A stretch of 60,489 nt of DNA from a virus (taxonomy: Duplodnaviria > Caudoviricetes). Where the stretch lies: positions 1-60,489 of IMG/VR virus record IMGVR_UViG_3300037336_000242; one strand, 5' to 3'. Numbering within the stretch: position 1 is the stretch's first letter; each line of letters opens with the position of its first letter. The notes under the pieces are model-generated. The model was not told where the DNA came from, did not search any database, and worked only from the letters and a program-made list of their open reading frames with translations. This document shows, one piece after another, positions 1 through 60,489 of this stretch. The position numbers and the translations under genes were made by a program.

Positions 1-507
1 AGCACAGCGCACCTATCGAAAATACGAACAAAAACTAGGCATTGCCCAGCGTGCCAAACAAAAACAACGGGTTAAATCCATCCATGCGAAAATTAAAAAT
101 ATCAGAAATGACTTTCAGCACAAACTCAGCCGTCAGTTGGTCGATGACCACGCGGCGATATTCGTTGGCAATGTGAACGCGAAAGGTCTGGCAAAAACCA
201 AACTGGCAAAGTCAGTGTTGGATGCAGGCTGGACGAGGTTCCGAACCATGCTCAAGTACAAAAGCCAGCAGGCGGGTGTATGGTTTGAAGAAGTCAACGA
301 AGCGTATACCACCCAGACGTGTTCGTGTTGTGGCTCACGCCAAAACAGTCCGAAAGGTAGAGCAGGACTTGGAATAAGAGAATGGACTTGTCAGGGTTGC
401 GGTACAACCCATGATCGCGACGTGAACGCCGCAAAAAACATTCTCGCGGCAGGACATTGCCGTCTAGCTGTAGGAATCCTCGTCCTTTAGGTCGAGGAGG
501 ATGTCAA
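1..507 (+). mobile_element. IS200/IS605-family element, right part ending at RE hairpin + TCAA
   Basis: tnpB followed by subterminal hairpin CCTCGTCC-TTTA-GGTCGAGG then AGGATGTCAA (478-507); TCAA is a typical IS200/IS605 right-end cleavage tetramer. Confidence 0.88.
2..490 (+). CDS. tnpB: TnpB RNA-guided endonuclease of an IS200/IS605 element (5' end outside window)
   Basis: Frame open from window start (AQRTYRKYEQKL...DFQHKLSRQL); C-terminal YTTQTCSCCG...WTCQGCG zinc ribbon and RuvC-III HDRDVNAAKNI. Confidence 0.93.
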   Translation, partial: AQRTYRKYEQKLGIAQRAKQKQRVKSIHAKIKNIRNDFQHKLSRQLVDDHAAIFVGNVNAKGLAKTKLAKSVLDAGWTRFRTMLKYKSQQAGVWFEEVNEAYTTQTCSCCGSRQNSPKGRAGLGIREWTCQGCGTTHDRDVNAAKNILAAGHCRLAVGILVL

Positions 508-682
508 TAGGCTGGAATCCCATAAACTCATAGGCGGGCGCGTTTGAGCCTTCTTTTTGTGGCGTGTTCTTTTGTGAATTTAACGCACGAAAGACAACCA
601 AGCACGCATCAAGCGCGTCGATTGGGTCGCCCTCGATGTCAATTGTGCTCAGCCCTGCAATCGCGCTCTGTAAATCGGACAT
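508..682 (-). pseudogene. 5' part of a late (probably head-associated) gene interrupted by the IS
   Basis: Starts MSDLQSAIAGLSTIDIEGDPIDALDACL, same tag as in the 1710-aa protein; preceded by late promoter motif; reading frame runs into the IS right end. Confidence 0.65.
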
Positions 683-718
683 GCCGCACCAATAAAAAAT
701 AGCCCTAGATTAAGGGCT

Positions 719-760
719 ATTGTGTGTGGGCGTTGTGGCTTGGTTTTGGCGGGTTTCGAT
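719..760 (-). promoter_or_regulatory. Putative late promoter (variant ATCGAAACC-N27-CACAAT)
   Basis: One-mismatch copy of the motif found before ten other structural operons. Confidence 0.55.
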
Positions 761-1045
761 CTACCAGCCCGCTTCATGGCGGTGCAGCTCAAGTACAATA
801 TCGAATGGCGGCATGATTTTAATGCCGCTCCATTCTGGTTGGCCGTACCGCACAAATTCTAACGGATCGCACGAATCGACCGACAACATACGGCCATCTT
901 CACCAACAACCTGCGACAATACGTCTTTAATGTGCGCTATACCATGCTGCGCACCCTCTAGGCGCATGCCGCTAGAATCTTCATCAAAGTACACTTCTAC
1001 GCCGCCAAAGGGCGTAAGCACACGGTACACATCATCGTCTATCAC
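761..1045 (-). CDS. hxr: Hxr-like small protein
   Basis: Overlaps ddrB-like stop as hxr follows ddrB in P1; YRVLTPFGGVEV...GEDGRMLSVDS resembles recalled P1 Hxr. Confidence 0.5.
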   Translation of the reverse strand: MIDDDVYRVLTPFGGVEVYFDEDSSGMRLEGAQHGIAHIKDVLSQVVGEDGRMLSVDSCDPLEFVRYGQPEWSGIKIMPPFDIVLELHRHEAGW

Positions 1046-4000
1046 TGTATTTTCTCCAGATGTCTAAAAACAAACTCAATGTTGCTTTCATTAGGCTTGC
1101 CCAGTGTGTAAGAGCCTTCCTTAACCACCGTTCTTGCAAGTTCAACGAATGCAGCCTCCGCATTATCAAAACCCGCCCCAGCAATAGCGTAATTAAATTC
1201 ACGACTGTGTACAACCAAAAAGCCCTTACCAACACGCTTGGTTTTTCGATTGCGCACCTTTGCTGAAAACAAACTAACGCCCTTATAGCCACCCATGTAT
1301 GACATATCAGGGTGACGTTTTTGATTGGCAGCCAAGCCCCCACTTGCGGCGGCGGCATCGTCAGTCAACCTCACAACCTCGGTTATTTTTTTCATCATCT
1401 TTGTTAGTCGCCCTATTTCTTCCTTTTTGACTTGCAGCACGTCATCAACTGTTTTTGTCGCCAATGCCTCAATGACGACTGCAAGCGGGTGTTTTGGTGC
1501 GGCAATGCCGCCTTTGATCATAGCAAACATTTGCGGGTCTTGGCCGATACGCTGCGCCAAAACGCTAGGCATGGCAAAAGACTCTAAACCCATACTCCAA
1601 ACCTCGGTTGTTTTGTCAGCGTAATACTTGCCCACATACGGATTAAAGAAATTACCCTTGTAGGCGAGTTCGCTTTTATCGTAACCAGAGTCTAATGAAA
1701 GGTCTTCTAGGCGGTGCAATTTATCTGATTCGCGCTTGGCTTCTAAAAACCCGTTGGACGCAGCCAATGCCGCCTTGTCAGATTCCATATGATGCCCCAT
1801 TTCGTGAAACAGTATCTGTTTGTCAAAGTCAGAACCAAGCTGCAAAGTCTTGCTGCTGACGCGATTTTGCGACTCTGTTGTGTAGGCGCGACGGTTGCCG
1901 CTGACGTAGTCCAGCGCAACGTGCGAAATACGCCCGTTGGTTAGCGCATACAGTTCAGCAAGGTCTTTGCGCACCTGATCAATGGGATACTTTAATTTTT
2001 TAAGATGTTTTGCAGCATCGTCACTAATTGGCTGCTGTTCAGCCCAGCCCTTTGCTGTTGTCGCATCAACCGCTGTAGCCTGCATCAGGCCATCCAAAAA
2101 GACTTGTCCGTGTGTTGCTAACTGCTCTGCCATCCTATCTTTTTCTTTCCGATAATCATCTTCAAGTGGCTGTTTAAACTTCTTCCAAGTAATCTTTTCC
2201 AGTATCTTGTATTCAGCATACAGCTTTTCCGAAAGGGCTATATCCTCTGGCGTTGACGGATTTATAGCTTTGTATTGCCTGACGATCAAATTCACACGCT
2301 CAACGTGCTCACGCCAACCCGCATCTGCCCGGCCTTTTAGTGCTACTGCGGCTTGCTTGATACCCTCCTCATATCTCACTGCATCATCGTACAGCGCGTT
2401 GCCAATCTCATGAGTGTCTTTTCCGCGTTCTTCATAATCAGCATATGTAAGCCCGTTCACCTTGGTTTCATCAAGACTGTTGGGGGTCGAAAAATAAGCA
2501 AATTCTTCTAATTCATCCAGTCCTTTGTTGCTGTAGCCTGCCTTTGCCATAAGCGTCAACATTTCCTTGAAATAACCAAGGGTCTGTGCTTTTTGAGCCG
2601 CCGAGCTGCCAGCGGCAACTGTATTAAGTACTTTTTTAGCATAACTCAAGGTTGCAGCGTGGTTAGTCGGATTAATCACGGTCGGTCGGCCAAGTTCCGC
2701 TAGGCATACATCCAGCACGCCCAATGGGTCATTCTGAATGTCTTGATTGGTCATCGTGTCGAGTTCGCTGGCGATAGAATCAAAGCCGTCTAGCGACTTC
2801 ACGACATTTACGGGTATTAAGCCCGTCCCATTGGCTGTCATGCCCAAGATAAACCGCTGCCCATCTTTGATTGTTTTACGGTCCTTGCCTTTACGTTTCC
2901 ATTCATCCATCGTGATCGTCTTATGGTCAGGATTGATAGCTGTTTTTTTTGCAGCTTTGGCGACACCTTCTTTTTTGATCTGAGATGCTTTAGTAGGCAC
3001 ATCAAACCCCTTACTTTTTAGGTGACTTATAAGTCCTTCTACCGTGTATGGCGTTTTGCGGTAGATTGATTCGAGTTTTATCGGGTCCCAGCCGCCGCCA
3101 ATTGTTAAACTAGAAGGTAAGCCATCTCGACTAAACCCGATGCTTTTAACAATATCTCCAGCAAATTTCATCGGCAAAACACCGTCAAGCAAGCCCCATA
3201 ACTGCATGGCTGCTTTGTCCATATCGGCATCCCGTGCGGCTTGGTTGCTATCTGCTTCACGTTGTCGCTGTTCGGGGTTCATTGCAGCCCGCACGGCGTA
3301 ATATATCTGTTCCGTAGCGAAACCAGACATCCATTTGTAGATAGGTGCGGTTGTTTTTTCATATGCGCTATCTCGGCGCTCCACTTGTTTTATATTTAAT
3401 TTAGACCAACCCGCGATATGACCAGAATACACACCGCTCGCCGCCGACATTACGGATTTGATCTTCTGTATATACTCTGCCATCAGTTCTGCTTTGGCTT
3501 GATCAAAAGCGGCTTGTTGCTCTGAGTTCTCAACATGCGGCATTGCTTTGGCTTCGGCAGCTCTAATGGTTTCTATATAATTGGTATGTGCCTGTTTTGC
3601 ATATTGTCCTGTTTGTCGATACATACCCGAAAACGCCTTTGCAAAGTCGCTTTCTGGGAATGGGATTAAATCCTCTGGGGTTTGTAGTTTTTTTTGCACA
3701 ACACTTTGCGCTGGCTCAAAGTCGCCAGTATCCGCTCTAGTGGCATTCACTGCATCAGCAATAATACCTTTCAGCTCGGAATCATTAGATAGAAGCGAAT
3801 AGAAATAATCGGGTTTTTTTGCTTTTTCAGCCTCATTTACAATCACATTTATGACTGAATTATTATTGATCCAGATATCAGCAATCGTATCAATGCCGTT
3901 TCCCCTGTTTGCAGCCTGCTCAAACATATCTTTATTGGCTAGTAACATCTCCTTCAACTTGCCTACAAGATGCGTCCGCTCATTCCCTGCGCTCAACACC

Positions 4001-6150
4001 CCCAAACACGCCTCCAGCACGCCCAATGGGTCATTCTGAATGTCTTGATTGGTGATTGTTTCAAAATCACCAATCATGCTATCAAACATCACTTTCTTGG
4101 TCGCTTTCTGAACCACCGCATCTTCAATTTCAGCCATTAGAACCAGTGGGTCGATTGTCCCCCTGTAAACATTCAGCACGCGCTTAATCACGGGGTCGCT
4201 GTAGCCCTCCACCGTGTGCAAGATGATCGCAGGTAGTGTGTCTTCATCGGCATCTAAAGCCATTTCGTACCGCTTAACGCCTGCAATCAGCAGCAGGTCG
4301 CCTAAGCGATTCTGTTGCAGCAGTAGCGGGGTTTTGGCGGTCGGTTGGCGTTCGCGGCTACCATTGGCGAATGGGTGAATTTTAACGTCATCTAGGTGGA
4401 CGTGCTCAAGTATGCCGTCCGCTAGGAATGAGTCGAATAGCGTACCATTGGCGGCATAGCTTGCAGCACCCCTGCCAAGCCCAAACAACCTCAAAAGTAT
4501 CTGCATTGCATCGTCTGCCGCCGCCTCGCTATTGAAAGAAAGATAAGATTCAACACCCCTAAGATTATCGCTTACTAACATGCCAGAAGGCTCGTCGTAA
4601 TTATCATCACCAAGTGCGTACAGTTGGCTCGACAGGTCGCTAATCTCACCTTCTGACAAGCCGCTCGCAGCGATTAACTCCTCCATCTCCGCATCATTAA
4701 ACCTATCCACCCCGATTACGATTAGACGATCATACCAGCCTATCGGAAATTCCCGCATCGAGTCAGGGTAAGCCTTTTGCAGCTTGCCTGAGCCTTTTTG
4801 CGCAGCAGATACACTATTGATTGGTTCGCTGGACATATCGCCAACACCAGCAGCGCTTTCTCTGCCTTTGCGTTGAGCCGCCAAAGCCGTTAAAAAGCCA
4901 TCATCTTGAGGGGCTTTTTTTGGTGATTTTGTGCTGATTGGCTTAATTAGGCGATTGCGGAACTCAAGCGTAAAATTAGGATCAGACGGCTTCACCGTAT
5001 GCAACACCATATCTAGCTCGTTATAGCAAACCAGACTTCCATCATCAGCCTGATAGACGCGCATGTCCTCATCATCATAAAGATACCCGACACCCATATT
5101 TGCACCACGAAGCGGCATTAACTGCTTCTTTGATATATTATTTATCAGCCAATCGCCTGCTTTGATTTTCGCGGCGGATCGCGCTTTTTTGCTTTCACTC
5201 GAATCATCTGAAGCTGTTGCCGAAAAATCTAAAATAATTCCAACATCGTCTGACTTATCGGATATTTCTGGCAGATCAGTAGGGCTGTAATTTGGGTCGA
5301 TTGCCGTTTTTACATTGTTTTCACGGCCTGCGGGGGTTATTTCAGCAGCCATTTCTTTGGTAGCCGCGTCTGCCATAACGCCTTTAGACCATTGTACAAA
5401 TTCATCTCTAGCAGGCTGCATTTCGACCGCGCCCACAAGGTCATCGCCTGTAGCCTTGCTAGATACATATTTAAACTCAGATCGTCTGCTTGAGACATCA
5501 ATGGCGGCAGATTTAAAAATGTAATGTTCAGTCTCAATATACGGTGCAACAGAAACCAACTTATCGCCATTTTTGCTTAGATAAAACCGACCACTATCAA
5601 TAAGCGACTGCATACCCGCGCTAAGTTCGCGCACAGGCGTAGCATTTGCCTGTTCGGCTTGTCGCTTGGGTTTGTGCATTTTCTGCTTTGCAATATCTGC
5701 AAGTAATTTGTGCGCCAAATTAGACGCATACGCTTGTAATTCAGCAGCAGTGGCATCTTCGATCCCAAATTTTTCGGCATTTGACGGTGACGCCTTTAGC
5801 TTTTCAAACACAAAGCCGCCCGATGATTCAGAAATATACCAGCTTGTACCGCTTAAACCAGTCCTTGATCCGTTTAATAAATCAATGCTTTGTCGCAAGC
5901 TGCTAGATTCGTCTAACAAGCCAACGTCATCTCGCATGTAATATCGACCGTCTTTTTTATCCCAATAGTTAATCAGCCCCAACTCTTTCCATGTGAGTAT
6001 TTCGATCTTCGTGGGCCGCACTGCGCGTAGTTGGTCGGCATCGTCATCAGACGCTATTAAGCTCCGCAACGCCCCCAAGCACACATCCAGCACGCCTAAC
6101 GGATCTCGCTCAATATCGGAATCTGTTACCGCTTGAATTGCCTTATCCAT
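1042..6150 (-). CDS. ddrB: DdrB-like polyvalent head/injected protein with C-terminal zincin metallopeptidase
   Basis: LFHEMGHHME (HExxH) plus YVGKYY...TEVWSMGLE; ParB-like segment TPLLLQQNRLGDLLLIAGVKRY; synteny darA-ddrA-ddrB-hxr; start MDKAI at 6150 preferred because the promoter -10 is at 6185-6190. Confidence 0.7.
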   Translation of the reverse strand: MDKAIQAVTDSDIERDPLGVLDVCLGALRSLIASDDDADQLRAVRPTKIEILTWKELGLINYWDKKDGRYYMRDDVGLLDESSSLRQSIDLLNGSRTGLSGTSWYISESSGGFVFEKLKASPSNAEKFGIEDATAAELQAYASNLAHKLLADIAKQKMHKPKRQAEQANATPVRELSAGMQSLIDSGRFYLSKNGDKLVSVAPYIETEHYIFKSAAIDVSSRRSEFKYVSSKATGDDLVGAVEMQPARDEFVQWSKGVMADAATKEMAAEITPAGRENNVKTAIDPNYSPTDLPEISDKSDDVGIILDFSATASDDSSESKKARSAAKIKAGDWLINNISKKQLMPLRGANMGVGYLYDDEDMRVYQADDGSLVCYNELDMVLHTVKPSDPNFTLEFRNRLIKPISTKSPKKAPQDDGFLTALAAQRKGRESAAGVGDMSSEPINSVSAAQKGSGKLQKAYPDSMREFPIGWYDRLIVIGVDRFNDAEMEELIAASGLSEGEISDLSSQLYALGDDNYDEPSGMLVSDNLRGVESYLSFNSEAAADDAMQILLRLFGLGRGAASYAANGTLFDSFLADGILEHVHLDDVKIHPFANGSRERQPTAKTPLLLQQNRLGDLLLIAGVKRYEMALDADEDTLPAIILHTVEGYSDPVIKRVLNVYRGTIDPLVLMAEIEDAVVQKATKKVMFDSMIGDFETITNQDIQNDPLGVLEACLGVLSAGNERTHLVGKLKEMLLANKDMFEQAANRGNGIDTIADIWINNNSVINVIVNEAEKAKKPDYFYSLLSNDSELKGIIADAVNATRADTGDFEPAQSVVQKKLQTPEDLIPFPESDFAKAFSGMYRQTGQYAKQAHTNYIETIRAAEAKAMPHVENSEQQAAFDQAKAELMAEYIQKIKSVMSAASGVYSGHIAGWSKLNIKQVERRDSAYEKTTAPIYKWMSGFATEQIYYAVRAAMNPEQRQREADSNQAARDADMDKAAMQLWGLLDGVLPMKFAGDIVKSIGFSRDGLPSSLTIGGGWDPIKLESIYRKTPYTVEGLISHLKSKGFDVPTKASQIKKEGVAKAAKKTAINPDHKTITMDEWKRKGKDRKTIKDGQRFILGMTANGTGLIPVNVVKSLDGFDSIASELDTMTNQDIQNDPLGVLDVCLAELGRPTVINPTNHAATLSYAKKVLNTVAAGSSAAQKAQTLGYFKEMLTLMAKAGYSNKGLDELEEFAYFSTPNSLDETKVNGLTYADYEERGKDTHEIGNALYDDAVRYEEGIKQAAVALKGRADAGWREHVERVNLIVRQYKAINPSTPEDIALSEKLYAEYKILEKITWKKFKQPLEDDYRKEKDRMAEQLATHGQVFLDGLMQATAVDATTAKGWAEQQPISDDAAKHLKKLKYPIDQVRKDLAELYALTNGRISHVALDYVSGNRRAYTTESQNRVSSKTLQLGSDFDKQILFHEMGHHMESDKAALAASNGFLEAKRESDKLHRLEDLSLDSGYDKSELAYKGNFFNPYVGKYYADKTTEVWSMGLESFAMPSVLAQRIGQDPQMFAMIKGGIAAPKHPLAVVIEALATKTVDDVLQVKKEEIGRLTKMMKKITEVVRLTDDAAAASGGLAANQKRHPDMSYMGGYKGVSLFSAKVRNRKTKRVGKGFLVVHSREFNYAIAGAGFDNAEAAFVELARTVVKEGSYTLGKPNESNIEFVFRHLEKIQ
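2711..4053. repeat. 41-bp identical direct repeat (2711-2751 and 4013-4053) encoding TNQDIQNDPLGVL; diverged copy near 6085-6120
   Basis: TCCAGCACGCCCAATGGGTCATTCTGAATGTCTTGATTGGT read at both positions. Confidence 0.9.
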
Positions 6151-6184
6151 CACTAAAAAACCAAAATAGCCCACGATTGGGGCT

Positions 6185-6226
6185 ATCTTGTTGGATATGG
6201 CGGACTGTTTTTGGTTTGGTTCCGTT
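6185..6226 (-). promoter_or_regulatory. Putative late promoter AACGGAACC-N27-CAAGAT
   Basis: Conserved bipartite motif upstream of ddrB-like gene. Confidence 0.7.
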
Positions 6227-6560
6227 AGGCTGCCATACCCCTCACAGCTTCGACAATCACGCGCACCACTGGCCGCAACTGTGGATGATCAAGGTCTTTT
6301 TGGCCTTCGGCTTTGACCTGCTCAATAAGCTGCTCAGTCACCGGTTCGCCATCGAGTACCGACTGGTATAGCGGGTTGGTCGGGGCTGGTTGTGGCTCAG
6401 TATTGCCACCACTATCGCCACCTAGCAGATCAATCACCTCAAGCATACGATCCACAGCTTTCATTTCATCGCGGCGTGACAGCTCACCACCACTCAGACT
6501 TTCAACAATTGCCACGCCTTCATCGACAAGGCGCATTAGTTCACGACGATTCATGCTCAT
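6225..6560 (-). CDS. ddrA: DdrA-like protein
   Basis: 111 aa, two helical halves with Gly linker, located between darA-like and ddrB-like genes as in P1. Confidence 0.55.
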   Translation of the reverse strand: MSMNRRELMRLVDEGVAIVESLSGGELSRRDEMKAVDRMLEVIDLLGGDSGGNTEPQPAPTNPLYQSVLDGEPVTEQLIEQVKAEGQKDLDHPQLRPVVRVIVEAVRGMAA

Positions 6561-6566
6561 ATCCCC

Positions 6567-9458
6567 TTATGCCGCTGCTTGCATGGCTTTTTTGGCCGCT
6601 GCTTTAACCAAGTCGAATGCTTGACCGACCAAATCATCTAATTCAGCGTTCGGGTTGGCTTCGAGTTCGGCATCCATGCGCTTCAATTCAGCTTGTACCG
6701 CCTTAATATCCGCTAGGGTTGCCAGTGGCGTTGCACCGCTAATAACGCTGTTTAGGTAGTCGGCATCGGGGCTTGTCGCTGGTACGTCTGGCTCTACCGC
6801 AGCAGGTACGGGCTGTGATAGACCTTTCACATAATCAACACCTGCTTTCGGCAAGTACATCAACCTGTTTGTAGGGGAAACCAAACTATCGACTAATTTG
6901 TAAAAACTAAAACCCAGCGGGGTATTATGCGGGCTTGTTTTTATCAGGGCGCGTAGTTCAATTAGTCGAATAGTGTCGGGGTGTTGCTTGTTACCAATAG
7001 GCGCTGACCGCTGCAACGACTCGTACTCTCTTGTAGTCGCATTGTTTTTGGCTGTATCAGGGCGCGTTAGCTCCTCTAATACCCAACCATCAGCCAATCT
7101 TTGATCAATAAGCTGTTTGTTTGTTGGTGCGCCGTCTTCATCGCTAGACTTGGCGCTTAGGTACTTCGTTTGACGCGCATCTTTTAATACATCCCCCTTT
7201 GAAGGCGCTACCACATCGGAATCATCCCCAATCAAGACCCCACTAGCACTAAACCCGCGATCAAAAAGCCATTTCGCCGCGCCCGATTTAGTTGTGAATT
7301 CTCTAAACTCAGTCGCTGTTGCCGCCATGATTTTACCATTACGCTGCAATGTACCGCTGCTTGTCTCGCCGTTGTAGCCGTCTTGCTGAATCTCCAGAAA
7401 AGGTGCAACTGCTTTTTGTGTATTGCCGCGTGCTTTTTCAGTATCAACCACACCTTGCATCTCTAAAAACTCAGCTTCTGTGCAACCTCGCCACTCAAGA
7501 ATACCGCTGACAATTTCCCGTTTACTTTTTCCAGCAATCTTCGTTGTGCCGGTGTAAGCGTCAAACACTTTACGGCTGATTTTGTTATCCGCGTCGGAAA
7601 AATAAGGCATGTGTTCTACCAATCCAGAATCGGTCTCCTCCATCGCCTTGATTCTTTCAATCATTAGGACCGTGTATCTAAATGATTGATCGTCGTTAGA
7701 GTGATCTAATGAGCTGGCTGATGCGATTGCAACACCCATCGCTTTTTTGAACTTTTCAACATCCATGCCTGCTGGGATTCTATCAATCCAGCTAGTGGTT
7801 TTTGCATCGGGCTGTGGCGCAATGGTTTTATTTGGGGCAATTAAATCACCTGTCATTGGGTTGGTACTCCAACCAGCGTTCAAAAGATCAATCAGTTTCT
7901 CGACCTTCTTTTCGCTCGAAATAACATAGCCACCTTGCACCCGCGACCATCGCCCGTTAATGCCTTTGGCTTCACATAATTGATTAATGCGAGTTCTTCC
8001 ACCGCCTTTACGTCTGTCAGATACGATCAAAACACCCTTAGCGTTGCGTTGCGGCTTGGTAATAACGTAGTTAATCGTTTGTCCATCGTACTCTTTGTAC
8101 TGCCCGTTATACGGCTTTTCATCACCAGCATTCCAGTCGTCAGCTTCGGCTTGTGTAACATCGTCAGACTCAGTCGCGGCGGGTGCGGGTCGGCTGTTTG
8201 CGGCATAGTGCTGCTCCGCTTCTTCACGGGTTGCAAACGACGCAATGCCCTCTGGTCGTACCGACAAAAACGGATATTTACCACCATCCTCAGAATCCCA
8301 CACGCCAGAGTAGCCCATAGGCGGCTTTTTGGATTGAACCACCGGCTTATCCAACTCAGCTTGCAGCACCACCATTTCAGCATCCAATCCCGCAATCGTC
8401 GCGCTGTGCTGTTCGATACGCCCGCTGACCTCGGTCAATTCCTGCGCGTTTTCGGCCTTTTTCGCATTGGTGCGGGTAAAGCGTGCGCTGTTTTGGTTTA
8501 CCAGCTTCATTATGCGAATAGCCAACACTGGCAACTGCACATCTTCACCTTGATTCGGCTGCACCGCCGCCGATACATCGCGGGCATTCAGTAGGATTTT
8601 CCAGCTAATCAGCGTATCGCCCGGCAGTAATTTTGACGGCGTAGAATCGGGATTGTGGAAAACAATAGAAACCGACTGACCATCTGAAACCTCAAAAATC
8701 GCGGCCACCTGCGTGACTTTATTGCGCTTGAAAGGCTCAGACTGGCGGTAGTTGCTGATCGTCAAGCCCCCGCCGGCGGCAGCATCCATAGCCTCAGACA
8801 AGAGTTGCATCAGCTTGTCCAGACGACGGTTTTCTACGATGATCGCATCGTAGCCCATCATTTCAGCACCAAGCCACTCAAGCATCGCGGGCATATCATC
8901 GGCTTTCATCGCATCGAATAGCTGCGAATCATCGTCATGTTTAACCAGATCAAGTAGTAGAGTAGCCGTGCTGCCACCGTGTGACTTTAGATTGATACCG
9001 TCCCACATCGCGGGTTGCATCGTGGTGACATCCTGCAAGGCCAGCAGGTTTTTGCTGTATACCGGCAAGTTATCGCGTGGATTTAGTTTTTCGCTGTTTA
9101 GATAGCGCATCAAACCTTTTCCATTCGACTCAGTAACCGCCTGCACTTCACAGCTATCAAAAAACCGCCCGTATTGGCTCTGTACCCACTCGACCGCCTG
9201 ATCAGCGTCTAACGCGCCAATGACCGCTACAGCGTCGAATAACGCGCCTGTAGCACCCTTAGACTTCAAGTTGACCACTTGCCATAGATCGGCATCGGTA
9301 GCCGTAGGCGATAGCAGGGCGTCGATCATGCGGCATTGGCCGACAATATGCCCAACTGCTAGATTTGAATAGATGTTATCGAAGCCTGGCACGCGGCGGC
9401 TAGTGCGTGGGGCGTGGGCTTGCACAAAAATGCTTGTGTTGGACACGGTTTTTTCCAA
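6567..9458 (-). CDS. darA: DarA-like defence-against-restriction head protein
   Basis: SDGQSVSIVFHNPD...DTLISWKILLNARDVSAAVQP...KLVNQNSARF matches recalled P1 DarA core. Confidence 0.8.
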   Translation of the reverse strand: MEKTVSNTSIFVQAHAPRTSRRVPGFDNIYSNLAVGHIVGQCRMIDALLSPTATDADLWQVVNLKSKGATGALFDAVAVIGALDADQAVEWVQSQYGRFFDSCEVQAVTESNGKGLMRYLNSEKLNPRDNLPVYSKNLLALQDVTTMQPAMWDGINLKSHGGSTATLLLDLVKHDDDSQLFDAMKADDMPAMLEWLGAEMMGYDAIIVENRRLDKLMQLLSEAMDAAAGGGLTISNYRQSEPFKRNKVTQVAAIFEVSDGQSVSIVFHNPDSTPSKLLPGDTLISWKILLNARDVSAAVQPNQGEDVQLPVLAIRIMKLVNQNSARFTRTNAKKAENAQELTEVSGRIEQHSATIAGLDAEMVVLQAELDKPVVQSKKPPMGYSGVWDSEDGGKYPFLSVRPEGIASFATREEAEQHYAANSRPAPAATESDDVTQAEADDWNAGDEKPYNGQYKEYDGQTINYVITKPQRNAKGVLIVSDRRKGGGRTRINQLCEAKGINGRWSRVQGGYVISSEKKVEKLIDLLNAGWSTNPMTGDLIAPNKTIAPQPDAKTTSWIDRIPAGMDVEKFKKAMGVAIASASSLDHSNDDQSFRYTVLMIERIKAMEETDSGLVEHMPYFSDADNKISRKVFDAYTGTTKIAGKSKREIVSGILEWRGCTEAEFLEMQGVVDTEKARGNTQKAVAPFLEIQQDGYNGETSSGTLQRNGKIMAATATEFREFTTKSGAAKWLFDRGFSASGVLIGDDSDVVAPSKGDVLKDARQTKYLSAKSSDEDGAPTNKQLIDQRLADGWVLEELTRPDTAKNNATTREYESLQRSAPIGNKQHPDTIRLIELRALIKTSPHNTPLGFSFYKLVDSLVSPTNRLMYLPKAGVDYVKGLSQPVPAAVEPDVPATSPDADYLNSVISGATPLATLADIKAVQAELKRMDAELEANPNAELDDLVGQAFDLVKAAAKKAMQAAA

Positions 9459-9475
9459 AATGCAATGAATGGCCT

Positions 9476-9518
9476 ATCTTGCGTAGGCGTGGGCGTGGGC
9501 GTGGCGTAGGGTTCCGTT
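9476..9518 (-). promoter_or_regulatory. Putative late promoter AACGGAACC-N28-CAAGAT
   Basis: Conserved motif upstream of darA-like gene. Confidence 0.7.
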
Positions 9519-9551
9519 TGAGAAAGATTGAAAAATAATTGACGAAAGGTG

Positions 9552-9580
9552 TTGACGGTTACGGATAACCGAGTTACATT
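9552..9580 (+). promoter_or_regulatory. Sigma70 promoter TTGACG-N17-TACATT with inverted repeat operator CGGTTA-CGGA-TAACCG (9556-9571)
   Basis: Near-consensus hexamers, 17-bp spacing, palindrome between them; points into the CRISPR-Cas cassette. Confidence 0.75.
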
Positions 9581-9660
9581 AGCTTCAACAGGACGGCAAC
9601 GGACTGTAGGGGATCACCCCGTAGTGACTTGGCACTGACAACCAAGATTAGGAAATCATC

Positions 9661-10467
9661 ATGCCAAAACAAGCAATCGTCACCCCAAAACCTGTTGTCC
9701 TCACCATCGAGCAATTGCAAGCAATGAGCTGGACTTGTGTGTCTCACTCTGTTGACACCGTAGAATGCGATCAAGAAACAGTCATTGTTGGCATCGAATA
9801 TGACGAAGAAGGCAATGAAGTTGACGTTGAGCGCGAGTATTTCAATCGCTACGCATACGGCACTGCAACAATGCGGGCGGGCGAAAATCCAGCGGTTGAA
9901 ATCTCATTTACATGGGAGGCCGGCCATGAGGAAAAACACAGCTATGAAGATAGCTTTGATTTTGACTTGTGCGTTCACGCTGACAGTGAAATCAAGCTGA
10001 CAGGCTGCAATCTGGTCGATGAGGATGGTGATGCAGTAGAGGGCTGGGAACTAGGCCATGCACTGACCGAAATCGCAGCGGGTTGCGAATGGGAGGCCAT
10101 GGTTCGCGCCGACCTGCCAATACCTGAAACCGAAGTGCTGGAAACGGCAACCGAAGGGCAAGACATCACTGTATGGCGCGATAACGCCCCTGAAATCGCA
10201 TTTAAAGGCGCATGTATTGGCGGCGCGTCAAGCCGTAGTCAGTACAACGACAACGGACGCTGGACAGACCTGTATCTGTACCAGACCGTAGGCGGCAAGT
10301 TTGTCTGCTACGAGCGCAATAATTCGCAGTGGCAAGGCGAGCGCACCAAGCACAAAGCCGAAGTCTGCACCAACCACGCCGAAGTCGTTGCATGGTTCGG
10401 TCAAGGCCGTGTAGCCAAAGAACTGTATGCAGACGCTGGCATCAGCAACGTGCAAGTGATCGACTAA
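9661..10467 (+). CDS. Acidic hypothetical protein, first gene of the Cas-cassette transcript
   Basis: 268-aa ORF with RBS (AGGA), very D/E-rich N-terminal two-thirds; no family recognised with confidence. Confidence 0.8.
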   Translation: MPKQAIVTPKPVVLTIEQLQAMSWTCVSHSVDTVECDQETVIVGIEYDEEGNEVDVEREYFNRYAYGTATMRAGENPAVEISFTWEAGHEEKHSYEDSFDFDLCVHADSEIKLTGCNLVDEDGDAVEGWELGHALTEIAAGCEWEAMVRADLPIPETEVLETATEGQDITVWRDNAPEIAFKGACIGGASSRSQYNDNGRWTDLYLYQTVGGKFVCYERNNSQWQGERTKHKAEVCTNHAEVVAWFGQGRVAKELYADAGISNVQVID

Positions 10468-10484
10468 TCAGACACACAAAAGCC

Positions 10485-10514
10485 AAAAGCCTAGCCGCGT
10501 GCTGGGCTTTTTTT
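10485..10514 (+). terminator. Rho-independent terminator
   Basis: AAAAGCCTAGC-CGCGT-GCTGGGCTTTT stem-loop followed by a T run. Confidence 0.75.
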
Positions 10515-10774
10515 ATATCTCGGATTCGGGATTGGTCAAGCCAAACAACAACACCCTAGCTTCAAAGCTTAGTATCCCGTCACGCGGGATTGGTCGGAGC
10601 GTATGCTTTGCCCGTTCAGCAACATGATGGTATCCCGTCACACGCTGGATTATTCGATGATGATCTGGCTGGACTACCACCAAGATTCAGCATCTCGGAT
10701 TCGGGATTGGTCGGAATCACTGCCAAATGATTGGGGCAGCAAGACTGCATCCCGTAACACATGGGATTGGACTA
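10515..10774 (+). CRISPR. Leaderless degenerate CRISPR array: 5 repeats (25-28 nt), 4 spacers of exactly 32 nt
   Basis: Repeats at 10515 ATATCTCGGATTCGGGATTGGTCAA, 10572 GTATCCCGTCACGCGGGATTGGTCGG, 10630 GTATCCCGTCACACGCTGGATTATTCGA, 10690 GCATCTCGGATTCGGGATTGGTCGG, 10747 GCATCCCGTAACACATGGGATTGGACTA. Confidence 0.88.
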
Positions 10775-10793
10775 GGTTTTACAAGGCACCGAC

Positions 10794-10994
10794 ATGGCAA
10801 TGACCAACAGAGAAAAGCAAGCCGCCTACCGCAAGCGAAACGCGGGGCTGATTGTAAAGGCGGTAATCACGCCACAGGCAAAAGAAGCACTTGATCGATT
10901 GGTTGCGGTTGAACCTACGCAATCACAAGGGCAAGTGATCAGTGAAGCATTGATACAGTTTAAGGACGGGAAAGATGAAAATGACACCGTTTAA
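10794..10994 (+). CDS. Small DNA-binding protein (ribbon-helix-helix-like), candidate cassette regulator
   Basis: MTNREKQAAYRKR basic helix then VKAVITPQAKEALDRL...SQGQVISEAL strand-helix-helix pattern; overlaps csf3 start. Confidence 0.6.
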   Translation: MAMTNREKQAAYRKRNAGLIVKAVITPQAKEALDRLVAVEPTQSQGQVISEALIQFKDGKDENDTV

Positions 10995-11619
10995 AGTCAC
11001 CTGCCACGTCGCCACCCCAATGCAGCTAGGCAGCCACCCGCTGCACCTAGACGGCTTGCTGTACTGGTTGGCTATCGAGCATCAAGCTGATGCACAAGAC
11101 GTGCTAGACGTTTGCCTAGACCAACAGGCGGGTATCTATAAAGCAAGCGCCTTGTGCTTTGCCCCACAGCCGCTAGAAATCGTCACCACCCGCGCCGCGT
11201 CGCATCCAACCTGCTGGAAATGGAATGAGTTTAGCCTGCCAACAAGCGCAAAAACCATTGTGCAAAAAGGTGGGCCGTACCGGTCGAGAATGACCAGCTA
11301 CACTGCCTACCAATGCAGCCAAGTCGTGTTTTTTGGCGTAGGCGATATGACCAAGATTCAGGCGTTACTGTCCACATGCAATGGTCTAGGTCGCAACAGC
11401 AACCAAGGTTGGGGCGAAATAACCGCGATTGAAATCGAGCCGATGGATCAGGATTGTTCGTGGTTTATGGATGATCAGATCATGCGGACGCTACCGCTGG
11501 ACTTAATCCCAAGCAACACAGATACAAGCCACGCGCTGCAAGGACTGGCAAGCATTGCACCGCCTTACACCACCACCGCCAAACAAGCCACACAATCCCC
11601 CGTTTTTCTAAAGGTATAA
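10975..11619 (+). CDS. csf3: Type IV CRISPR Csf3 (Cas5 group)
   Basis: PFKVTCHVATP...LHLDGLL N-terminus, Gly-rich GLGRNSNQGWG loop, MRTLP. Confidence 0.88.
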   Translation: MKMTPFKVTCHVATPMQLGSHPLHLDGLLYWLAIEHQADAQDVLDVCLDQQAGIYKASALCFAPQPLEIVTTRAASHPTCWKWNEFSLPTSAKTIVQKGGPYRSRMTSYTAYQCSQVVFFGVGDMTKIQALLSTCNGLGRNSNQGWGEITAIEIEPMDQDCSWFMDDQIMRTLPLDLIPSNTDTSHALQGLASIAPPYTTTAKQATQSPVFLKV

Positions 11620-11623
11620 CGCT

Positions 11624-12610
11624 ATGAAAACAATCTTTTTCGCTGGCAAAATCAAAACCGTATCACCGGTTGCCGTGACCGTTCCCGATACCGTCGGCAT
11701 GCCAAAAGATAGCGCCGGTAACGCCTATCTGCCTGCAAATAGCATCCGTGGCAAGTTGCGCCACAGCCTGCATGAAGCAATCGCACGCCATTATGCAGAT
11801 CAAGGCAAGCCGCTTACAGTCGATCAGCATTACATGCTTGGTAGTGGCGTAGACACAGCACGCGCACTGAAAGATACCAGCAGCAACATCGGTGCAAATA
11901 CCGCACGCCGCGCCGCCAATCCAGTATTGTCGGTTTTTGGCAATTGGGGCTTGGCTGGCAAGTTAGGCGTGGGCAGCGGCTACACTGGCACAAAGGCGGT
12001 TATTCACGGCGCGGGCGTTCGTAAGCACGTCGGCAAGGAGTGGCTAGATCAAATAATCGACCTATCGGAAATCGACTACTTAACCGAAATCCTAAGCCAA
12101 GACGGGCAAACCAGCCAAGACTCGCAACCGATCAAAGACCGCCAAAAACTGCTCAAGCGTGAACTGAAAGGCGCGGACGCTACCCGCAAAACCGAAATCA
12201 ATACTGAGCTGGCAGACCTTGATCAGCAGCTACGCGAACTCAAAGACTTGCGCACTGGGGCAAGCGAAAGCATCCAACGCCCGCTAGAAGGTTTTGAGGT
12301 GATCGACCACGGCACAACCATGCCGCACCGCATGATCTTAAAGAACCCAACAGACACCGAGCTACACACGGTGTTACTGAGCATTGCAGCGTGGGCGTAT
12401 GAGCCGATGATTGGTGGGCATCACAATCTTGGGTGCGGCAATATCGACGCAGAATGGGAAATCTACGAACAAGCATTTTTGTCGAATGCGCGTACCAAAA
12501 TTGGCACGGTCGGATTTAATGAAACGGGCTTTTTTGTCGAAGGCATTGTGTTTGATGCAGCGGCAACACTGCAACACATCACCACTGATTTTGACTTGGC
12601 ACAGGTATAA
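11624..12610 (+). CDS. csf2: Type IV CRISPR Csf2 (Cas7 group)
   Basis: YLPANSIRGKLRH, RAANPVLSVFG, LAGKLGVG, MIGGHHNLGCG. Confidence 0.92.
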   Translation: MKTIFFAGKIKTVSPVAVTVPDTVGMPKDSAGNAYLPANSIRGKLRHSLHEAIARHYADQGKPLTVDQHYMLGSGVDTARALKDTSSNIGANTARRAANPVLSVFGNWGLAGKLGVGSGYTGTKAVIHGAGVRKHVGKEWLDQIIDLSEIDYLTEILSQDGQTSQDSQPIKDRQKLLKRELKGADATRKTEINTELADLDQQLRELKDLRTGASESIQRPLEGFEVIDHGTTMPHRMILKNPTDTELHTVLLSIAAWAYEPMIGGHHNLGCGNIDAEWEIYEQAFLSNARTKIGTVGFNETGFFVEGIVFDAAATLQHITTDFDLAQV

Positions 12611-12612
12611 CC

Positions 12613-13359
12613 ATGAATGCCATCTTAGGCGCACGGCTTCGCGCAACTTTCGCGCCTGAAATGGCGAATGAAGCCCCACAAGATTGTAATTCAGACTGTG
12701 AAAACTGCGGGCGTAAGCCGTCGGAATATGGCGGCGTGGCGTATGTCAGCACGGACAGCTACAAGCGGCAATTGGCACACTGTCCCGATTGCCGACCGAT
12801 CAGCATTCAAGCCCCACAGACGCTAGGGATTGCGATTGAACCCGCTACGGGCTTTACCCTTGCCACATTCAAAGGCGGTTACTTGGTTGTCCCTGCGACT
12901 GACAAGCCATCACTACTTGTATCTGGCAAGTACCCTGCCAAAATCCACCAACACGCGGTTGACGTGGTGCCGCTTGGTGGACACGCTGCTAAAGCATGGT
13001 TATTCAGCAATCACCAAGCCGATAGCTATGTGTTAGAGCTATCGCCACGGCGTGAACGGTTTAGCCGCCATGCCATGCCATGTGACCATAATCACTTGGT
13101 GATTGCCACTACAAGCGGCGCGGCAAAAATCAGCCTATCTGACTGGCAAAATAGCCGTGACGCGCTACGCGGCATCGCCAAATACAAAGACGTGATCAGC
13201 TTGGCGCGTGGACTCACAGAGGGGCGCTTGCACTTGTCCAGCGACAAGGTACAAGCGGCATTAACACCCGAAATCATGGCGGTTTTATCCGCACTACCTA
13301 AAGACCCCATTTCGCGCTGTTTCGTGTTAGACGCGCTCAGTGGCTTGGAGGCTGTATGA
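12613..13359 (+). CDS. csf1: Type IV Csf1 (Cas8-like large subunit)
   Basis: 248 aa with N-terminal CENC...CPDC zinc finger, located between csf2 and cas6. Confidence 0.65.
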   Translation: MNAILGARLRATFAPEMANEAPQDCNSDCENCGRKPSEYGGVAYVSTDSYKRQLAHCPDCRPISIQAPQTLGIAIEPATGFTLATFKGGYLVVPATDKPSLLVSGKYPAKIHQHAVDVVPLGGHAAKAWLFSNHQADSYVLELSPRRERFSRHAMPCDHNHLVIATTSGAAKISLSDWQNSRDALRGIAKYKDVISLARGLTEGRLHLSSDKVQAALTPEIMAVLSALPKDPISRCFVLDALSGLEAV

Positions 13360-13886
13360 ATCACTTATTTGCACTAAAGCCGCACAATGAAGCGCACAAG
13401 GCGGTTATGGCTGTTTTGCACAAGACAGGGCAAGACTGGAAAACCAAAGGCACGCGCAAAATTCAGTTTGCCAATCTTGGCAGCCTGATCTTGGTTCGCA
13501 CCAATCAGCAGCCAACAGGCATCCCGTGCAAAGCAGATGCGCCGGTATTCAGCACAGGCCAACGCCTAACGCTACAGGTCATCCTACCCGCACAAAAACG
13601 GGCGCGGGACTACCGCACAGCACCCGCAATCCGCACACAGTCAGAAATGAATGATCTTGCATCGGCATTGCTTGCTGAAAATGGCTTGTCTGTGGATAGC
13701 ATCGAGGGCAAGCCAGCACATTCTGCTTTTTTCAAAAAAGACGGTCGGACAACGGTTATTGCTGCAATGCACTTTGTCGCCACCGCCACCGTTACCGACC
13801 CGCAAGCCCTTGCGATTGCCTATACCCAAGGCGTCGGCCGCGAGAAATCGTTAGGGTTTGGCATGCTCATTGTGAAGGAGGTTTGA
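13356..13886 (+). CDS. cas6: Cas6 (Cas6e/Csf5-like) crRNA-processing endoribonuclease
   Basis: C-terminal VTDPQALAIAYTQGVGREKSLGFGML G-rich loop. Confidence 0.88.
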   Translation: MNHLFALKPHNEAHKAVMAVLHKTGQDWKTKGTRKIQFANLGSLILVRTNQQPTGIPCKADAPVFSTGQRLTLQVILPAQKRARDYRTAPAIRTQSEMNDLASALLAENGLSVDSIEGKPAHSAFFKKDGRTTVIAAMHFVATATVTDPQALAIAYTQGVGREKSLGFGMLIVKEV

Positions 13887-13888
13887 TT

Positions 13889-15796
13889 ATGTTTGATCTA
13901 GTTAAAAAGGCGTTCGCGCCGACTGGTTTTTTGGTCGAGCAAGGCGGGCGGCATACGCCAGAACAAGGCAACTACGCGCTATCCGTAGCCGTAACCCTGC
14001 TATCACAAGGCAAGATGAATCTAAGCCTGTTAGAAGCTGAAACAGGCGTAGGAAAGTCGCTAGGCTACCTGATTCCTAGCTTGATCTGGTTGGCTCAAAA
14101 TCCCAAAAAACAGATTGTGGTCAGCACGTTTACCCGCGCACTGCAAAAGCAATTGATCGACGAAGATGCACAGAAAGCCTGTCAGTTTTTGGTAGCCAGT
14201 GGCTTGCCCGCTGTTAAGGTCGCCTACAGAATGGGCAAGGCTTCGTTTTTCTCAATTGATCGTGTGGCACTCCTGATTGCTGAAATTCAAACCGAACAAA
14301 ACAAGGCTTTGCTGCATGAGTTTTACCAGTACGCGCTGCATTCAGCATCACATGGTTCTGGCCTGTGGCGTGACTGGATCGACGAACACGGGCAGTTTCC
14401 ATGCGACATTAGCCCCAACAGCATCGGCTTGATTGGCGACCAAACCAGCATCGCTTATGAAGCGCATCTGACCGCGTCCAAAGAAGCCCAACTGCTGATC
14501 ACCAATCACGCCACCATGCTGATTGCAGTTAGCCGCAAAATCCTAGACCTTGATCGGGTTCACGCCATTATTTTTGATGAAGCACACGAACTCGAAGCAG
14601 CGGCCAAAAGTTTCTTAAACACCCGCCTAAACTTTACCGAGCTACTGAGCAAGACGCACGGTATGGATGGACACGCCGCAATCGCTGACTTACTAAAACA
14701 GTGGACAGAGGATCTATCCAGCCACGTCAACAAAAGCCTGATCAATAGCGAACACCCCGCGCTTATGCTACAGCAGCAGGGCAACGCTGAAAAACTGCTT
14801 GACCTGCTAAAAGGCACGCTAGGCAAACTAAGCACCAAGCAACGCAAGGCCGACTCTGGCATCGAGCTTGCCGAACTTGTCGAGCGAGTCGGTTCGTGGT
14901 GCGCCGGTGCGGAAAGCACGCAGCGTAAGGCAATCGCGTTTTCTGACAAAAAGTCTATTCCTAGCCTTGCGATGGTTTCGAGTGCGGCCGCGCCTTTCCT
15001 ACGCAATCTGTTTGAGCAACTGAATAGCAATGTGATTATGACCAGTGCAACACTGGCAGATATGCAGCCGCAAACATCGTTTTTTAACATCAAATTCAGT
15101 GCAGGTTTGCGTGACTTTACAATCTGCCAAGAACGGCGTTATAGCCCTAATCAGTACGGCACAATGACATTCGCAGTCACTGAGTATGAAGGCGGTATCT
15201 TTAGCGGTAAAAGTGACGATGAAGCTGATGAAGTTTGCTACAGCGCGGCATGGCTCAAGCAAACAGCAGAAACAATCATGTCAAGCCGTGGCAAGACGCT
15301 AGTGCTGGTTCCGTCATTTCGTGAGGCCAAGTTATTGGCGGGTTTGTTGCCAAAAGATCAGGTGATTTGTCACCAGCCAAACCAGCCAAACTACCAAGTC
15401 ACACAGACGTTAATCAGTGGCGATAGTCGTATCCTCATTACGCCGTCATGCTGGGAAGGGGTCAATATCCGCAATGCCGACGGTTCGCAGGTTTTAGAGA
15501 CGATTGTGATTAGCCGCATTCCCTACGCGCCGCCTGATTTGGTGCGCCTTACTGCACTGAGCAACTACCTAAAGGACAAGTCAGAGGCAAACAAAATCAT
15601 CCATCTAATGTCACGCCAAGCCGCGTTACGCAAGGTCAAGCAGGGTATTGGGCGCGGCATTCGTAGCCCAAATGATCGGGTGCATGTAGTCTTTTGCGAC
15701 CCGCGCATCAAGGCGGCGCGGCATGCAATCCCTAAGCGGTTTGTGGCGGCGTTTGATCTGGCAGTCAACAAGGGTAAAATCACCAATGTTTTTTAG
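13889..15796 (+). CDS. dinG: CasDinG (Csf4) 5'-3' helicase
   Basis: EAETGVGKS Walker A, IFDEAHE, SATL, WEGVN, KQGIGRGIRS; GGAGG RBS before ATG 13889. Confidence 0.93.
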   Translation: MFDLVKKAFAPTGFLVEQGGRHTPEQGNYALSVAVTLLSQGKMNLSLLEAETGVGKSLGYLIPSLIWLAQNPKKQIVVSTFTRALQKQLIDEDAQKACQFLVASGLPAVKVAYRMGKASFFSIDRVALLIAEIQTEQNKALLHEFYQYALHSASHGSGLWRDWIDEHGQFPCDISPNSIGLIGDQTSIAYEAHLTASKEAQLLITNHATMLIAVSRKILDLDRVHAIIFDEAHELEAAAKSFLNTRLNFTELLSKTHGMDGHAAIADLLKQWTEDLSSHVNKSLINSEHPALMLQQQGNAEKLLDLLKGTLGKLSTKQRKADSGIELAELVERVGSWCAGAESTQRKAIAFSDKKSIPSLAMVSSAAAPFLRNLFEQLNSNVIMTSATLADMQPQTSFFNIKFSAGLRDFTICQERRYSPNQYGTMTFAVTEYEGGIFSGKSDDEADEVCYSAAWLKQTAETIMSSRGKTLVLVPSFREAKLLAGLLPKDQVICHQPNQPNYQVTQTLISGDSRILITPSCWEGVNIRNADGSQVLETIVISRIPYAPPDLVRLTALSNYLKDKSEANKIIHLMSRQAALRKVKQGIGRGIRSPNDRVHVVFCDPRIKAARHAIPKRFVAAFDLAVNKGKITNVF

Positions 15797-15911
15797 TCGC
15801 CTTTAACGCACTGTTTTTGCTTTGCTTTTTTTGGGTCACTGAAAATTGGGTTAAATGCTGAATTTAGCCGATACTCTTTAAAAATCAGATGGTTTTGGTT
15901 GGATGGTTACA
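15797..15911 (+). promoter_or_regulatory. CRISPR leader with IHF-like site
   Basis: AT-rich 115 bp containing CTCTTTAAAAATCAGATGGTTT, resembling WATCARNNNNTT of type I-E/I-F leaders. Confidence 0.65.
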
Positions 15912-16299
15912 GTATCCCGTCAGGTGCGGGATTTAGCGGAAAACATACGCCCGCAAACTGGCAAACAAGGCGTATCCCGTCAGGTGCGGGATTTAGCGGA
16001 AAAGTGACTTGATTGTCACTGTTACCCTTTTGTATCCCGTCAGGTGCGGGATTTAGCGGAGTGTTAAGGCGTTACAAGACCAACGACTCTAGTATCCCGT
16101 CAGGTGCGGGATTTAGCGGTTGTCGAAGCATTCAGGTTGCCAGAGTGCAAAGTATCCCGTCAGGTGCGGGATTTAGCGGAACTGGTAGATTTGGTCGGGT
16201 TCGATCGGTTGGTATCCCGTTAGGTACGGGATTGGTCGGTCTTGTCCTTCACCAAGTCGAGCGTAACCCGCGTATCCCGTCGTGTACGGGATTGGTTGC
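15912..16299 (+). CRISPR. CRISPR array: 7 repeats of 28 nt, 6 spacers of 32 nt
   Basis: GTATCCCGTCAGGTGCGGGATTTAGCGG identical at 15912, 15972, 16032, 16092, 16152; variants at 16212 and 16272; exact 60-nt period. Confidence 0.98.
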
Positions 16300-16302
16300 C
16301 GC

Positions 16303-16938
16303 CTACCAGTCGCCCGCGTTGCCTAGCATCATCGGATACATTTTCTGAAAGCCAAGCTGAAGCTGCAAAGGGTCACGGTCGCTGCCAGACAAGTCTAGCG
16401 AACTGCTGGTAAGCGCCACAATCCAGTTAAAATCTGCTGGTTTGGTTTTTTTATTGTTTCGGTCAAATAAATATATCCGCATGTTTAGCAGGTAATCGTA
16501 GGGTAGCCCTTGCGTCCCGTCCCGCTTGAACATCGCCCTCTTAATGGCTTGCACCATCCTGATAATATCGCCATTGGCTGTTTCTAAAAAAGTGACTTGC
16601 ACCTCACTAGAGCTATTGCCCGTAATGTAATTTTGTTGGTGTGCCCCAATTTGCACACTGTCATTTTGCGCATCGAGTAGCCCAAAATTAACCGACGTTG
16701 CAAGCCACGGCAAAGCCCAGCCCAGACCATCAGGCTGCAATGCCAACACAGACCCAAGCACCCCGCCTGCACTGATTGGACTTGGATTTACTGGTGATAG
16801 CTCTACAACATAATGCGCCTTTGATAGCGTACCAAGTGCGTACACCTGCTTATACGCCGCCTTCAATTCCTTAGAATCCAAACCAGACCACGGTGCATTA
16901 CTCGCCTTTTTTGAAATATCTATATCTATTCCGGCCAT
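16303..16938 (-). CDS. Putative baseplate / tube-initiator-like virion protein
   Basis: Coupled to portal gene; tube-like pattern VQVTFLETANG...LQLQLGF. Confidence 0.5.
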   Translation of the reverse strand: MAGIDIDISKKASNAPWSGLDSKELKAAYKQVYALGTLSKAHYVVELSPVNPSPISAGGVLGSVLALQPDGLGWALPWLATSVNFGLLDAQNDSVQIGAHQQNYITGNSSSEVQVTFLETANGDIIRMVQAIKRAMFKRDGTQGLPYDYLLNMRIYLFDRNNKKTKPADFNWIVALTSSSLDLSGSDRDPLQLQLGFQKMYPMMLGNAGDW

Positions 16939-18554
16939 TACTCATCCTCCATGCCATCGTCTTGCTCAGTATCTGCATCGTCTGTAGCTGGATCATCGGC
17001 TTGTGGCGGTTGCCCTTGCGGGTCGCCGCCTTCTTCACCTTCAGGCGCGGCTGGCTTCAAGTCTTTGGCTAGTTTTTCGGCTTCCTCAAAAGTCAGCCCT
17101 GCCTGTTTCTCCAGCAGCATCGCCAAGTTTTGCGTGGACAGGCCAACTTCTTTAATGATGCTAAGCGCTTGCCCCGTCATCATTAGGCCATTCATGCGGT
17201 TATTCTGGTTAGTCAGTTGCTCAGTCGCCATAGCCGCTTGATCGCTGTAGAAGTCAAAATCCCACGGCTGATCAGCTTCATCAAACGCCTCACCATACCG
17301 ATAACCCCAATCCAACGCAGCCAAGCGATTCAAGGCTTGACTGAGCGCCTGCCGAACCATTACCGACCGTCTGGCAATACTGGCCGACGTGTGAAACGCC
17401 GCGCCATCGCCTAAGCCGCCCGCCAACATATCAGCCCAACCGACCTGTGACATATCAATGCCGATACCGCCTAGCAGCCGCTGCATATTAAAGCGTAGGT
17501 ACTCGATATTGAGGGGTGCGCCGCGTTGCCCTGCAATGTCACCAACAGGATTTAACACCTGTTTTTCGCCCCACGCTGGCAACACATGCCACTGAGTAGC
17601 CCAAACCGATTCACCGCCCGTTAAGGCTTCACGGACGTAGGATTCATGGCTTTTTACGATCTGCTGCAAACCTTGCTTGTATTTTTTTTGCTGTTCGGGG
17701 GGCATGCCAGACATATCGACCGACAAAAACATCTGCTTCACAGAATCAGCAATTTGTTGGCTATTCAGGCTTGCCAGTGACACATGCACGTTTTGCCACG
17801 GCTCTTCGACCTCAAACAAAAATGAACCGCCCACGGGTGCGGCAATAATCGGCAATTCGCTACGGTTATTCGATTGCAGCATTCTAGCCCTGATAATACC
17901 TTGCACGGGTTCCCACTGTGGCACATGGGTAGTCCGTGGCATCTTCATGCGCACAAGCTGGTTTGTGGTAAGTTTGGTGATTGCCCGTTCCCAATCGCGT
18001 GATTCTAACGCCTGAAAGCCGACGGTGCGTCCGCCTTGCTCAAAGGACTGGATCAGCGGTGGAAAGGTAAATTCATCACAGATAATATCGACCACGCCCA
18101 CCCCTCTCTCGGCATAGTTGCGCACATAGGCGTCACCATAGCGCAGGGCGTCTGAGCAAACCTTGAATACAATCCGGTTAATCAATGGCTCTAAATGCCG
18201 CCGCCGCGACTCTACTTTTTTGCGCATTTCCGCGTTGCGCAACCCCTTGCCACGGTAGCGCACAGCAGGAACCATAAACACCATATCACCACGCGCCGCG
18301 TCGCCACCAAGCGCAGCCGTCACATGCAAGTTCAGTGCTTCCGATAGCGATGGATCAACCGACATTCGCTGCCATTGCGTGTAAATATCCTTTCTGTGTC
18401 GCCGCTTAGTTTCTTTGGTTTCGTAGGTGCCAAGCGTGAAAGGGGCTTGCGCCTCATAAATCGGGTTCACGTCGTTAATGCTTGGCATTTGCTCAGTCTG
18501 AGCTGCTAAGCGGTTCGATATAAGCCGATCTGCTAACCAGTCGCCAAAGCTCAT
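16938..18554 (-). CDS. prt: Portal protein (P1 Prt-like)
   Basis: SEALNLHVTAALG and GWADMLAGGLGDG match recalled P1 Prt; acidic tail. Confidence 0.85.
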   Translation of the reverse strand: MSFGDWLADRLISNRLAAQTEQMPSINDVNPIYEAQAPFTLGTYETKETKRRHRKDIYTQWQRMSVDPSLSEALNLHVTAALGGDAARGDMVFMVPAVRYRGKGLRNAEMRKKVESRRRHLEPLINRIVFKVCSDALRYGDAYVRNYAERGVGVVDIICDEFTFPPLIQSFEQGGRTVGFQALESRDWERAITKLTTNQLVRMKMPRTTHVPQWEPVQGIIRARMLQSNNRSELPIIAAPVGGSFLFEVEEPWQNVHVSLASLNSQQIADSVKQMFLSVDMSGMPPEQQKKYKQGLQQIVKSHESYVREALTGGESVWATQWHVLPAWGEKQVLNPVGDIAGQRGAPLNIEYLRFNMQRLLGGIGIDMSQVGWADMLAGGLGDGAAFHTSASIARRSVMVRQALSQALNRLAALDWGYRYGEAFDEADQPWDFDFYSDQAAMATEQLTNQNNRMNGLMMTGQALSIIKEVGLSTQNLAMLLEKQAGLTFEEAEKLAKDLKPAAPEGEEGGDPQGQPPQADDPATDDADTEQDDGMEDE

Positions 18555-18585
18555 AAAAATGCCAATCTATACGGTAGATTGGCAC

Positions 18586-18627
18586 ATTGTGGCCGCGCAT
18601 TGGCTTGTGGTCGCCGCTGGTTCCATT
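18586..18627 (-). promoter_or_regulatory. Putative late promoter AATGGAACC-N27-CACAAT
   Basis: Conserved motif upstream of portal. Confidence 0.7.
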
Positions 18628-18628
18628 G

Positions 18629-19045
18629 CTACGGGGTTTGTAATACTGGCAAGTCTGGCAACACTGGCAACACCGGCGGGGCTGGTAATGCGATAGAACA
18701 CGTCGTAAATGACGCGGCCTTTTGCTGGATAGCATCAATCAGTCTGGCAAATGCTGCTGCATAGGCCACAAGCTGAAGCTGGAAGCCGATTATCGGCTTA
18801 ATAATCGGCTCAATCAGCGTGTCTACCAGCTTTTTCAGGTACTCCAAAACCTTGAGCGGGTCGGTTGGTAATGTCAACAACTCAAGATATGGCGCAAAAA
18901 CCGCCAATTGTGCCGTAATATCATCAATCTGCGACTGAATACCAGCAAGCGCCTGCAATGCCGCCGCCTGCAATGCCGCGCAATCAATAGCGCCTTCGAT
19001 TTCAGCAGTTAAGCCGTTTAAATGATCAAGATTTACTTCAGCCAT
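18629..19045 (-). CDS. Hypothetical helical virion protein
   Basis: 138-aa ORF following the baseplate spike gene. Confidence 0.6.
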   Translation of the reverse strand: MAEVNLDHLNGLTAEIEGAIDCAALQAAALQALAGIQSQIDDITAQLAVFAPYLELLTLPTDPLKVLEYLKKLVDTLIEPIIKPIIGFQLQLVAYAAAFARLIDAIQQKAASFTTCSIALPAPPVLPVLPDLPVLQTP

Positions 19046-19056
19046 CGCTCAATACC

Positions 19057-19521
19057 TCAAAAAATGTTAGTCACAATACCTTCGGCAACCGTAACAATCT
19101 GCCCCCTCACACTCACAAACGAACCTGTCGCGCCCGTGCCGACTGCGAGGTTGCCAGTCACTCGCAAAGCACCTATAACTCTTGTTGCTATCGCATCAAT
19201 CAAAGCACTATTTTCAGCAATGACTTGTATGTTCTTTTGACGGATACGCCGCGTGTCGACCACCGCCCCCGCGCCGTGGCTGCGATATGCCCAAATGACA
19301 GGCGAATCAGCCTGACCACCTGCAAAGAACACATACACTTCAGCACCCGCCAACACTTGCAGCTCAGTATCGCGGTCATCGTGGCCGACTGGATAGGCAA
19401 AGGTAGCGGTTAGGCCATCGGTTGCGCCATCGGTTAGGCCGTCGATATGCACCTGAGCCGTGCGCGTTGCCGCGTCATAGCTCAGGATTTTGGCGGGGTA
19501 GTCGCGGTTAGAGTTGCCCAT
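19057..19521 (-). CDS. Baseplate spike (gpV/gp5-like)
   Basis: OB-fold-like N-terminus (GAEVYVFFAGGQADSPVI) and beta-repeat C-terminus ending GIVTNIF. Confidence 0.75.
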   Translation of the reverse strand: MGNSNRDYPAKILSYDAATRTAQVHIDGLTDGATDGLTATFAYPVGHDDRDTELQVLAGAEVYVFFAGGQADSPVIWAYRSHGAGAVVDTRRIRQKNIQVIAENSALIDAIATRVIGALRVTGNLAVGTGATGSFVSVRGQIVTVAEGIVTNIF

Positions 19522-19649
19522 TAGCGCGGCCAGAGTTGCCCGAAAGGCGGCATACTATTTGAGGCTGACGCAAGGTCATCGAACATGCTGTAAGCGTATG
19601 TGTAAGCATACGGGTCAGTATCATATAGATCAGAATAGAAGTAAGTCAT
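19521..19649 (-). CDS. Unannotated 42-aa protein ending GQLWPR
   Basis: MTYFYSDLYDTDPYAYTYAYSMFDDLASASNSMPPFGQLWPR fills the gap exactly; stop overlaps spike ATG. Confidence 0.6.
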   Translation of the reverse strand: MTYFYSDLYDTDPYAYTYAYSMFDDLASASNSMPPFGQLWPR

Positions 19650-19653
19650 AATC

Positions 19654-20514
19654 TCAATTCCAGCGGATTAACGTAGTTGCAAATGCACCGTTGCGCTGAT
19701 CGCTTTTTTGCGAACCCGCACCCAGCGACAAATACGAGTTGCCATCCAATAAACCCTGAATGACCTCACCTAAGCCTGCATTTTGGCGTGCAGTACCGAG
19801 GATTACCCGTGGTCGCCAAAACACACCCGACGGACTGATACACGCGGCAGGAAAGACAGGACAAGTTGTACCGTTGGCGATACTCCGATCAGTCGAAAGC
19901 GGCATCGGAATGGCAACGATCCCACCCACAATAGCTTCACTTGTCGCGTTGGCATAGTCGATATAGCGAAATTCAGGGGTGCTAGTATTTCTTTCTTGAA
20001 ATCCGACCAATAGAGTATTGCCGTTGGGCGTGCCGTTTGAGGTAAGACTCCGCTCAATCACAAACACACCACCACAGCTATTAATGAGTGTACCCAGTGA
20101 CAGTGCAAACCAAGAAGACCCGTAACTAATGTAGGAGTTTGTGGGAGTTGCAGCCCCGTCAGCGTGGTTACAGACCTTGACAATTGACATCAACACACCA
20201 CCGATGTTGCCCGCACCGTCGGCAGATTTACCTATAGTTGCGGATAAGTGTACCGCGTTGCCCGAAGAACCGAATCCATAGCCTATTTTAATGAAGATCG
20301 GATGAGTGGCTTGTAGTGCATCATTGAACCGATAAACCTCACTACCTACGACCGTTCCTAAAGAATTGCCATTAACAGTCTCCCAGTCAATGTCGCCAGA
20401 TTGAGGCACACGAGTCAGCATTGCGCCAAGCTGAGCCGATAAGGTAGAACCAAACGACCTGAAACCAGGTGTATTTCTACCATCCAAAATCAAACCAAAA
20501 ATTGCAGTAGCCAT
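19654..20514 (-). CDS. Putative tail-fibre/receptor-associated beta-rich virion protein
   Basis: Gly/Ser/Thr-rich, in tail operon. Confidence 0.5.
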   Translation of the reverse strand: MATAIFGLILDGRNTPGFRSFGSTLSAQLGAMLTRVPQSGDIDWETVNGNSLGTVVGSEVYRFNDALQATHPIFIKIGYGFGSSGNAVHLSATIGKSADGAGNIGGVLMSIVKVCNHADGAATPTNSYISYGSSWFALSLGTLINSCGGVFVIERSLTSNGTPNGNTLLVGFQERNTSTPEFRYIDYANATSEAIVGGIVAIPMPLSTDRSIANGTTCPVFPAACISPSGVFWRPRVILGTARQNAGLGEVIQGLLDGNSYLSLGAGSQKSDQRNGAFATTLIRWN

Positions 20515-20518
20515 ATTC

Positions 20519-21004
20519 TTACACCTCAGTCGGTAAATAATCGAAGCTCATGGTCATAGTTGCGTCTGCCAGCGACAGGTTACGCACGCTGTAGTAGCAG
20601 TTGCCATCGGTGCTGTATCCATTAACAGCAGGTGATAGCACAGCAGACAGCAAGCCGTTAACGCTATGAAATTCCAGAAGTTGTGCTGACCCTTGCACAT
20701 AATCCATCCCCAACGGACGCAGTAGATCGGCATCACGGGCCGCTGAGCTTGGATACAGTCGCACGCGCATACTTGCACTTGTCGTGATAGACCGCAGCAA
20801 GTACCCAGCAGTGACAGCAAATGACCCTGTGACGGTCTGATTGTTGGGGATAGTGCCAAGTGCTACGTTGAGTGTAGCGCGTGGTGGCTTAACGTAAGCC
20901 TTGATCTGCCCAACACTAATCGCCTTATCGCCAGCCTCGCCCGTCGGCATCTGGATTGCGTCTGTAACCCCACTGACTAGCAGTGCATCATTGATCTTTG
21001 TCAT
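20519..21004 (-). CDS. Putative tail-appendage protein
   Basis: 161 aa beta-rich ORF in tail operon. Confidence 0.5.
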   Translation of the reverse strand: MTKINDALLVSGVTDAIQMPTGEAGDKAISVGQIKAYVKPPRATLNVALGTIPNNQTVTGSFAVTAGYLLRSITTSASMRVRLYPSSAARDADLLRPLGMDYVQGSAQLLEFHSVNGLLSAVLSPAVNGYSTDGNCYYSVRNLSLADATMTMSFDYLPTEV

Positions 21005-21363
21005 GCGCTTAACTCCACGTTTGCACTACTTGCCCACTGCACGACATCACCTGATGCCCACTGCCAACCAACACCTGATGCCCACTGCCAACCAACACTT
21101 GTTACCCGCAACACCCAAACACTTGGAATCCCAGTGTCTAGCGCATCTTGTACGGCCTGATAAAAAGGATTGTTTGGCTCAAAGCCTAACCGCCCGCGAA
21201 TGGTTTTTTGATCAATAAGCATTGGTTTGTCGGTGCGCCCACGCATGAACTTGCCGATGATCAGGCCGTTGGTTAATCTGCCGATAACCGCCAAACCAGA
21301 CTTGTTTTCGACTGCCCGCAACTGGATACCGACTGCTTCACCTAGAACCTTAACTGGCTGCAT
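21001..21363 (-). CDS. Paralog of sheath N-terminal-domain protein with C-terminal WQWAS repeats
   Basis: Shares identical DKPMLIDQKTIRGRLGFEPNNPFYQAVQDALDTGIPSVWVLR with 29122-29400. Confidence 0.75.
   Translation of the reverse strand: MQPVKVLGEAVGIQLRAVENKSGLAVIGRLTNGLIIGKFMRGRTDKPMLIDQKTIRGRLGFEPNNPFYQAVQDALDTGIPSVWVLRVTSVGWQWASGVGWQWASGDVVQWASSANVELSA
21031..21098. repeat. 24-bp tandem repeat (TGCCCACTGC at 21031, 21055, 21079)
   Basis: Encodes VGWQWASG x2 plus VVQWASS. Confidence 0.8.
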
Positions 21364-21369
21364 GCACCC

Positions 21370-22263
21370 TCACAGACTCGATAGCCATAGTTTTGTAGCA
21401 GCTACTGAGCTACCGCCTAACGCGCCTGTATCAACCCTGTGCGCCGCTGTAAGCACCACATAAGGCTTGCCACTGACTTGCACCACGCGCCCGCATTGCA
21501 GGTTTAGATCAAGTGGCCGCAAAATCGAACCACGACAGATCAGCACCTTTTCCATGTTTTTAAGTTGCCGCGCATCCAATCTAGGCAAGTAAGAAACAGG
21601 CTTGCCACGGTTTAACGCCTCATTCTCGACCGTCGAACCATCATCCGCGATAGAGTAAAAGGCGGGCGTTTGCAGCATCTGCATCTTGGGGCTTTCAATC
21701 CACGCCACCGCGCTAGGATCAAACTTGCCGACTGGTTCAGACTTGAGCAAAGTATCAATTTTAATGACTGATAGCTTGCCACCCTCAAGATAGACAATAG
21801 CCGCTTCCTGCTGTAGCCGATTGGCTATTTCAGCCGTGGGCATGCCACCGCGCAAACAGACAAACCGCGCCAACGGCAAGTCTTGGCCGATTGCCATTTT
21901 TGCCCCACAAGCACGCAATGCACCCGCAAAACTGCCAGACTCCAAAATCAGCGCCTTGCTAGTCGGCTCAATCAGCGCTTGGCAACCACTGAGCACGCCC
22001 ACACAAGCGATACCGCCAATACGCCGCCCGTCCTTAATCATCTGCGTTTTGATTGGTTGCGCCTTGATCAGCGTGATACTGATTGCAGGTTCCCCGATCA
22101 ACAATTCAGCACCGACCACCAATTCAGCATCTGTATCGACGTTGCTTTGCGCGGTTAGCTCAAGCGTTGCAGGCACTGGCACGCAATCGGTTCTAAGCGT
22201 TACCGATAGCAATTCAGCAGCCGATAACGTCCGACCCGTTGCAGCCACTGCCATCACAATCAT
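21370..22263 (-). CDS. Baseplate hub-like tail protein
   Basis: LRTDCVPVPATLEL N-terminus; position in tube/spike operon. Confidence 0.55.
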   Translation of the reverse strand: MIVMAVAATGRTLSAAELLSVTLRTDCVPVPATLELTAQSNVDTDAELVVGAELLIGEPAISITLIKAQPIKTQMIKDGRRIGGIACVGVLSGCQALIEPTSKALILESGSFAGALRACGAKMAIGQDLPLARFVCLRGGMPTAEIANRLQQEAAIVYLEGGKLSVIKIDTLLKSEPVGKFDPSAVAWIESPKMQMLQTPAFYSIADDGSTVENEALNRGKPVSYLPRLDARQLKNMEKVLICRGSILRPLDLNLQCGRVVQVSGKPYVVLTAAHRVDTGALGGSSVAATKLWLSSL

Positions 22264-22697
22264 GGCTTGGCATCTAACGTAAATGGCGGGGCAATAAAGG
22301 CGTTTTTGGGCAATAAATCGCGCTGTTGGTCATAGTTGCCCCGCGCCTCACTGACCGACAATCCAAAGGCTTCAACCCCTAGACTACGGCTTGCCTCGTT
22401 GCGTTGCGCCTGCAACCAGTCGCAATGCGCCAACACCACTGGCTTGATAAACGCCCACTCGTAGGCGTCTATTTTAAGACTGGTATTTAGCGAAATAGTC
22501 AGCGTAGCAAAACGCTGCTCTTCAAAAGTTGCCCACGCTGCATACAGGCGGGCTTCTTCAATCATTGCATCTTGCACGTCATCCACCAGCAGCGAATAAC
22601 CCGACAACTGCAACTCAGTATGTAATCGCTCAGATATTTCAGCAATCGTACCGACCGTAGCCCGTGGATAATCGCCGCTGTGTGGCTGCAATAGCAT
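22260..22697 (-). CDS. Hypothetical tail morphogenesis protein
   Basis: 145 aa between tube and hub genes. Confidence 0.55.
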   Translation of the reverse strand: MLLQPHSGDYPRATVGTIAEISERLHTELQLSGYSLLVDDVQDAMIEEARLYAAWATFEEQRFATLTISLNTSLKIDAYEWAFIKPVVLAHCDWLQAQRNEASRSLGVEAFGLSVSEARGNYDQQRDLLPKNAFIAPPFTLDAKP

Positions 22698-22702
22698 GGT
22701 AA

Positions 22703-23353
22703 TTACCCCAACAAGCCACGAATGGCATTCACGCCGCCTGCAATCGCACCGACGCCACTAGCGACGCCACTGGCCGCACGCAACACGCCTTGCACCCGAT
22801 CAACCAAGCCTTGAATGCCGCTAACGCCAAGTTGTCCGGGGAACACGGTATTATTTCGACCGATACTGGCATACGCGCCAAAATAGGCATAATCCACGCT
22901 ACCGCTGACATCAAGCACTTGCGACCGACTCGACGCCTCAATGCTTGGCGAATCAAAACGGAATTTACAATCCGTCATTTCATAAGTGCGCGTGAAAGCA
23001 CCTAGCCGACCGACGTAAAAATCACAATCAATAGCTCCGCCACTGGCAACAACAAATTCGGCAAATTGCGACACATGCCCCGCCTCGGTTTCGGTCATAG
23101 TGATTTGGCCTTGATAGTGGTTTTTGGGAATACCGGCAACACCCATCTGAGCACCACCACCCAAGTCAACTTCGGCTGGATCGTGATTGGTAACGATAAG
23201 ATACGGCATGCTTTTAATCAGCAGGCGACCATCTGTGTAGCCACGGGGGACTAACATGCCTTGGCACGCCAACAGTGGCGAACCGATTTGCTTCATTGCC
23301 TCATAATCAGCTTTTAACTGATTCAGTAAGACGGGGTTTACTTGACCGGTCAT
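22703..23353 (-). CDS. tub: Tail tube protein (P1 Tub-like)
   Basis: GQITMTETEAG...YEMTDCKF...SGSVDYAYFG resembles recalled P1 Tub. Confidence 0.7.
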   Translation of the reverse strand: MTGQVNPVLLNQLKADYEAMKQIGSPLLACQGMLVPRGYTDGRLLIKSMPYLIVTNHDPAEVDLGGGAQMGVAGIPKNHYQGQITMTETEAGHVSQFAEFVVASGGAIDCDFYVGRLGAFTRTYEMTDCKFRFDSPSIEASSRSQVLDVSGSVDYAYFGAYASIGRNNTVFPGQLGVSGIQGLVDRVQGVLRAASGVASGVGAIAGGVNAIRGLLG

Positions 23354-23382
23354 TAGAATGGACTCGTACTATAGATACGGCC

Positions 23383-23425
23383 ATTCTGTTGACGCTATGC
23401 GGGGTAGGCTTTGCGGGGTTCCATT
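23383..23425 (-). promoter_or_regulatory. Putative late promoter AATGGAACC-N28-CAGAAT
   Basis: Conserved motif upstream of tube gene. Confidence 0.7.
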
Positions 23426-23469
23426 TTCAGTTACATGAAAAAGCCAATGAAATCAATGGCTGTTTTTAA

Positions 23470-24081
23470 TTAGAAAGGAGAGTAATCATTTACCGTGTAA
23501 GACTGCATCACCACAGCAACGCCCAAACCAAAATCTTCAGCGACTTCTGAGTCAATCACGACTTGGGGGACAATGTTTGCAGGCACCAAGCGACGCAACA
23601 CCGGTGCAAGCTCTGACAGCTCTGAGCGCTCCACAGCAGCATCTAGGCGAATACGGATACGACTTGTTAAAAACCGATCAACCGACTGTAATTCATTCAA
23701 AAAACGCGGGTATTCACTGGCATATAAAACAGAGTGCCACATACGCACAATTTGCCATTGATCAGGCCACAGCATCTGTAAAACGAACTGTAAAAAGCCT
23801 AGTCCGCGTTCACTGGCAAGGCTTGACCAATTGGCATAAATCACGCGCATCAAAATATCAGCGGTAACAGGCCGCCGTAGCACTGCCAAGCCGTCTAATT
23901 TGGTGAAGCGTTCGACCACGGTACGCCCGCCCAAATGGGGTGCGCCATAATCCACCAAGTCTTGTAAGCCAGCCTGCAAGTCATTAGCCATAACTTGCAC
24001 CACAGCACGCGCTAAGGCCGTTTCTAGGCCGTCGTGGGCGTGTTGGGCTGCAATCGGTAGCGTGAAGCCTAAAGCGTCCAT
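23470..24081 (-). CDS. Baseplate wedge (gpI-like) protein
   Basis: Follows baseplate J-like gene; ERGLGFLQFVL...LRRLVPA pattern. Confidence 0.6.
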   Translation of the reverse strand: MDALGFTLPIAAQHAHDGLETALARAVVQVMANDLQAGLQDLVDYGAPHLGGRTVVERFTKLDGLAVLRRPVTADILMRVIYANWSSLASERGLGFLQFVLQMLWPDQWQIVRMWHSVLYASEYPRFLNELQSVDRFLTSRIRIRLDAAVERSELSELAPVLRRLVPANIVPQVVIDSEVAEDFGLGVAVVMQSYTVNDYSPF

Positions 24082-25529
24082 AACGACCCGCCTGTGTCCG
24101 CCGTGCGGCTTAGTGTCACCGTGATACTGGCATCAGTCAGATACAGCCATTCGTGGGGCTTGATTGTATTTGCGCCCAAGTTTTCACTACCGACTACAAA
24201 GTCACTGATTCGATCTTGAAACGCCGTGATATTGCCGCGCATCAGCCTACTAATTTCTTGCAAGTTAATGCCGTCTGGCATCCATCGGCTTGCTGCGATG
24301 GTGCCCTTTCCGTACTTGGCAGTCAGTAGGCCGCGTATTTGCGCCGCAACCGTGTCTAAGTCATGCACCGCAGCCAATCGACCGGTAATCAGCAATTGGT
24401 AGGGGCGCTCGACCACAGCACGCACTTTCACGCGCCCGTCATACAGCGAATCGCTACGCCCAATTAGTTGCTGAATGTCACTCACAACCGTGGCCTGCTC
24501 AAGCGGGTTTTTGGCAACCGTGGCAATGTTCAAATGGTTAATATCGGAAAGCTCCACGACCCCGTAGGCGCGTTCCTGAATCGTTTCATTCCACACCGCC
24601 AAGTAATCGACCCGCGCCATAAATTTCTTACGCGCCAAAAAGTCGAAGCTACCCAAAAACACCGCGTTTTCATCGTACAAGGCGGGATAACTTGCCAGTA
24701 GGCGCAATTGACCAATCGACAGCGGATCAGCCCCCGCACGCACCAAACCGCCTACCTTAAAGCGCACCCGTACCTTTTGTTCAGCAGTGGTTAGCACATC
24801 ACTGAGCGCGGCATCTTTTAGCGTAGCGGTATCCACCGACCCGTAGGATTCAATGATCTGAAAAACGAACTGTTGCGCCGTGGCAACGGTACGCCCCGCC
24901 CGTAAATCATCGCCAAACTCGACCAACACGCGCCGCAAACTATCAGTCGTAATCGTGACTGCGTATTCCAGCGGGCTAACATTCATCCAACGTGGTGCAT
25001 GGCGGTAAGTATTCGGGATAACGTCGGTATCCAAAATAGTCAAGCCTGCCAGTAGCAAACCCGCTTGCAAGGTGACAGGGACGCGATGGAAAGGCTCAGA
25101 CAGTGGCACGCTGTAGGTGACTTGTCGCAATTCGCTTTGTTCTGCCAGTACGTCGCCTGTAGCACCACCAGCCACCGTTACCGACGCAAGCAAACGCCAC
25201 GGACGCCCGTTGCTATCTTCGATCAAGCGCCCCTGCGATAGCGTGACAGTCGCTGCGCCACTATTGGATACTGTTAGCGTGTGTTGGCACGCCGTGGCAA
25301 CCGGCAAAATCCCCTTGTTTGTCGCATCTGCCAGAATCGACCGGTCACGGGTTTTGATAAAAGGTTCAATCGTTGCTACGTCAATTTCACGCGCCAACAG
25401 TGCCAAATATGCCGCGTTAGCGCGTACCTGTTGCACCACAAGCGGATCGCCCGCTTGGTAGCGTTCAGCAATGGCGGCATCGTCTAATGACGCAACCAGC
25501 CGCGTTTCAAAATCAGCCAGCGTCAACAT
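24069..25529 (-). CDS. bplA: Baseplate J-like protein (P1 BplA-like)
   Basis: VEFGDDLRAG, GADPLSIGQLR, VWNE; size and position. Confidence 0.7.
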   Translation of the reverse strand: MLTLADFETRLVASLDDAAIAERYQAGDPLVVQQVRANAAYLALLAREIDVATIEPFIKTRDRSILADATNKGILPVATACQHTLTVSNSGAATVTLSQGRLIEDSNGRPWRLLASVTVAGGATGDVLAEQSELRQVTYSVPLSEPFHRVPVTLQAGLLLAGLTILDTDVIPNTYRHAPRWMNVSPLEYAVTITTDSLRRVLVEFGDDLRAGRTVATAQQFVFQIIESYGSVDTATLKDAALSDVLTTAEQKVRVRFKVGGLVRAGADPLSIGQLRLLASYPALYDENAVFLGSFDFLARKKFMARVDYLAVWNETIQERAYGVVELSDINHLNIATVAKNPLEQATVVSDIQQLIGRSDSLYDGRVKVRAVVERPYQLLITGRLAAVHDLDTVAAQIRGLLTAKYGKGTIAASRWMPDGINLQEISRLMRGNITAFQDRISDFVVGSENLGANTIKPHEWLYLTDASITVTLSRTADTGGSLWTL

Positions 25530-25845
25530 CGAATGTTTCTCCCGCTGCAATCTGCTCGGATACCTTGTTCAGATTGATCAAAGCCCTACCAATTTGCAGA
25601 TAAATTATTTTGCGCTCAAAGCCCACGGTTTCCGACTGTAGCGATAGTTGGTTGCTATCTAACTGAGCAACGATTGGCACGTCACGCCGCAACTTGTCCA
25701 AAAACTCATCTGCAATCGGTGCGGATAGGGGCCGTAGCAACAACGACGCTAAATCAGCCCCATAGCCTGAGCCAAAGTAGCCGTTTACAGGCGTACTGAG
25801 CCAGTGGGCAATCATGGCCTGAATATCAGCGGCTTGAATGGTCAT
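25513..25845 (-). CDS. Baseplate gp25/gpW-like protein (P1 PmgA-like)
   Basis: HWLSTPVNGYFGSGYGADL motif. Confidence 0.7.
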   Translation of the reverse strand: MTIQAADIQAMIAHWLSTPVNGYFGSGYGADLASLLLRPLSAPIADEFLDKLRRDVPIVAQLDSNQLSLQSETVGFERKIIYLQIGRALINLNKVSEQIAAGETFDVDAG

Positions 25846-26204
25846 TGCTGCATACCGATCTTGATACCAATGGCTTTAATTTCCACCATTAGCAGCGACA
25901 AAAACAGGCAATACCCTGCAATCATGCCAATCAGCGACGTCAAAATCACCGCCCCCACGCCCCACGCCCCCAAGTCACCTAGCAGCATGTAAAACCGCCA
26001 CAGCAGCACGCCATACACTGAGCCAAAAAACAGCAGATAAGGCGAAACCTGAAACAGTGCTTTATCAGCAATCTTAGGCTCGGCAATGATGAATTTTTCG
26101 GATAACAGGCGTGCATGATTCAGGCGCGTAACCTGCCAAAACACATGCGCAAACAGCAACATAGACAAGACAAAATCAATTGCGCTCGACGGGGTTAGGT
26201 TCAC
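25842..26204 (-). CDS. Membrane protein (about 3 hydrophobic segments; possible holin-like)
   Basis: Three hydrophobic stretches in 120 aa. Confidence 0.5.
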   Translation of the reverse strand: MNLTPSSAIDFVLSMLLFAHVFWQVTRLNHARLLSEKFIIAEPKIADKALFQVSPYLLFFGSVYGVLLWRFYMLLGDLGAWGVGAVILTSLIGMIAGYCLFLSLLMVEIKAIGIKIGMQQ

Positions 26205-26214
26205 AGTTAGCCCC

Positions 26215-26859
26215 TTACGCCGCCTGTGCGCGTTTTTGCTCGACCCGTGTTTTTAGGTCATCGCGTTGCTGTGTCTTGGTTGCAATGGTTGCCAGTAATT
26301 CCGTTTCGGCTTCTTTTGCAACCTTGAGCTGCTGTGCGGTGTTTTTGGGGGTCGCTTTGTTTGGGTCTTTCGGAATAACAACCTTTTGCCTGCCTAGCTT
26401 TTTCTCAAACGCCAATTGACCGCTACGGATTGCATCGCCGATCTGCTTAAATACGCTGCCAGCACCTTTCTGTTCGACCAACCCCGCGCCACCTTGGCGG
26501 ATTTTGGTTGCATCCTGCTTTCTGGAATCAGGGCTAAGGGCGGGTGTTTTTGTCTTATCGGCAGTAAGATTGGTATATGCGCCGCCATCTTTACCGATAT
26601 TTAAATCACCGTTAATGGGCATATCCTTTCCGTTAATTTGCACCCGATACACATCACCGCCTTGGCGGATCAGAAACGTCACGATCTGATTGCCGCCTAG
26701 AACAAACTCGACAGGACGCACGCTAACGCCTGCCGTGCGCTTGGTCTTCAAGACGTTAATCAGTGCGACGGCTTGGCCTGTAGCCTTTGCCAGCGCGTCC
26801 TTCATCTTGCCTTTTAGCTCAATAGACTGGTCGGATAGACTGTTAATATCTAATGCCAT
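26215..26859 (-). CDS. hdf: Hdf-like protein (DarA N-terminal-type domain)
   Basis: KRTAGVSVRPVEFVLGGNQIVTFLIRQGGDVYRVQINGKDMP; C-terminal coiled coil; start MALDINS downstream of promoter. Confidence 0.7.
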   Translation of the reverse strand: MALDINSLSDQSIELKGKMKDALAKATGQAVALINVLKTKRTAGVSVRPVEFVLGGNQIVTFLIRQGGDVYRVQINGKDMPINGDLNIGKDGGAYTNLTADKTKTPALSPDSRKQDATKIRQGGAGLVEQKGAGSVFKQIGDAIRSGQLAFEKKLGRQKVVIPKDPNKATPKNTAQQLKVAKEAETELLATIATKTQQRDDLKTRVEQKRAQAA

Positions 26860-26889
26860 GACGGTACATACCCATAATTCAATATGGCA

Positions 26890-26931
26890 ATTTTGTGTTA
26901 CGCACGCCACGACACGCTGCAAGGTTCCATT
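26890..26931 (-). promoter_or_regulatory. Putative late promoter AATGGAACC-N27-CAAAAT
   Basis: Conserved motif upstream of hdf-like gene. Confidence 0.7.
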
Positions 26932-26988
26932 GTCAAAAAACCCGCTGTATTAGCGGGTTATTTGGTAGTCAGTAGTCAGTAGCTGGAC

Positions 26989-27795
26989 TTAGTACAAACC
27001 AGCCTTTTTGCCCTTGCCCATAGAGCGTTGCGCTTTTTTCATAGACGCAAAGGTTCTAGGTTTAGCATGCAGCTTTTTCATCGCGCCGCGCTGTGCAGCC
27101 GATAGCTTGACTGTTTGACCAGCCACGCGCTTGTTTACAACCGTCGCCTTGCCATTGCGCATCACTTTCACGCCCTTGTAGCGAATTTTTTTACCATTCA
27201 CTGACTTGACCATGTTTGAGCCGACCCGTGCTTTTTTGCGCGGCATTTTCGCAGAATCGAAGCCTTTTTCATCTTCATCATCAGAAAAAACCTGCTCAGA
27301 ATCGAAGCCATACATAAACTGTTTGGCGAACTCATCCATCGCATCGCCTAAGTCTGGCAAGTTAGAAATGACCGTTTCAGCAGCAGATTCTAGGGCTGCA
27401 TCTGCCGCCTCTGTATCATCCCCCATGATGTCAGAAATAACCGCATCATCGACACCAAGCGAACTAAACGCATCTGCCATATGTGCCGACAAATGCTGGT
27501 TAATCAATGGGTCAACCTTGCCATCACCATCGCTATCTAGCCCCGTGACCATCAAGCCATCAAAGAACTCAGACGGTAGCATATCCTCTGGGATAGCATC
27601 CTCTTGCACGCCATCGGCAACCAACAGCACCACCTGCAACGCTAGGCCACGCATAGACTGAATATCAGCCAATGCCGCCCGCTCATCGACTGGATCAAAC
27701 AACGCGCCAACTTGAGCGGCTGCATCACCCGCAGCAGAATCAAACATCGCACCGCATGCCTTTTTGCTGAACATTTCCCGCACTTGATCAAACAT
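26989..27795 (-). CDS. Bipolar head protein: acidic N-terminus, very basic C-terminus
   Basis: Six FD motifs; K/R-rich tail after GFDSAK. Confidence 0.7.
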   Translation of the reverse strand: MFDQVREMFSKKACGAMFDSAAGDAAAQVGALFDPVDERAALADIQSMRGLALQVVLLVADGVQEDAIPEDMLPSEFFDGLMVTGLDSDGDGKVDPLINQHLSAHMADAFSSLGVDDAVISDIMGDDTEAADAALESAAETVISNLPDLGDAMDEFAKQFMYGFDSEQVFSDDEDEKGFDSAKMPRKKARVGSNMVKSVNGKKIRYKGVKVMRNGKATVVNKRVAGQTVKLSAAQRGAMKKLHAKPRTFASMKKAQRSMGKGKKAGLY

Positions 27796-27805
27796 AAATT
27801 TCCCC

Positions 27806-29116
27806 TTATTTCACGACAACATCTTCAGCAAAATCGACCGACCGCACCGCGCCTTCAGGGCGTCGTTGCATCTCCAAGCGCACCCGCTCAAACGGGAACT
27901 GTTCGTCTGGTACTAGGCTAAACGTGTACGGCTGACCGCCCAAATCTTCAGCGGGTTGTAACAAGCCTGACTGTGCATCTGAGCAAGCCGACAAAAACCG
28001 ATCAATGTCACGGCTTGCATCTGTCAGATAGCCGGTCATCCGCTTGAGCATATGACGGCGCAAAATCGACAGCACGACGTTGGTTGTGTAGCAGATGATT
28101 TCGGCTGCATTGGTTAGGCGCAAAGCACTGTTTGCACTGGCATACTGCGTCAACACGTCGGACACCACGAACCGCGCCCCCGTGTCGTAATTGATCTGCC
28201 GCACCACGTTGATTTTGGCGACTGCCAGTTTCTCAAGATTGCCAGCGCTCATTACCACGCCTTGTGCCTGCTCCATCGCAGTGAATGGCACTTGAAAGCG
28301 TTCACCGGCCACTGGATCGGCAATTGGTGGAATCCCAATCGCATTAACCCGCGCATTGCGTAGCAGCTTGGTGCCAAGTAACCAGCCCAATACGCGACGC
28401 GGCTTTTTAGCCCCACGCAACGACACGGCATCACGCGGGCGTGACACGTTTGGATTCCAGTACAAGGCCACCCGATGATCGTTAGCACCCAAACCACCGG
28501 CCAACGACACGGCTTGATCGACGGTTAAGGTCGGATCAATTTCAGCATCGAGGGGGATATTGAGGGCATCCATCGCACGCATGCTAAGATTCCACAGCGG
28601 CACATCATCGGTAGCGGGTAGCACGATATAGCTAGGCACAGGCTGCATTAGCGTGACTGCATCGAAGGCTTGTTCAGCATCGAAAACAGGCGGTTGGTCG
28701 CCCGGCAAAATCACACTACCGACGTTACGCGCAAGCGTGTTTGGCGGGTTGTAGCCTTCAAAATCAGCAGCGGCAACGGCAAAACCAGTTGAAAGGGTTG
28801 TCACGTCAAATGACCGAAACGCCTGTGTCGCTTGGGCGCGGTTGGCTAGTGAAATGCTGTTTTCTTCATCTAAACCGACAACGCCGTCAACTTGATAAAT
28901 CAGATCACCAGTCACGTCATCGCGCCAAGTCAGGCTAACAACGGTATTGGATGGACTCGGTACGGATTCGCCAAGCGTCAAAGATAATTTGACATCGACG
29001 GCAACATCAGCACCCAAATAGTCATGTAAATCATATTCGATATTGAATACATCACCAGCGGCGGGGGTTAGCGATAAAGCACCCGCACTGCTAAGCACAA
29101 CATTCTGTACTGTCAT
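27806..29116 (-). CDS. Contractile tail sheath protein (main part, P1 gp22-like)
   Basis: LEKLAVAKINVVR...SDVLTQY..NSALRL, C-terminal RRPEGAVRSV. Confidence 0.75.
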   Translation of the reverse strand: MTVQNVVLSSAGALSLTPAAGDVFNIEYDLHDYLGADVAVDVKLSLTLGESVPSPSNTVVSLTWRDDVTGDLIYQVDGVVGLDEENSISLANRAQATQAFRSFDVTTLSTGFAVAAADFEGYNPPNTLARNVGSVILPGDQPPVFDAEQAFDAVTLMQPVPSYIVLPATDDVPLWNLSMRAMDALNIPLDAEIDPTLTVDQAVSLAGGLGANDHRVALYWNPNVSRPRDAVSLRGAKKPRRVLGWLLGTKLLRNARVNAIGIPPIADPVAGERFQVPFTAMEQAQGVVMSAGNLEKLAVAKINVVRQINYDTGARFVVSDVLTQYASANSALRLTNAAEIICYTTNVVLSILRRHMLKRMTGYLTDASRDIDRFLSACSDAQSGLLQPAEDLGGQPYTFSLVPDEQFPFERVRLEMQRRPEGAVRSVDFAEDVVVK

Positions 29117-29121
29117 TGCGA

Positions 29122-29400
29122 TTACTCCAATTCACTACTAGCACGCAACACCCAGACACTAGGAATACCAGTGTCTAGCGCGTCTTGCACCGCTTGATAA
29201 AACGGATTGTTAGGCTCAAAGCCTAGCCGCCCACGGATAGTTTTTTGATCAATAAGCATCGGCTTATCGACGCGACCACGCTTAAATCGACCAATAATCA
29301 GGCCATTGATTAAGCGATTTACTGTAGGTGAACCCGACCGATCAATGACCCCTCGCCACTGAATGCCGACCGCTTCACCTAGAATTTTGACTGTTTGCAT
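29122..29400 (-). CDS. Stand-alone sheath N-terminal-domain-like protein
   Basis: LGEAVGIQ...IIGRFKRGRVDKP...VWVLR resembles sheath domain-I start; 5 nt upstream of sheath gene. Confidence 0.6.
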   Translation of the reverse strand: MQTVKILGEAVGIQWRGVIDRSGSPTVNRLINGLIIGRFKRGRVDKPMLIDQKTIRGRLGFEPNNPFYQAVQDALDTGIPSVWVLRASSELE

Positions 29401-29430
29401 TTCACTGCCTTAGAGTCCCCTGTTGTTGGC

Positions 29431-29473
29431 AGTCTGTTGCAGCGGCCTTATTTGCTTTTCTGCTGGTTCCGTT
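29431..29473 (-). promoter_or_regulatory. Putative late promoter AACGGAACC-N28-CAGACT
   Basis: Conserved motif upstream of sheath operon. Confidence 0.7.
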
Positions 29474-29486
29474 TGCAGCGGACATT

Positions 29487-29516
29487 AAAAAGCCCCTGCA
29501 AGTGAGGGGCTTTTTT
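29487..29516. terminator. Bidirectional terminator after capsid operon
   Basis: AAAAAGCCCCT-GCAAGTG-AGGGGCTTTTTT. Confidence 0.8.
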
Positions 29517-29533
29517 GAATAGAAGGTTACAGA

Positions 29534-29791
29534 TTAGGGCGCGACCACCGACGCCAAGCCAATCACTTCAAGACCTGCCAAACTGTTAATTTGGTTGATA
29601 TTTGCTACGATTGTTGAATACGCCAAGTCACCTGTAACACGGACTACGATAGTGTCACCAGCGGGCAATGCCGTATTGGTTAGTGGCTCAATACGCATGA
29701 TTCGTGATTGATTTTCCATTGTTACATCTCGCACCGTTGCCAGATCACCGAGAATATCGGTAATAGGGTTTGTCCCATTATAATCAGGCAT
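29534..29791 (-). CDS. Small hypothetical head-associated protein
   Basis: 85 aa in capsid operon. Confidence 0.6.
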   Translation of the reverse strand: MPDYNGTNPITDILGDLATVRDVTMENQSRIMRIEPLTNTALPAGDTIVVRVTGDLAYSTIVANINQINSLAGLEVIGLASVVAP

Positions 29792-30122
29792 GGATCACCT
29801 CAAGATTCTGATTTAGGCTTGCCATTTGGCGCAAATTGATCAGCGCTTGATTGCGCTGCATGACCGAAATACAGATGATTTCGACCGTTGCACCCGCTTT
29901 GATGCTAGTCAGCGTAGACGGCTCAAAAACAGCATGCCGCCCGCTATTGACCACCTTAATCGCAAGGGGGTTTGCTGGTTCTGGCTCTACCGAAACAGGC
30001 GTAATATCAACTTGAGCGGCTGTTTCTGGTACGTCCGCTTGCTTATCCTGCACCTGTTCAGGCAACTTGACCAAAACAGGCGCAGCAGCGGCTTTTGACC
30101 GCGTGCCACGCTTGGTTGTCAT
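29784..30122 (-). CDS. Small hypothetical head-associated protein
   Basis: 112 aa immediately after capsid gene. Confidence 0.6.
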   Translation of the reverse strand: MTTKRGTRSKAAAAPVLVKLPEQVQDKQADVPETAAQVDITPVSVEPEPANPLAIKVVNSGRHAVFEPSTLTSIKAGATVEIICISVMQRNQALINLRQMASLNQNLEVIHA

Positions 30123-30125
30123 AGA

Positions 30126-31886
30126 TTAGCCCACCACTGGCAAGTTAATCATATTGATCACTGCAATCTGATCTGCAAAGCGACTGAGCGGATTAAACTT
30201 GGCGGCGAACCGACCAAAGATGCCCACGTTCTCATTAAACGCGCTTGGATTGGCGGTGCGAACCATTGGCGGAACTGGCATATGACCAACAAACGTAGCT
30301 TTAGCAGCTTCACCGCCACGCGCCACGATCATGATCTGAGAGCTGGTATCGGTTTCAGTCAATACCCGCGCACTGTCTGGCACATAATAGACGTTTGTGC
30401 CCTCTGACAAGCGACCCATACGCACGATCTGCGTATGAATGCCGATCTGTGCGCCAGTCTGAACAAACATATCGCCAGACATGGTGCAAAACAGATGCGC
30501 GGCGCGGTCAGTCACGAATAGATCGAACTCAGTAGCCGACGCGCCCACGGTTTTGTTAATGTCAGTTTTGGCTTTTTTGATTACTTTCAAGACTTCAGCA
30601 ATCAGATCGCCAGTCTTGTTGTAAGCGGCTGCCAAGTTGCCAGTAACGCCACGCGACGCATCAAACGTCAAGATACGGCCATTCTGAATGGCGCGACGCT
30701 TGCCTTTTGCCAGTAACCGCTGATTCTGGCCGATATAGAACATTTGCTGAATCATCGCCAACTGACCACCGATAACGCCGACCCCCATTTCGTTAGCAAG
30801 CTGAGTAACCACGTCAATCGTCGCGGTAAGCGAAGAACGCCAAGGCGCGGCGAAGACGCGGGCATACTCAGCGTGCATATCCACGCCAGGCGGGCGAATC
30901 ACCGGATTGCCGCTGCCATCTACGCGCTCATAATCCAGCACGAATTCGACGGTCACCTGATCGTTTACGCCAAGCGCAACACTGAATGTCACGGCTACAG
31001 CATGCGTATCTAAGTTTACTGTCCCCGATACCGTACCGCCATTTGGCAGAACCACGCCGCTGACCATCGTCAGCGAATGCGTACCGCTTTGGCGTGAATT
31101 TGAACGTGCATAGTCGTCGGCAACTTCGACGCCGTTTACCGACACAACCACTTGACCACCAAGGAATGGAGCAGCGGCTACGTCTGGGGTCATTGCATCA
31201 TAGTCGAGATAAGACGCGCTACAAGTGACGGTATAGGCCAACTGGTTAGCCGTAGCCATCACAAACTCAAGACGGTTTTCAACATACGGCAGCATGGATT
31301 TTTCGCCATCCAAAAAATCACCAGCGCTTAACGCGCCGTGTTTTTTGTTGGCGGTATGCCGCAAGTAAACCAATGGCACGACATTTGAGCCAATAGGATT
31401 AGAGAGCATGGCGACCATTGGCAGACTGTTTGCAATCGCAGTTGCGATAGTGACAACGGTCATTGCAGGGACAATCGACGTTGCTTCATGCCCACCGTTG
31501 GTCACGTCATCGAATCCAGCAATGCCGTTAAAATTATCGGCTGAATGCTTTTGAAACAACGATGCAGCCGCACCAAGCGCAAAGCCCACAGCAGACGCGG
31601 TGGGCTTTTCGCCGTGGTGTTTTTCGTACTGCTGAATGCCTAGCGATACGCCTTGTGCGATTGCGTCTTTTGCTTCGACGTCACCCATGCTGTCAAACAT
31701 GGCATGTAGCACGCCGTTTGAGCTGATATGATCAGCAAAGCCCAAGCTATCATCTTCGCCGATAATGCCGTCAAACATCGCGCCTTGATCAGCCTTGCCT
31801 GCAACTAGAATCTGAGCGGCCAATGCCGTCAATTTCTTAGAATGCGCGTGCGCGGTCTGTAAGTCTTTGTCCATTTCTACACTCAT
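30126..31886 (-). CDS. Major capsid protein (P1 gp23-like) with N-terminal propeptide
   Basis: About 590 aa, own late promoter, P1-type inserted beta domain (VSGTVNLDTHAVAVTFS), MGRLSEGTNVYYVP; start 31886 or 31874. Confidence 0.8.
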   Translation of the reverse strand: MSVEMDKDLQTAHAHSKKLTALAAQILVAGKADQGAMFDGIIGEDDSLGFADHISSNGVLHAMFDSMGDVEAKDAIAQGVSLGIQQYEKHHGEKPTASAVGFALGAAASLFQKHSADNFNGIAGFDDVTNGGHEATSIVPAMTVVTIATAIANSLPMVAMLSNPIGSNVVPLVYLRHTANKKHGALSAGDFLDGEKSMLPYVENRLEFVMATANQLAYTVTCSASYLDYDAMTPDVAAAPFLGGQVVVSVNGVEVADDYARSNSRQSGTHSLTMVSGVVLPNGGTVSGTVNLDTHAVAVTFSVALGVNDQVTVEFVLDYERVDGSGNPVIRPPGVDMHAEYARVFAAPWRSSLTATIDVVTQLANEMGVGVIGGQLAMIQQMFYIGQNQRLLAKGKRRAIQNGRILTFDASRGVTGNLAAAYNKTGDLIAEVLKVIKKAKTDINKTVGASATEFDLFVTDRAAHLFCTMSGDMFVQTGAQIGIHTQIVRMGRLSEGTNVYYVPDSARVLTETDTSSQIMIVARGGEAAKATFVGHMPVPPMVRTANPSAFNENVGIFGRFAAKFNPLSRFADQIAVINMINLPVVG

Positions 31887-31927
31887 GGGTTGCACCTTTG
31901 CCGTTGATTGGCTGTTTCGATGCAACA

Positions 31928-31970
31928 AGGGTGTGATAGGACTGCTTACTAGGCTTTTATAGGTTCCAAT
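31928..31970 (-). promoter_or_regulatory. Putative late promoter ATTGGAACC-N28-CACCCT
   Basis: Conserved motif upstream of capsid gene. Confidence 0.65.
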
Positions 31971-32042
31971 CGCAAAAACCGCCCGTAGGCGGCTTGGATC
32001 GCGCTGGTTGCCAGATATTGCGGCATTAAAAACTCCAAAATG

Positions 32043-32651
32043 TTAAGCAAAGATTGCATGCACTGAATACGGGCTAAGTGTACCTCCCTCTAGTTTTATT
32101 TCTTTAATCTCAACGGTTTGACCGATTAGGTTAACACCTGCATGATCGCCCTGCACATACCTTAATCCAAGCAAGCTTTGATTTGGTGTTACTGTGTCCG
32201 TACCTGCTGGGAAAAAACTATAGGTGTAAAAGTTCCACTCATTGGGGATATAATCAACTATTATATTAGTTAAATTTTTACCCTCAGAAGTCCCAGAAAA
32301 GCCAACATGTACAAAAAGGCGCATACGGGCTAAAGACGGTTTAATCCAAAAGCTAACAGTATGCAGCTTGCTTGTGTCATAAGCAGCAAGGCTTGATAAC
32401 GGACAACACCGCTGAAAAAGCCTGCTCCATATTTCTGATGCACCCAGACTCGTGACTGTAAATTTGTAAGCCTGCGGCTTAAATAAGCTGCCTAGGACTA
32501 CGACGTCCGATGTGCCGTGGCCATTAGCACCTGCATCATCAAATGCCCACAAGTTTTTGCCGTAAACTTTCACATCCCGCGCTCGAATCGAATCAACCGC
32601 TTGATTGTTGTACCGCACAAAATTGCGCAACCCGCTATCTGCTATACGCAT
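32043..32651 (-). CDS. Carbohydrate-binding-like virion appendage protein (AT-rich segment)
   Basis: GKNLW...HTVSFWIK...EIKEIKLEGG..SPYS pattern of CBM-like tail domains. Confidence 0.55.
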   Translation of the reverse strand: MRIADSGLRNFVRYNNQAVDSIRARDVKVYGKNLWAFDDAGANGHGTSDVVVLGSLFKPQAYKFTVTSLGASEIWSRLFQRCCPLSSLAAYDTSKLHTVSFWIKPSLARMRLFVHVGFSGTSEGKNLTNIIVDYIPNEWNFYTYSFFPAGTDTVTPNQSLLGLRYVQGDHAGVNLIGQTVEIKEIKLEGGTLSPYSVHAIFA

Positions 32652-32655
32652 ATCA

Positions 32656-33495
32656 TCACCCCACAATCACATAGAGTTTCGTTGTAGAAGCCTTTTCAGG
32701 TGCGGACAGTGCGTCATAAGCAGCCTTGGTAAGCTGTACGATTTCGGCCTTAAGGGCGATAGCCGTGGCATTTGCAGAGGTTTGACCTTGTAGCTTACCT
32801 GTAGCGATCAAGACTGTATCTGCTGCTGTGATAGGCGTAGCTGTTGCTGTAGACAAACCCGTTAGTGCTGTGCCACGCACTGTAGCGGCTGCCGCTGTTG
32901 TCTCTAGTTTTGCGTCAAGTGCGCCTTGTAGCCCTGTCACATCAGCAATGAGGTGTGTGTGTGTGCTGCTTGCCTTGCCTGAGATTGCTGCGGCATTTGC
33001 AGTTGCCTGAGCCTGCAACTTACCCGCTGCTGTCCGCACCGTATCTGCGGCTGTGATAGGCGTAGCGGTAGCAGTAGACAGCCCTGTCAGCGGTGTGTCG
33101 CGTACTTTTGCATCTGTGTAATAAAGGTTAGATGACCCTTGCGGTAGCGCGTCAGTGTTGGCAATTACGCTGCTACCGACAGCCGACCATTTCGCGTCCG
33201 ACACGTCCCAAGCATAGACAATCACATCTGAGCCTATACCCATGTCAACTTGTGCATAGTCGCCCGCTATAGATGTCGGGTACGCAGCAATCAAGTCAAA
33301 AGACGATGAATACAGACCTAAAAATCGCTGATTGTAATCAGCGGCATCTAGCTTCAAGTCGAGTGCAGCCTGCGCCGACGTACTGACAGGCTTTGCTAAA
33401 TCGCTTGTATTGTCAGCATTGCCCAGTCCAACATCGGCTTTTGTTGGCGGCAAAACAGGCGGTTCACCAGCCGCGCCAAATACAGTAACAGCCAT
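32656..33495 (-). CDS. Fibre-like virion protein
   Basis: TKADVGLGNADNTSDLAKPVST, HTHLIADVTGLQ and duplicated LTGLSTATATPITAADTV..GKLQ fibre repeats. Confidence 0.75.
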   Translation of the reverse strand: MAVTVFGAAGEPPVLPPTKADVGLGNADNTSDLAKPVSTSAQAALDLKLDAADYNQRFLGLYSSSFDLIAAYPTSIAGDYAQVDMGIGSDVIVYAWDVSDAKWSAVGSSVIANTDALPQGSSNLYYTDAKVRDTPLTGLSTATATPITAADTVRTAAGKLQAQATANAAAISGKASSTHTHLIADVTGLQGALDAKLETTAAAATVRGTALTGLSTATATPITAADTVLIATGKLQGQTSANATAIALKAEIVQLTKAAYDALSAPEKASTTKLYVIVG

Positions 33496-33806
33496 TAGCC
33501 TGCCACCCCTGTGCTCACCATAATATCGACTGGCCCTTGCAACACTTCATACATGATCGTGTCGTAGGAGTGGCCTGTGGTATGCCCCAATTCCTGATCA
33601 TCGGCGGTTAGTTTTTCAATCTCACAAATCTTGACCCAATGCGCGGGATTGTTAATATCGGGATTTTGGCGATTGGTTGCCGAAAACCGCACCTTTGCAC
33701 CCGTCGCACCCTGAATCTGATAACCAAAAATCGCAGAAATACACTGAATCCGCATATCTTTGTCGCCGGTCGGGGCACCTTCTTTATAAAACAAACGGTA
33801 AGACAT
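33495..33806 (-). CDS. Hypothetical virion protein
   Basis: First ORF after a late promoter, coupled to fibre gene. Confidence 0.55.
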   Translation of the reverse strand: MSYRLFYKEGAPTGDKDMRIQCISAIFGYQIQGATGAKVRFSATNRQNPDINNPAHWVKICEIEKLTADDQELGHTTGHSYDTIMYEVLQGPVDIMVSTGVAG

Positions 33807-33836
33807 GGCGCAAAGCCCAAAAAACACATTGGACTA

Positions 33837-33878
33837 AGGGTAGTTGCGCCTGATATTGTGGTTTTTTACGGTTCCAAT
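33837..33878 (-). promoter_or_regulatory. Putative late promoter ATTGGAACC-N27-TACCCT
   Basis: Conserved motif. Confidence 0.65.
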
Positions 33879-34426
33879 CTATCCTCTAGCTCAGTCTTGA
33901 ATGGCTCTAACGACGTTAGATCATCGCGCTTATTCAGCACATACTTTTTGCCAAAATCCGACACCATAGACGCACCCATAATATCGACCACCTCAAGCCA
34001 CAGCACGATTTCAGGCATGATCAGCAAAGCAAGCACATCGCCTTGTTTTGGCAGCCATGCGGGTACTTGCATCACCTGTTGCCGCTTGCTTGCCACAGCT
34101 TCATCGTATGGCTCTATTTGCGCCATAATCGCCACGTCTGCACCGTCTACCATGCTGTTATTGCGTAGCACGTTCGCGCCTGTAAAGCGGTCTAGCAGCG
34201 TGTAGGCGTAGCCAATCGGGTCATACTCATAATCGGGTTCGTCTTGCTCAGATAGTGATATGGCGCTCCAGCTCAAGCCTGTTTGCGTAGGTGTGGCTGG
34301 ATCGTTATAGATGACCCGCTTGCGCCATACTTGGCACGGAATCGTACCAAGCGTATTCATTACCAGTTGACGTGCGGCAAGGCGGCGACCATCGGCCACC
34401 TGTGACACTACGGGGCTGATTGTCAT
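33866..34426 (-). CDS. Tail/neck protein (P1 gp7-like position)
   Basis: LSEQDEPDYEY, PKQGDVL; follows gp25-like gene. Confidence 0.5.
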   Translation of the reverse strand: MTISPVVSQVADGRRLAARQLVMNTLGTIPCQVWRKRVIYNDPATPTQTGLSWSAISLSEQDEPDYEYDPIGYAYTLLDRFTGANVLRNNSMVDGADVAIMAQIEPYDEAVASKRQQVMQVPAWLPKQGDVLALLIMPEIVLWLEVVDIMGASMVSDFGKKYVLNKRDDLTSLEPFKTELEDRLEP

Positions 34427-35523
34427 GCTGTCACCTTACTCAGTAAGTCAAAATCTTGTTGGGTAATCAGTCCCGCATTCAAGGCGGCCTGCAATCGCCC
34501 CACCCGTTCACGCCGTGCTGTTTCTTGCGTCTGTTTTACCGCCTGTTCCTTTGCCGCTTTGATTGCCGCATTCTGCATTTTGCGCTTGTGCCCCGCCCGC
34601 TCAGTGGTCGGTGTGATCTGTTGCCGCTTGCCGTCGGCCTGCTTCAATTGGCGGTCTAATTCAGCCTGTAGCTCTGACTTTTTAGGCGTGCGATTGGCTG
34701 GCAGTGTGTCGGCTTTGGCACGGTCTTTTTGCGCTTGGCGTAGGACGTAATCCAAACCCAAAGGCGACGTAATCACCTGCATCACTCGCAGCACATGCTT
34801 ACAAGCCACGCCGCCCAAGCTAGGATTGCGAATAAATGGGAATCGGGCTTCACGTTGACCTAGATGATAGTTACCTAAGCCCGCGATATAGTTATAATAA
34901 TATCTATGGCGGCCACAGTCGCAAGTGAAGCGAATCTTACCGGCTGCAATGTATTTTCTGACTGTTGCGACGTTCTTATCCCGCGCCCCTGTCAGCAGCC
35001 CGCTATAGCCCAAAAACTGCACCGTGACGTAGTGGCGCGTATCCTTACTGTCTGGCCCCGCATTGGTCACATAGCGGAAAGTTTCCTCCTTGTGCGAGAA
35101 TGGCGCGGCCAAAAATATCTGCTTGTTTGAGCGTTCACGGTCAATATCCCGCGATAAGTCGATAACCTGCTGTGGCGTGATACCGCCTGCGAATCGTTCC
35201 TGTGCGGCGGCTGCATTGCGTGCAAATAGGCGTATATCTTCAGGGGTTAGGGTTTCGGATAGCTTGCCTTTGTCATTCCCAAAAGTCAGATCAAGCAAGC
35301 CCTTAGTGTCGGTGCCTTGCGGTACGTCGTACTTGGTAACGGCATTGCCTAATGACTCTTTAATCTGCTTGTCGCGTTCGCGTAGCAGGGTATTTTGCGT
35401 ACTGGCATGATTGGTAGCCCCGCGCAAGTTTTCCCGCGCTTGTTTGCGGAAAGACTCACGGGCTTGGCGTTCGCGCTTTTCTTTTAAAAGGCGTTCACGC
35501 TCAATTTCAGGCTGAAAGGCCAT
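34423..35523 (-). CDS. P1 gp25-like protein with SWIM-type zinc finger
   Basis: FTCDCGRHRYYY...FPFIRNPSLGGVACKHVL matches recalled P1 gp25. Confidence 0.75.
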   Translation of the reverse strand: MAFQPEIERERLLKEKRERQARESFRKQARENLRGATNHASTQNTLLRERDKQIKESLGNAVTKYDVPQGTDTKGLLDLTFGNDKGKLSETLTPEDIRLFARNAAAAQERFAGGITPQQVIDLSRDIDRERSNKQIFLAAPFSHKEETFRYVTNAGPDSKDTRHYVTVQFLGYSGLLTGARDKNVATVRKYIAAGKIRFTCDCGRHRYYYNYIAGLGNYHLGQREARFPFIRNPSLGGVACKHVLRVMQVITSPLGLDYVLRQAQKDRAKADTLPANRTPKKSELQAELDRQLKQADGKRQQITPTTERAGHKRKMQNAAIKAAKEQAVKQTQETARRERVGRLQAALNAGLITQQDFDLLSKVTA

Positions 35524-35801
35524 TAAGGCAGGCCATATTGGCGGCGCAACTGTTGCACCTGTAGCAGCTTAGGCATGACGATAATGATAGGCGGCAGTGG
35601 CTCCCAAATGCCAGACACGCCACATGCGACCATCACCACGTCAGCATGTTCACGGCTACCGTAGGCGCGTAGGCTAACCAGCGTAGGATCGTTCACTTCA
35701 TCCTCGCCAATCTGCCAAGCAATCATCTGACTAGACGTGCCACGCGCTTTGATCAGCTCGATCAAGTCGCGTATGGCATTGCGATAGGCGTTATGGTTCA
35801 T
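35523..35801 (-). CDS. LysM-like baseplate protein (P1 gp26-like)
   Basis: DPTLVSLRAYGS...VVMVACG; upstream of gp25-like gene. Confidence 0.6.
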   Translation of the reverse strand: MNHNAYRNAIRDLIELIKARGTSSQMIAWQIGEDEVNDPTLVSLRAYGSREHADVVMVACGVSGIWEPLPPIIIVMPKLLQVQQLRRQYGLP

Positions 35802-35805
35802 GGCA

Positions 35806-37425
35806 CTACGACCGATTCACATAGATCAAATGTTCACCATTCAAGCTACCACTCGGCACGGTGAGTTCGCTGTCCAGGACTGCACTGCTGTAATAGGCCA
35901 GCGTGTAGACCAGTGTTTCGTTGTCGGGAGTGGCGATGGTGCGCATCGAGACGGGGATCTGGACGATGGTCACACCAGCCGCATCTGCCCCAGCGCGTAG
36001 CACTTGGGTATCGACGGCGGCATAGTCTTCAGCGACGGTTTGCAGGCCGACTTGCACCCAGACCCACAGGTCGTCGTTGGCATTTGGCAGTAAGACGTTG
36101 CGATGGAAGTGCGGTTCTTTTGACTCAGGCAGCGCGAGAGTGCTGACTGCGCTGAGTTGCAAATAGGTCTGCGAGGCGGTGTCGAAATAGAACCACTCGT
36201 AGGCTGGGAAGACTGAGTAGTCGCTGGCTTCGGTGGTCGAGCCGGTGCTGTTGGTGTTGGCGGCATTGACGTTGGATGTATAGCCCACAGGCGTGAAGCG
36301 CTTCACTCGATCATTGACATAAATCGATCCATCGAACGAGCCGTAATGCTTGTTCCAGACGTACATGCTGTAATGGATTTCGGCATAGCCATTGGCTGGT
36401 AATTCAAAAACGTAATCAATCGCGGGTTCGTAGACGTTATAGGCGGCGCGGCTGATATTCATCAGTACAGTTAAGGATAGCTCTACACCGTTTTGATCGA
36501 AGGTTTTAATCTCTAAATAACCATCACCTTGTGGCTGGAAATTGCAGTGCAGCAGGAATTGGCCATAGCTGCGGAACGGCTGAAAGCGGATGGTTTCGGC
36601 GTGCCGATTCCACCAGCGGATACTACGAATGGGAAAATCGGTGTCGCCATTTTCGCCATTCCAGCCGAAGACGCGGTTGGCGGCATCCAGTGGGGTACTC
36701 ACCGTGGCGGTCATCAGCAAGTTCACGCCAAAGGTACTTGCCAGTAAATACTGTGGATGTGGGTTGCTGGCTTGCCGATGTTGCAGCAAGGCGGCGGATA
36801 GGCTGGCGACTGCTTGATCGAGTGAGATCCCAGACTGAACAATCGCGGCGCTAATCAGGGTGAGCAAATTGTTGTGCTCTATTGTATTTTGCTCTACATG
36901 CTCCTCGTACTCCGTAACATGCCCATCAAATGCACCCTTCATCGCATACTGTGGATGCGGGTTCGCAGCCGCGACGTGCTGCGTCATCAGCGCAAGGGCA
37001 AGTGGCGCATTTGGATCAGTGGTAACTGTCAAAGACCCCGCTGGAATCTGCGACACCACCATGCCAAATGACTGAATCACTGTGACATTAGCAGACAACA
37101 GAAACAACGGGACAGACCCTGTAACACTGGCAACCGCAAACAATACGCCGCCCGCCGTATACAGGCCAATCTCGAAAATCTCCACCGTCGCCACCGACTC
37201 GATAGCGGCAGAAAACCGCAGCGTACCGCTATTTGGCTCAATATCGCCACCTGATAGCGGGGATCGCATGGTTTCGCTGGTTAGGGCTGTTATCGCGGCT
37301 GTGGGCGTGTATTTGCCTGTACCCACGCCAACCTCAATCAGCGATAGCGTTACGCCATTGGCAACGGCATCTAAAGCAGCGGCTAGGCCAACGTCGGTTA
37401 GGGTAAATGTGATCGGGGTAGGCAT
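35806..37425 (-). CDS. Tail fibre protein
   Basis: N-terminal TLTDVGLAA...EIGLYTAGGVLFAVAS collar domain, two NPHPQY motifs. Confidence 0.85.
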   Translation of the reverse strand: MPTPITFTLTDVGLAAALDAVANGVTLSLIEVGVGTGKYTPTAAITALTSETMRSPLSGGDIEPNSGTLRFSAAIESVATVEIFEIGLYTAGGVLFAVASVTGSVPLFLLSANVTVIQSFGMVVSQIPAGSLTVTTDPNAPLALALMTQHVAAANPHPQYAMKGAFDGHVTEYEEHVEQNTIEHNNLLTLISAAIVQSGISLDQAVASLSAALLQHRQASNPHPQYLLASTFGVNLLMTATVSTPLDAANRVFGWNGENGDTDFPIRSIRWWNRHAETIRFQPFRSYGQFLLHCNFQPQGDGYLEIKTFDQNGVELSLTVLMNISRAAYNVYEPAIDYVFELPANGYAEIHYSMYVWNKHYGSFDGSIYVNDRVKRFTPVGYTSNVNAANTNSTGSTTEASDYSVFPAYEWFYFDTASQTYLQLSAVSTLALPESKEPHFHRNVLLPNANDDLWVWVQVGLQTVAEDYAAVDTQVLRAGADAAGVTIVQIPVSMRTIATPDNETLVYTLAYYSSAVLDSELTVPSGSLNGEHLIYVNRS

Positions 37426-37452
37426 AGCAACCTCAAGACTTGCAATCGGGTC

Positions 37453-37494
37453 ATTTTGGCGGCTGCATGCTTGTAAGTCGCCATCGGTTCCAAT
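37453..37494 (-). promoter_or_regulatory. Putative late promoter ATTGGAACC-N27-CAAAAT
   Basis: Conserved motif upstream of tail fibre. Confidence 0.7.
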
Positions 37495-37496
37495 GC

Positions 37497-40061
37497 CTAA
37501 AGGTCTTTAGCCGCCGCCTCCAATTGCGCCCACATATCATCACTGACATCACCGCCCGCCGCGTCTGCCAACACCTCATTGGCCTGCGTGAATACCACGC
37601 CTTCTAGGAAAATATAGGCGAACGTATCGACAATATCGGGGGATCGAATACCCTGTTTCTGCAATTCCTCCTTGCTCAGAATCTTGTAGCGACTATTGTC
37701 ATCAAAAGCGTATTTGGTGCGCGTGATCTGCTCCTTGACCTTCACGCTGTGCTTGTTGGTTAGCATCTTAAAGCGACCCTGTGCCACCGCCCGCGATAAG
37801 CACACATAGGCCATAGACCGCTTGTTGAAATAATCGCGCTGGTTGGCACGGTTAAAGCATGGGCCGCCCCACTTGGCCGACTTGTAGTAGATACCCTTTG
37901 CTTTTAAGTGTTGACCCAAGCCAATACCCGCCCCGTTATCATCAACAACCAGCGACGCATTCGAGTAGCGGACTAGACACTCATTGATAATGCCCGCCAA
38001 TTCATGCAGGTTGTCCGTGTTTTTGCACAGCGGTATATCAATCACTTCAGCGCGTCTTGCACCTTCCCCGTGTTGTCGGCTACCCCATACCTTACTCACA
38101 GCAATAACCGAATCATCGCGCCCCATGCCGCCGCCCACGTCAACAGTGATCAGATAGCCATAGTCATCATGTGCACCCTCAAACAGACACGCGCCTGTAT
38201 ACATATCATCGGCTTGTGTGCGGGTTATCAGGAACTCATTAGACAAGTCTGGAAACAAACCACGAACCCGAATCATGTAGCCGGGGTCATCCCTGCTTGT
38301 GTACTTTTGCAGCATTTCGCGTAGCACGGCTTCACTGACTAATGGCGACTGTTCACCATTAAAAGTCAGGGCTGTCCATACGCCGCCCGCCTTATGGCTC
38401 AGTCTGTGGTGCGTGTCAAAAAAGAACCCTGTGGGGCGTGTTGGCTGACTGGTTAGCACGCAACGGTTGTCCTTGTGCGTCAGTGCCCCTAACGCCACCT
38501 CCATCACCTTATCGTCAATGCCTGAGCCTTCATCGCCCCATAGCATGTAGTTGTCGCCATGTTGGCCTGCAATCGTTGTTGGATTGCTTTTACTGGCAGT
38601 CTTGGCGATAACATGCCAGTCCTTGTCGTGGCCTTTGATATAGATTTTTTCGGCAAACAGTGCGACGTAATCGGCTAACCAAGCAAACACGCCTTTTTTG
38701 AGCGCGGCTAGGCACATAGATACTTCTTTCCAAACGATATTGCGTAGCTGTGTAATCGACGGCGCGGTAAACATCATCACTGAGTTTTCAAAAAACAATA
38801 AGTGCCACAGGGCAACTACGCCGGCGCTTCGACTTTTGCCGGTATTATGCAGCACGGTAAAATCCGCACCCAAAAACTGGTTGTTGCCATCGAGTACAAA
38901 GCCATAGTAATCACCCTCACCTAGTGGCTCGACGTGCTTAATGCCGAAATGCAAATTGCGCCGTTGGTGATTCAGATCAGGGCGTTTTTTTCTGGCAATT
39001 CTGACAGGGATTAAGTCGCAATTCCTGCCAATGGTCACTCGAAAGTAATTACCCACAACGCCGTTATTTACACACTTTTTAGTTACAGGCTTAATTGTTG
39101 CGTGACAACCGATAGACCTAGCCAACCACCACACCTGACGCGCTATAACTTCCTTTTTCTGCACAAAGTCGTAGCCGCAACCATCCAATGACCCATCGGT
39201 ATCAATCAGCCCAGCAAGTAACTGCTTCCTGTCCTCTAACGAAGCTGAAAGGTACATCTGTGGCACATGCTTGTTTTGTATGACACCAAGGTCTTTTAGT
39301 GCATGATAGAATTCATTTCTGACATTGTTGCTATTGCTGGTTTTGGATAGCGCATAGGTTTTTGCATTTCCCTTGTCCCCACTGAGTCGGTGTACAAACC
39401 TGCAATTAACCACTAGCGCGTAGTCCTTCCACGCCTGCATAATTTCATGGTCTTCAGTGACAATATCTGTCCATCGGCTGCTACCATCGCCTAACCAAGT
39501 GCCTAGTATATAAGGGTCAACAGGTAGCTCTGAGCGGTCAACTGCAAAGGATTCGACCCCGCTACGATAGATAGCATGGCATCGCTTTTTATCTGCCCCC
39601 CACGTTAGCCAATCGCGCACTGTGACCGTTGTTCTTTCCCCTGACTTCCTATTCCCTTTTGAATTTGTCGCAACCAAGCATAGGATATGCGACTCATTAA
39701 AAACGTGGCTTGTGCCATCCATATAAGTGAACCGATACATATTTTCACGTCCGCGCTTTAGCTCTAGCACGTTGCGAATACTGCACCCGTCATCACCCAT
39801 TAGGCGGTCGCCAACGCGCACGTCTTGAACGGCAACATCTAAGCCATCGGATAGCATGACCATCGTATCTAGGCCAAAACAGCCATGACCAGACGCAACT
39901 GTGGTGCGGCTGCCGGGGAATGCAACCGACCGAAACAGCATATCTTGCTGCCACGTCACATCCATTCCCAAGCACTCCATCGCAAACAGCGTAGGGCTGG
40001 ATTGATAGCGCAGGCATAGATCGTGCCACTCTGGCAATGATGCTAAATCAGGAAGTGCCAT
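37497..40061 (-). CDS. pacB: Terminase large subunit (P1 PacB-like) containing an intein
   Basis: Spliced Walker A SGHG/TGKS, AGQH..LWGDEGSG Walker B, TSQPTR, nuclease DVGGG..RDDS and SPDIVD. Confidence 0.92.
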   Translation of the reverse strand: MALPDLASLPEWHDLCLRYQSSPTLFAMECLGMDVTWQQDMLFRSVAFPGSRTTVASGHGCFGLDTMVMLSDGLDVAVQDVRVGDRLMGDDGCSIRNVLELKRGRENMYRFTYMDGTSHVFNESHILCLVATNSKGNRKSGERTTVTVRDWLTWGADKKRCHAIYRSGVESFAVDRSELPVDPYILGTWLGDGSSRWTDIVTEDHEIMQAWKDYALVVNCRFVHRLSGDKGNAKTYALSKTSNSNNVRNEFYHALKDLGVIQNKHVPQMYLSASLEDRKQLLAGLIDTDGSLDGCGYDFVQKKEVIARQVWWLARSIGCHATIKPVTKKCVNNGVVGNYFRVTIGRNCDLIPVRIARKKRPDLNHQRRNLHFGIKHVEPLGEGDYYGFVLDGNNQFLGADFTVLHNTGKSRSAGVVALWHLLFFENSVMMFTAPSITQLRNIVWKEVSMCLAALKKGVFAWLADYVALFAEKIYIKGHDKDWHVIAKTASKSNPTTIAGQHGDNYMLWGDEGSGIDDKVMEVALGALTHKDNRCVLTSQPTRPTGFFFDTHHRLSHKAGGVWTALTFNGEQSPLVSEAVLREMLQKYTSRDDPGYMIRVRGLFPDLSNEFLITRTQADDMYTGACLFEGAHDDYGYLITVDVGGGMGRDDSVIAVSKVWGSRQHGEGARRAEVIDIPLCKNTDNLHELAGIINECLVRYSNASLVVDDNGAGIGLGQHLKAKGIYYKSAKWGGPCFNRANQRDYFNKRSMAYVCLSRAVAQGRFKMLTNKHSVKVKEQITRTKYAFDDNSRYKILSKEELQKQGIRSPDIVDTFAYIFLEGVVFTQANEVLADAAGGDVSDDMWAQLEAAAKDL
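38844..39881 (-). mobile_element. Intein (346 aa) with LAGLIDADG homing endonuclease
   Basis: Begins CFGLDTMVML, ends FTVLHN before Thr; internal YILGTWLGDG and LLAGLIDTDG. Confidence 0.95.
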
Positions 40062-40064
40062 ATC

Positions 40065-40625
40065 TTAACCTCGCAAACTAAACGGCGTCATCGGGTCATC
40101 TTGGTCGGCATCGGTACTGTCATCACCTACCTGTAGCGCCAACAAATGCCCCATATTTGCCCGCACACTTGCCCACACGGCCAACAGCACCGCCATGTGT
40201 CCGTTATTCAGCGCTGAACTGTCGAAGTCATAATCCGCACCCATTTTGTCCACCTTGCGAATCTGTAACACCTGTTCAGGATCATGCTTGGCTAGGCTGG
40301 TTTCTAACTTTAAAAAACCGCCCTTTTTCTTCTGAAAGTAAGCACGGATTGCATCCTGCATATCCTTTTTTTCATCAAAACAGAGTTGCCAGTTTGGAAA
40401 ATGACTAGGCGAATCAGTGACTAGCACGGTTCGATTTACCCGCTCTAAATCCTGATCGTAGCTATCCTGATCAGCAAAATCTAGGCGGTCTTTCTTTAGC
40501 CTTTCTTTATAATTGGCTTCTTTCTGCAACAATACCGCGCCCGTGTCTGGCATACAGACGGCCAATAGGCGCACAGGTTCGCCAAGGTATCCACTTACAC
40601 GCGCATCTATCGTGACAAGGTTCAT
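40065..40625 (-). CDS. Conserved-looking hypothetical protein upstream of terminase
   Basis: MNLVTIDARVSGY start overlapping methyltransferase stop. Confidence 0.6.
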   Translation of the reverse strand: MNLVTIDARVSGYLGEPVRLLAVCMPDTGAVLLQKEANYKERLKKDRLDFADQDSYDQDLERVNRTVLVTDSPSHFPNWQLCFDEKKDMQDAIRAYFQKKKGGFLKLETSLAKHDPEQVLQIRKVDKMGADYDFDSSALNNGHMAVLLAVWASVRANMGHLLALQVGDDSTDADQDDPMTPFSLRG

Positions 40626-41863
40626 GCTGCGACCTGCGATAGATAACCCGCAATACGCCCGCCAATCCACGCCATGCAAGGCACGGCCATAGAATTACCT
40701 AATGCCTTGTATCGCTGCGTGTCGGGGCATTGATCAGCGTCTTTGTTGCGGTACGGTATGCGGCTATAGCTATCAGGAAAGCCCTGTAAGCGTTCGCACT
40801 CAGTAGGGGTTAGGCGGCGCACTGTCGCAGCGTAAGCCACCCCGTGCTTATCCGTGCCAGTCAAGCATGGGGCTACATCGTGCATCGGCTCTGTCGCATT
40901 GCCGCCATTCTCAGGCTTGCGGCCTATCCAGTTGCCAGGTATACCGTAGACAACAGGTTTGGTGAGCATCTCAGTCGGAAAGGCGACAACCAAGTCGGTT
41001 GCGCTTTTATAGTCACTTGCCAGACAAGCGCTTGCAACATTGTCAGCGGAATACTGACCACGCCGCTGCTGATTAAATGGCCTAACAACCAACGTTTCAC
41101 GACCGCCACCCTGCGCACGAATAGTGCCTACGCCTGCGCTGTATTGCCCAAAACTTGATGCTGCAAAGCCGCTTCCAGCATTGCTGGCAGCTTCTTTCCA
41201 CGTTTTTCTGCACGGCGCAACATCCCTGCGCACGCCGTCGAACTCAAAAAGTATTTCTGCGGGATCGAACCCGTTTCTAGCACTTGCGACAACAAACACA
41301 CGGCGGCGTCGTTGGGCCACTCCGAAAAATTGAGCATCAAGGACGCGCCAAGCGATTTTTCTCTGTGGTCCATACACACAACCAGCGTTTGACCACTTCC
41401 CCCCTGCTGGCTGCAATGCAACCCCTTCACCTGCAAGTGCTGCCAAAAAGCAGCCGAAGGCGTTGTCTTTGGTGTTAAGCACGCCGGGTACATTTTCCCA
41501 GACGCATATTGCGGGTTGTTGTCCACTGGCTGATCTTGCTGCATCAATCGCATTTGCCAATCTCACATATTCAAGGGTCAATTGACCACGGTCATCGTCT
41601 AAAGAATTGCGCAAACCCGCGACGGAAAACGCCTGACAAGGTGTACCGCCCACCAGCACATCGGGCGCGATTACGTCGCCACTAGCCACCCGTGGCTTGA
41701 TTGTGGTCATATCGCCAAGGTTAGGCACATCGGGGTAATGGTGCGCCAATACAGCACTAGGGAACGGCTCAATTTCAGCAAGCCACGCCGCACGCCAACC
41801 TAGCGAATGCCACGCCACACTAGCCGCCTCTATGCCGCTGCAAACACTGCCAAAAGTCATCAT
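40622..41863 (-). CDS. DNA cytosine-C5 methyltransferase
   Basis: SVCSGIE, GGTPCQAFS, WENV, QRRRRVF, RRLTPTECERLQGFP, ALGNS. Confidence 0.95.
   Translation of the reverse strand: MMTFGSVCSGIEAASVAWHSLGWRAAWLAEIEPFPSAVLAHHYPDVPNLGDMTTIKPRVASGDVIAPDVLVGGTPCQAFSVAGLRNSLDDDRGQLTLEYVRLANAIDAARSASGQQPAICVWENVPGVLNTKDNAFGCFLAALAGEGVALQPAGGKWSNAGCVYGPQRKIAWRVLDAQFFGVAQRRRRVFVVASARNGFDPAEILFEFDGVRRDVAPCRKTWKEAASNAGSGFAASSFGQYSAGVGTIRAQGGGRETLVVRPFNQQRRGQYSADNVASACLASDYKSATDLVVAFPTEMLTKPVVYGIPGNWIGRKPENGGNATEPMHDVAPCLTGTDKHGVAYAATVRRLTPTECERLQGFPDSYSRIPYRNKDADQCPDTQRYKALGNSMAVPCMAWIGGRIAGYLSQVAA
41128..41553 (-). CDS. Alternative-frame ORF, M.EcoHK31I beta-polypeptide-like
   Basis: LNFSEWPNDAAVCLLSQVLETGSIPQKYFLS..ACAGMLRRAEKRGKKLP resembles recalled EcoHK31I beta; true start uncertain. 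Confidence 0.6.
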   Translation of the reverse strand: MRLMQQDQPVDNNPQYASGKMYPACLTPKTTPSAAFWQHLQVKGLHCSQQGGSGQTLVVCMDHREKSLGASLMLNFSEWPNDAAVCLLSQVLETGSIPQKYFLSSTACAGMLRRAEKRGKKLPAMLEAALQHQVLGNTAQA

Positions 41864-42597
41864 GGCGCAATCACCTCTTGACTGGCTTTCACGGCCTTTT
41901 GAATACGTTCCTGCGCTATCGCAAAATAGCCCGCATCTTGCTCAATACCGATAAACTTTCGACCTGTGGTGACACAAGCGACCCCTGTTGTGCCACTGCC
42001 CATACAATTGTCCAGCACCGTTTCGCCTTCGTTGGTGTAGGTGCGGATCAGGTATTCCATCAGCGCGACAGGTTTTTGGGTGGGGTGTAGTGTGTCGCGT
42101 TCAACAACAGGAAAGGCTTGGACTTGTTTAGGGTATCTTGGCCCGCTGCTTTTATTGCCCGTGCGCTTGTCAGCGCCATAACCGTCAAAGCTAGTTTTGC
42201 CAGACTTCGCATTGTAGGGCTTGCCAGCAGTCATTTGCGGATTGTAAGTACATTGCGCTGCATAGAAGACCAGCACATCTTCTTTGTCGCGCATCGGCAT
42301 TTTCTTGGCGTTCAAGTGTCCCGTGCCTTTTGGCTTTTGCCAAGTCCAGTCATACTTAAACATCTTCACATTCGACATCACCAACGCCGACGTAAAAGGC
42401 TGCGAACCTGTAAGCACAATCGCCGCATTTGGTTTTGCTATGCGCTTATATTCAGCCCACAACGGCGCAAACGGAATCACTGAGTCCCAATGACACCTTG
42501 TCGTGCCGTACGGCAAATCACACAAGATCATATCCACTGACCCGTCGGGTATTTCTCTCATGCGCTCTAAGCAATCGCCCAACATTAGATTCATCAT
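41860..42597 (-). CDS. DNA N4/N6 methyltransferase (beta class)
   Basis: DLPY, HPTQKP, VLDNCMGSGTTG. Confidence 0.93.
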   Translation of the reverse strand: MMNLMLGDCLERMREIPDGSVDMILCDLPYGTTRCHWDSVIPFAPLWAEYKRIAKPNAAIVLTGSQPFTSALVMSNVKMFKYDWTWQKPKGTGHLNAKKMPMRDKEDVLVFYAAQCTYNPQMTAGKPYNAKSGKTSFDGYGADKRTGNKSSGPRYPKQVQAFPVVERDTLHPTQKPVALMEYLIRTYTNEGETVLDNCMGSGTTGVACVTTGRKFIGIEQDAGYFAIAQERIQKAVKASQEVIAP

Positions 42598-43421
42598 GGC
42601 GCAATCACCCCTGTGGCCGTGTCACCTGTTAGCGGGTCGGCCACGATACGGACGGCATCATCTAGCTGCGACTGCGTCACCAGATCACCAAGGTTCTGGT
42701 CTTGACCGCCATTGCTGCCGCCCATTGCACCTGTTGCCGCATCCCACCCATTGTCAGTTGTCGCATCCCATTCAGCAGTCAAGCCCACCACCTGCGGCAC
42801 AAGCCCTAGCATGGTCACAGTGACGGTAATAATGTGCATGTTTTTGGCTTCACTGCTTACCAAATCAGGAAACAGATTGTTTTCAAAAACAACCATCTGC
42901 CACTGATCAGTAACGCCATCGCCTAGATCATAAGTAACCAGAATCCGTCGCTTATTTTCGTCAGTCATGTACGCGCAAAACTGATCGGCAATCGACGCGG
43001 CATCATGCGGGTTTGTGCAAAAGTAGGCAATCTGAGCGCGTACTGCTTTGGGTACGGTACGCATTTGGACAATGCGGCCTTGCGGGTCGTTTGGTAGCGT
43101 TGTTTCAATCCAGTACGGGATACCGCGCACTTGGTCAAGTTCAGGCGGGGCTTCAATCGCGGCGACGCTGGTAAGCATCACAGGGATAAATGCCGTTGTG
43201 CCACCCGTCACATTGGCACTTTCCGACTTACGCCACTCGGTCAACATGCCCTCTGCATCGTCGATCAGTTGGGCTTTACAGGCGGCCACCGCTTGCCTAA
43301 ACGGGCGTTCTTTCCACGCGGCGGCAAACTTAGTCTCAGGCTTGCACCACGCTCGAAAGTCGGCCAAAACAGCCACCCATGCGTCTTGAATGCACTCTAG
43401 TGGTGATAACGGACGCGCCAT
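42594..43421 (-). CDS. Putative tail completion/terminator-like protein
   Basis: Follows head protease in late operon; family not firmly recognised. Confidence 0.45.
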   Translation of the reverse strand: MARPLSPLECIQDAWVAVLADFRAWCKPETKFAAAWKERPFRQAVAACKAQLIDDAEGMLTEWRKSESANVTGGTTAFIPVMLTSVAAIEAPPELDQVRGIPYWIETTLPNDPQGRIVQMRTVPKAVRAQIAYFCTNPHDAASIADQFCAYMTDENKRRILVTYDLGDGVTDQWQMVVFENNLFPDLVSSEAKNMHIITVTVTMLGLVPQVVGLTAEWDATTDNGWDAATGAMGGSNGGQDQNLGDLVTQSQLDDAVRIVADPLTGDTATGVIAP

Positions 43422-43423
43422 GA

Positions 43424-44335
43424 TTAACGCCCCAACCAGTTACCACGGCCAACATCGGCCAATGATTCACCAATGGCTTTTTTGCGGTCGATAACGTCCT
43501 TAGTGAGAAATGATTCAGCATCGCGTAGCACGTCATCAAATGATCGGGTCACGCCTGCAATATCGTCATAACCAGCGGCTTCACGCTTGCGGCGGGTTTC
43601 GGCATACCGCGCTTGTTTATCAATCAGGCGTTGGTTTTCCTGTAGCAATTCGCCAATCTGGTCATAGGCTTGGGCGTTTTGTTGCGACATTTGCACACAA
43701 GCATGGATGCTGTCATACATGCTCAAAACTTGCTGATCAAGCGCTTGGGCAAGCATGATCTGTGCTAAATCCATGCCCTCAAAATCGGTCATGCTGTCAA
43801 ACATTGGCACGCCGTCGATAGGCTCGCACGGTAGCAGCAAGCCGTCGAATAATTGGCCGTCGCCTACGTTGGTTGCATAGTTAGGCTGCATCACATAGTC
43901 GAAGCCGTAAAAGCCTGTTACCGCTAGTTTATTGCCCACGGCGCGGTAGTGCTGTGCTGTGCTGAATCCGCCCGTTTTGGATAGGTATTGGCGGCGTGCA
44001 AACTCGCCTGAATCGTTGTCGAGAAATTCCTCGACGTGATCGACTGTTCCGTCTGACTTGGCTGATATTTCGAGTGTGCGGATAGCAGGTTCTAGCTTAA
44101 TCGCCTTACCATCAATAAAAGCGGTTTCAGGCGGTTGCATGCCGAACCGTTGGCGCACTTGGTGCCCGTAGTAACCCAACAGGCTACCCGTGCTGACCAT
44201 TTCTTGAGTTGCCGCGCCGTTAATTTGCGCCACCATCGACCCAATATCTACATTTGAGCGGTCTTGCCCTGTGGCTTTGCGGCCACGGTCGGACAGGTTG
44301 TAGGTTAGCTTTTTGGTTTTGCGTGATTGGCTCAT
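43424..44335 (-). CDS. pro: Prohead processing protease (P1 Pro-like)
   Basis: LLGYYGH, GGFS, GFDYVMQPNY match recalled P1 Pro. Confidence 0.85.
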   Translation of the reverse strand: MSQSRKTKKLTYNLSDRGRKATGQDRSNVDIGSMVAQINGAATQEMVSTGSLLGYYGHQVRQRFGMQPPETAFIDGKAIKLEPAIRTLEISAKSDGTVDHVEEFLDNDSGEFARRQYLSKTGGFSTAQHYRAVGNKLAVTGFYGFDYVMQPNYATNVGDGQLFDGLLLPCEPIDGVPMFDSMTDFEGMDLAQIMLAQALDQQVLSMYDSIHACVQMSQQNAQAYDQIGELLQENQRLIDKQARYAETRRKREAAGYDDIAGVTRSFDDVLRDAESFLTKDVIDRKKAIGESLADVGRGNWLGR

Positions 44336-44367
44336 GCAAAAAATCCCTAGATTAAACGTCTAGGGAT

Positions 44368-44410
44368 AGTGTGTGTTGCGGGTCATTAAAGGCGCTTGAT
44401 TGGTTCCAAT
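44368..44410 (-). promoter_or_regulatory. Putative late promoter ATTGGAACC-N28-CACACT
   Basis: Conserved motif upstream of protease operon. Confidence 0.7.
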
Positions 44411-44411
44411 G

Positions 44412-44438
44412 AAAAGCCCCGCTAAATAGCAGGGCTTT
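44412..44438 (-). terminator. Terminator after antirepressor
   Basis: AAAAGCCCCGCT-AAAT-AGCAGGGCTTT. Confidence 0.6.
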
Positions 44439-44457
44439 CATACCATACCATACGGTA

Positions 44458-45303
44458 TTACTTGCTGTTCACCAGCCAATAGCGGTTGCGCGTTTCGACC
44501 GACTCATGCCACGGGTAGGCGTAGATCATTGCGGCGTTGCCAGACCGCCCAATCTGCCGTAACAGCATATTGGCCTCTGTGCCTCCGAATACGAAGCGAT
44601 CATGCACGGCAGCGGCGATATTGGGGTTTAGGCCGCTAATCGCGCTGCCATATCGCTGCCACCATGAATAGACCCATAGCATGTTATTGCAAAGGGCGTA
44701 TACGTCGTGAACCATTGGAGCGGGGTTTTGTGGGGCAGGTTCTGGTTTAGCTTTGATTTGCATATCGGCCAGATAGGCTTTGGCATCATCGAAATGCACA
44801 GCCAGCAGTTGGTCATACTTGCCGATTTTAAAATGGCGGTTGTGACGCGCCCACATTTCAGCATACGCCTTGCGGCAACCCTGCGCACGTTGGCGCACAA
44901 CTTCCTGTAGGGCAGATTGCTGTTCGGGGCTAATGACGTGACGGGCGTTAATGGCTTGTCCCTTTGTCCAGTAGTCCCACAGCACGTCGTCACACTCACT
45001 CTGGTACATGATGACCTTGGCGCGTGTGTCGAGGTTCGGGATTTTGTTTGGGCTGATCGAGTAAAGCCATGCTGCGAGTTTGCGAATAGGCAAGCAAGTC
45101 ATTAGGCGTTCTTTGCCGTCATTTGCAACCATCACGATTTCCGTGATAGTTGAGCTAAACCGTTGTTTTAGCTTCTCATGCTGACTTTGCCAAGTTAAAC
45201 CCATGCCTTCAGCGATAGGTTTCATTGGTGTGTATGGCTGGCCGTTGTGTTCAACGACGAATAATTCTGTGCCGTGAAATGGCACAACGATCTTGCTAGA
45301 CAT
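44458..45303 (-). CDS. ant: Phage antirepressor (P22 Ant N-terminal domain)
   Basis: VPFHGTELFVVEHNGQPYTPMKPI...CLPIRKLAAWLYSISPNK...YQSECDDVLWDYWTKG. Confidence 0.9.
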   Translation of the reverse strand: MSSKIVVPFHGTELFVVEHNGQPYTPMKPIAEGMGLTWQSQHEKLKQRFSSTITEIVMVANDGKERLMTCLPIRKLAAWLYSISPNKIPNLDTRAKVIMYQSECDDVLWDYWTKGQAINARHVISPEQQSALQEVVRQRAQGCRKAYAEMWARHNRHFKIGKYDQLLAVHFDDAKAYLADMQIKAKPEPAPQNPAPMVHDVYALCNNMLWVYSWWQRYGSAISGLNPNIAAAVHDRFVFGGTEANMLLRQIGRSGNAAMIYAYPWHESVETRNRYWLVNSK

Positions 45304-45311
45304 GACTGTCT

Positions 45312-45433
45312 CCTAGTGTAGGATTTCAGCCACCCAATAAATGCGAACAAATGGGGTGGCGAGTTAAGTGGAATTCGCATTATCAGTCACTAGGCTACTG
45401 ACGCATCCGAGGATGCTTCCACCTAACCCGCCA
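45312..45433 (-). promoter_or_regulatory. c4 target leader (a1/b1-a2/b2 switch) of ant mRNA
   Basis: mRNA has GCCTAGTGACT (45385-45395) and ATGCGAA (45374-45380), complementary both to c4 and to downstream TTCGCAT (45341-45347) and CACTAGG (45312-45318, at the RBS). Confidence 0.8.
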
Positions 45434-45486
45434 AAACGGGTATGAAACCATTTTCAGCACACACGCTAAAAAATGACTCAAGATAG

Positions 45487-45567
45487 GCAATAAAAAACCG
45501 CTTACGCGGCCTTTCGGCCTAGTGACTTTGCAGGATGCGAAACCTGACACCCGATTTTGCGGGTGCA
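45487..45567 (-). ncRNA. c4-like antisense RNA
   Basis: Hairpins CACCCG-CAAAAT-CGGGTG and CAGG-TTTCGCAT-CCTG, single-stranded AGTCACTAGGC, then CCGC-GTAA-GCGG-TTTTTT. Confidence 0.8.
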
Positions 45568-45572
45568 TGGAT

Positions 45573-45601
45573 AGATTAGGGGCGTTTCAAGAAATTGTCA
45601 A
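45573..45601 (-). promoter_or_regulatory. Sigma70 promoter TTGACA-N17-TAATCT for c4/ant
   Basis: Perfect -35, 17-bp spacer. Confidence 0.75.
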
Positions 45602-45603
45602 TA

Positions 45604-47898
45604 TCAAGCAAACACATCACGCCCACCCATACCAAGCCCACCGGTCACAGCATGCGCGATAGCTCGATCTGCGACGTTTTGGCCTATGGCGTCTGGTGAT
45701 TGCGCGATAGTCACCACTTGTGGCGTGCTACGGGTTAGCTGTTCACGCACAGGCGGCATAGCAGGGAATTTAGGCGCGTTAGGGGCTTGCCGATTGCTAA
45801 ACGCTGCCATAGGCGACGTTGGCACCAATGACGCGGCGGCGGGTAGACTAGGAATGCTAGGTATCGCCATGCTGGTTGTGTTTGGCGCAGCGGGGGCGGG
45901 TAGTGTTTCGGCTCGTTCAGCTAGGGCTGCGGGCGTTGCTGGTAATACGGTTTTTTCGGTTGCGGCGGGTTGCGGGGTTGCGGGTTGCTGTGGGGTTGCA
46001 ACAGGTGCGCCTGTTGCCGCTGTTTCTGATAATGGCGCATCAGGAAAGAAGTTTATGCTTCTATGCCTGCGAAAAACCGCATTATTAACCGCCTCGCCTT
46101 TATCAATAACCCCATCTTTATTGACATCAAGCGCGGCGTTTTTGTTGTAGGCACTTGGATGTTTGGTCTTTGTGTAGCCGCCATTAGGCACACCAAGTAC
46201 AGCGTTATACATATCAGCAATGCTTGTTTTATTGCCGCCGATTTTTGAGTCCTTCATGTATCGCTCGACATACTGCATCTGAGCTTCAAACGATAGTCCG
46301 CCAAATTCATCACGGCTCATTCCGTAATACTTGCCACGAGTCCCGCCCGATCCTTCGATGAATTGCAGCAATCCAGTGGCCGAAGTAGGCGTTTGTCCCT
46401 TGGCGGCCTTGTTTCTTATAGATGGATCGAAAGTCCCGCCCGTCTCAAAAGATATGATTGCAGCCAAGTCATTTGGATTAACCCCTAATCGCTGTGCAGA
46501 CGCTTTTATGGCAGCAGCCTTGTCTGGCGTGAATGTTCGCGATGGCCGCGCACTTCTACCCACAGCAGCAGTTTCACCCTCACCACTTGCCACGCCTTGA
46601 CTACCGATCTGCGTTTCCTCTAAACGCAACCTATCCCCACCTCTAAACTTAGAAGTAACCGCGTTGATACCACCAATAACCCCATTCACTAGGCCAATAG
46701 CTTTGCGATTAACTGCGCCTACAAAGCCTGTATTACTCGACCCGTCCGAATTAAGCGAACCTTGTTGACCCTCTGGTCTTGCAGCATCCATCTCTGAAGA
46801 TTTTTCATCGACCCAATCAGTCACCTTGTCCACAGCAGCTTTTGCAAGATAAGCCGTAACCGCCGCAACTACCGCTGGAATCATCACCGGCAACATTCGC
46901 AGCATCGCGCCGCCGCTCATACCAGCACTTTGCGCCCTAACGGTATCGACCAGCCGCCCCCAAAACTTCCGTTCCTCGCGGTTGTGGTCTTCCTGTGCGG
47001 CTGGCAGTGGTTCAGCCTTTTTGTTGCGCTTCCACAGCATCGAAATGGGCTTTAGTGCAAAGCTGGCAGCCTTGCCCACAGGCGACAACAAACCGCCCAA
47101 CTCATTCAGCGCGTCAACAGTAGGGTCAACACCCTGCGCATTGGGCATACCAGCGGTTACGCCACCCGTGACCGCATTTTTAAACTTATCGAACCAAGAC
47201 CTATCCCCCGCCCCCTCAAATTGACCATTAGCCCCACGGCGGCGGCCATTGTTCACGCGCCCGTCTGTGTTTTCAGGCGTTGCAGCGTCATCGGCCACAC
47301 TATCAGCACCCCCCGCCTGATTCCGTGGCACAAAACGCCCCCTAGCATCGCGCACAGCAGGCGCTGGAGCGTTAGGCGCTACGCTGGTAGCATCTGCATC
47401 ACTTGGCGCGTTAGAAGGCGAAATAGGCGCTACAGCAGGGCTTGCGGTATCAACCACCGCGTCAGTAGGCAGTAACGGTTGCGGGGTAACTACAGGCGGC
47501 GTAGCAGTTGCGGTATCCATCACAGCGTCTGGCAGTGGCAATGCAGACACAAAACGCCCTCTAGCGTCACGCATCGCGGCGGGTCGATTGGTTGCATCGC
47601 GCTGGATAGAATCCTGTTCACGCGGCGCACGACTGCGACGGACACCCCCTTGCTCATTACGCACCACGTCAACAGTCGCACGCGCTTGCACAGTGGCAAT
47701 AGCCGCCGCCAATGCGCCCAATTGGTTAGCAGGCGGGTTTGCCTCGCGTTGCTCTAACATGCCTTTGAGCAGGCGCACAATTTCCTGCGTGTCATCGCTA
47801 ACCGACCGCACCACGCGCTCAAGCCGTTTTTGACCGACCAAAAAACCTAAACTATCGGATAGCAGGCCATGATCCCGCTGGTTAAAATCATCCATCAC
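45604..47898 (-). CDS. Sit-like tape-measure/lytic transglycosylase protein
   Basis: AAIISFETGG...SATGLLQF...MYNAV transglycosylase motifs; hydrophobic mid segment; Pro/Ala linkers. Confidence 0.75.
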   Translation of the reverse strand: MMDDFNQRDHGLLSDSLGFLVGQKRLERVVRSVSDDTQEIVRLLKGMLEQREANPPANQLGALAAAIATVQARATVDVVRNEQGGVRRSRAPREQDSIQRDATNRPAAMRDARGRFVSALPLPDAVMDTATATPPVVTPQPLLPTDAVVDTASPAVAPISPSNAPSDADATSVAPNAPAPAVRDARGRFVPRNQAGGADSVADDAATPENTDGRVNNGRRRGANGQFEGAGDRSWFDKFKNAVTGGVTAGMPNAQGVDPTVDALNELGGLLSPVGKAASFALKPISMLWKRNKKAEPLPAAQEDHNREERKFWGRLVDTVRAQSAGMSGGAMLRMLPVMIPAVVAAVTAYLAKAAVDKVTDWVDEKSSEMDAARPEGQQGSLNSDGSSNTGFVGAVNRKAIGLVNGVIGGINAVTSKFRGGDRLRLEETQIGSQGVASGEGETAAVGRSARPSRTFTPDKAAAIKASAQRLGVNPNDLAAIISFETGGTFDPSIRNKAAKGQTPTSATGLLQFIEGSGGTRGKYYGMSRDEFGGLSFEAQMQYVERYMKDSKIGGNKTSIADMYNAVLGVPNGGYTKTKHPSAYNKNAALDVNKDGVIDKGEAVNNAVFRRHRSINFFPDAPLSETAATGAPVATPQQPATPQPAATEKTVLPATPAALAERAETLPAPAAPNTTSMAIPSIPSLPAAASLVPTSPMAAFSNRQAPNAPKFPAMPPVREQLTRSTPQVVTIAQSPDAIGQNVADRAIAHAVTGGLGMGGRDVFA

Positions 47899-48769
47899 GC
47901 TCGCCTATTTCTTCAAAACCATCATAGTTGTCAGTATCGACTATAACCTCTTCATCACCTGTGACTGGTTCATCTGCATCCATCGCGGCCACATCGCGGT
48001 ATCTAAACTGCTGATAGCCTTGCGCCATTCGATCCATCTTTTCCTTAGTCTTGGCCTTCAATTCCTCAATCTTCATCGACGTGGCCTCAGCCCGTGCCTG
48101 CTTGTCCTTGAAGTCATCAGGGTCTAGGCCATGCAAGGCGACTAGGTTTTGATTGCTGATCAGGTTCGACTTGGTAAGGATTGCCAGAATCTGCGAACTA
48201 CCCGATATAGCCGCCATCTGAGCGGTTGCCAGCTCGACTGCTTCGACGCTTTTACAGGCGTCAATTGTTTCTAGGTATTTAAGCAGACGTTGGGCAATCA
48301 TCACCTCTGAACCGAAAATAGTAACAGTGTGCGCCCGCATGGTTCGCACCAATTTTCGAGAATCGCTAAGGCGCTCAAGTAGCTGTTTTGGCGGTTCTGG
48401 CAGTCGTTCTAAAACGGCAAACCCAGATTCGCTATCACTAACAACAGTGACTGTTAAATCATCGGTTGTTTCAGTGCTTAAAACAACATCGCAATCATTT
48501 GTTTCTGCTGTGCTTTCATCGCTAAACTCACTAACAATTTCAGCTAGTTTTTTAGCAGTGGTTTTAACCCCTTTTTTGACGATTTTTTTGTTAGCCTTGC
48601 GCCACTTTTCACGCGCCTGTTTGCGGGTCACGGTCGGAATGCTAGGAACCTCAACACTCAGATGATCAGCCACTTGCTCAAGTATGGTTTTCCAGCTTGT
48701 CGATAGTGGGGCGACCTCCCAAAACTCACGGATGCACTGCCACACTTTAGGGTTATAGGACGTCGCCAC
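47888..48769 (-). CDS. Candidate terminase small subunit (N-terminal HTH)
   Basis: WQCIREFWE...SIPTVTRKQAREKW HTH-like start typical of TerS, helical C-terminus. Confidence 0.5.
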   Translation of the reverse strand: MATSYNPKVWQCIREFWEVAPLSTSWKTILEQVADHLSVEVPSIPTVTRKQAREKWRKANKKIVKKGVKTTAKKLAEIVSEFSDESTAETNDCDVVLSTETTDDLTVTVVSDSESGFAVLERLPEPPKQLLERLSDSRKLVRTMRAHTVTIFGSEVMIAQRLLKYLETIDACKSVEAVELATAQMAAISGSSQILAILTKSNLISNQNLVALHGLDPDDFKDKQARAEATSMKIEELKAKTKEKMDRMAQGYQQFRYRDVAAMDADEPVTGDEEVIVDTDNYDGFEEIGERDG

Positions 48770-48772
48770 AGA

Positions 48773-49537
48773 TCAGCCCTCACATTCTGTGTCGATCACC
48801 TCTGACACCCGCGCCCACGACAACGGCAATTGTCGAATGCTTTTTCGACCTCGCTTGTTACGCGGTTTTTGGTTTGCCAGTGGTAGCGACGTGCAAGGGT
48901 AGCGCTTTAATCGCGGTATAGCGTCCGACCCCAAATGATGACGCGGGTCATCGCTTTGGCGTTCTAGCACTGCATCCAATGCCATGTTATATCCAGTCAG
49001 ATTAACCGCTTGCGCCTTGTCAAATTCCTGCACAACCTTAAACATCATAAAAATGGCATGGCCCAGCAGGGGGTGCGCTTGCTTAATCTGATCATGTTCT
49101 TTTTTGGTGTATTCACGCCATACCAGCTTGGCCGCCTCCATCAAGGCCAGTGCATGCGGCTTAGGCATCGCTGCGATATAGTTAGCCGATAGCCGTGATA
49201 AGCCCTCGACCATCTGTTGTACTGAGCTGGCAGCAATTTCTGACAGCCCGTTATAAATCAGGCCAACACGCCCCGCTGTTTGGTCGATTTCAGGTTCAGC
49301 ACTGATTCCGCAGATATAGTCCGCACTAACCCCGTATAGCAGGCACAACTCACTAAGCAGCTCAGCATCTGGTAACGATTTTCCCGATTCCATCTCACTG
49401 ATACGGTTTTTCTGATTGGTTGTTTCATGCCAGACAATGTGCATCACGTCTGACTGCGAGTAACCCGCCAAGCGCCGTGCACTTGCTAGGTTTGCACCGA
49501 TTAACGCCCGTTTTTGTAGATCATGCCGCTTTGCCAC
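48773..49537 (-). CDS. XRE-family HTH regulator
   Basis: IGANLASARRLAGYSQ...ISEMESGKSLPD...LYGVSADYI. Confidence 0.85.
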   Translation of the reverse strand: MAKRHDLQKRALIGANLASARRLAGYSQSDVMHIVWHETTNQKNRISEMESGKSLPDAELLSELCLLYGVSADYICGISAEPEIDQTAGRVGLIYNGLSEIAASSVQQMVEGLSRLSANYIAAMPKPHALALMEAAKLVWREYTKKEHDQIKQAHPLLGHAIFMMFKVVQEFDKAQAVNLTGYNMALDAVLERQSDDPRHHLGSDAIPRLKRYPCTSLPLANQKPRNKRGRKSIRQLPLSWARVSEVIDTECEG

Positions 49538-49622
49538 AAAACACCCCTTTTGGCTTCATCATCGGTGCCTAGCCACCACGCTAGACAGATGCCCCACGGT
49601 AATTATGGGGCATTTCGATTGA

Positions 49623-49892
49623 TCAAATGGACTTTTTCAGGTTAGGACTTGCCTTAAAAACCACTTTGCGACCAGCGGGAATGACCAGCACCTCGCCTGT
49701 TTGTGGATTGCGACCCGCACGCTCGGCTGTTTCTTTCAAGCACCACTCACCAAAGCCTGAAACCTTTACGCAACCACCGGCAATCAATTCAGCCGAAATA
49801 ACCTCTACCGCCGCCGCCAACATTCGCGCCGTTTGTGCCTTGCTTAAACCTGCATGTGCTGCAACGGCAGCCACCAATTCAGACTTAATCAT
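49623..49892 (-). CDS. HU-family DNA-binding protein
   Basis: KSELVAAVA...GFGEW...ERAGRNPQTGE...VFKASPNLK. Confidence 0.92.
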   Translation of the reverse strand: MIKSELVAAVAAHAGLSKAQTARMLAAAVEVISAELIAGGCVKVSGFGEWCLKETAERAGRNPQTGEVLVIPAGRKVVFKASPNLKKSI

Positions 49893-49901
49893 CACTTGCT
49901 C

Positions 49902-50513
49902 CTATACCTGAACCACAGGCTTGCTAAAAAAACTGGGCTGCAACATTGCTAAAATCTTGTCGATGATTATATCGCGCACTTTGTCGACAGGGTCATCTGC
50001 GACCACCAGCATCGGCACACCGTGCGCCCGTAAAAACTCTGGTATTGGCTTGCTGTAAATCTGCTGCAACTTGATCGCTTCAGCGTGCGTTTCATGCTCT
50101 CCAACCACGCCACGACTAGCAATTCGCTGCAAAGCGGTATCAGCACTACTGCTTAGCTTAAAGACTAAATCGGGCTTGTACAGACCTTGCGCTTGCAAGG
50201 CGACAGATATGGCCGCATGCACGTCATCACACCCCGCCAAACAGCCCTGATAAGCCAACGTGCTAACCCACGACCGGTCCATCAGCACATAATCGTAATT
50301 TTCCTTGACCAAAAAACCACGCTCCAAGACATACCAGTCCCGCATCCGTCGCACATACCACATCGCACGCGCTGCCGGGTCACGCTGGATACCGTCATAC
50401 AGCCAACAAACTGTTTTGACCTTAAAGCCAAGGTCAGTCAGCTCAGTAGCCACCGCCTGCACCGTGGTTGTCTTGCCGCATCCGTCCGCACCCTCAAAAG
50501 CGAAGATTTTCAT
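49902..50513 (-). CDS. tmk: Thymidylate (dTMP) kinase
   Basis: FEGADGCGKTT, MDRSWVSTLAYQG, PDL. Confidence 0.88.
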   Translation of the reverse strand: MKIFAFEGADGCGKTTTVQAVATELTDLGFKVKTVCWLYDGIQRDPAARAMWYVRRMRDWYVLERGFLVKENYDYVLMDRSWVSTLAYQGCLAGCDDVHAAISVALQAQGLYKPDLVFKLSSSADTALQRIASRGVVGEHETHAEAIKLQQIYSKPIPEFLRAHGVPMLVVADDPVDKVRDIIIDKILAMLQPSFFSKPVVQV

Positions 50514-50607
50514 GCGGTCACCCCAATTGCATTCGTTTTTAATTCCCTCGAATTCGGGGGGATTAGATTTCCGTCGATCCAATCGCCTGCAATATCAATC
50601 TTTTTCA

Positions 50608-51177
50608 TCACGGTACATGCTCCATAGAATTAAAAAAATCATCCGAGTAGCGATAGTGGATCTCGCCTGACGCATCTTTATAGACTTGGACGGGCGGTCT
50701 ACCGTCATCACGCGCGATGCCGGCAGGCTTTGCTGTCCCGATCAACTCATTTCGATCTGCCCAATCTTGAGCAACTTGCCCTGTGATCCAACTACTGTCT
50801 ACAGTAACATGTTCGGAATACAACATTCTTAGTCCTGCATCTTTGTCATCAGCATCGCGATAAAACACCGACCCGATACCCGCTTTAACGATCAACTCAG
50901 CACACTTGATGCAGGGCTGGCGCGTGACGTACAGTGTCCCGCCCACAGTGTCCTCGAGTGACCCAAAAACCGCATTGATCGCCATAGCCTCAGCATGCAC
51001 TACTGTTGCAAGCGTGCGACCGTCTGCGCCCTCGCAGCACTCTAGCTTGTCGTCATTGCGATTGTATCCAGTGTATTTTTCACTCAAAACACTGACCACC
51101 GCCCCGACCTGCGCACGCTTGCAGACAGACTTGAGCGCGATAGACTCAGCGAGTCGCATCATTTCGATATGATTCAT
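50608..51177 (-). CDS. dCMP deaminase-family protein
   Basis: QVGAVV, GYN, HAE, PCIKCA. Confidence 0.88.
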   Translation of the reverse strand: MNHIEMMRLAESIALKSVCKRAQVGAVVSVLSEKYTGYNRNDDKLECCEGADGRTLATVVHAEAMAINAVFGSLEDTVGGTLYVTRQPCIKCAELIVKAGIGSVFYRDADDKDAGLRMLYSEHVTVDSSWITGQVAQDWADRNELIGTAKPAGIARDDGRPPVQVYKDASGEIHYRYSDDFFNSMEHVP

Positions 51178-52037
51178 GTAGTCGCACCTCGAACCATTCC
51201 GCAATCCCCCATACACTCAAACGACGGCTCAGAATCGGGCAGGTCAAATAGACTGACTTGTCCAGCACTTGCCTTTAATGCTGATTTTTTTGCATTCGCC
51301 CAAAAACGACCGCTAGGAATGTGTTCAGTAGCCGGAACGCCAGCGGCTTGCATAGCAGAAAACACGCCCTCTTTATCTTCAAAAAAACCATCTGCGTGTA
51401 CGCTGTATCCAATCTCAGCTTCTGCCCACTTGGCTTTTTGCCAAATTTCGGGAAATTCGCAAAAAATGATATACCAGTGCTGCCAGCCAGCTTTTAGACA
51501 GCCTATGCAGTTAGCATGTGCAAACTTGCTGTATTGCTGCGGACGCGCAATCCCCACCTGCATCGTGCTTGTGATCGTCCGATTTTTCCACGTCAGCAGC
51601 GGAAAGTCGGTTTCATAGCCAGACTTGCCCATCATCGCCGCACGTCGAACAATTCGGGTCGGCTCGTTGGCATCCATGCCGTAGTAGTAAATATCGCCGT
51701 CCTGATGATTCTCAGAAATCCAGTTGTAAAAAGGCTGTGTTTTTAGTCGGTGCGTACACAAGATTGTGCGATTGGCTGGATTAACAAACGACTTAGCATC
51801 AACGCACACATCAAACTGATCTTTTGTGTCCCAGTGCGAGTGATTGGCATATGTGATCGGCAGGCCAAGATACTCAGATACCTCACGCTTAAAGCGCTTC
51901 ACGTCTGCGTCTTCGCTAGTTACGATAATGTCGTGATTCAGCAAAATCACATTTTCAGCGCCAAATTTACGCACAACCTCAATCGCTACAATTGCGCTTG
52001 AGTGTCCACCGCTAAAACAAACAATATGCTTACTCAT
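51174..52037 (-). CDS. PAPS reductase-like PP-loop protein
   Basis: FSGGHSS, CTHRLK, HANCIGCLK. Confidence 0.8.
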   Translation of the reverse strand: MSKHIVCFSGGHSSAIVAIEVVRKFGAENVILLNHDIIVTSEDADVKRFKREVSEYLGLPITYANHSHWDTKDQFDVCVDAKSFVNPANRTILCTHRLKTQPFYNWISENHQDGDIYYYGMDANEPTRIVRRAAMMGKSGYETDFPLLTWKNRTITSTMQVGIARPQQYSKFAHANCIGCLKAGWQHWYIIFCEFPEIWQKAKWAEAEIGYSVHADGFFEDKEGVFSAMQAAGVPATEHIPSGRFWANAKKSALKASAGQVSLFDLPDSEPSFECMGDCGMVRGATT

Positions 52038-52041
52038 TTAC

Positions 52042-52260
52042 TCAAGCCCGCCATATCATGTGTGGATTGTTTAATGGGTAGTCGATACCCGCCCGCTGAT
52101 GCCGCCCGTCACTCTCAAAGTACAGCCCGCATTTAGATAGCACTGGCTTTGCAGCCCAAAACGACAAGTCCCCCCAATTGTTTACCGTCGCATACCGCAC
52201 CCAATCAGGCGCGTTTTGAAACACCGAATGATCAAACACTCTAACCACGATAGCCCCCAC
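52042..52260 (-). CDS. Hypothetical phage protein
   Basis: FQNAPDWVRYATVNNWG..FWAAKP; tight packing in operon. Confidence 0.55.
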   Translation of the reverse strand: MGAIVVRVFDHSVFQNAPDWVRYATVNNWGDLSFWAAKPVLSKCGLYFESDGRHQRAGIDYPLNNPHMIWRA

Positions 52261-52459
52261 GCTTACGCTCTAAAACCTCTTGGCAGCCGATACACAGCGT
52301 GCAACCCCTAACTGCCTTTTGACGCACCAGCGGTATGTCACTCCCGCATTGTTCACACTCAGACAGCGATTCACCGACCACCTCTAACGCCTTAAACCGC
52401 GCTCGAACGTCTGCTAGTAGCTCCTGCTCTATCTGTGCCTGATCTGCAAAATCCGCCAT
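52241..52459 (-). CDS. TraR/DksA C4 zinc-finger protein
   Basis: MADFADQAQ, CEQCGSDIP..RQ....CTLCIGCQ. Confidence 0.92.
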   Translation of the reverse strand: MADFADQAQIEQELLADVRARFKALEVVGESLSECEQCGSDIPLVRQKAVRGCTLCIGCQEVLERKRGGYRG

Positions 52460-52986
52460 TAAATCAACTCCTGTTTGGGCACTATCGTCAGCGGAAAGGC
52501 CATGTATTTTTTAATCAGATCAATGGTTTCAATCGACCCATAACAAACTTCTGCCATGTAACCGATTGCCACCATTCGCTTGTGTGTTGAACGCTGTTCT
52601 GTTGCAACCGACCCGCCGCGCACCTTCATTTCAATAAACAACCCGCAATAACCCCCACGCGGCATATATAAAAACAGATCGGGAAAGCCCTTTTGTGTCC
52701 CCATCTTTTTGAGCCTTGCGCCTTCGGGACAGTAGGTCTGGCCGTTGGCGTTGGTCTTGGTTTCCCGTTTGCCACCGTTTGGACTGTGGTGCATGTAGCA
52801 GCTCAGCGGTTCGCCATTAAAAAACACGAATTTACTTGCCCACTCAATGACCGCCGCCTGTTCGTCATCCTCCATCGGACGTGTTGTTTTCCGAACATCG
52901 CGCACCAGTGGCGACCCCGCGCCAAACGGGTTTTTTGGCTTGGTTTTTGTGCCGTTAAAAGCATTTGTCCACGCGCTTCTGGTCAT
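52459..52986 (-). CDS. VRR-NUC nuclease (resolvase-like)
   Basis: EDDEQ, HSPNGG, GFPDL, FIEMK, EQ. Confidence 0.88.
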   Translation of the reverse strand: MTRSAWTNAFNGTKTKPKNPFGAGSPLVRDVRKTTRPMEDDEQAAVIEWASKFVFFNGEPLSCYMHHSPNGGKRETKTNANGQTYCPEGARLKKMGTQKGFPDLFLYMPRGGYCGLFIEMKVRGGSVATEQRSTHKRMVAIGYMAEVCYGSIETIDLIKKYMAFPLTIVPKQELI

Positions 52987-53225
52987 TTCGCACCATCCCA
53001 TTCCATCAATTCCGACCAAGATTCATCTTTGCGAACCGACCCGCTTACATTCCAGCGACAAGGGCCAGTGCATCCAAACCCGCGACTGTCTGGTTCCCAT
53101 GACCACCCAAACAGGGTTTTTTCCCGCGTGACAAAATCAGTGCTGATCTTTAGTGCTGTGACAAGATAACCAGTCACTGTCTGAGCCTTGCCCAATGCCA
53201 CAGCACGCCCCGCTGAAAAGCTCAT
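52983..53225 (-). CDS. Hypothetical protein
   Basis: Overlaps both neighbours by 4 nt. Confidence 0.5.
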   Translation of the reverse strand: MSFSAGRAVALGKAQTVTGYLVTALKISTDFVTREKTLFGWSWEPDSRGFGCTGPCRWNVSGSVRKDESWSELMEWDGAK

Positions 53226-53650
53226 TTGGAATCCCCTACTGCTTTGTAGTAGCGCCGCCCGTCACTGCCCGTCTTGCTACTCAATTGTTTATCTGCAATC
53301 AAGCGCCGCGTATCCATGACCACTTGCCGATAGTCCATCCCCATACCAACCAAATTAACGACTTCATCGACCGATACAGACCGCTCCAGCATCCTAACCA
53401 CACTTAAAACTGCTTGATGTCGCAAGGACTTGTGAACCAAAACACGCTTGGGTGCGTCGGCTTCATCATCGTCTTGCTCAAGAACCACCGCATGCCTGAT
53501 TGCAGCAACCACATAATCAGGCGTATCACCTGCCAAATACCGCGCATACAGGCCATCCAGCCGCGCCTTGGTGTATTCGCCTTGCATACGCATGCAGCGG
53601 TTAAATTCCATCGGTGCAACGGCTCTTTTTGGCCGAAAATTCACGCCCAT
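53222..53650 (-). CDS. Hypothetical protein with C-terminal winged-helix-like segment
   Basis: Coupled ORF in early operon. Confidence 0.55.
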   Translation of the reverse strand: MGVNFRPKRAVAPMEFNRCMRMQGEYTKARLDGLYARYLAGDTPDYVVAAIRHAVVLEQDDDEADAPKRVLVHKSLRHQAVLSVVRMLERSVSVDEVVNLVGMGMDYRQVVMDTRRLIADKQLSSKTGSDGRRYYKAVGDSK

Positions 53651-54025
53651 TCATTGATACTCCGATTTAGGCTTAAACTTGGCTGCTGTTGCCATCGCGT
53701 CGACTTTTGGATACTCAATATCCGCACACTCATCAAAAACATGCGAATCAAAATAAGCAGATACCGCCTCCATCAACTGAGCCAAAGATAGTTTTTCAGG
53801 CGGTCGATAGTTATAAGAACGCTTGACTGCCATTTTTTCAGGATGATCTGTCAGTGCGCCGCCTACCTTGATTGTGATTGACCACCACCGCGCAGGGGCT
53901 TCTTTGCAGCGCAACCGTAGCGCCGTGCCTGTAATCAGGCTTAGAAACGGTTCGCCGGCCATCTGGCGTGTGATAGACCACTGCATTGTCAGTGGCTTGT
54001 CTGCATTTGTTTTTTTAGCAGTCAT
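53651..54025 (-). CDS. Hypothetical protein
   Basis: Start MTAKK overlaps upstream stop. Confidence 0.55.
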   Translation of the reverse strand: MTAKKTNADKPLTMQWSITRQMAGEPFLSLITGTALRLRCKEAPARWWSITIKVGGALTDHPEKMAVKRSYNYRPPEKLSLAQLMEAVSAYFDSHVFDECADIEYPKVDAMATAAKFKPKSEYQ

Positions 54026-54225
54026 TGCCCAATCGCTCCCACCAGTTTCACGACAACGCGCTGACAAGCGCGTCCGCAGTGCATGCCAGGCACACCGACA
54101 ACAACCTCTAAAACCATGCCCTCGATTTCAAAGCGCTCTAACGGCCGGTACGATTCGCCGTAGTTAGGTAAAACAATCGTGTCGTTTGCGTGTAGTTTTT
54201 CGCGCTGTTGCTCAGAAATAATCAT
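54022..54225 (-). CDS. Hypothetical protein
   Basis: MIISEQQR start overlaps upstream stop (ATGA). Confidence 0.45.
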   Translation of the reverse strand: MIISEQQREKLHANDTIVLPNYGESYRPLERFEIEGMVLEVVVGVPGMHCGRACQRVVVKLVGAIGQ

Positions 54226-55070
54226 GCTGCACCCCTTGCCATTCCTGCAATCCAAGCAGGTACAGCACGACCCGCCGCCGCCATCGCGTCGCAATACTCA
54301 GTCGGATTTAAAAAGGGATCAGGCCATTCCATGGTTACCGCTTCACGCTGCACCAATGACTCAATTTGCCGCTGTTTGCGCTCTGCCAGCTCAGCATTCA
54401 GCCGTGCTTGTTTTTCCGGTAGTGACTCGGCGCCCATCGAAAACATCGCTTTCATCGCTGCAATTTGTGCCGCCGCCGCGCCCGCAATCGGGGCAGATTC
54501 AGATTTGATCTGTCCGATCATGGCCACGACTTGTTTTTGCTCGATTGCAGTCATCGGTTGTGTCTGTTCGATCTGTTGCATACGCTCTGCACGGATTGCA
54601 GCGGGTTCGTGCCCAAGCGACATAAACCACTCTGGTTTTTTGCCAGACATTTCGGCACGGGTCACAATCTGCGAGTAAGCCTCTTTAAAACCTTTTGAGT
54701 GGTCGAAAGAATGCTTACCGTCGTTAAGCGCTCTCACAGCGTCCCACGCCTGCCCAATCTCTGGGATGGTACGAACGGTCACGGACTCGTCTTGCGCGGC
54801 CATAGCGAGGCTTAGAGCGCGTTCTGGGCTAGGGTATCCAGTGCCGCTAACGTCCTTTGCAACTTCGATCAGTTCGCCCATCGCAATTCGCCGCCCTTGC
54901 ACAGCTACTTGCTCGATTGAGCGACGCGCTACGTCGTAACCGTAAGGGGTTAGTAATCGACCAATCATTTTTAAAGTGGTCGGCTCAAGCGATTGGCCGT
55001 TCAGCATTTGCCACGCGCCTGTCAACAGGTCGGCAATTTCGCGTTTTTGGTCTATCGTCATTTCGATCAT
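54222..55070 (-). CDS. Replication-associated protein (lambda P-like position)
   Basis: Directly downstream of initiator; PSPERAL...DESVTV...FKEAY...W.MSLG pattern. Confidence 0.6.
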   Translation of the reverse strand: MIEMTIDQKREIADLLTGAWQMLNGQSLEPTTLKMIGRLLTPYGYDVARRSIEQVAVQGRRIAMGELIEVAKDVSGTGYPSPERALSLAMAAQDESVTVRTIPEIGQAWDAVRALNDGKHSFDHSKGFKEAYSQIVTRAEMSGKKPEWFMSLGHEPAAIRAERMQQIEQTQPMTAIEQKQVVAMIGQIKSESAPIAGAAAAQIAAMKAMFSMGAESLPEKQARLNAELAERKQRQIESLVQREAVTMEWPDPFLNPTEYCDAMAAAGRAVPAWIAGMARGAA

Positions 55071-56047
55071 CACCAAGGCTCTCCATTCGGGTTTTGAGCA
55101 CATAGCTCATCAATCGCATTGCGTGAGGTGCGGGATTGCTCGACCCGCTTGATATCTTGGCGGGTGATCTGGCGGCCAGTGAGGTACTGGGTGCGGATTG
55201 CTTGGGCATCGGTAATCATCAAACCGACTGGGTGAGTTTTTTGCAGATAGAACGGGGTGTCGAGATTGATATAAAAACGCGCTAGGACAGGTGCAAGCTC
55301 GATACCAACCACATCAACAAACTTACTGATCTGGGTATTGATCTGAGCGTTACGCAGTGGCTCGATGCCGTAGCGGTTGAAATACGCATTTGCATAGGCA
55401 TTCCATGTATCCGCATTGCCCTGCTGTTTTTCGGTTTTGACAGCCACAGCTTTTGACCGTTTTGGTTTCTCGGTGACTTCGATTGGTTCTGGTTTTGACA
55501 GCTCCAACACTTGCGCCTTGAGCGCTTCGATCTGACCTTTCAAAGACTGATTTTCTGTCTCTAAAATTTCATTCGATTTTTTTAATTCAGCGATAGCGAT
55601 AGCGTCATCGCAATGTTTGTTTTGTTGGTTGGTTAGTTGTAATAAGGAAGGAAATGATGCTTTTGACACCTGACCCCTATGCTTTTGACACCTAAGGTCA
55701 TCGCTTTTGACACCTAAGGTCGCCATCTTCAGGGGTCGATTTGACACCTGACTACGGGTCATATTGACACCTAAGGTTGCACCGACATTCAGGGTAATTT
55801 CATCAGCAACCCGCACCCCATTTTTGTATGCTGATCGGGTACTGATCATGCCGTTTTGACGCAGCCATTTGACGTTACGCTTGACCGTGCTGATACTCTG
55901 ATCAATCGACTCTGCAATCGTTTCTTGCGCACGAAAACAAGTGTTAGTGTCTTTGCGGGTAAACCGTGCCAAATGCACCAGTAGCGGCTTAACGCCTGTT
56001 GGCAGTGTCGGCAATGCCTCTGCCCAATCCGTAGCTTGTTTGCTCAT
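55070..56047 (-). CDS. Phage replication initiator (lambda O-like, N-terminal wHTH)
   Basis: CFRAQETIAESIDQSISTVKRNVKWLRQNGMI; internal iterons; WNAYANAYFNRYGIEP C-terminal domain. Confidence 0.85.
   Translation of the reverse strand: MSKQATDWAEALPTLPTGVKPLLVHLARFTRKDTNTCFRAQETIAESIDQSISTVKRNVKWLRQNGMISTRSAYKNGVRVADEITLNVGATLGVNMTRSQVSNRPLKMATLGVKSDDLRCQKHRGQVSKASFPSLLQLTNQQNKHCDDAIAIAELKKSNEILETENQSLKGQIEALKAQVLELSKPEPIEVTEKPKRSKAVAVKTEKQQGNADTWNAYANAYFNRYGIEPLRNAQINTQISKFVDVVGIELAPVLARFYINLDTPFYLQKTHPVGLMITDAQAIRTQYLTGRQITRQDIKRVEQSRTSRNAIDELCAQNPNGEPW
55663..55772. repeat. Replication origin iterons: five TTGACACCT copies
   Basis: At 55663, 55685, 55707, 55741, 55764 (22, 22, 34, 23 bp spacing), next to an AT-rich tract. 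Confidence 0.85.
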
Positions 56048-56517
56048 TGCTTGACCCCATAGAATCTAACGCGGCCATCTGGCTCGCTGCAAAAAATGCG
56101 ACCGATTTGGCACATATCCCGCAAGTGTTTTTTAATCGTGTTTTTGTTGATCAGCAGCGCTTCAGCGATAACGTCACTGCTGACCAAGCCATTAGAATTT
56201 TTAATAAAATCGGCTATGGCGTTGCGCTTATCTATCACGCCTTGTCGCTGTGACTCATTGTGCGCCGCGATGCCTGTTGAGCTTAGCGCCGTGGGGTTAA
56301 AAGGGATTGCCACGCCGCTGTGGTTCGCCGGTGTAACCGCTTGCCCACCGTTCGCCAAAAACGCATTGACTTGCGCTTGCAAAAATGCAGACTGCAATTG
56401 CTTTTGTGACAGCGTATTGACTAGGCTACTTGCCCGCTTTACGTCTAGTAATTCAGCGTTGCTTAGATTCACGATTGCACCCCCAACAATTCCTTTCCCG
56501 CGTCGGTTAGACGCCAT
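56044..56517 (-). CDS. Winged-helix DNA-binding protein
   Basis: VSSDVIAEALLINKNTIKKHLRDMCQIG; start uncertain. Confidence 0.65.
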   Translation of the reverse strand: MASNRRGKGIVGGAIVNLSNAELLDVKRASSLVNTLSQKQLQSAFLQAQVNAFLANGGQAVTPANHSGVAIPFNPTALSSTGIAAHNESQRQGVIDKRNAIADFIKNSNGLVSSDVIAEALLINKNTIKKHLRDMCQIGRIFCSEPDGRVRFYGVKQ

Positions 56518-56774
56518 CCCTGTGGCAGTTCGCCATCGCCTTTAACCAGCCCCATCAGTGCAAAACCGTTTAGATACCGCTGCACACTACGAAGTGTGTA
56601 CTGATTCCCACTTTTTGTTAGTGAGTCGCGTAGGTCTACCGTGCTCATACGCGACGGATGACCCGCTTTAAGCAAAACCAGCATTGCAACCAGTCGCGCT
56701 GTAATCGCAGTTGTTGAACAATCGCGGGTGGTTGTCGCTAAGCGACTTGGTATTGCTTTAATGACTGCATTCAT
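56469..56774 (-). CDS. Winged-helix DNA-binding protein
   Basis: TLRSVQRYLNGFALMGLV...GWRLTDAG. Confidence 0.7.
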   Translation of the reverse strand: MNAVIKAIPSRLATTTRDCSTTAITARLVAMLVLLKAGHPSRMSTVDLRDSLTKSGNQYTLRSVQRYLNGFALMGLVKGDGELPQGWRLTDAGKELLGVQS

Positions 56775-56834
56775 TGCATAATCACCTTGCGTTGTTGCTG
56801 TTGTTCGGCAAACGGTTACACCCGCTTGCCACCT

Positions 56835-56866
56835 AAGCCCCGCTCATTCACTTGAGCGGGGTTTTT
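56835..56866. terminator. Strong hairpin/terminator next to solitary repeat
   Basis: AAGCCCCGCTCA-TTCACT-TGAGCGGGGTTTTT; T run on + strand. Confidence 0.7.
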
Positions 56867-56872
56867 GCTGTT

Positions 56873-56900
56873 TTGACCAATCCCGCAAAGCGCGGGATAC
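56873..56900 (-). CRISPR. Solitary CRISPR repeat unit
   Basis: Minus strand GTATCCCGCGCTTTGCGGGATTGGTCAA: 28 nt, GTATCCCG and CGGGATTGGTC identical to array repeats, perfect 7-bp stem, intergenic. Confidence 0.85.
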
Positions 56901-57081
56901 CTGCAATCCGTCCGTGAATTCGATCAGGCTACGGTGCAATCACGACTGGACTTGTTTTGGTTCGAGAAAACCGCAACAAGTAAGGAGGTAGTCGCTTGCA
57001 CTGCATCCGTTTTGCTGAACCTGCGGCACGGTTTGCTTATCCGCATCCAGCCTTAAGCCGCTGGCAGCCCACAACAAAGGG

Positions 57082-57309
57082 TTAATTGGAAAAAAAGAAA
57101 TCTACAAGCCCGTCATAAGTCAGCAAGCCGTCACTAGCATCTGCCAGTTTTCGGATGGTTTCCTTGCGCGGCTGTTTTCTTCGATAGACCAGATGAGTGT
57201 TTATGTACTTGCTGGACACGCCCGCACTATCTGCAAAATTTTGGCGATCTGGCTCATTCAATGCCCGCCAAAAAGCGTGCAAGTTCGACTGATTTTTCTG
57301 AGGCTGCAT
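57082..57309 (-). CDS. cro: Cro-like regulator
   Basis: 75-aa HTH (FADSAGVSSKYI...RKQP) divergent from repressor. Confidence 0.8.
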   Translation of the reverse strand: MQPQKNQSNLHAFWRALNEPDRQNFADSAGVSSKYINTHLVYRRKQPRKETIRKLADASDGLLTYDGLVDFFFSN

Positions 57310-57313
57310 AACC

Positions 57314-57396
57314 TACCCTATGAGTACAGACTAGCTATCAAATATACCTAAAAAGTAAGTATAAATCAACCAATTTAGTATTTTACCTTTTGGGTA
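57314..57396. promoter_or_regulatory. OR-like operators (TAC-N7-GTA) and PR-like promoter
   Basis: TACCCTATGAGTA 57314, TACCTAAAAAGTA 57345, AACCAATTTAGTA 57368, TACCTTTTGGGTA 57384; minus-strand TTGATT-N17-TATATT at 57369-57341. Confidence 0.75.
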
Positions 57397-57447
57397 TTTA
57401 AGTGCAGTATGAGTAGTCGGCTTTTGTCGGTTGCTGCGAGTGAGATC

Positions 57448-58155
57448 ATGCTTGACGATATCTATGAGGTACGCAGAAAAAACGTACTGTCCCTACAGAA
57501 ACAGTTCGGACTAGATCGGAAAGATTTAGCGGAAAAAATAGGCTTGTCTTATGCGCTAATGAGTCACTACATTGGGAAAACACCAACCAAGCGAATTGGT
57601 GACAGTGTTGCACGCAGGACAGAAGTCGCATTTAACAAACCTGAAGGCTACTTAGATCAAAACATGAGTGCATCCGTGAATCACTCGCTAACATTCCAAT
57701 CAGATATTGCGAGATATGGGCAACAGTCCCTGCTGATCGAAGGCGTGCAACCGACCCGCTTAGTGCCAGTTTTAAGCTGGGTGCAAGCTGGCAACTGGAC
57801 ACCCGCTATTGCAGCCACTGAAGCGGACGCGACCGAATGGCTGCCGTGGTATCCGACTTGTGGCAAAAATGGCTTTGCGCTGATCGTATCCGGCGAATCT
57901 ATGCTGCCAGACTTTCAGCCAGACGACCGAATTTATGTAAATCCCGATTGCGAAGTGGATAGTTTGCGCACCGGTGATCTTGTCGTGGTGTTTTGCGATG
58001 AAGACGGCACAGCCACGTTTAAGCGTCTGGTAGTCGAACCCAACAATATGCACCTAGAGCCACTGAATCCGAAGTACAAGGACGACAAGAAAATGAGCCT
58101 CAAGTATGGTTGCCGGCTTATCGGTAAAGTTGTTGGAATGCACCGTTATATTTGA
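57448..58155 (+). CDS. cI: CI-like repressor (HTH + S24 peptidase)
   Basis: N-terminal HTH, VPVLSWVQAG, SGESM, ATFKRL. Confidence 0.93.
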   Translation: MLDDIYEVRRKNVLSLQKQFGLDRKDLAEKIGLSYALMSHYIGKTPTKRIGDSVARRTEVAFNKPEGYLDQNMSASVNHSLTFQSDIARYGQQSLLIEGVQPTRLVPVLSWVQAGNWTPAIAATEADATEWLPWYPTCGKNGFALIVSGESMLPDFQPDDRIYVNPDCEVDSLRTGDLVVVFCDEDGTATFKRLVVEPNNMHLEPLNPKYKDDKKMSLKYGCRLIGKVVGMHRYI

Positions 58156-58171
58156 AGCGATAGAGGCTCAC

Positions 58172-58408
58172 ATGGATACACACGCCTTGATGGGGCAAAT
58201 AGACGCGCTAGAAATGATTCTGGTGCCACTGGCAAACAATCAGCCAAAACTCGTATTTGAGGTGATACAGCTACTTCGCAGCAATATGCCAGAGCTGTTA
58301 AGCGTGATAGAAAGTCGATCAAAACAACCGCTTCAACACAAGGCTGGTTTCTACGCAGAAATATCAAAAATCGAAAAAATCTGCACCGACTTATCAGTTT
58401 CGCCGTAA
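58172..58408 (+). CDS. Hypothetical protein downstream of cI; C-terminus supplied by mini-IS
   Basis: AGAGG RBS, ATG 58172; stop lies inside the 46-bp element. Confidence 0.6.
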   Translation: MDTHALMGQIDALEMILVPLANNQPKLVFEVIQLLRSNMPELLSVIESRSKQPLQHKAGFYAEISKIEKICTDLSVSP

Positions 58409-58440
58409 AACCTCGTCCTTTAGGTCGAGGAGGATGTCAA
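58395..58440 (+). mobile_element. 46-bp miniature IS200/IS605 derivative (solo hairpin)
   Basis: 58411-58440 identical to 478-507; preceded by TTAT then CAGTTTCGCCGTAAAA, a left-end-like sequence. Confidence 0.75.
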
Positions 58441-58591
58441 TGCTGGCAATGGAGTCCAGCACACCGTCTTAGCTTTAACTGAGCAGCCATTTTTTTAATA
58501 ACAGCCTTAATTTCAGGAAGATGGATCAAGCCCTGATAGGTTTGATTGTCCGAATTTTCATTTTTCACGTCTGACACGTCGCATCCCCCAC

Positions 58592-58619
58592 AAAACCCGC
58601 CCACAGTGGCGGGTTTTTT
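58592..58619 (+). terminator. Terminator of cI operon
   Basis: AAAACCCGCC-CACAGT-GGCGGGTTTTTT. Confidence 0.8.
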
Positions 58620-58632
58620 ATTGCCCTTAATA

Positions 58633-58714
58633 TACCAGGGAAGTACACAAAAAAAGGCTAGGTATAAAAATAAACCTAAAAATCGTTTACCTTTTTACAC
58701 CTATGGGGTATATT
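58633..58714 (+). promoter_or_regulatory. OL-like operators and PL-like promoter
   Basis: TACCAGGGAAGTA 58633, CACCTATGGGGTA 58698; TTTACC-N17-TATATT 58686-58714. Confidence 0.7.
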
Positions 58715-58806
58715 AAATCAGGCGCACACACGCAAAAAAAGGCCGCTCAGTTGTTTCAGCAACTAGCGGCCATGACCCCGAGTAGTACCCACGGAGCAAG
58801 CAGATT

Positions 58807-59097
58807 ATGACGGATAGACCCCCAGTGGTGCAAGTGGTCGAAGTGACCGCAAACGGCATCTACGCCATGATTCGAGGCGAAGAACTCGCGTGGAACAAGT
58901 CGAAAGACGTGTTCTTCATTCGAGTCGGCGGAAAGTGGACTAAAACAGTCCCAAGCAAGTTTCAGCAGTCAGTGCTGAAAGACCGCCACGCAAGCCACGT
59001 CTACAAAGCGGCACGGATCGCCAACGCCGGTAACTTTCGCAAGACACAAAACTGGTTAGATAACCAAGACTTCCTATCGCGGGAGCGCAACGCATGA
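58807..59097 (+). CDS. Hypothetical early protein
   Basis: First ORF after PL-like promoter. Confidence 0.6.
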   Translation: MTDRPPVVQVVEVTANGIYAMIRGEELAWNKSKDVFFIRVGGKWTKTVPSKFQQSVLKDRHASHVYKAARIANAGNFRKTQNWLDNQDFLSRERNA

Positions 59098-59405
59098 ACG
59101 AATTCATCAAAAAAGCAATCTTATTGGGCGACACACTCGACACACTCGACGCGCTGCTGACCGCAAACGAATTCGATCAAGCCGTCCGCATGATCGAAAC
59201 CGCGCTAGACAATGGCGACATGAGCCAAACCGCCTATAGCTGCTGGCACGCGCTAATCGCATCGGGTCGCCAGATTCACCGCGATACGCTTTTTGGGCGC
59301 ACGCTCAAATCAATCGGCAACAACTACACCCCCGCAGAACTCGACGCACTTTGCACCGAGTGGCACGACACACAGGCCAGTCTTGAAGCGAGCGTGCGGC
59401 TATGA
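59094..59405 (+). CDS. Hypothetical early protein
   Basis: ATGA overlap with upstream ORF. Confidence 0.6.
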   Translation: MNEFIKKAILLGDTLDTLDALLTANEFDQAVRMIETALDNGDMSQTAYSCWHALIASGRQIHRDTLFGRTLKSIGNNYTPAELDALCTEWHDTQASLEASVRL

Positions 59406-59509
59406 AAACCCTTGCGCTTGAATGTGCGTTTGCGCTTTTTGCGCTGTTGTGTGGCGCGGCTACATATGCCGCAAGTCTTGAAATCTACCTGATGGCGTGT
59501 GGGGTTTAA
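59402..59509 (+). CDS. 35-aa hydrophobic peptide
   Basis: MKTLALECAFALFALLCGAATYAASLEIYLMACGV; ATGA coupling. Confidence 0.45.
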   Translation: MKTLALECAFALFALLCGAATYAASLEIYLMACGV

Positions 59510-59536
59510 CCCACCCGCTTAACCCGAATAAGGAAA

Positions 59537-60100
59537 TTGATTATGATCATTTCAGATCAAGCAACTCACGAACAACCACCTTTTGATACGCACCCCGCTG
59601 TATGCGTATCTGTGATCGACATCGGTACACAACGCCGTGAGTACAAGGGCGTGGTCAAGATGCTACGCCGCGTCCGTATCGGCTTTCAGTTGCCAGATTG
59701 CCTGCGCACCATTGGCGAACATGCAGGCAAACCATTCCTAATGACCGAGTTTTATACCACGTCATTGTCGGAAAAGGCCACCTTATGCACGATTCTCGAA
59801 TCATGGCGTGGGCGCAAATTTACCGAGGAGGAAAAACGCGGTTTTGACCTAAAAAACTTGCTTGGTGCGCCTTGTATGCTGCAAGTCATCGAGGGTAATA
59901 CTGGCAAGGCTCACATCGGGGGCGTTACCAAAATGTACAAAGGCTTGCCCACCCCGCAAATGGTCGGCGGCACGCAATATCTAAGCCTAGATAATTTTGA
60001 TCGAGCTGTTTTTGAAGGCTTGAGCGACGGTATTAAGGCGATGATTGAAGCAAGCCCTGAATATCAGCGACTCGACGACGTAGAACAAGCTTTCGGCTAA
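59537..60100 (+). CDS. Phage replication/recombination protein (SSB-like family)
   Basis: HPAVCVSVIDIGTQ...YTTSLSEKATL...LESWRGRKFT...LLGAPCML. Confidence 0.7.
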   Translation: MIMIISDQATHEQPPFDTHPAVCVSVIDIGTQRREYKGVVKMLRRVRIGFQLPDCLRTIGEHAGKPFLMTEFYTTSLSEKATLCTILESWRGRKFTEEEKRGFDLKNLLGAPCMLQVIEGNTGKAHIGGVTKMYKGLPTPQMVGGTQYLSLDNFDRAVFEGLSDGIKAMIEASPEYQRLDDVEQAFG

Positions 60101-60149
60101 CCCAACCAACCCGCCCCTAGAAATAGGGGTTTTTCAAAGGAATTTTAAA

Positions 60150-60470
60150 ATGAGTCAAAGACCCTTAGCGAGTGATGTTGCTGGAGAAATCAGCGACTTT
60201 CTGGAGAAGCACAGCATGACGGCTTATCAGCTATCCATACTTGCAGGAATGAGCCATACCTGTGTACCTCAAATTCTGCTACGCCAAAACACCGGCGGGC
60301 GCGTCGAGCTGAAAACGCTAAAAGCGATACGGGCCGCGATGGATAACCACTTACAACCAGTGGCAGTGGCAGTGGCAGAAACCAGCGGACAGTCGCGGCT
60401 TCTTAGCGAACTGCTAAAACTGGCGACAAAACAGCAACTAGAGGCTTTAGTCTTGCAACTGAGCAAGTGA
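60150..60470 (+). CDS. HTH DNA-binding protein
   Basis: FLEKHSMTAYQLSILAGMSH...VELKTLKAI. Confidence 0.65.
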   Translation: MSQRPLASDVAGEISDFLEKHSMTAYQLSILAGMSHTCVPQILLRQNTGGRVELKTLKAIRAAMDNHLQPVAVAVAETSGQSRLLSELLKLATKQQLEALVLQLSK

Positions 60471-60489
60471 AGCAAACCAACAAAGGATG

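What the first reader, a model, noticed from the sequence alone, without database searches (positions are those of the whole stretch)
56835..56945. Solitary CRISPR repeat inside the cro early-lytic transcript, 40 kb from the cas genes
Seen: intergenic minus-strand GTATCCCGCGCTTTGCGGGATTGGTCAA (56900-56873). It has the same length, 5' octamer, 3' CGGGATTGGTC and stem as the array repeats, with a different loop. It is in the sense orientation of the PR/cro transcript, upstream of the replication genes and 6 nt from a strong hairpin. A weak 3'-half-repeat (CGTGATTGCACCG) lies 31 nt upstream. Known: solitary repeats can act as RNA anti-CRISPRs (Racrs), and Cas6 cuts any cognate hairpin. Inference, three options: phage Cas6 cleaves the lytic mRNA and so couples CRISPR to the lysis-lysogeny decision; the RNA is a decoy that turns off the phage's own or the host's complex on induction; or it yields a lytic-phase-only guide. 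Together with the two arrays this suggests a three-tier RNA-guided regulatory system.
Basis: partly seen in the sequence, partly recalled or inferred. Interest (0 to 1): 0.9.

Follow-up and report, generated by a model that had tools for sequence, protein, structure and literature searches.

The report
Lone CRISPR repeat in phage early operon
A temperate phage that carries its own type IV-A CRISPR system also has one isolated, intact copy of that system's repeat hairpin just after its cro gene, most likely an RNA decoy or cutting site for the CRISPR nuclease Cas6 that is made only when the phage goes lytic.

Summary
The minus-strand 28-mer at 56900-56873 is a genuine solitary CRISPR repeat. 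It shares the 5' octamer, the 7-bp stem, the 5-nt loop size and 11 nt of the 3' side with the phage's own type IV-A repeats. A covariance model built without it ranks it as the best non-array hit in the window (22.7 bits).

It lies between a cro-like gene and a winged-helix gene plus the replication genes, and it is sense to the early operon. Its differences from the nearest array repeat fall in the loop, one compensated closing pair and the last two bases.

Two details fail. The upstream "half-repeat" is at chance level. The neighbouring strong hairpin is 8-11 nt away, not 6, and reads as a terminator only on the opposite strand.

No relative of the phage, its Cas6 or this repeat could be fetched, so conservation is untested and function is inferred. 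My best reading (about 0.4) is a Racr-like decoy held silent by the CI repressor, which Cas6 would also cut. Rivals are a purely regulatory Cas6 processing site, a relic and a guide RNA. The "three-tier system" is unsupported.

This is a new variant of a known kind, the viral solitary repeat units.

The parts
56873..56900 (-). Solitary CRISPR repeat unit (SRU): GU + 7-bp stem + 5-nt loop + 7-nt tail UGGUCAA
56835..56873 (+). Strong G+C-rich hairpin (9-bp core 56838-56861) followed by a T-run on the plus strand only. It is terminator-like for transcripts antisense to the early operon. On the minus-strand RNA it is a hairpin without a U-run, 8-11 nt after the SRU.
   Evidence: A weak sub-threshold likeness to the sar antisense RNA (17.8 bits against a gathering score of 43) is not evidence.
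56806..56831 (-). Third hairpin of the 5' UTR of the next gene, predicted only
   Evidence: MFE fold of the 307-nt intergenic RNA, z = -3.61
56932..56944 (-).
57082..57309 (-). cro-like small repressor gene (75 aa), first gene of the early leftward operon
   Evidence: phrog_35, E 1.8e-5; divergent from the CI-like gene
57341..57369 (-). PR-like sigma-70 promoter match (TTGATT-17-TATATT), a consensus match only
   Evidence: 1 found against 1.6 expected in shuffles, so position rather than score is the argument; sequence
57409..58155 (+). CI-like repressor with a C-terminal S24/UmuD-like part
   Evidence: phrog_4, E 1.8e-35; phrog_811
56469..56774 (-). orf101, first gene after the SRU. Winged-helix regulator by structure and feature lookalikes only; no sequence relative found.
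56044..56517 (-). orf157, with a weak HTH/MarR-like C-terminus
55070..56047 (-). Replication initiator, O-like
10975..11619 (+). csf3 (type IV Cas5)
   Evidence: E 4.8e-45
11624..12610 (+). csf2 (type IV Cas7)
   Evidence: E 6.1e-45
12613..13359 (+). csf1 (type IV Cas8-like)
   Evidence: E 3.3e-11
13356..13886 (+). cas6 (Cas6e-like), the nuclease expected to bind and cut the repeat hairpin
13883..15796 (+). dinG / csf4 helicase of type IV-A
   Evidence: E 2.2e-120
15912..16299 (+). CRISPR array 1: 7 repeats of 28 nt at a 60-nt period, separated by 6 spacers of 32 nt. Repeats 1-5 end in TTTAGCGG; repeats 6 and 7 end in TTGGTCGG and TTGGTTGC.
10513..10774 (+). Degenerate mini-array upstream of the cas genes: 5 units at about 58-60-nt spacing. 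Its first unit ends in the same 13-mer CGGGATTGGTCAA as the SRU.

Best explanation
The element is a genuine solitary CRISPR repeat unit of the phage's own type IV-A (Cas6e-type) repeat family. It is transcribed as part of the early operon that starts at the cro-like gene. It is therefore silent while the CI-like repressor holds the prophage, and abundant on infection or induction.

As RNA it forms the cognate hairpin. A Cas6 of this family, whether from this phage or from a rival element or host, binds it and cuts at the 3' base of the stem.

My preferred reading is that it works like an RNA anti-CRISPR (Racr). The cut 5' product ends in a Cas6-bound hairpin but has no 5' tag, so it ties up Cas6 and Csf2 in dead-end complexes. 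This would blunt type IV-A (or related Cas6e-type) interference aimed at the phage in the first minutes of lytic growth. Repression by CI would keep the decoy from poisoning the prophage's own system in the lysogen.

An unavoidable side effect, where Cas6 is present, is that the cro message is severed from the downstream regulator and replication message.

Shown: the sequence, fold, uniqueness, strand and gene context, and a complete cas set. Inferred: transcription from PR, Cas6 binding and cutting, the decoy effect, and control by CI.
For: Identity and non-randomness of the repeat:
- It is the only match in the window, with 0 of 100 shuffles matching.
- Both conserved blocks are strongly over-represented.
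- A model built without it ranks it first outside the arrays, at 22.7 bits.

Same architecture as the array repeats, with a more stable stem.

Pattern of change against the nearest array repeat (r6):
- 8 of 28 positions differ.
- 6 of the 8 lie in the 7 central positions (hypergeometric P = 4.8e-4).
- Positions 1-8 and 16-26 are untouched.
- The closing pair changes from U-A to C-G on both sides.
- This is what selection for a protein-bound hairpin gives, or origin from a sister repeat.

It is truly solitary. No flanking repeat scores above 3.7 bits within 200 nt.

Context:
- It is sense to the cro-like gene, 181 nt downstream of it.
- No minus-strand terminator is predicted between cro and the repeat.
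- The CI-like repressor gene is divergent, with a PR-like promoter.

The cas set is complete. Cas6 has an invariant His14 and a conserved G-x-G-R...G-x-G loop across all 23 aligned sequences.

Precedents in print:
- Viral solitary repeats act as Racrs by binding Cas6f and Cas7f (PMC10651486, abstract and passages).
- One Racr is co-transcribed 11 nt after a protein gene (same paper).
- Solitary repeats of all CRISPR types except VI were found in viruses and plasmids (section 9).
Against: - There is no expression, binding or cleavage data.
- No relative of the phage, of orf101, of Cas6 or of the repeat could be fetched, so conservation is untested.
- Described Racrs are defined as not associated with cas genes and usually have a promoter within 250 bp. 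Here the cognate cas genes are in the same genome, and no promoter match lies nearer than about 440 nt.
- A decoy against one's own system is paradoxical unless timing or a rival system explains it, and no rival or host system is known.
- The 3' tail (5 of 7 tag positions kept) is conserved although a pure Cas6 decoy would not need it. That fits recent origin, or a role for the downstream fragment, as well as it fits a decoy.
- The PR promoter is only a 9/12 consensus match, no better than shuffles give.
Confidence: 0.4

Rival explanations
1. It is a Cas6-dependent processing site that regulates the phage's own early operon. The cut uncouples cro from the winged-helix and replication message. 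It leaves cro RNA with a protected, Cas6-bound 3' hairpin. The downstream RNA gets a 5'-OH end followed by a strong hairpin. Early gene ratios would then differ between cells that already hold Cas6 (an induced lysogen) and naive cells (a fresh infection).
For: The structural evidence is the same as for the main reading. The position is exactly at the cro/next-gene boundary, where lambdoid phages place regulatory RNA elements (recalled: nutR and tR1). The 307-nt intergenic RNA is unusually structured (z = -3.61). A stable hairpin sits 8-11 nt after the predicted cut. Engineered Cas6-family sites are used in just this way in synthetic operons (recalled, not read here).
Against: I found no natural precedent in four literature searches. 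There is no evidence that the cas operon is expressed in the lysogen. The neighbouring hairpin is more simply a plus-strand terminator. There is no comparative support.
Confidence: 0.2
2. It is a relic or hitch-hiker. A repeat copy landed here by recombination with an array (this phage's or another element's) and has no role.
For: It is a single genome with no conservation data. The 3' 13-mer is identical to the first unit of the mini-array, and the whole of both flanks is kept, which recent copying would also give. The nearest sequenced type IV-A element carries many dispersed repeat clusters, so repeats of this family do spread within a replicon.
Against: A recent copy should keep the loop, and an old neutral copy should not keep 19 of 19 flanking and stem positions. 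The changes are concentrated in the centre (P = 4.8e-4), with a compensated pair and a stronger stem. It lies in sense orientation in a long regulatory gap of an essential operon.
Confidence: 0.2
3. It is a minimal guide gene (crRNA-like or crlRNA). The 31-32 nt upstream of the repeat, or the RNA after the 5' tag, guides the Csf complex to silence a host or rival target during lytic growth only.
For: The upstream 13-mer is a 9/13 match to the repeat's 3' half at the right spacing of 31 nt. The 5' tag is kept on the downstream side. Regulatory mini-arrays in phages are described (10.1101/2024.10.29.618823, abstract and section 7). In the Acinetobacter type IV-A plasmid, all three apparent singleton repeat sites examined are three-repeat mini-arrays co-oriented with the gene upstream.
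Against: The half-repeat is at chance level: 0.39% per position, about 0.02 after allowing for offsets, with equal matches nearby. No flanking repeat is found by the model. No target is found in the window above 20-22/32, and none for the upstream flank in IMG/VR. The downstream 'spacer' is itself a 9-bp hairpin. The described viral crlRNAs cover types V-A and I only.
Confidence: 0.07
4. It is not a CRISPR element in function. The hairpin could be a nut/boxB-like antitermination site or another protein-binding site that resembles the repeat by convergence.
For: It occupies the position that nutR and tR1 occupy after cro in lambda (recalled). It is a 7-bp stem with a 5-nt loop.
Against: The 19 specified flanking and stem bases match the repeat family exactly (expected 4e-7 per window by count). 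The loop GCUUU is not the GNRA-like boxB loop (recalled). No N-like protein was recognised among the 10 neighbouring ORFs scanned.
Confidence: 0.03

Closest known systems
Viral solitary repeat units / RNA anti-CRISPRs (Racrs), e.g. RacrIF1 and the AcrIC5-RacrIC1 bicistron (PMC10651486)
   Same: It is a single CRISPR-repeat mimic in an intergenic region of a temperate phage, with the repeat's sequence and fold kept and no neighbouring repeat. It can be co-transcribed behind a protein gene. It is expected to bind Cas6 and Cas7 without forming a complete complex.
   Different: The cognate cas genes and arrays are in the same phage genome, whereas Racrs are described as not cas-associated and as matching the host's system. 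The type is IV-A. No promoter match lies within 250 bp, and it sits inside the CI-controlled early operon. No acr gene is recognised nearby. No function has been tested.
crRNA-like regulatory RNAs (CreA/CreR; viral Cracr arrays; 10.1101/2024.10.29.618823)
   Same: These are repeat-derived RNAs on mobile elements that reprogramme or occupy Cas proteins. The degenerate mini-array at 10513-10774, next to the cas genes, resembles that layout more than the solitary repeat does.
   Different: Those RNAs have two (pseudo)repeats flanking a pseudo-spacer with 9 or more PAM-proximal matches to a cas or toxin promoter. Here there is one repeat, no second repeat and no target.
Virus-borne CRISPR mini-arrays used in inter-virus conflict (review PMC11656645)
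   Same: It is a CRISPR component carried by a virus away from a full locus.
   Different: Mini-arrays have at least two repeats and a spacer that targets related viruses. This has one repeat.
Dispersed mini-arrays of the Acinetobacter sp. TGL-Y2 type IV-A megaplasmid NZ_CP015111.1 (seen here)
   Same: It is the nearest sequenced type IV-A system in PLSDB (Csf2 41% identical). Cognate repeats are scattered over the replicon. The three sites examined lie in intergenic gaps, co-oriented with the gene upstream.
   Different: All three sites that looked single are three-repeat, two-spacer units with a 60-nt period. The repeat sequence is different. None is truly solitary.
Engineered Cas6/Csy4 cleavage sites used to insulate genes in synthetic operons
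   Same: A cognate repeat hairpin between two cistrons is cut by a Cas6-family nuclease, which decouples them.
   Different: That use is artificial. A natural phage example would be new.

Membership tests
CRISPR repeat of the phage's own type IV-A family | Same length, flanks and stem-loop architecture as the array repeats | tested here: met
   28 nt. Positions 1-8 and 16-26 are identical to array-1 repeat 6. The dot-bracket fold is identical. The model score is 22.7 bits.
Solitary repeat unit (SRU) as defined for SRUFinder/Racr candidates | Matches a known repeat, lies in an intergenic region of a mobile element, and is not next to other (partial) repeats | tested here: met
   It is intergenic between cro and orf101. 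No other repeat hit within 200 nt scores above 3.7 bits. The upstream half-repeat is at chance level.
Solitary repeat unit / Racr | Not associated with cas genes; mimics the host's CRISPR system | tested here: not met
   A complete cognate type IV-A cassette and two arrays lie in the same record, 40.6 kb away. The host and its CRISPR systems are unknown, because the record is a metagenomic virus.
Racr | Expressed as a small RNA, typically from a promoter within 250 bp | tested here: inconclusive
   The only minus-strand promoter match is at 57369-57341, about 440 nt upstream, before cro. A bicistronic precedent exists. No RNA data: no RNA run is listed.
Racr | Binds Cas6 and Cas7, forms an aberrant complex, inhibits interference | not testable with these tools
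   Needs biochemistry and interference assays.
crlRNA / Cracr / CreR-type regulatory mini-array | Two (pseudo)repeats around a pseudo-spacer with partial match to a cas or toxin promoter | tested here: not met
   No second repeat. The best in-window matches of either flank are 20-22/32 and not at a promoter.
[quoted passage not shown] | Csf1, Csf2, Csf3, a Cas6 and a DinG helicase with an array; no Cas1/Cas2 | tested here: met
   PADLOC hits for all five. Arrays are present. No adaptation genes were seen among the cassette's ORFs.
Lambdoid nutR/boxB site | boxB-type hairpin after cro together with an N-type antiterminator | tested here: inconclusive
   The position fits. No N-like protein was recognised in 10 neighbouring ORFs. 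The loop comparison rests on recall only.

The most novel reading that the evidence does not exclude
A temperate phage has wired its own CRISPR nuclease into its developmental switch. The cognate repeat embedded between cro and the regulator and replication genes would make the early message a Cas6 substrate. Cells that already contain the phage's Cas6/Csf proteins (an induced lysogen) would then process and express the early operon differently from naive, freshly infected cells. At the same time the flood of early transcript would shut down assembly of new CRISPR complexes. That would be a two-way coupling of CRISPR and the lysis-lysogeny circuit, and the first natural use of a Cas6 site as an operon regulator.
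Probability: 0.15. Interest if true: 0.85.

Novelty: new variant of a known kind. Interest (0 to 1): 0.55.

Why it matters
Solitary repeats in phages are known as decoys against the host's CRISPR system. Here the matching cas genes and arrays sit in the same phage, and the repeat sits inside the repressor-controlled early operon.

If it is functional, it would show either of two things. One is a mobile element that times an RNA anti-CRISPR with its own repressor, so that its own type IV-A system works in the lysogen while rival systems are blunted during lytic growth. The other is a natural case of Cas6 cleavage used to regulate non-CRISPR genes. Either would extend what is known of type IV-A systems, whose roles in phages are barely studied, and it is testable with a few constructs.

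If it is a relic, it still documents how repeats of this family disperse within mobile elements.

Tried and rejected
Searches for relatives all came back empty.
- Phage DNA around the site against INPHARED phages: no match.
- Cas6, the O-like protein and a Csf2 alignment against IMG/VR: no relative.
- The Cas6 alignment against genome contigs and metagenome contigs: no relative.
- DinG against phage records: no match.
- The array region against plasmids and phages, for either repeats or spacer targets: no match.
- Protein searches gave 2 Cas6 relatives (61-63%), 3 Csf2 relatives (74, 49 and 39%) and none for orf101.

Repeat-pattern scans found nothing related.
- The exact 19-base frame in IMG/VR gave 0 hits.
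- A looser 15-base frame gave 114+ single hits that inspection showed to be chance. One record had a tandem of an unrelated unit.
- A 17.5-base frame gave 41 single hits in genomes and 58 stretches in metagenomes, all single except one with two matches on opposite strands. None had homology to the window by blastn or tblastx.
- The stem-loop core gave 1 IMG/VR hit, in an unrelated high-G+C phage with different flanks, about what chance predicts.

Expression: no RNA holder was listed. The only run holding the DNA is the probable source sample. Its contigs show one form with no differences over the site.

Rejected ideas:
- The upstream half-repeat as a real pseudo-repeat.
- A decayed three-unit mini-array. 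The units at -59 and +61 match 12/28 and 13/28, with background P of 0.07 and 0.03 before allowing for offsets, and the model finds nothing.
- Self-targeting by any array, mini-array or flanking 'spacer'.
- Prophage integration through the repeat. No tyrosine integrase was found in the record, which is about 70% complete, so this is not informative.
- Rfam gives no family for the site at threshold. Sub-threshold rows, sar at 17.8 bits and CRISPR-DR28 at 14.5 bits, are noise-level.

Tools and files that were closed:
- Supplements were closed and I did not ask for them. Supplementary Data 1-2 of PMC10651486 list solitary repeats found in IMG/VR3 and might already include this record.

Literature: four searches listed no paper on a cognate solitary repeat inside a CRISPR-carrying phage's own early operon. 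That covers only the held library.

Full report
**What the window is.** The window is a whole IMG/VR virus record: linear, with CheckV completeness about 70%. The only public run that holds it is a salt-lake metagenome, which is probably its source.

It is a temperate, contractile-tailed phage. Portal, large terminase, tail sheath and baseplate genes are recognised. Almost all genes from 57309 down to 16303 lie on the minus strand.

At the right end a CI-like repressor with an S24/UmuD-like C-terminus (57409-58155, plus strand) faces a 75-aa cro-like gene (57309-57082, minus strand). A sigma-70-like match, TTGATT-17-TATATT, lies at 57369-57341 on the minus strand. That match scores no better than shuffles do, so only its position speaks for it.

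Downstream of cro come four things in order:
- a 307-nt gap;
- orf101, which has no sequence relative among 5.8 billion proteins and winged-helix look-alikes by predicted structure only;
- orf157;
- an O-like replication initiator.

**The CRISPR system.** On the plus strand, 40 kb away, is a complete type IV-A cassette: csf3, csf2, csf1, a Cas6e-like cas6 and dinG (Pfam).

Array 1 (15912-16299) has seven 28-nt repeats separated by six 32-nt spacers. The five leader-side repeats end in TTTAGCGG. The last two end in TTGGTCGG and TTGGTTGC.

A degenerate five-unit mini-array lies directly upstream of the cas genes (10513-10774). Its units end in TTGGTCAA or TTGGTCGG.

The lineage is rare:
- Cas6 has two relatives at 61-63% identity.
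- Only 41 cluster representatives reach E <= 0.001 among 1.84 billion.
- Csf2 has three relatives, at 74, 49 and 39%.
- In PLSDB the best Csf2 match is 41%, on an Acinetobacter megaplasmid.

Across all 23 aligned sequences (the window's Cas6 and 22 relatives), His14 and the C-terminal G-x-G-R...G-x-G loop are invariant or nearly so. The enzyme is therefore probably active. The only solved-structure matches are E. coli CasE, at E about 0.2 over the C-terminal half.

**The observation.** It has the repeat's 5' octamer and 11 nt of the 3' side. It has the same 7-bp stem and 5-nt loop size, with a different loop and a stronger stem.

Against the closest array repeat (r6), 8 of 28 positions differ. 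Six of the eight are among the seven central positions (P = 4.8e-4). The closing pair changes on both sides, and positions 1-8 and 16-26 are untouched.

A covariance model made from ten array and mini-array repeats, without this one, recovers it full length. It is the best hit outside the training set: 22.7 bits, rough E 6e-4 for the window. Because the stem is palindromic the plus strand also matches the stem alone, but only the minus strand matches the flanks.

**What does not hold.**
- The upstream 'half-repeat' is a 9/13 match of a kind found at 0.39% of all positions. Two equal matches lie within 60 nt on the other side, and the model sees nothing there.
- A reading as a decayed three-unit mini-array is likewise at background level.
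- The strong hairpin starts 8-11 nt after the repeat, not 6. It has a T-run only on the plus strand, where the scan calls it a terminator of 12 pairs. On the early transcript it is a hairpin without a U-run.
- It may therefore end a small RNA antisense to the leader of orf101. The only support is a weak promoter reading by eye and a noise-level likeness to sar RNA.
- No array, mini-array or flanking 32-mer matches the window itself beyond 20-22 of 32. The upstream flank has no match in IMG/VR.

**Comparative evidence.** None could be had for the site. All searches for related phages, Cas6 or Csf2 loci, arrays with this repeat, or other copies of the hairpin returned nothing or chance-level single hits. 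The source run shows a single form of the region.

One useful side result came from the nearest sequenced type IV-A element, Acinetobacter sp. TGL-Y2 plasmid NZ_CP015111.1.
- It carries its cognate repeat at 34 places in at least ten clusters over 299 kb, with 0 in the reversed control.
- The three places that looked single are each three-repeat, two-spacer mini-arrays in intergenic gaps, co-oriented with the gene upstream.
- So repeats of type IV-A systems do disperse within a replicon, but a truly solitary one was not seen there.

**Interpretation.** The sequence pattern says that the hairpin and both flanks are kept while the loop is free. That is what a Cas6-bound element needs.

The position says that it is made with the early operon, off in the lysogen and on in lytic growth.

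Published work shows three relevant things:
- Viral solitary repeats act as RNA anti-CRISPRs by tying up Cas6 and Cas7, and one is co-transcribed behind a protein gene (PMC10651486; abstract, passages and section 9).
- Type IV-A Cas6 stays on the crRNA 3' hairpin, with a 7-8-nt 5' tag (PMC11519345, passages).
- Type IV systems serve conflicts between mobile elements and occur in some prophages (PMC11656645, passages).

I therefore commit to a CI-timed, Racr-like decoy that Cas6 also cuts (0.4). The rivals are:
- a purely regulatory processing site (0.2);
- a relic (0.2);
- a guide (0.07);
- a non-CRISPR hairpin (0.03).

The first two share every step up to Cas6 binding. Together, 'a functional Cas6-binding RNA in the early transcript' is about 0.6.

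**Comparison with the known.** It meets the structural definition of a solitary repeat unit. It fails the 'not cas-associated, host-matching' part of the Racr description. It lacks a nearby promoter match. It does not meet the crlRNA or mini-array definitions.

Four searches of the held library listed no paper describing a cognate solitary repeat in the early operon of a CRISPR-carrying phage. The solitary-repeat tables in the supplements of the Racr paper could not be seen.

**Verdict.** The feature is real and non-random. It is a new variant of a known kind. Its function is inferred, and it is a single genome. Interest 0.55.

Noticed in passing
window 10513-10774 (+): The mini-array upstream of the cas genes alternates two hairpin types. 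One is the standard GTATCCCG... unit. The other is a shorter unit, ATCTCG-GATT-CGGGAT, which keeps only the 3' arm and tail. It starts right after a terminator (10485-10511) and ends just before a 66-aa ORF and csf3. The layout resembles the regulatory crRNA-like mini-arrays described beside cas operons. Its first spacer matches the leader of array 1 at 20 of 31 positions (15902-15872, minus strand), which may be chance.
   Followed up: partly
window 55116-55143 (+): A weak repeat-like 28-mer (15.8 bits, E about 0.05) shares a 12-nt run, including loop bases, with the leader-side array repeats. It lies inside the 3' end of the O-like gene, on the strand antisense to it.
   Followed up: partly
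window 475-508 and 58408-58441: A 34-nt direct repeat (33/34 identical) with an internal stem-loop lies near both ends of the record. In the source run's contigs the copy at 58391-58441 is a branching point: summed depth is 56.7 against about 18-19 on either side, one contig ends at 58440, another starts at 58412, and several short contigs share only this element. It could be an attachment or recombination site or a dispersed repeat. The join in the record across it may be one of several real forms.
   Followed up: partly
window 45352-45566 (-) and 49548-49620 (-): Three Rfam hits score above their gathering thresholds: C4 antisense RNA (62.6 bits), isrK (64.1 bits) and a type II hammerhead ribozyme (55.2 bits). 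C4 and isrK point to a P1/P7-type second immunity region (recalled) in addition to the CI/cro switch.
   Followed up: no
NZ_CP015111.1 (loci L123, L231-L233): The Acinetobacter type IV-A megaplasmid carries at least ten dispersed clusters of its cognate repeat. Several are three-repeat mini-arrays in intergenic gaps, and there is a second helicase/Csf2 locus near 42.5 kb.
   Followed up: partly
window 56981-56989 (+): A perfect Shine-Dalgarno-like TAAGGAGGT lies on the plus strand, 6 nt before a TTG, between the repeat and cro. Its complement CCUCCUUA lies in the early transcript. It is either a tiny antisense ORF or an anti-SD element.
   Followed up: no
window 56924-57046 (-): A 40-aa ORF with a weak ribosome-binding site ends 23 nt before the solitary repeat. 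It has no family hit. If real, the layout 'small gene then repeat' would echo the acr-racr bicistron.
   Followed up: partly
window 57346-57396 (-): Two 13-nt near-palindromes, TACCCAAAAGGTA and TACTTTTTAGGTA, lie between the CI-like and cro-like genes. The second overlaps the -10 of the PR-like promoter. They are candidate operators, read by eye only.
   Followed up: no
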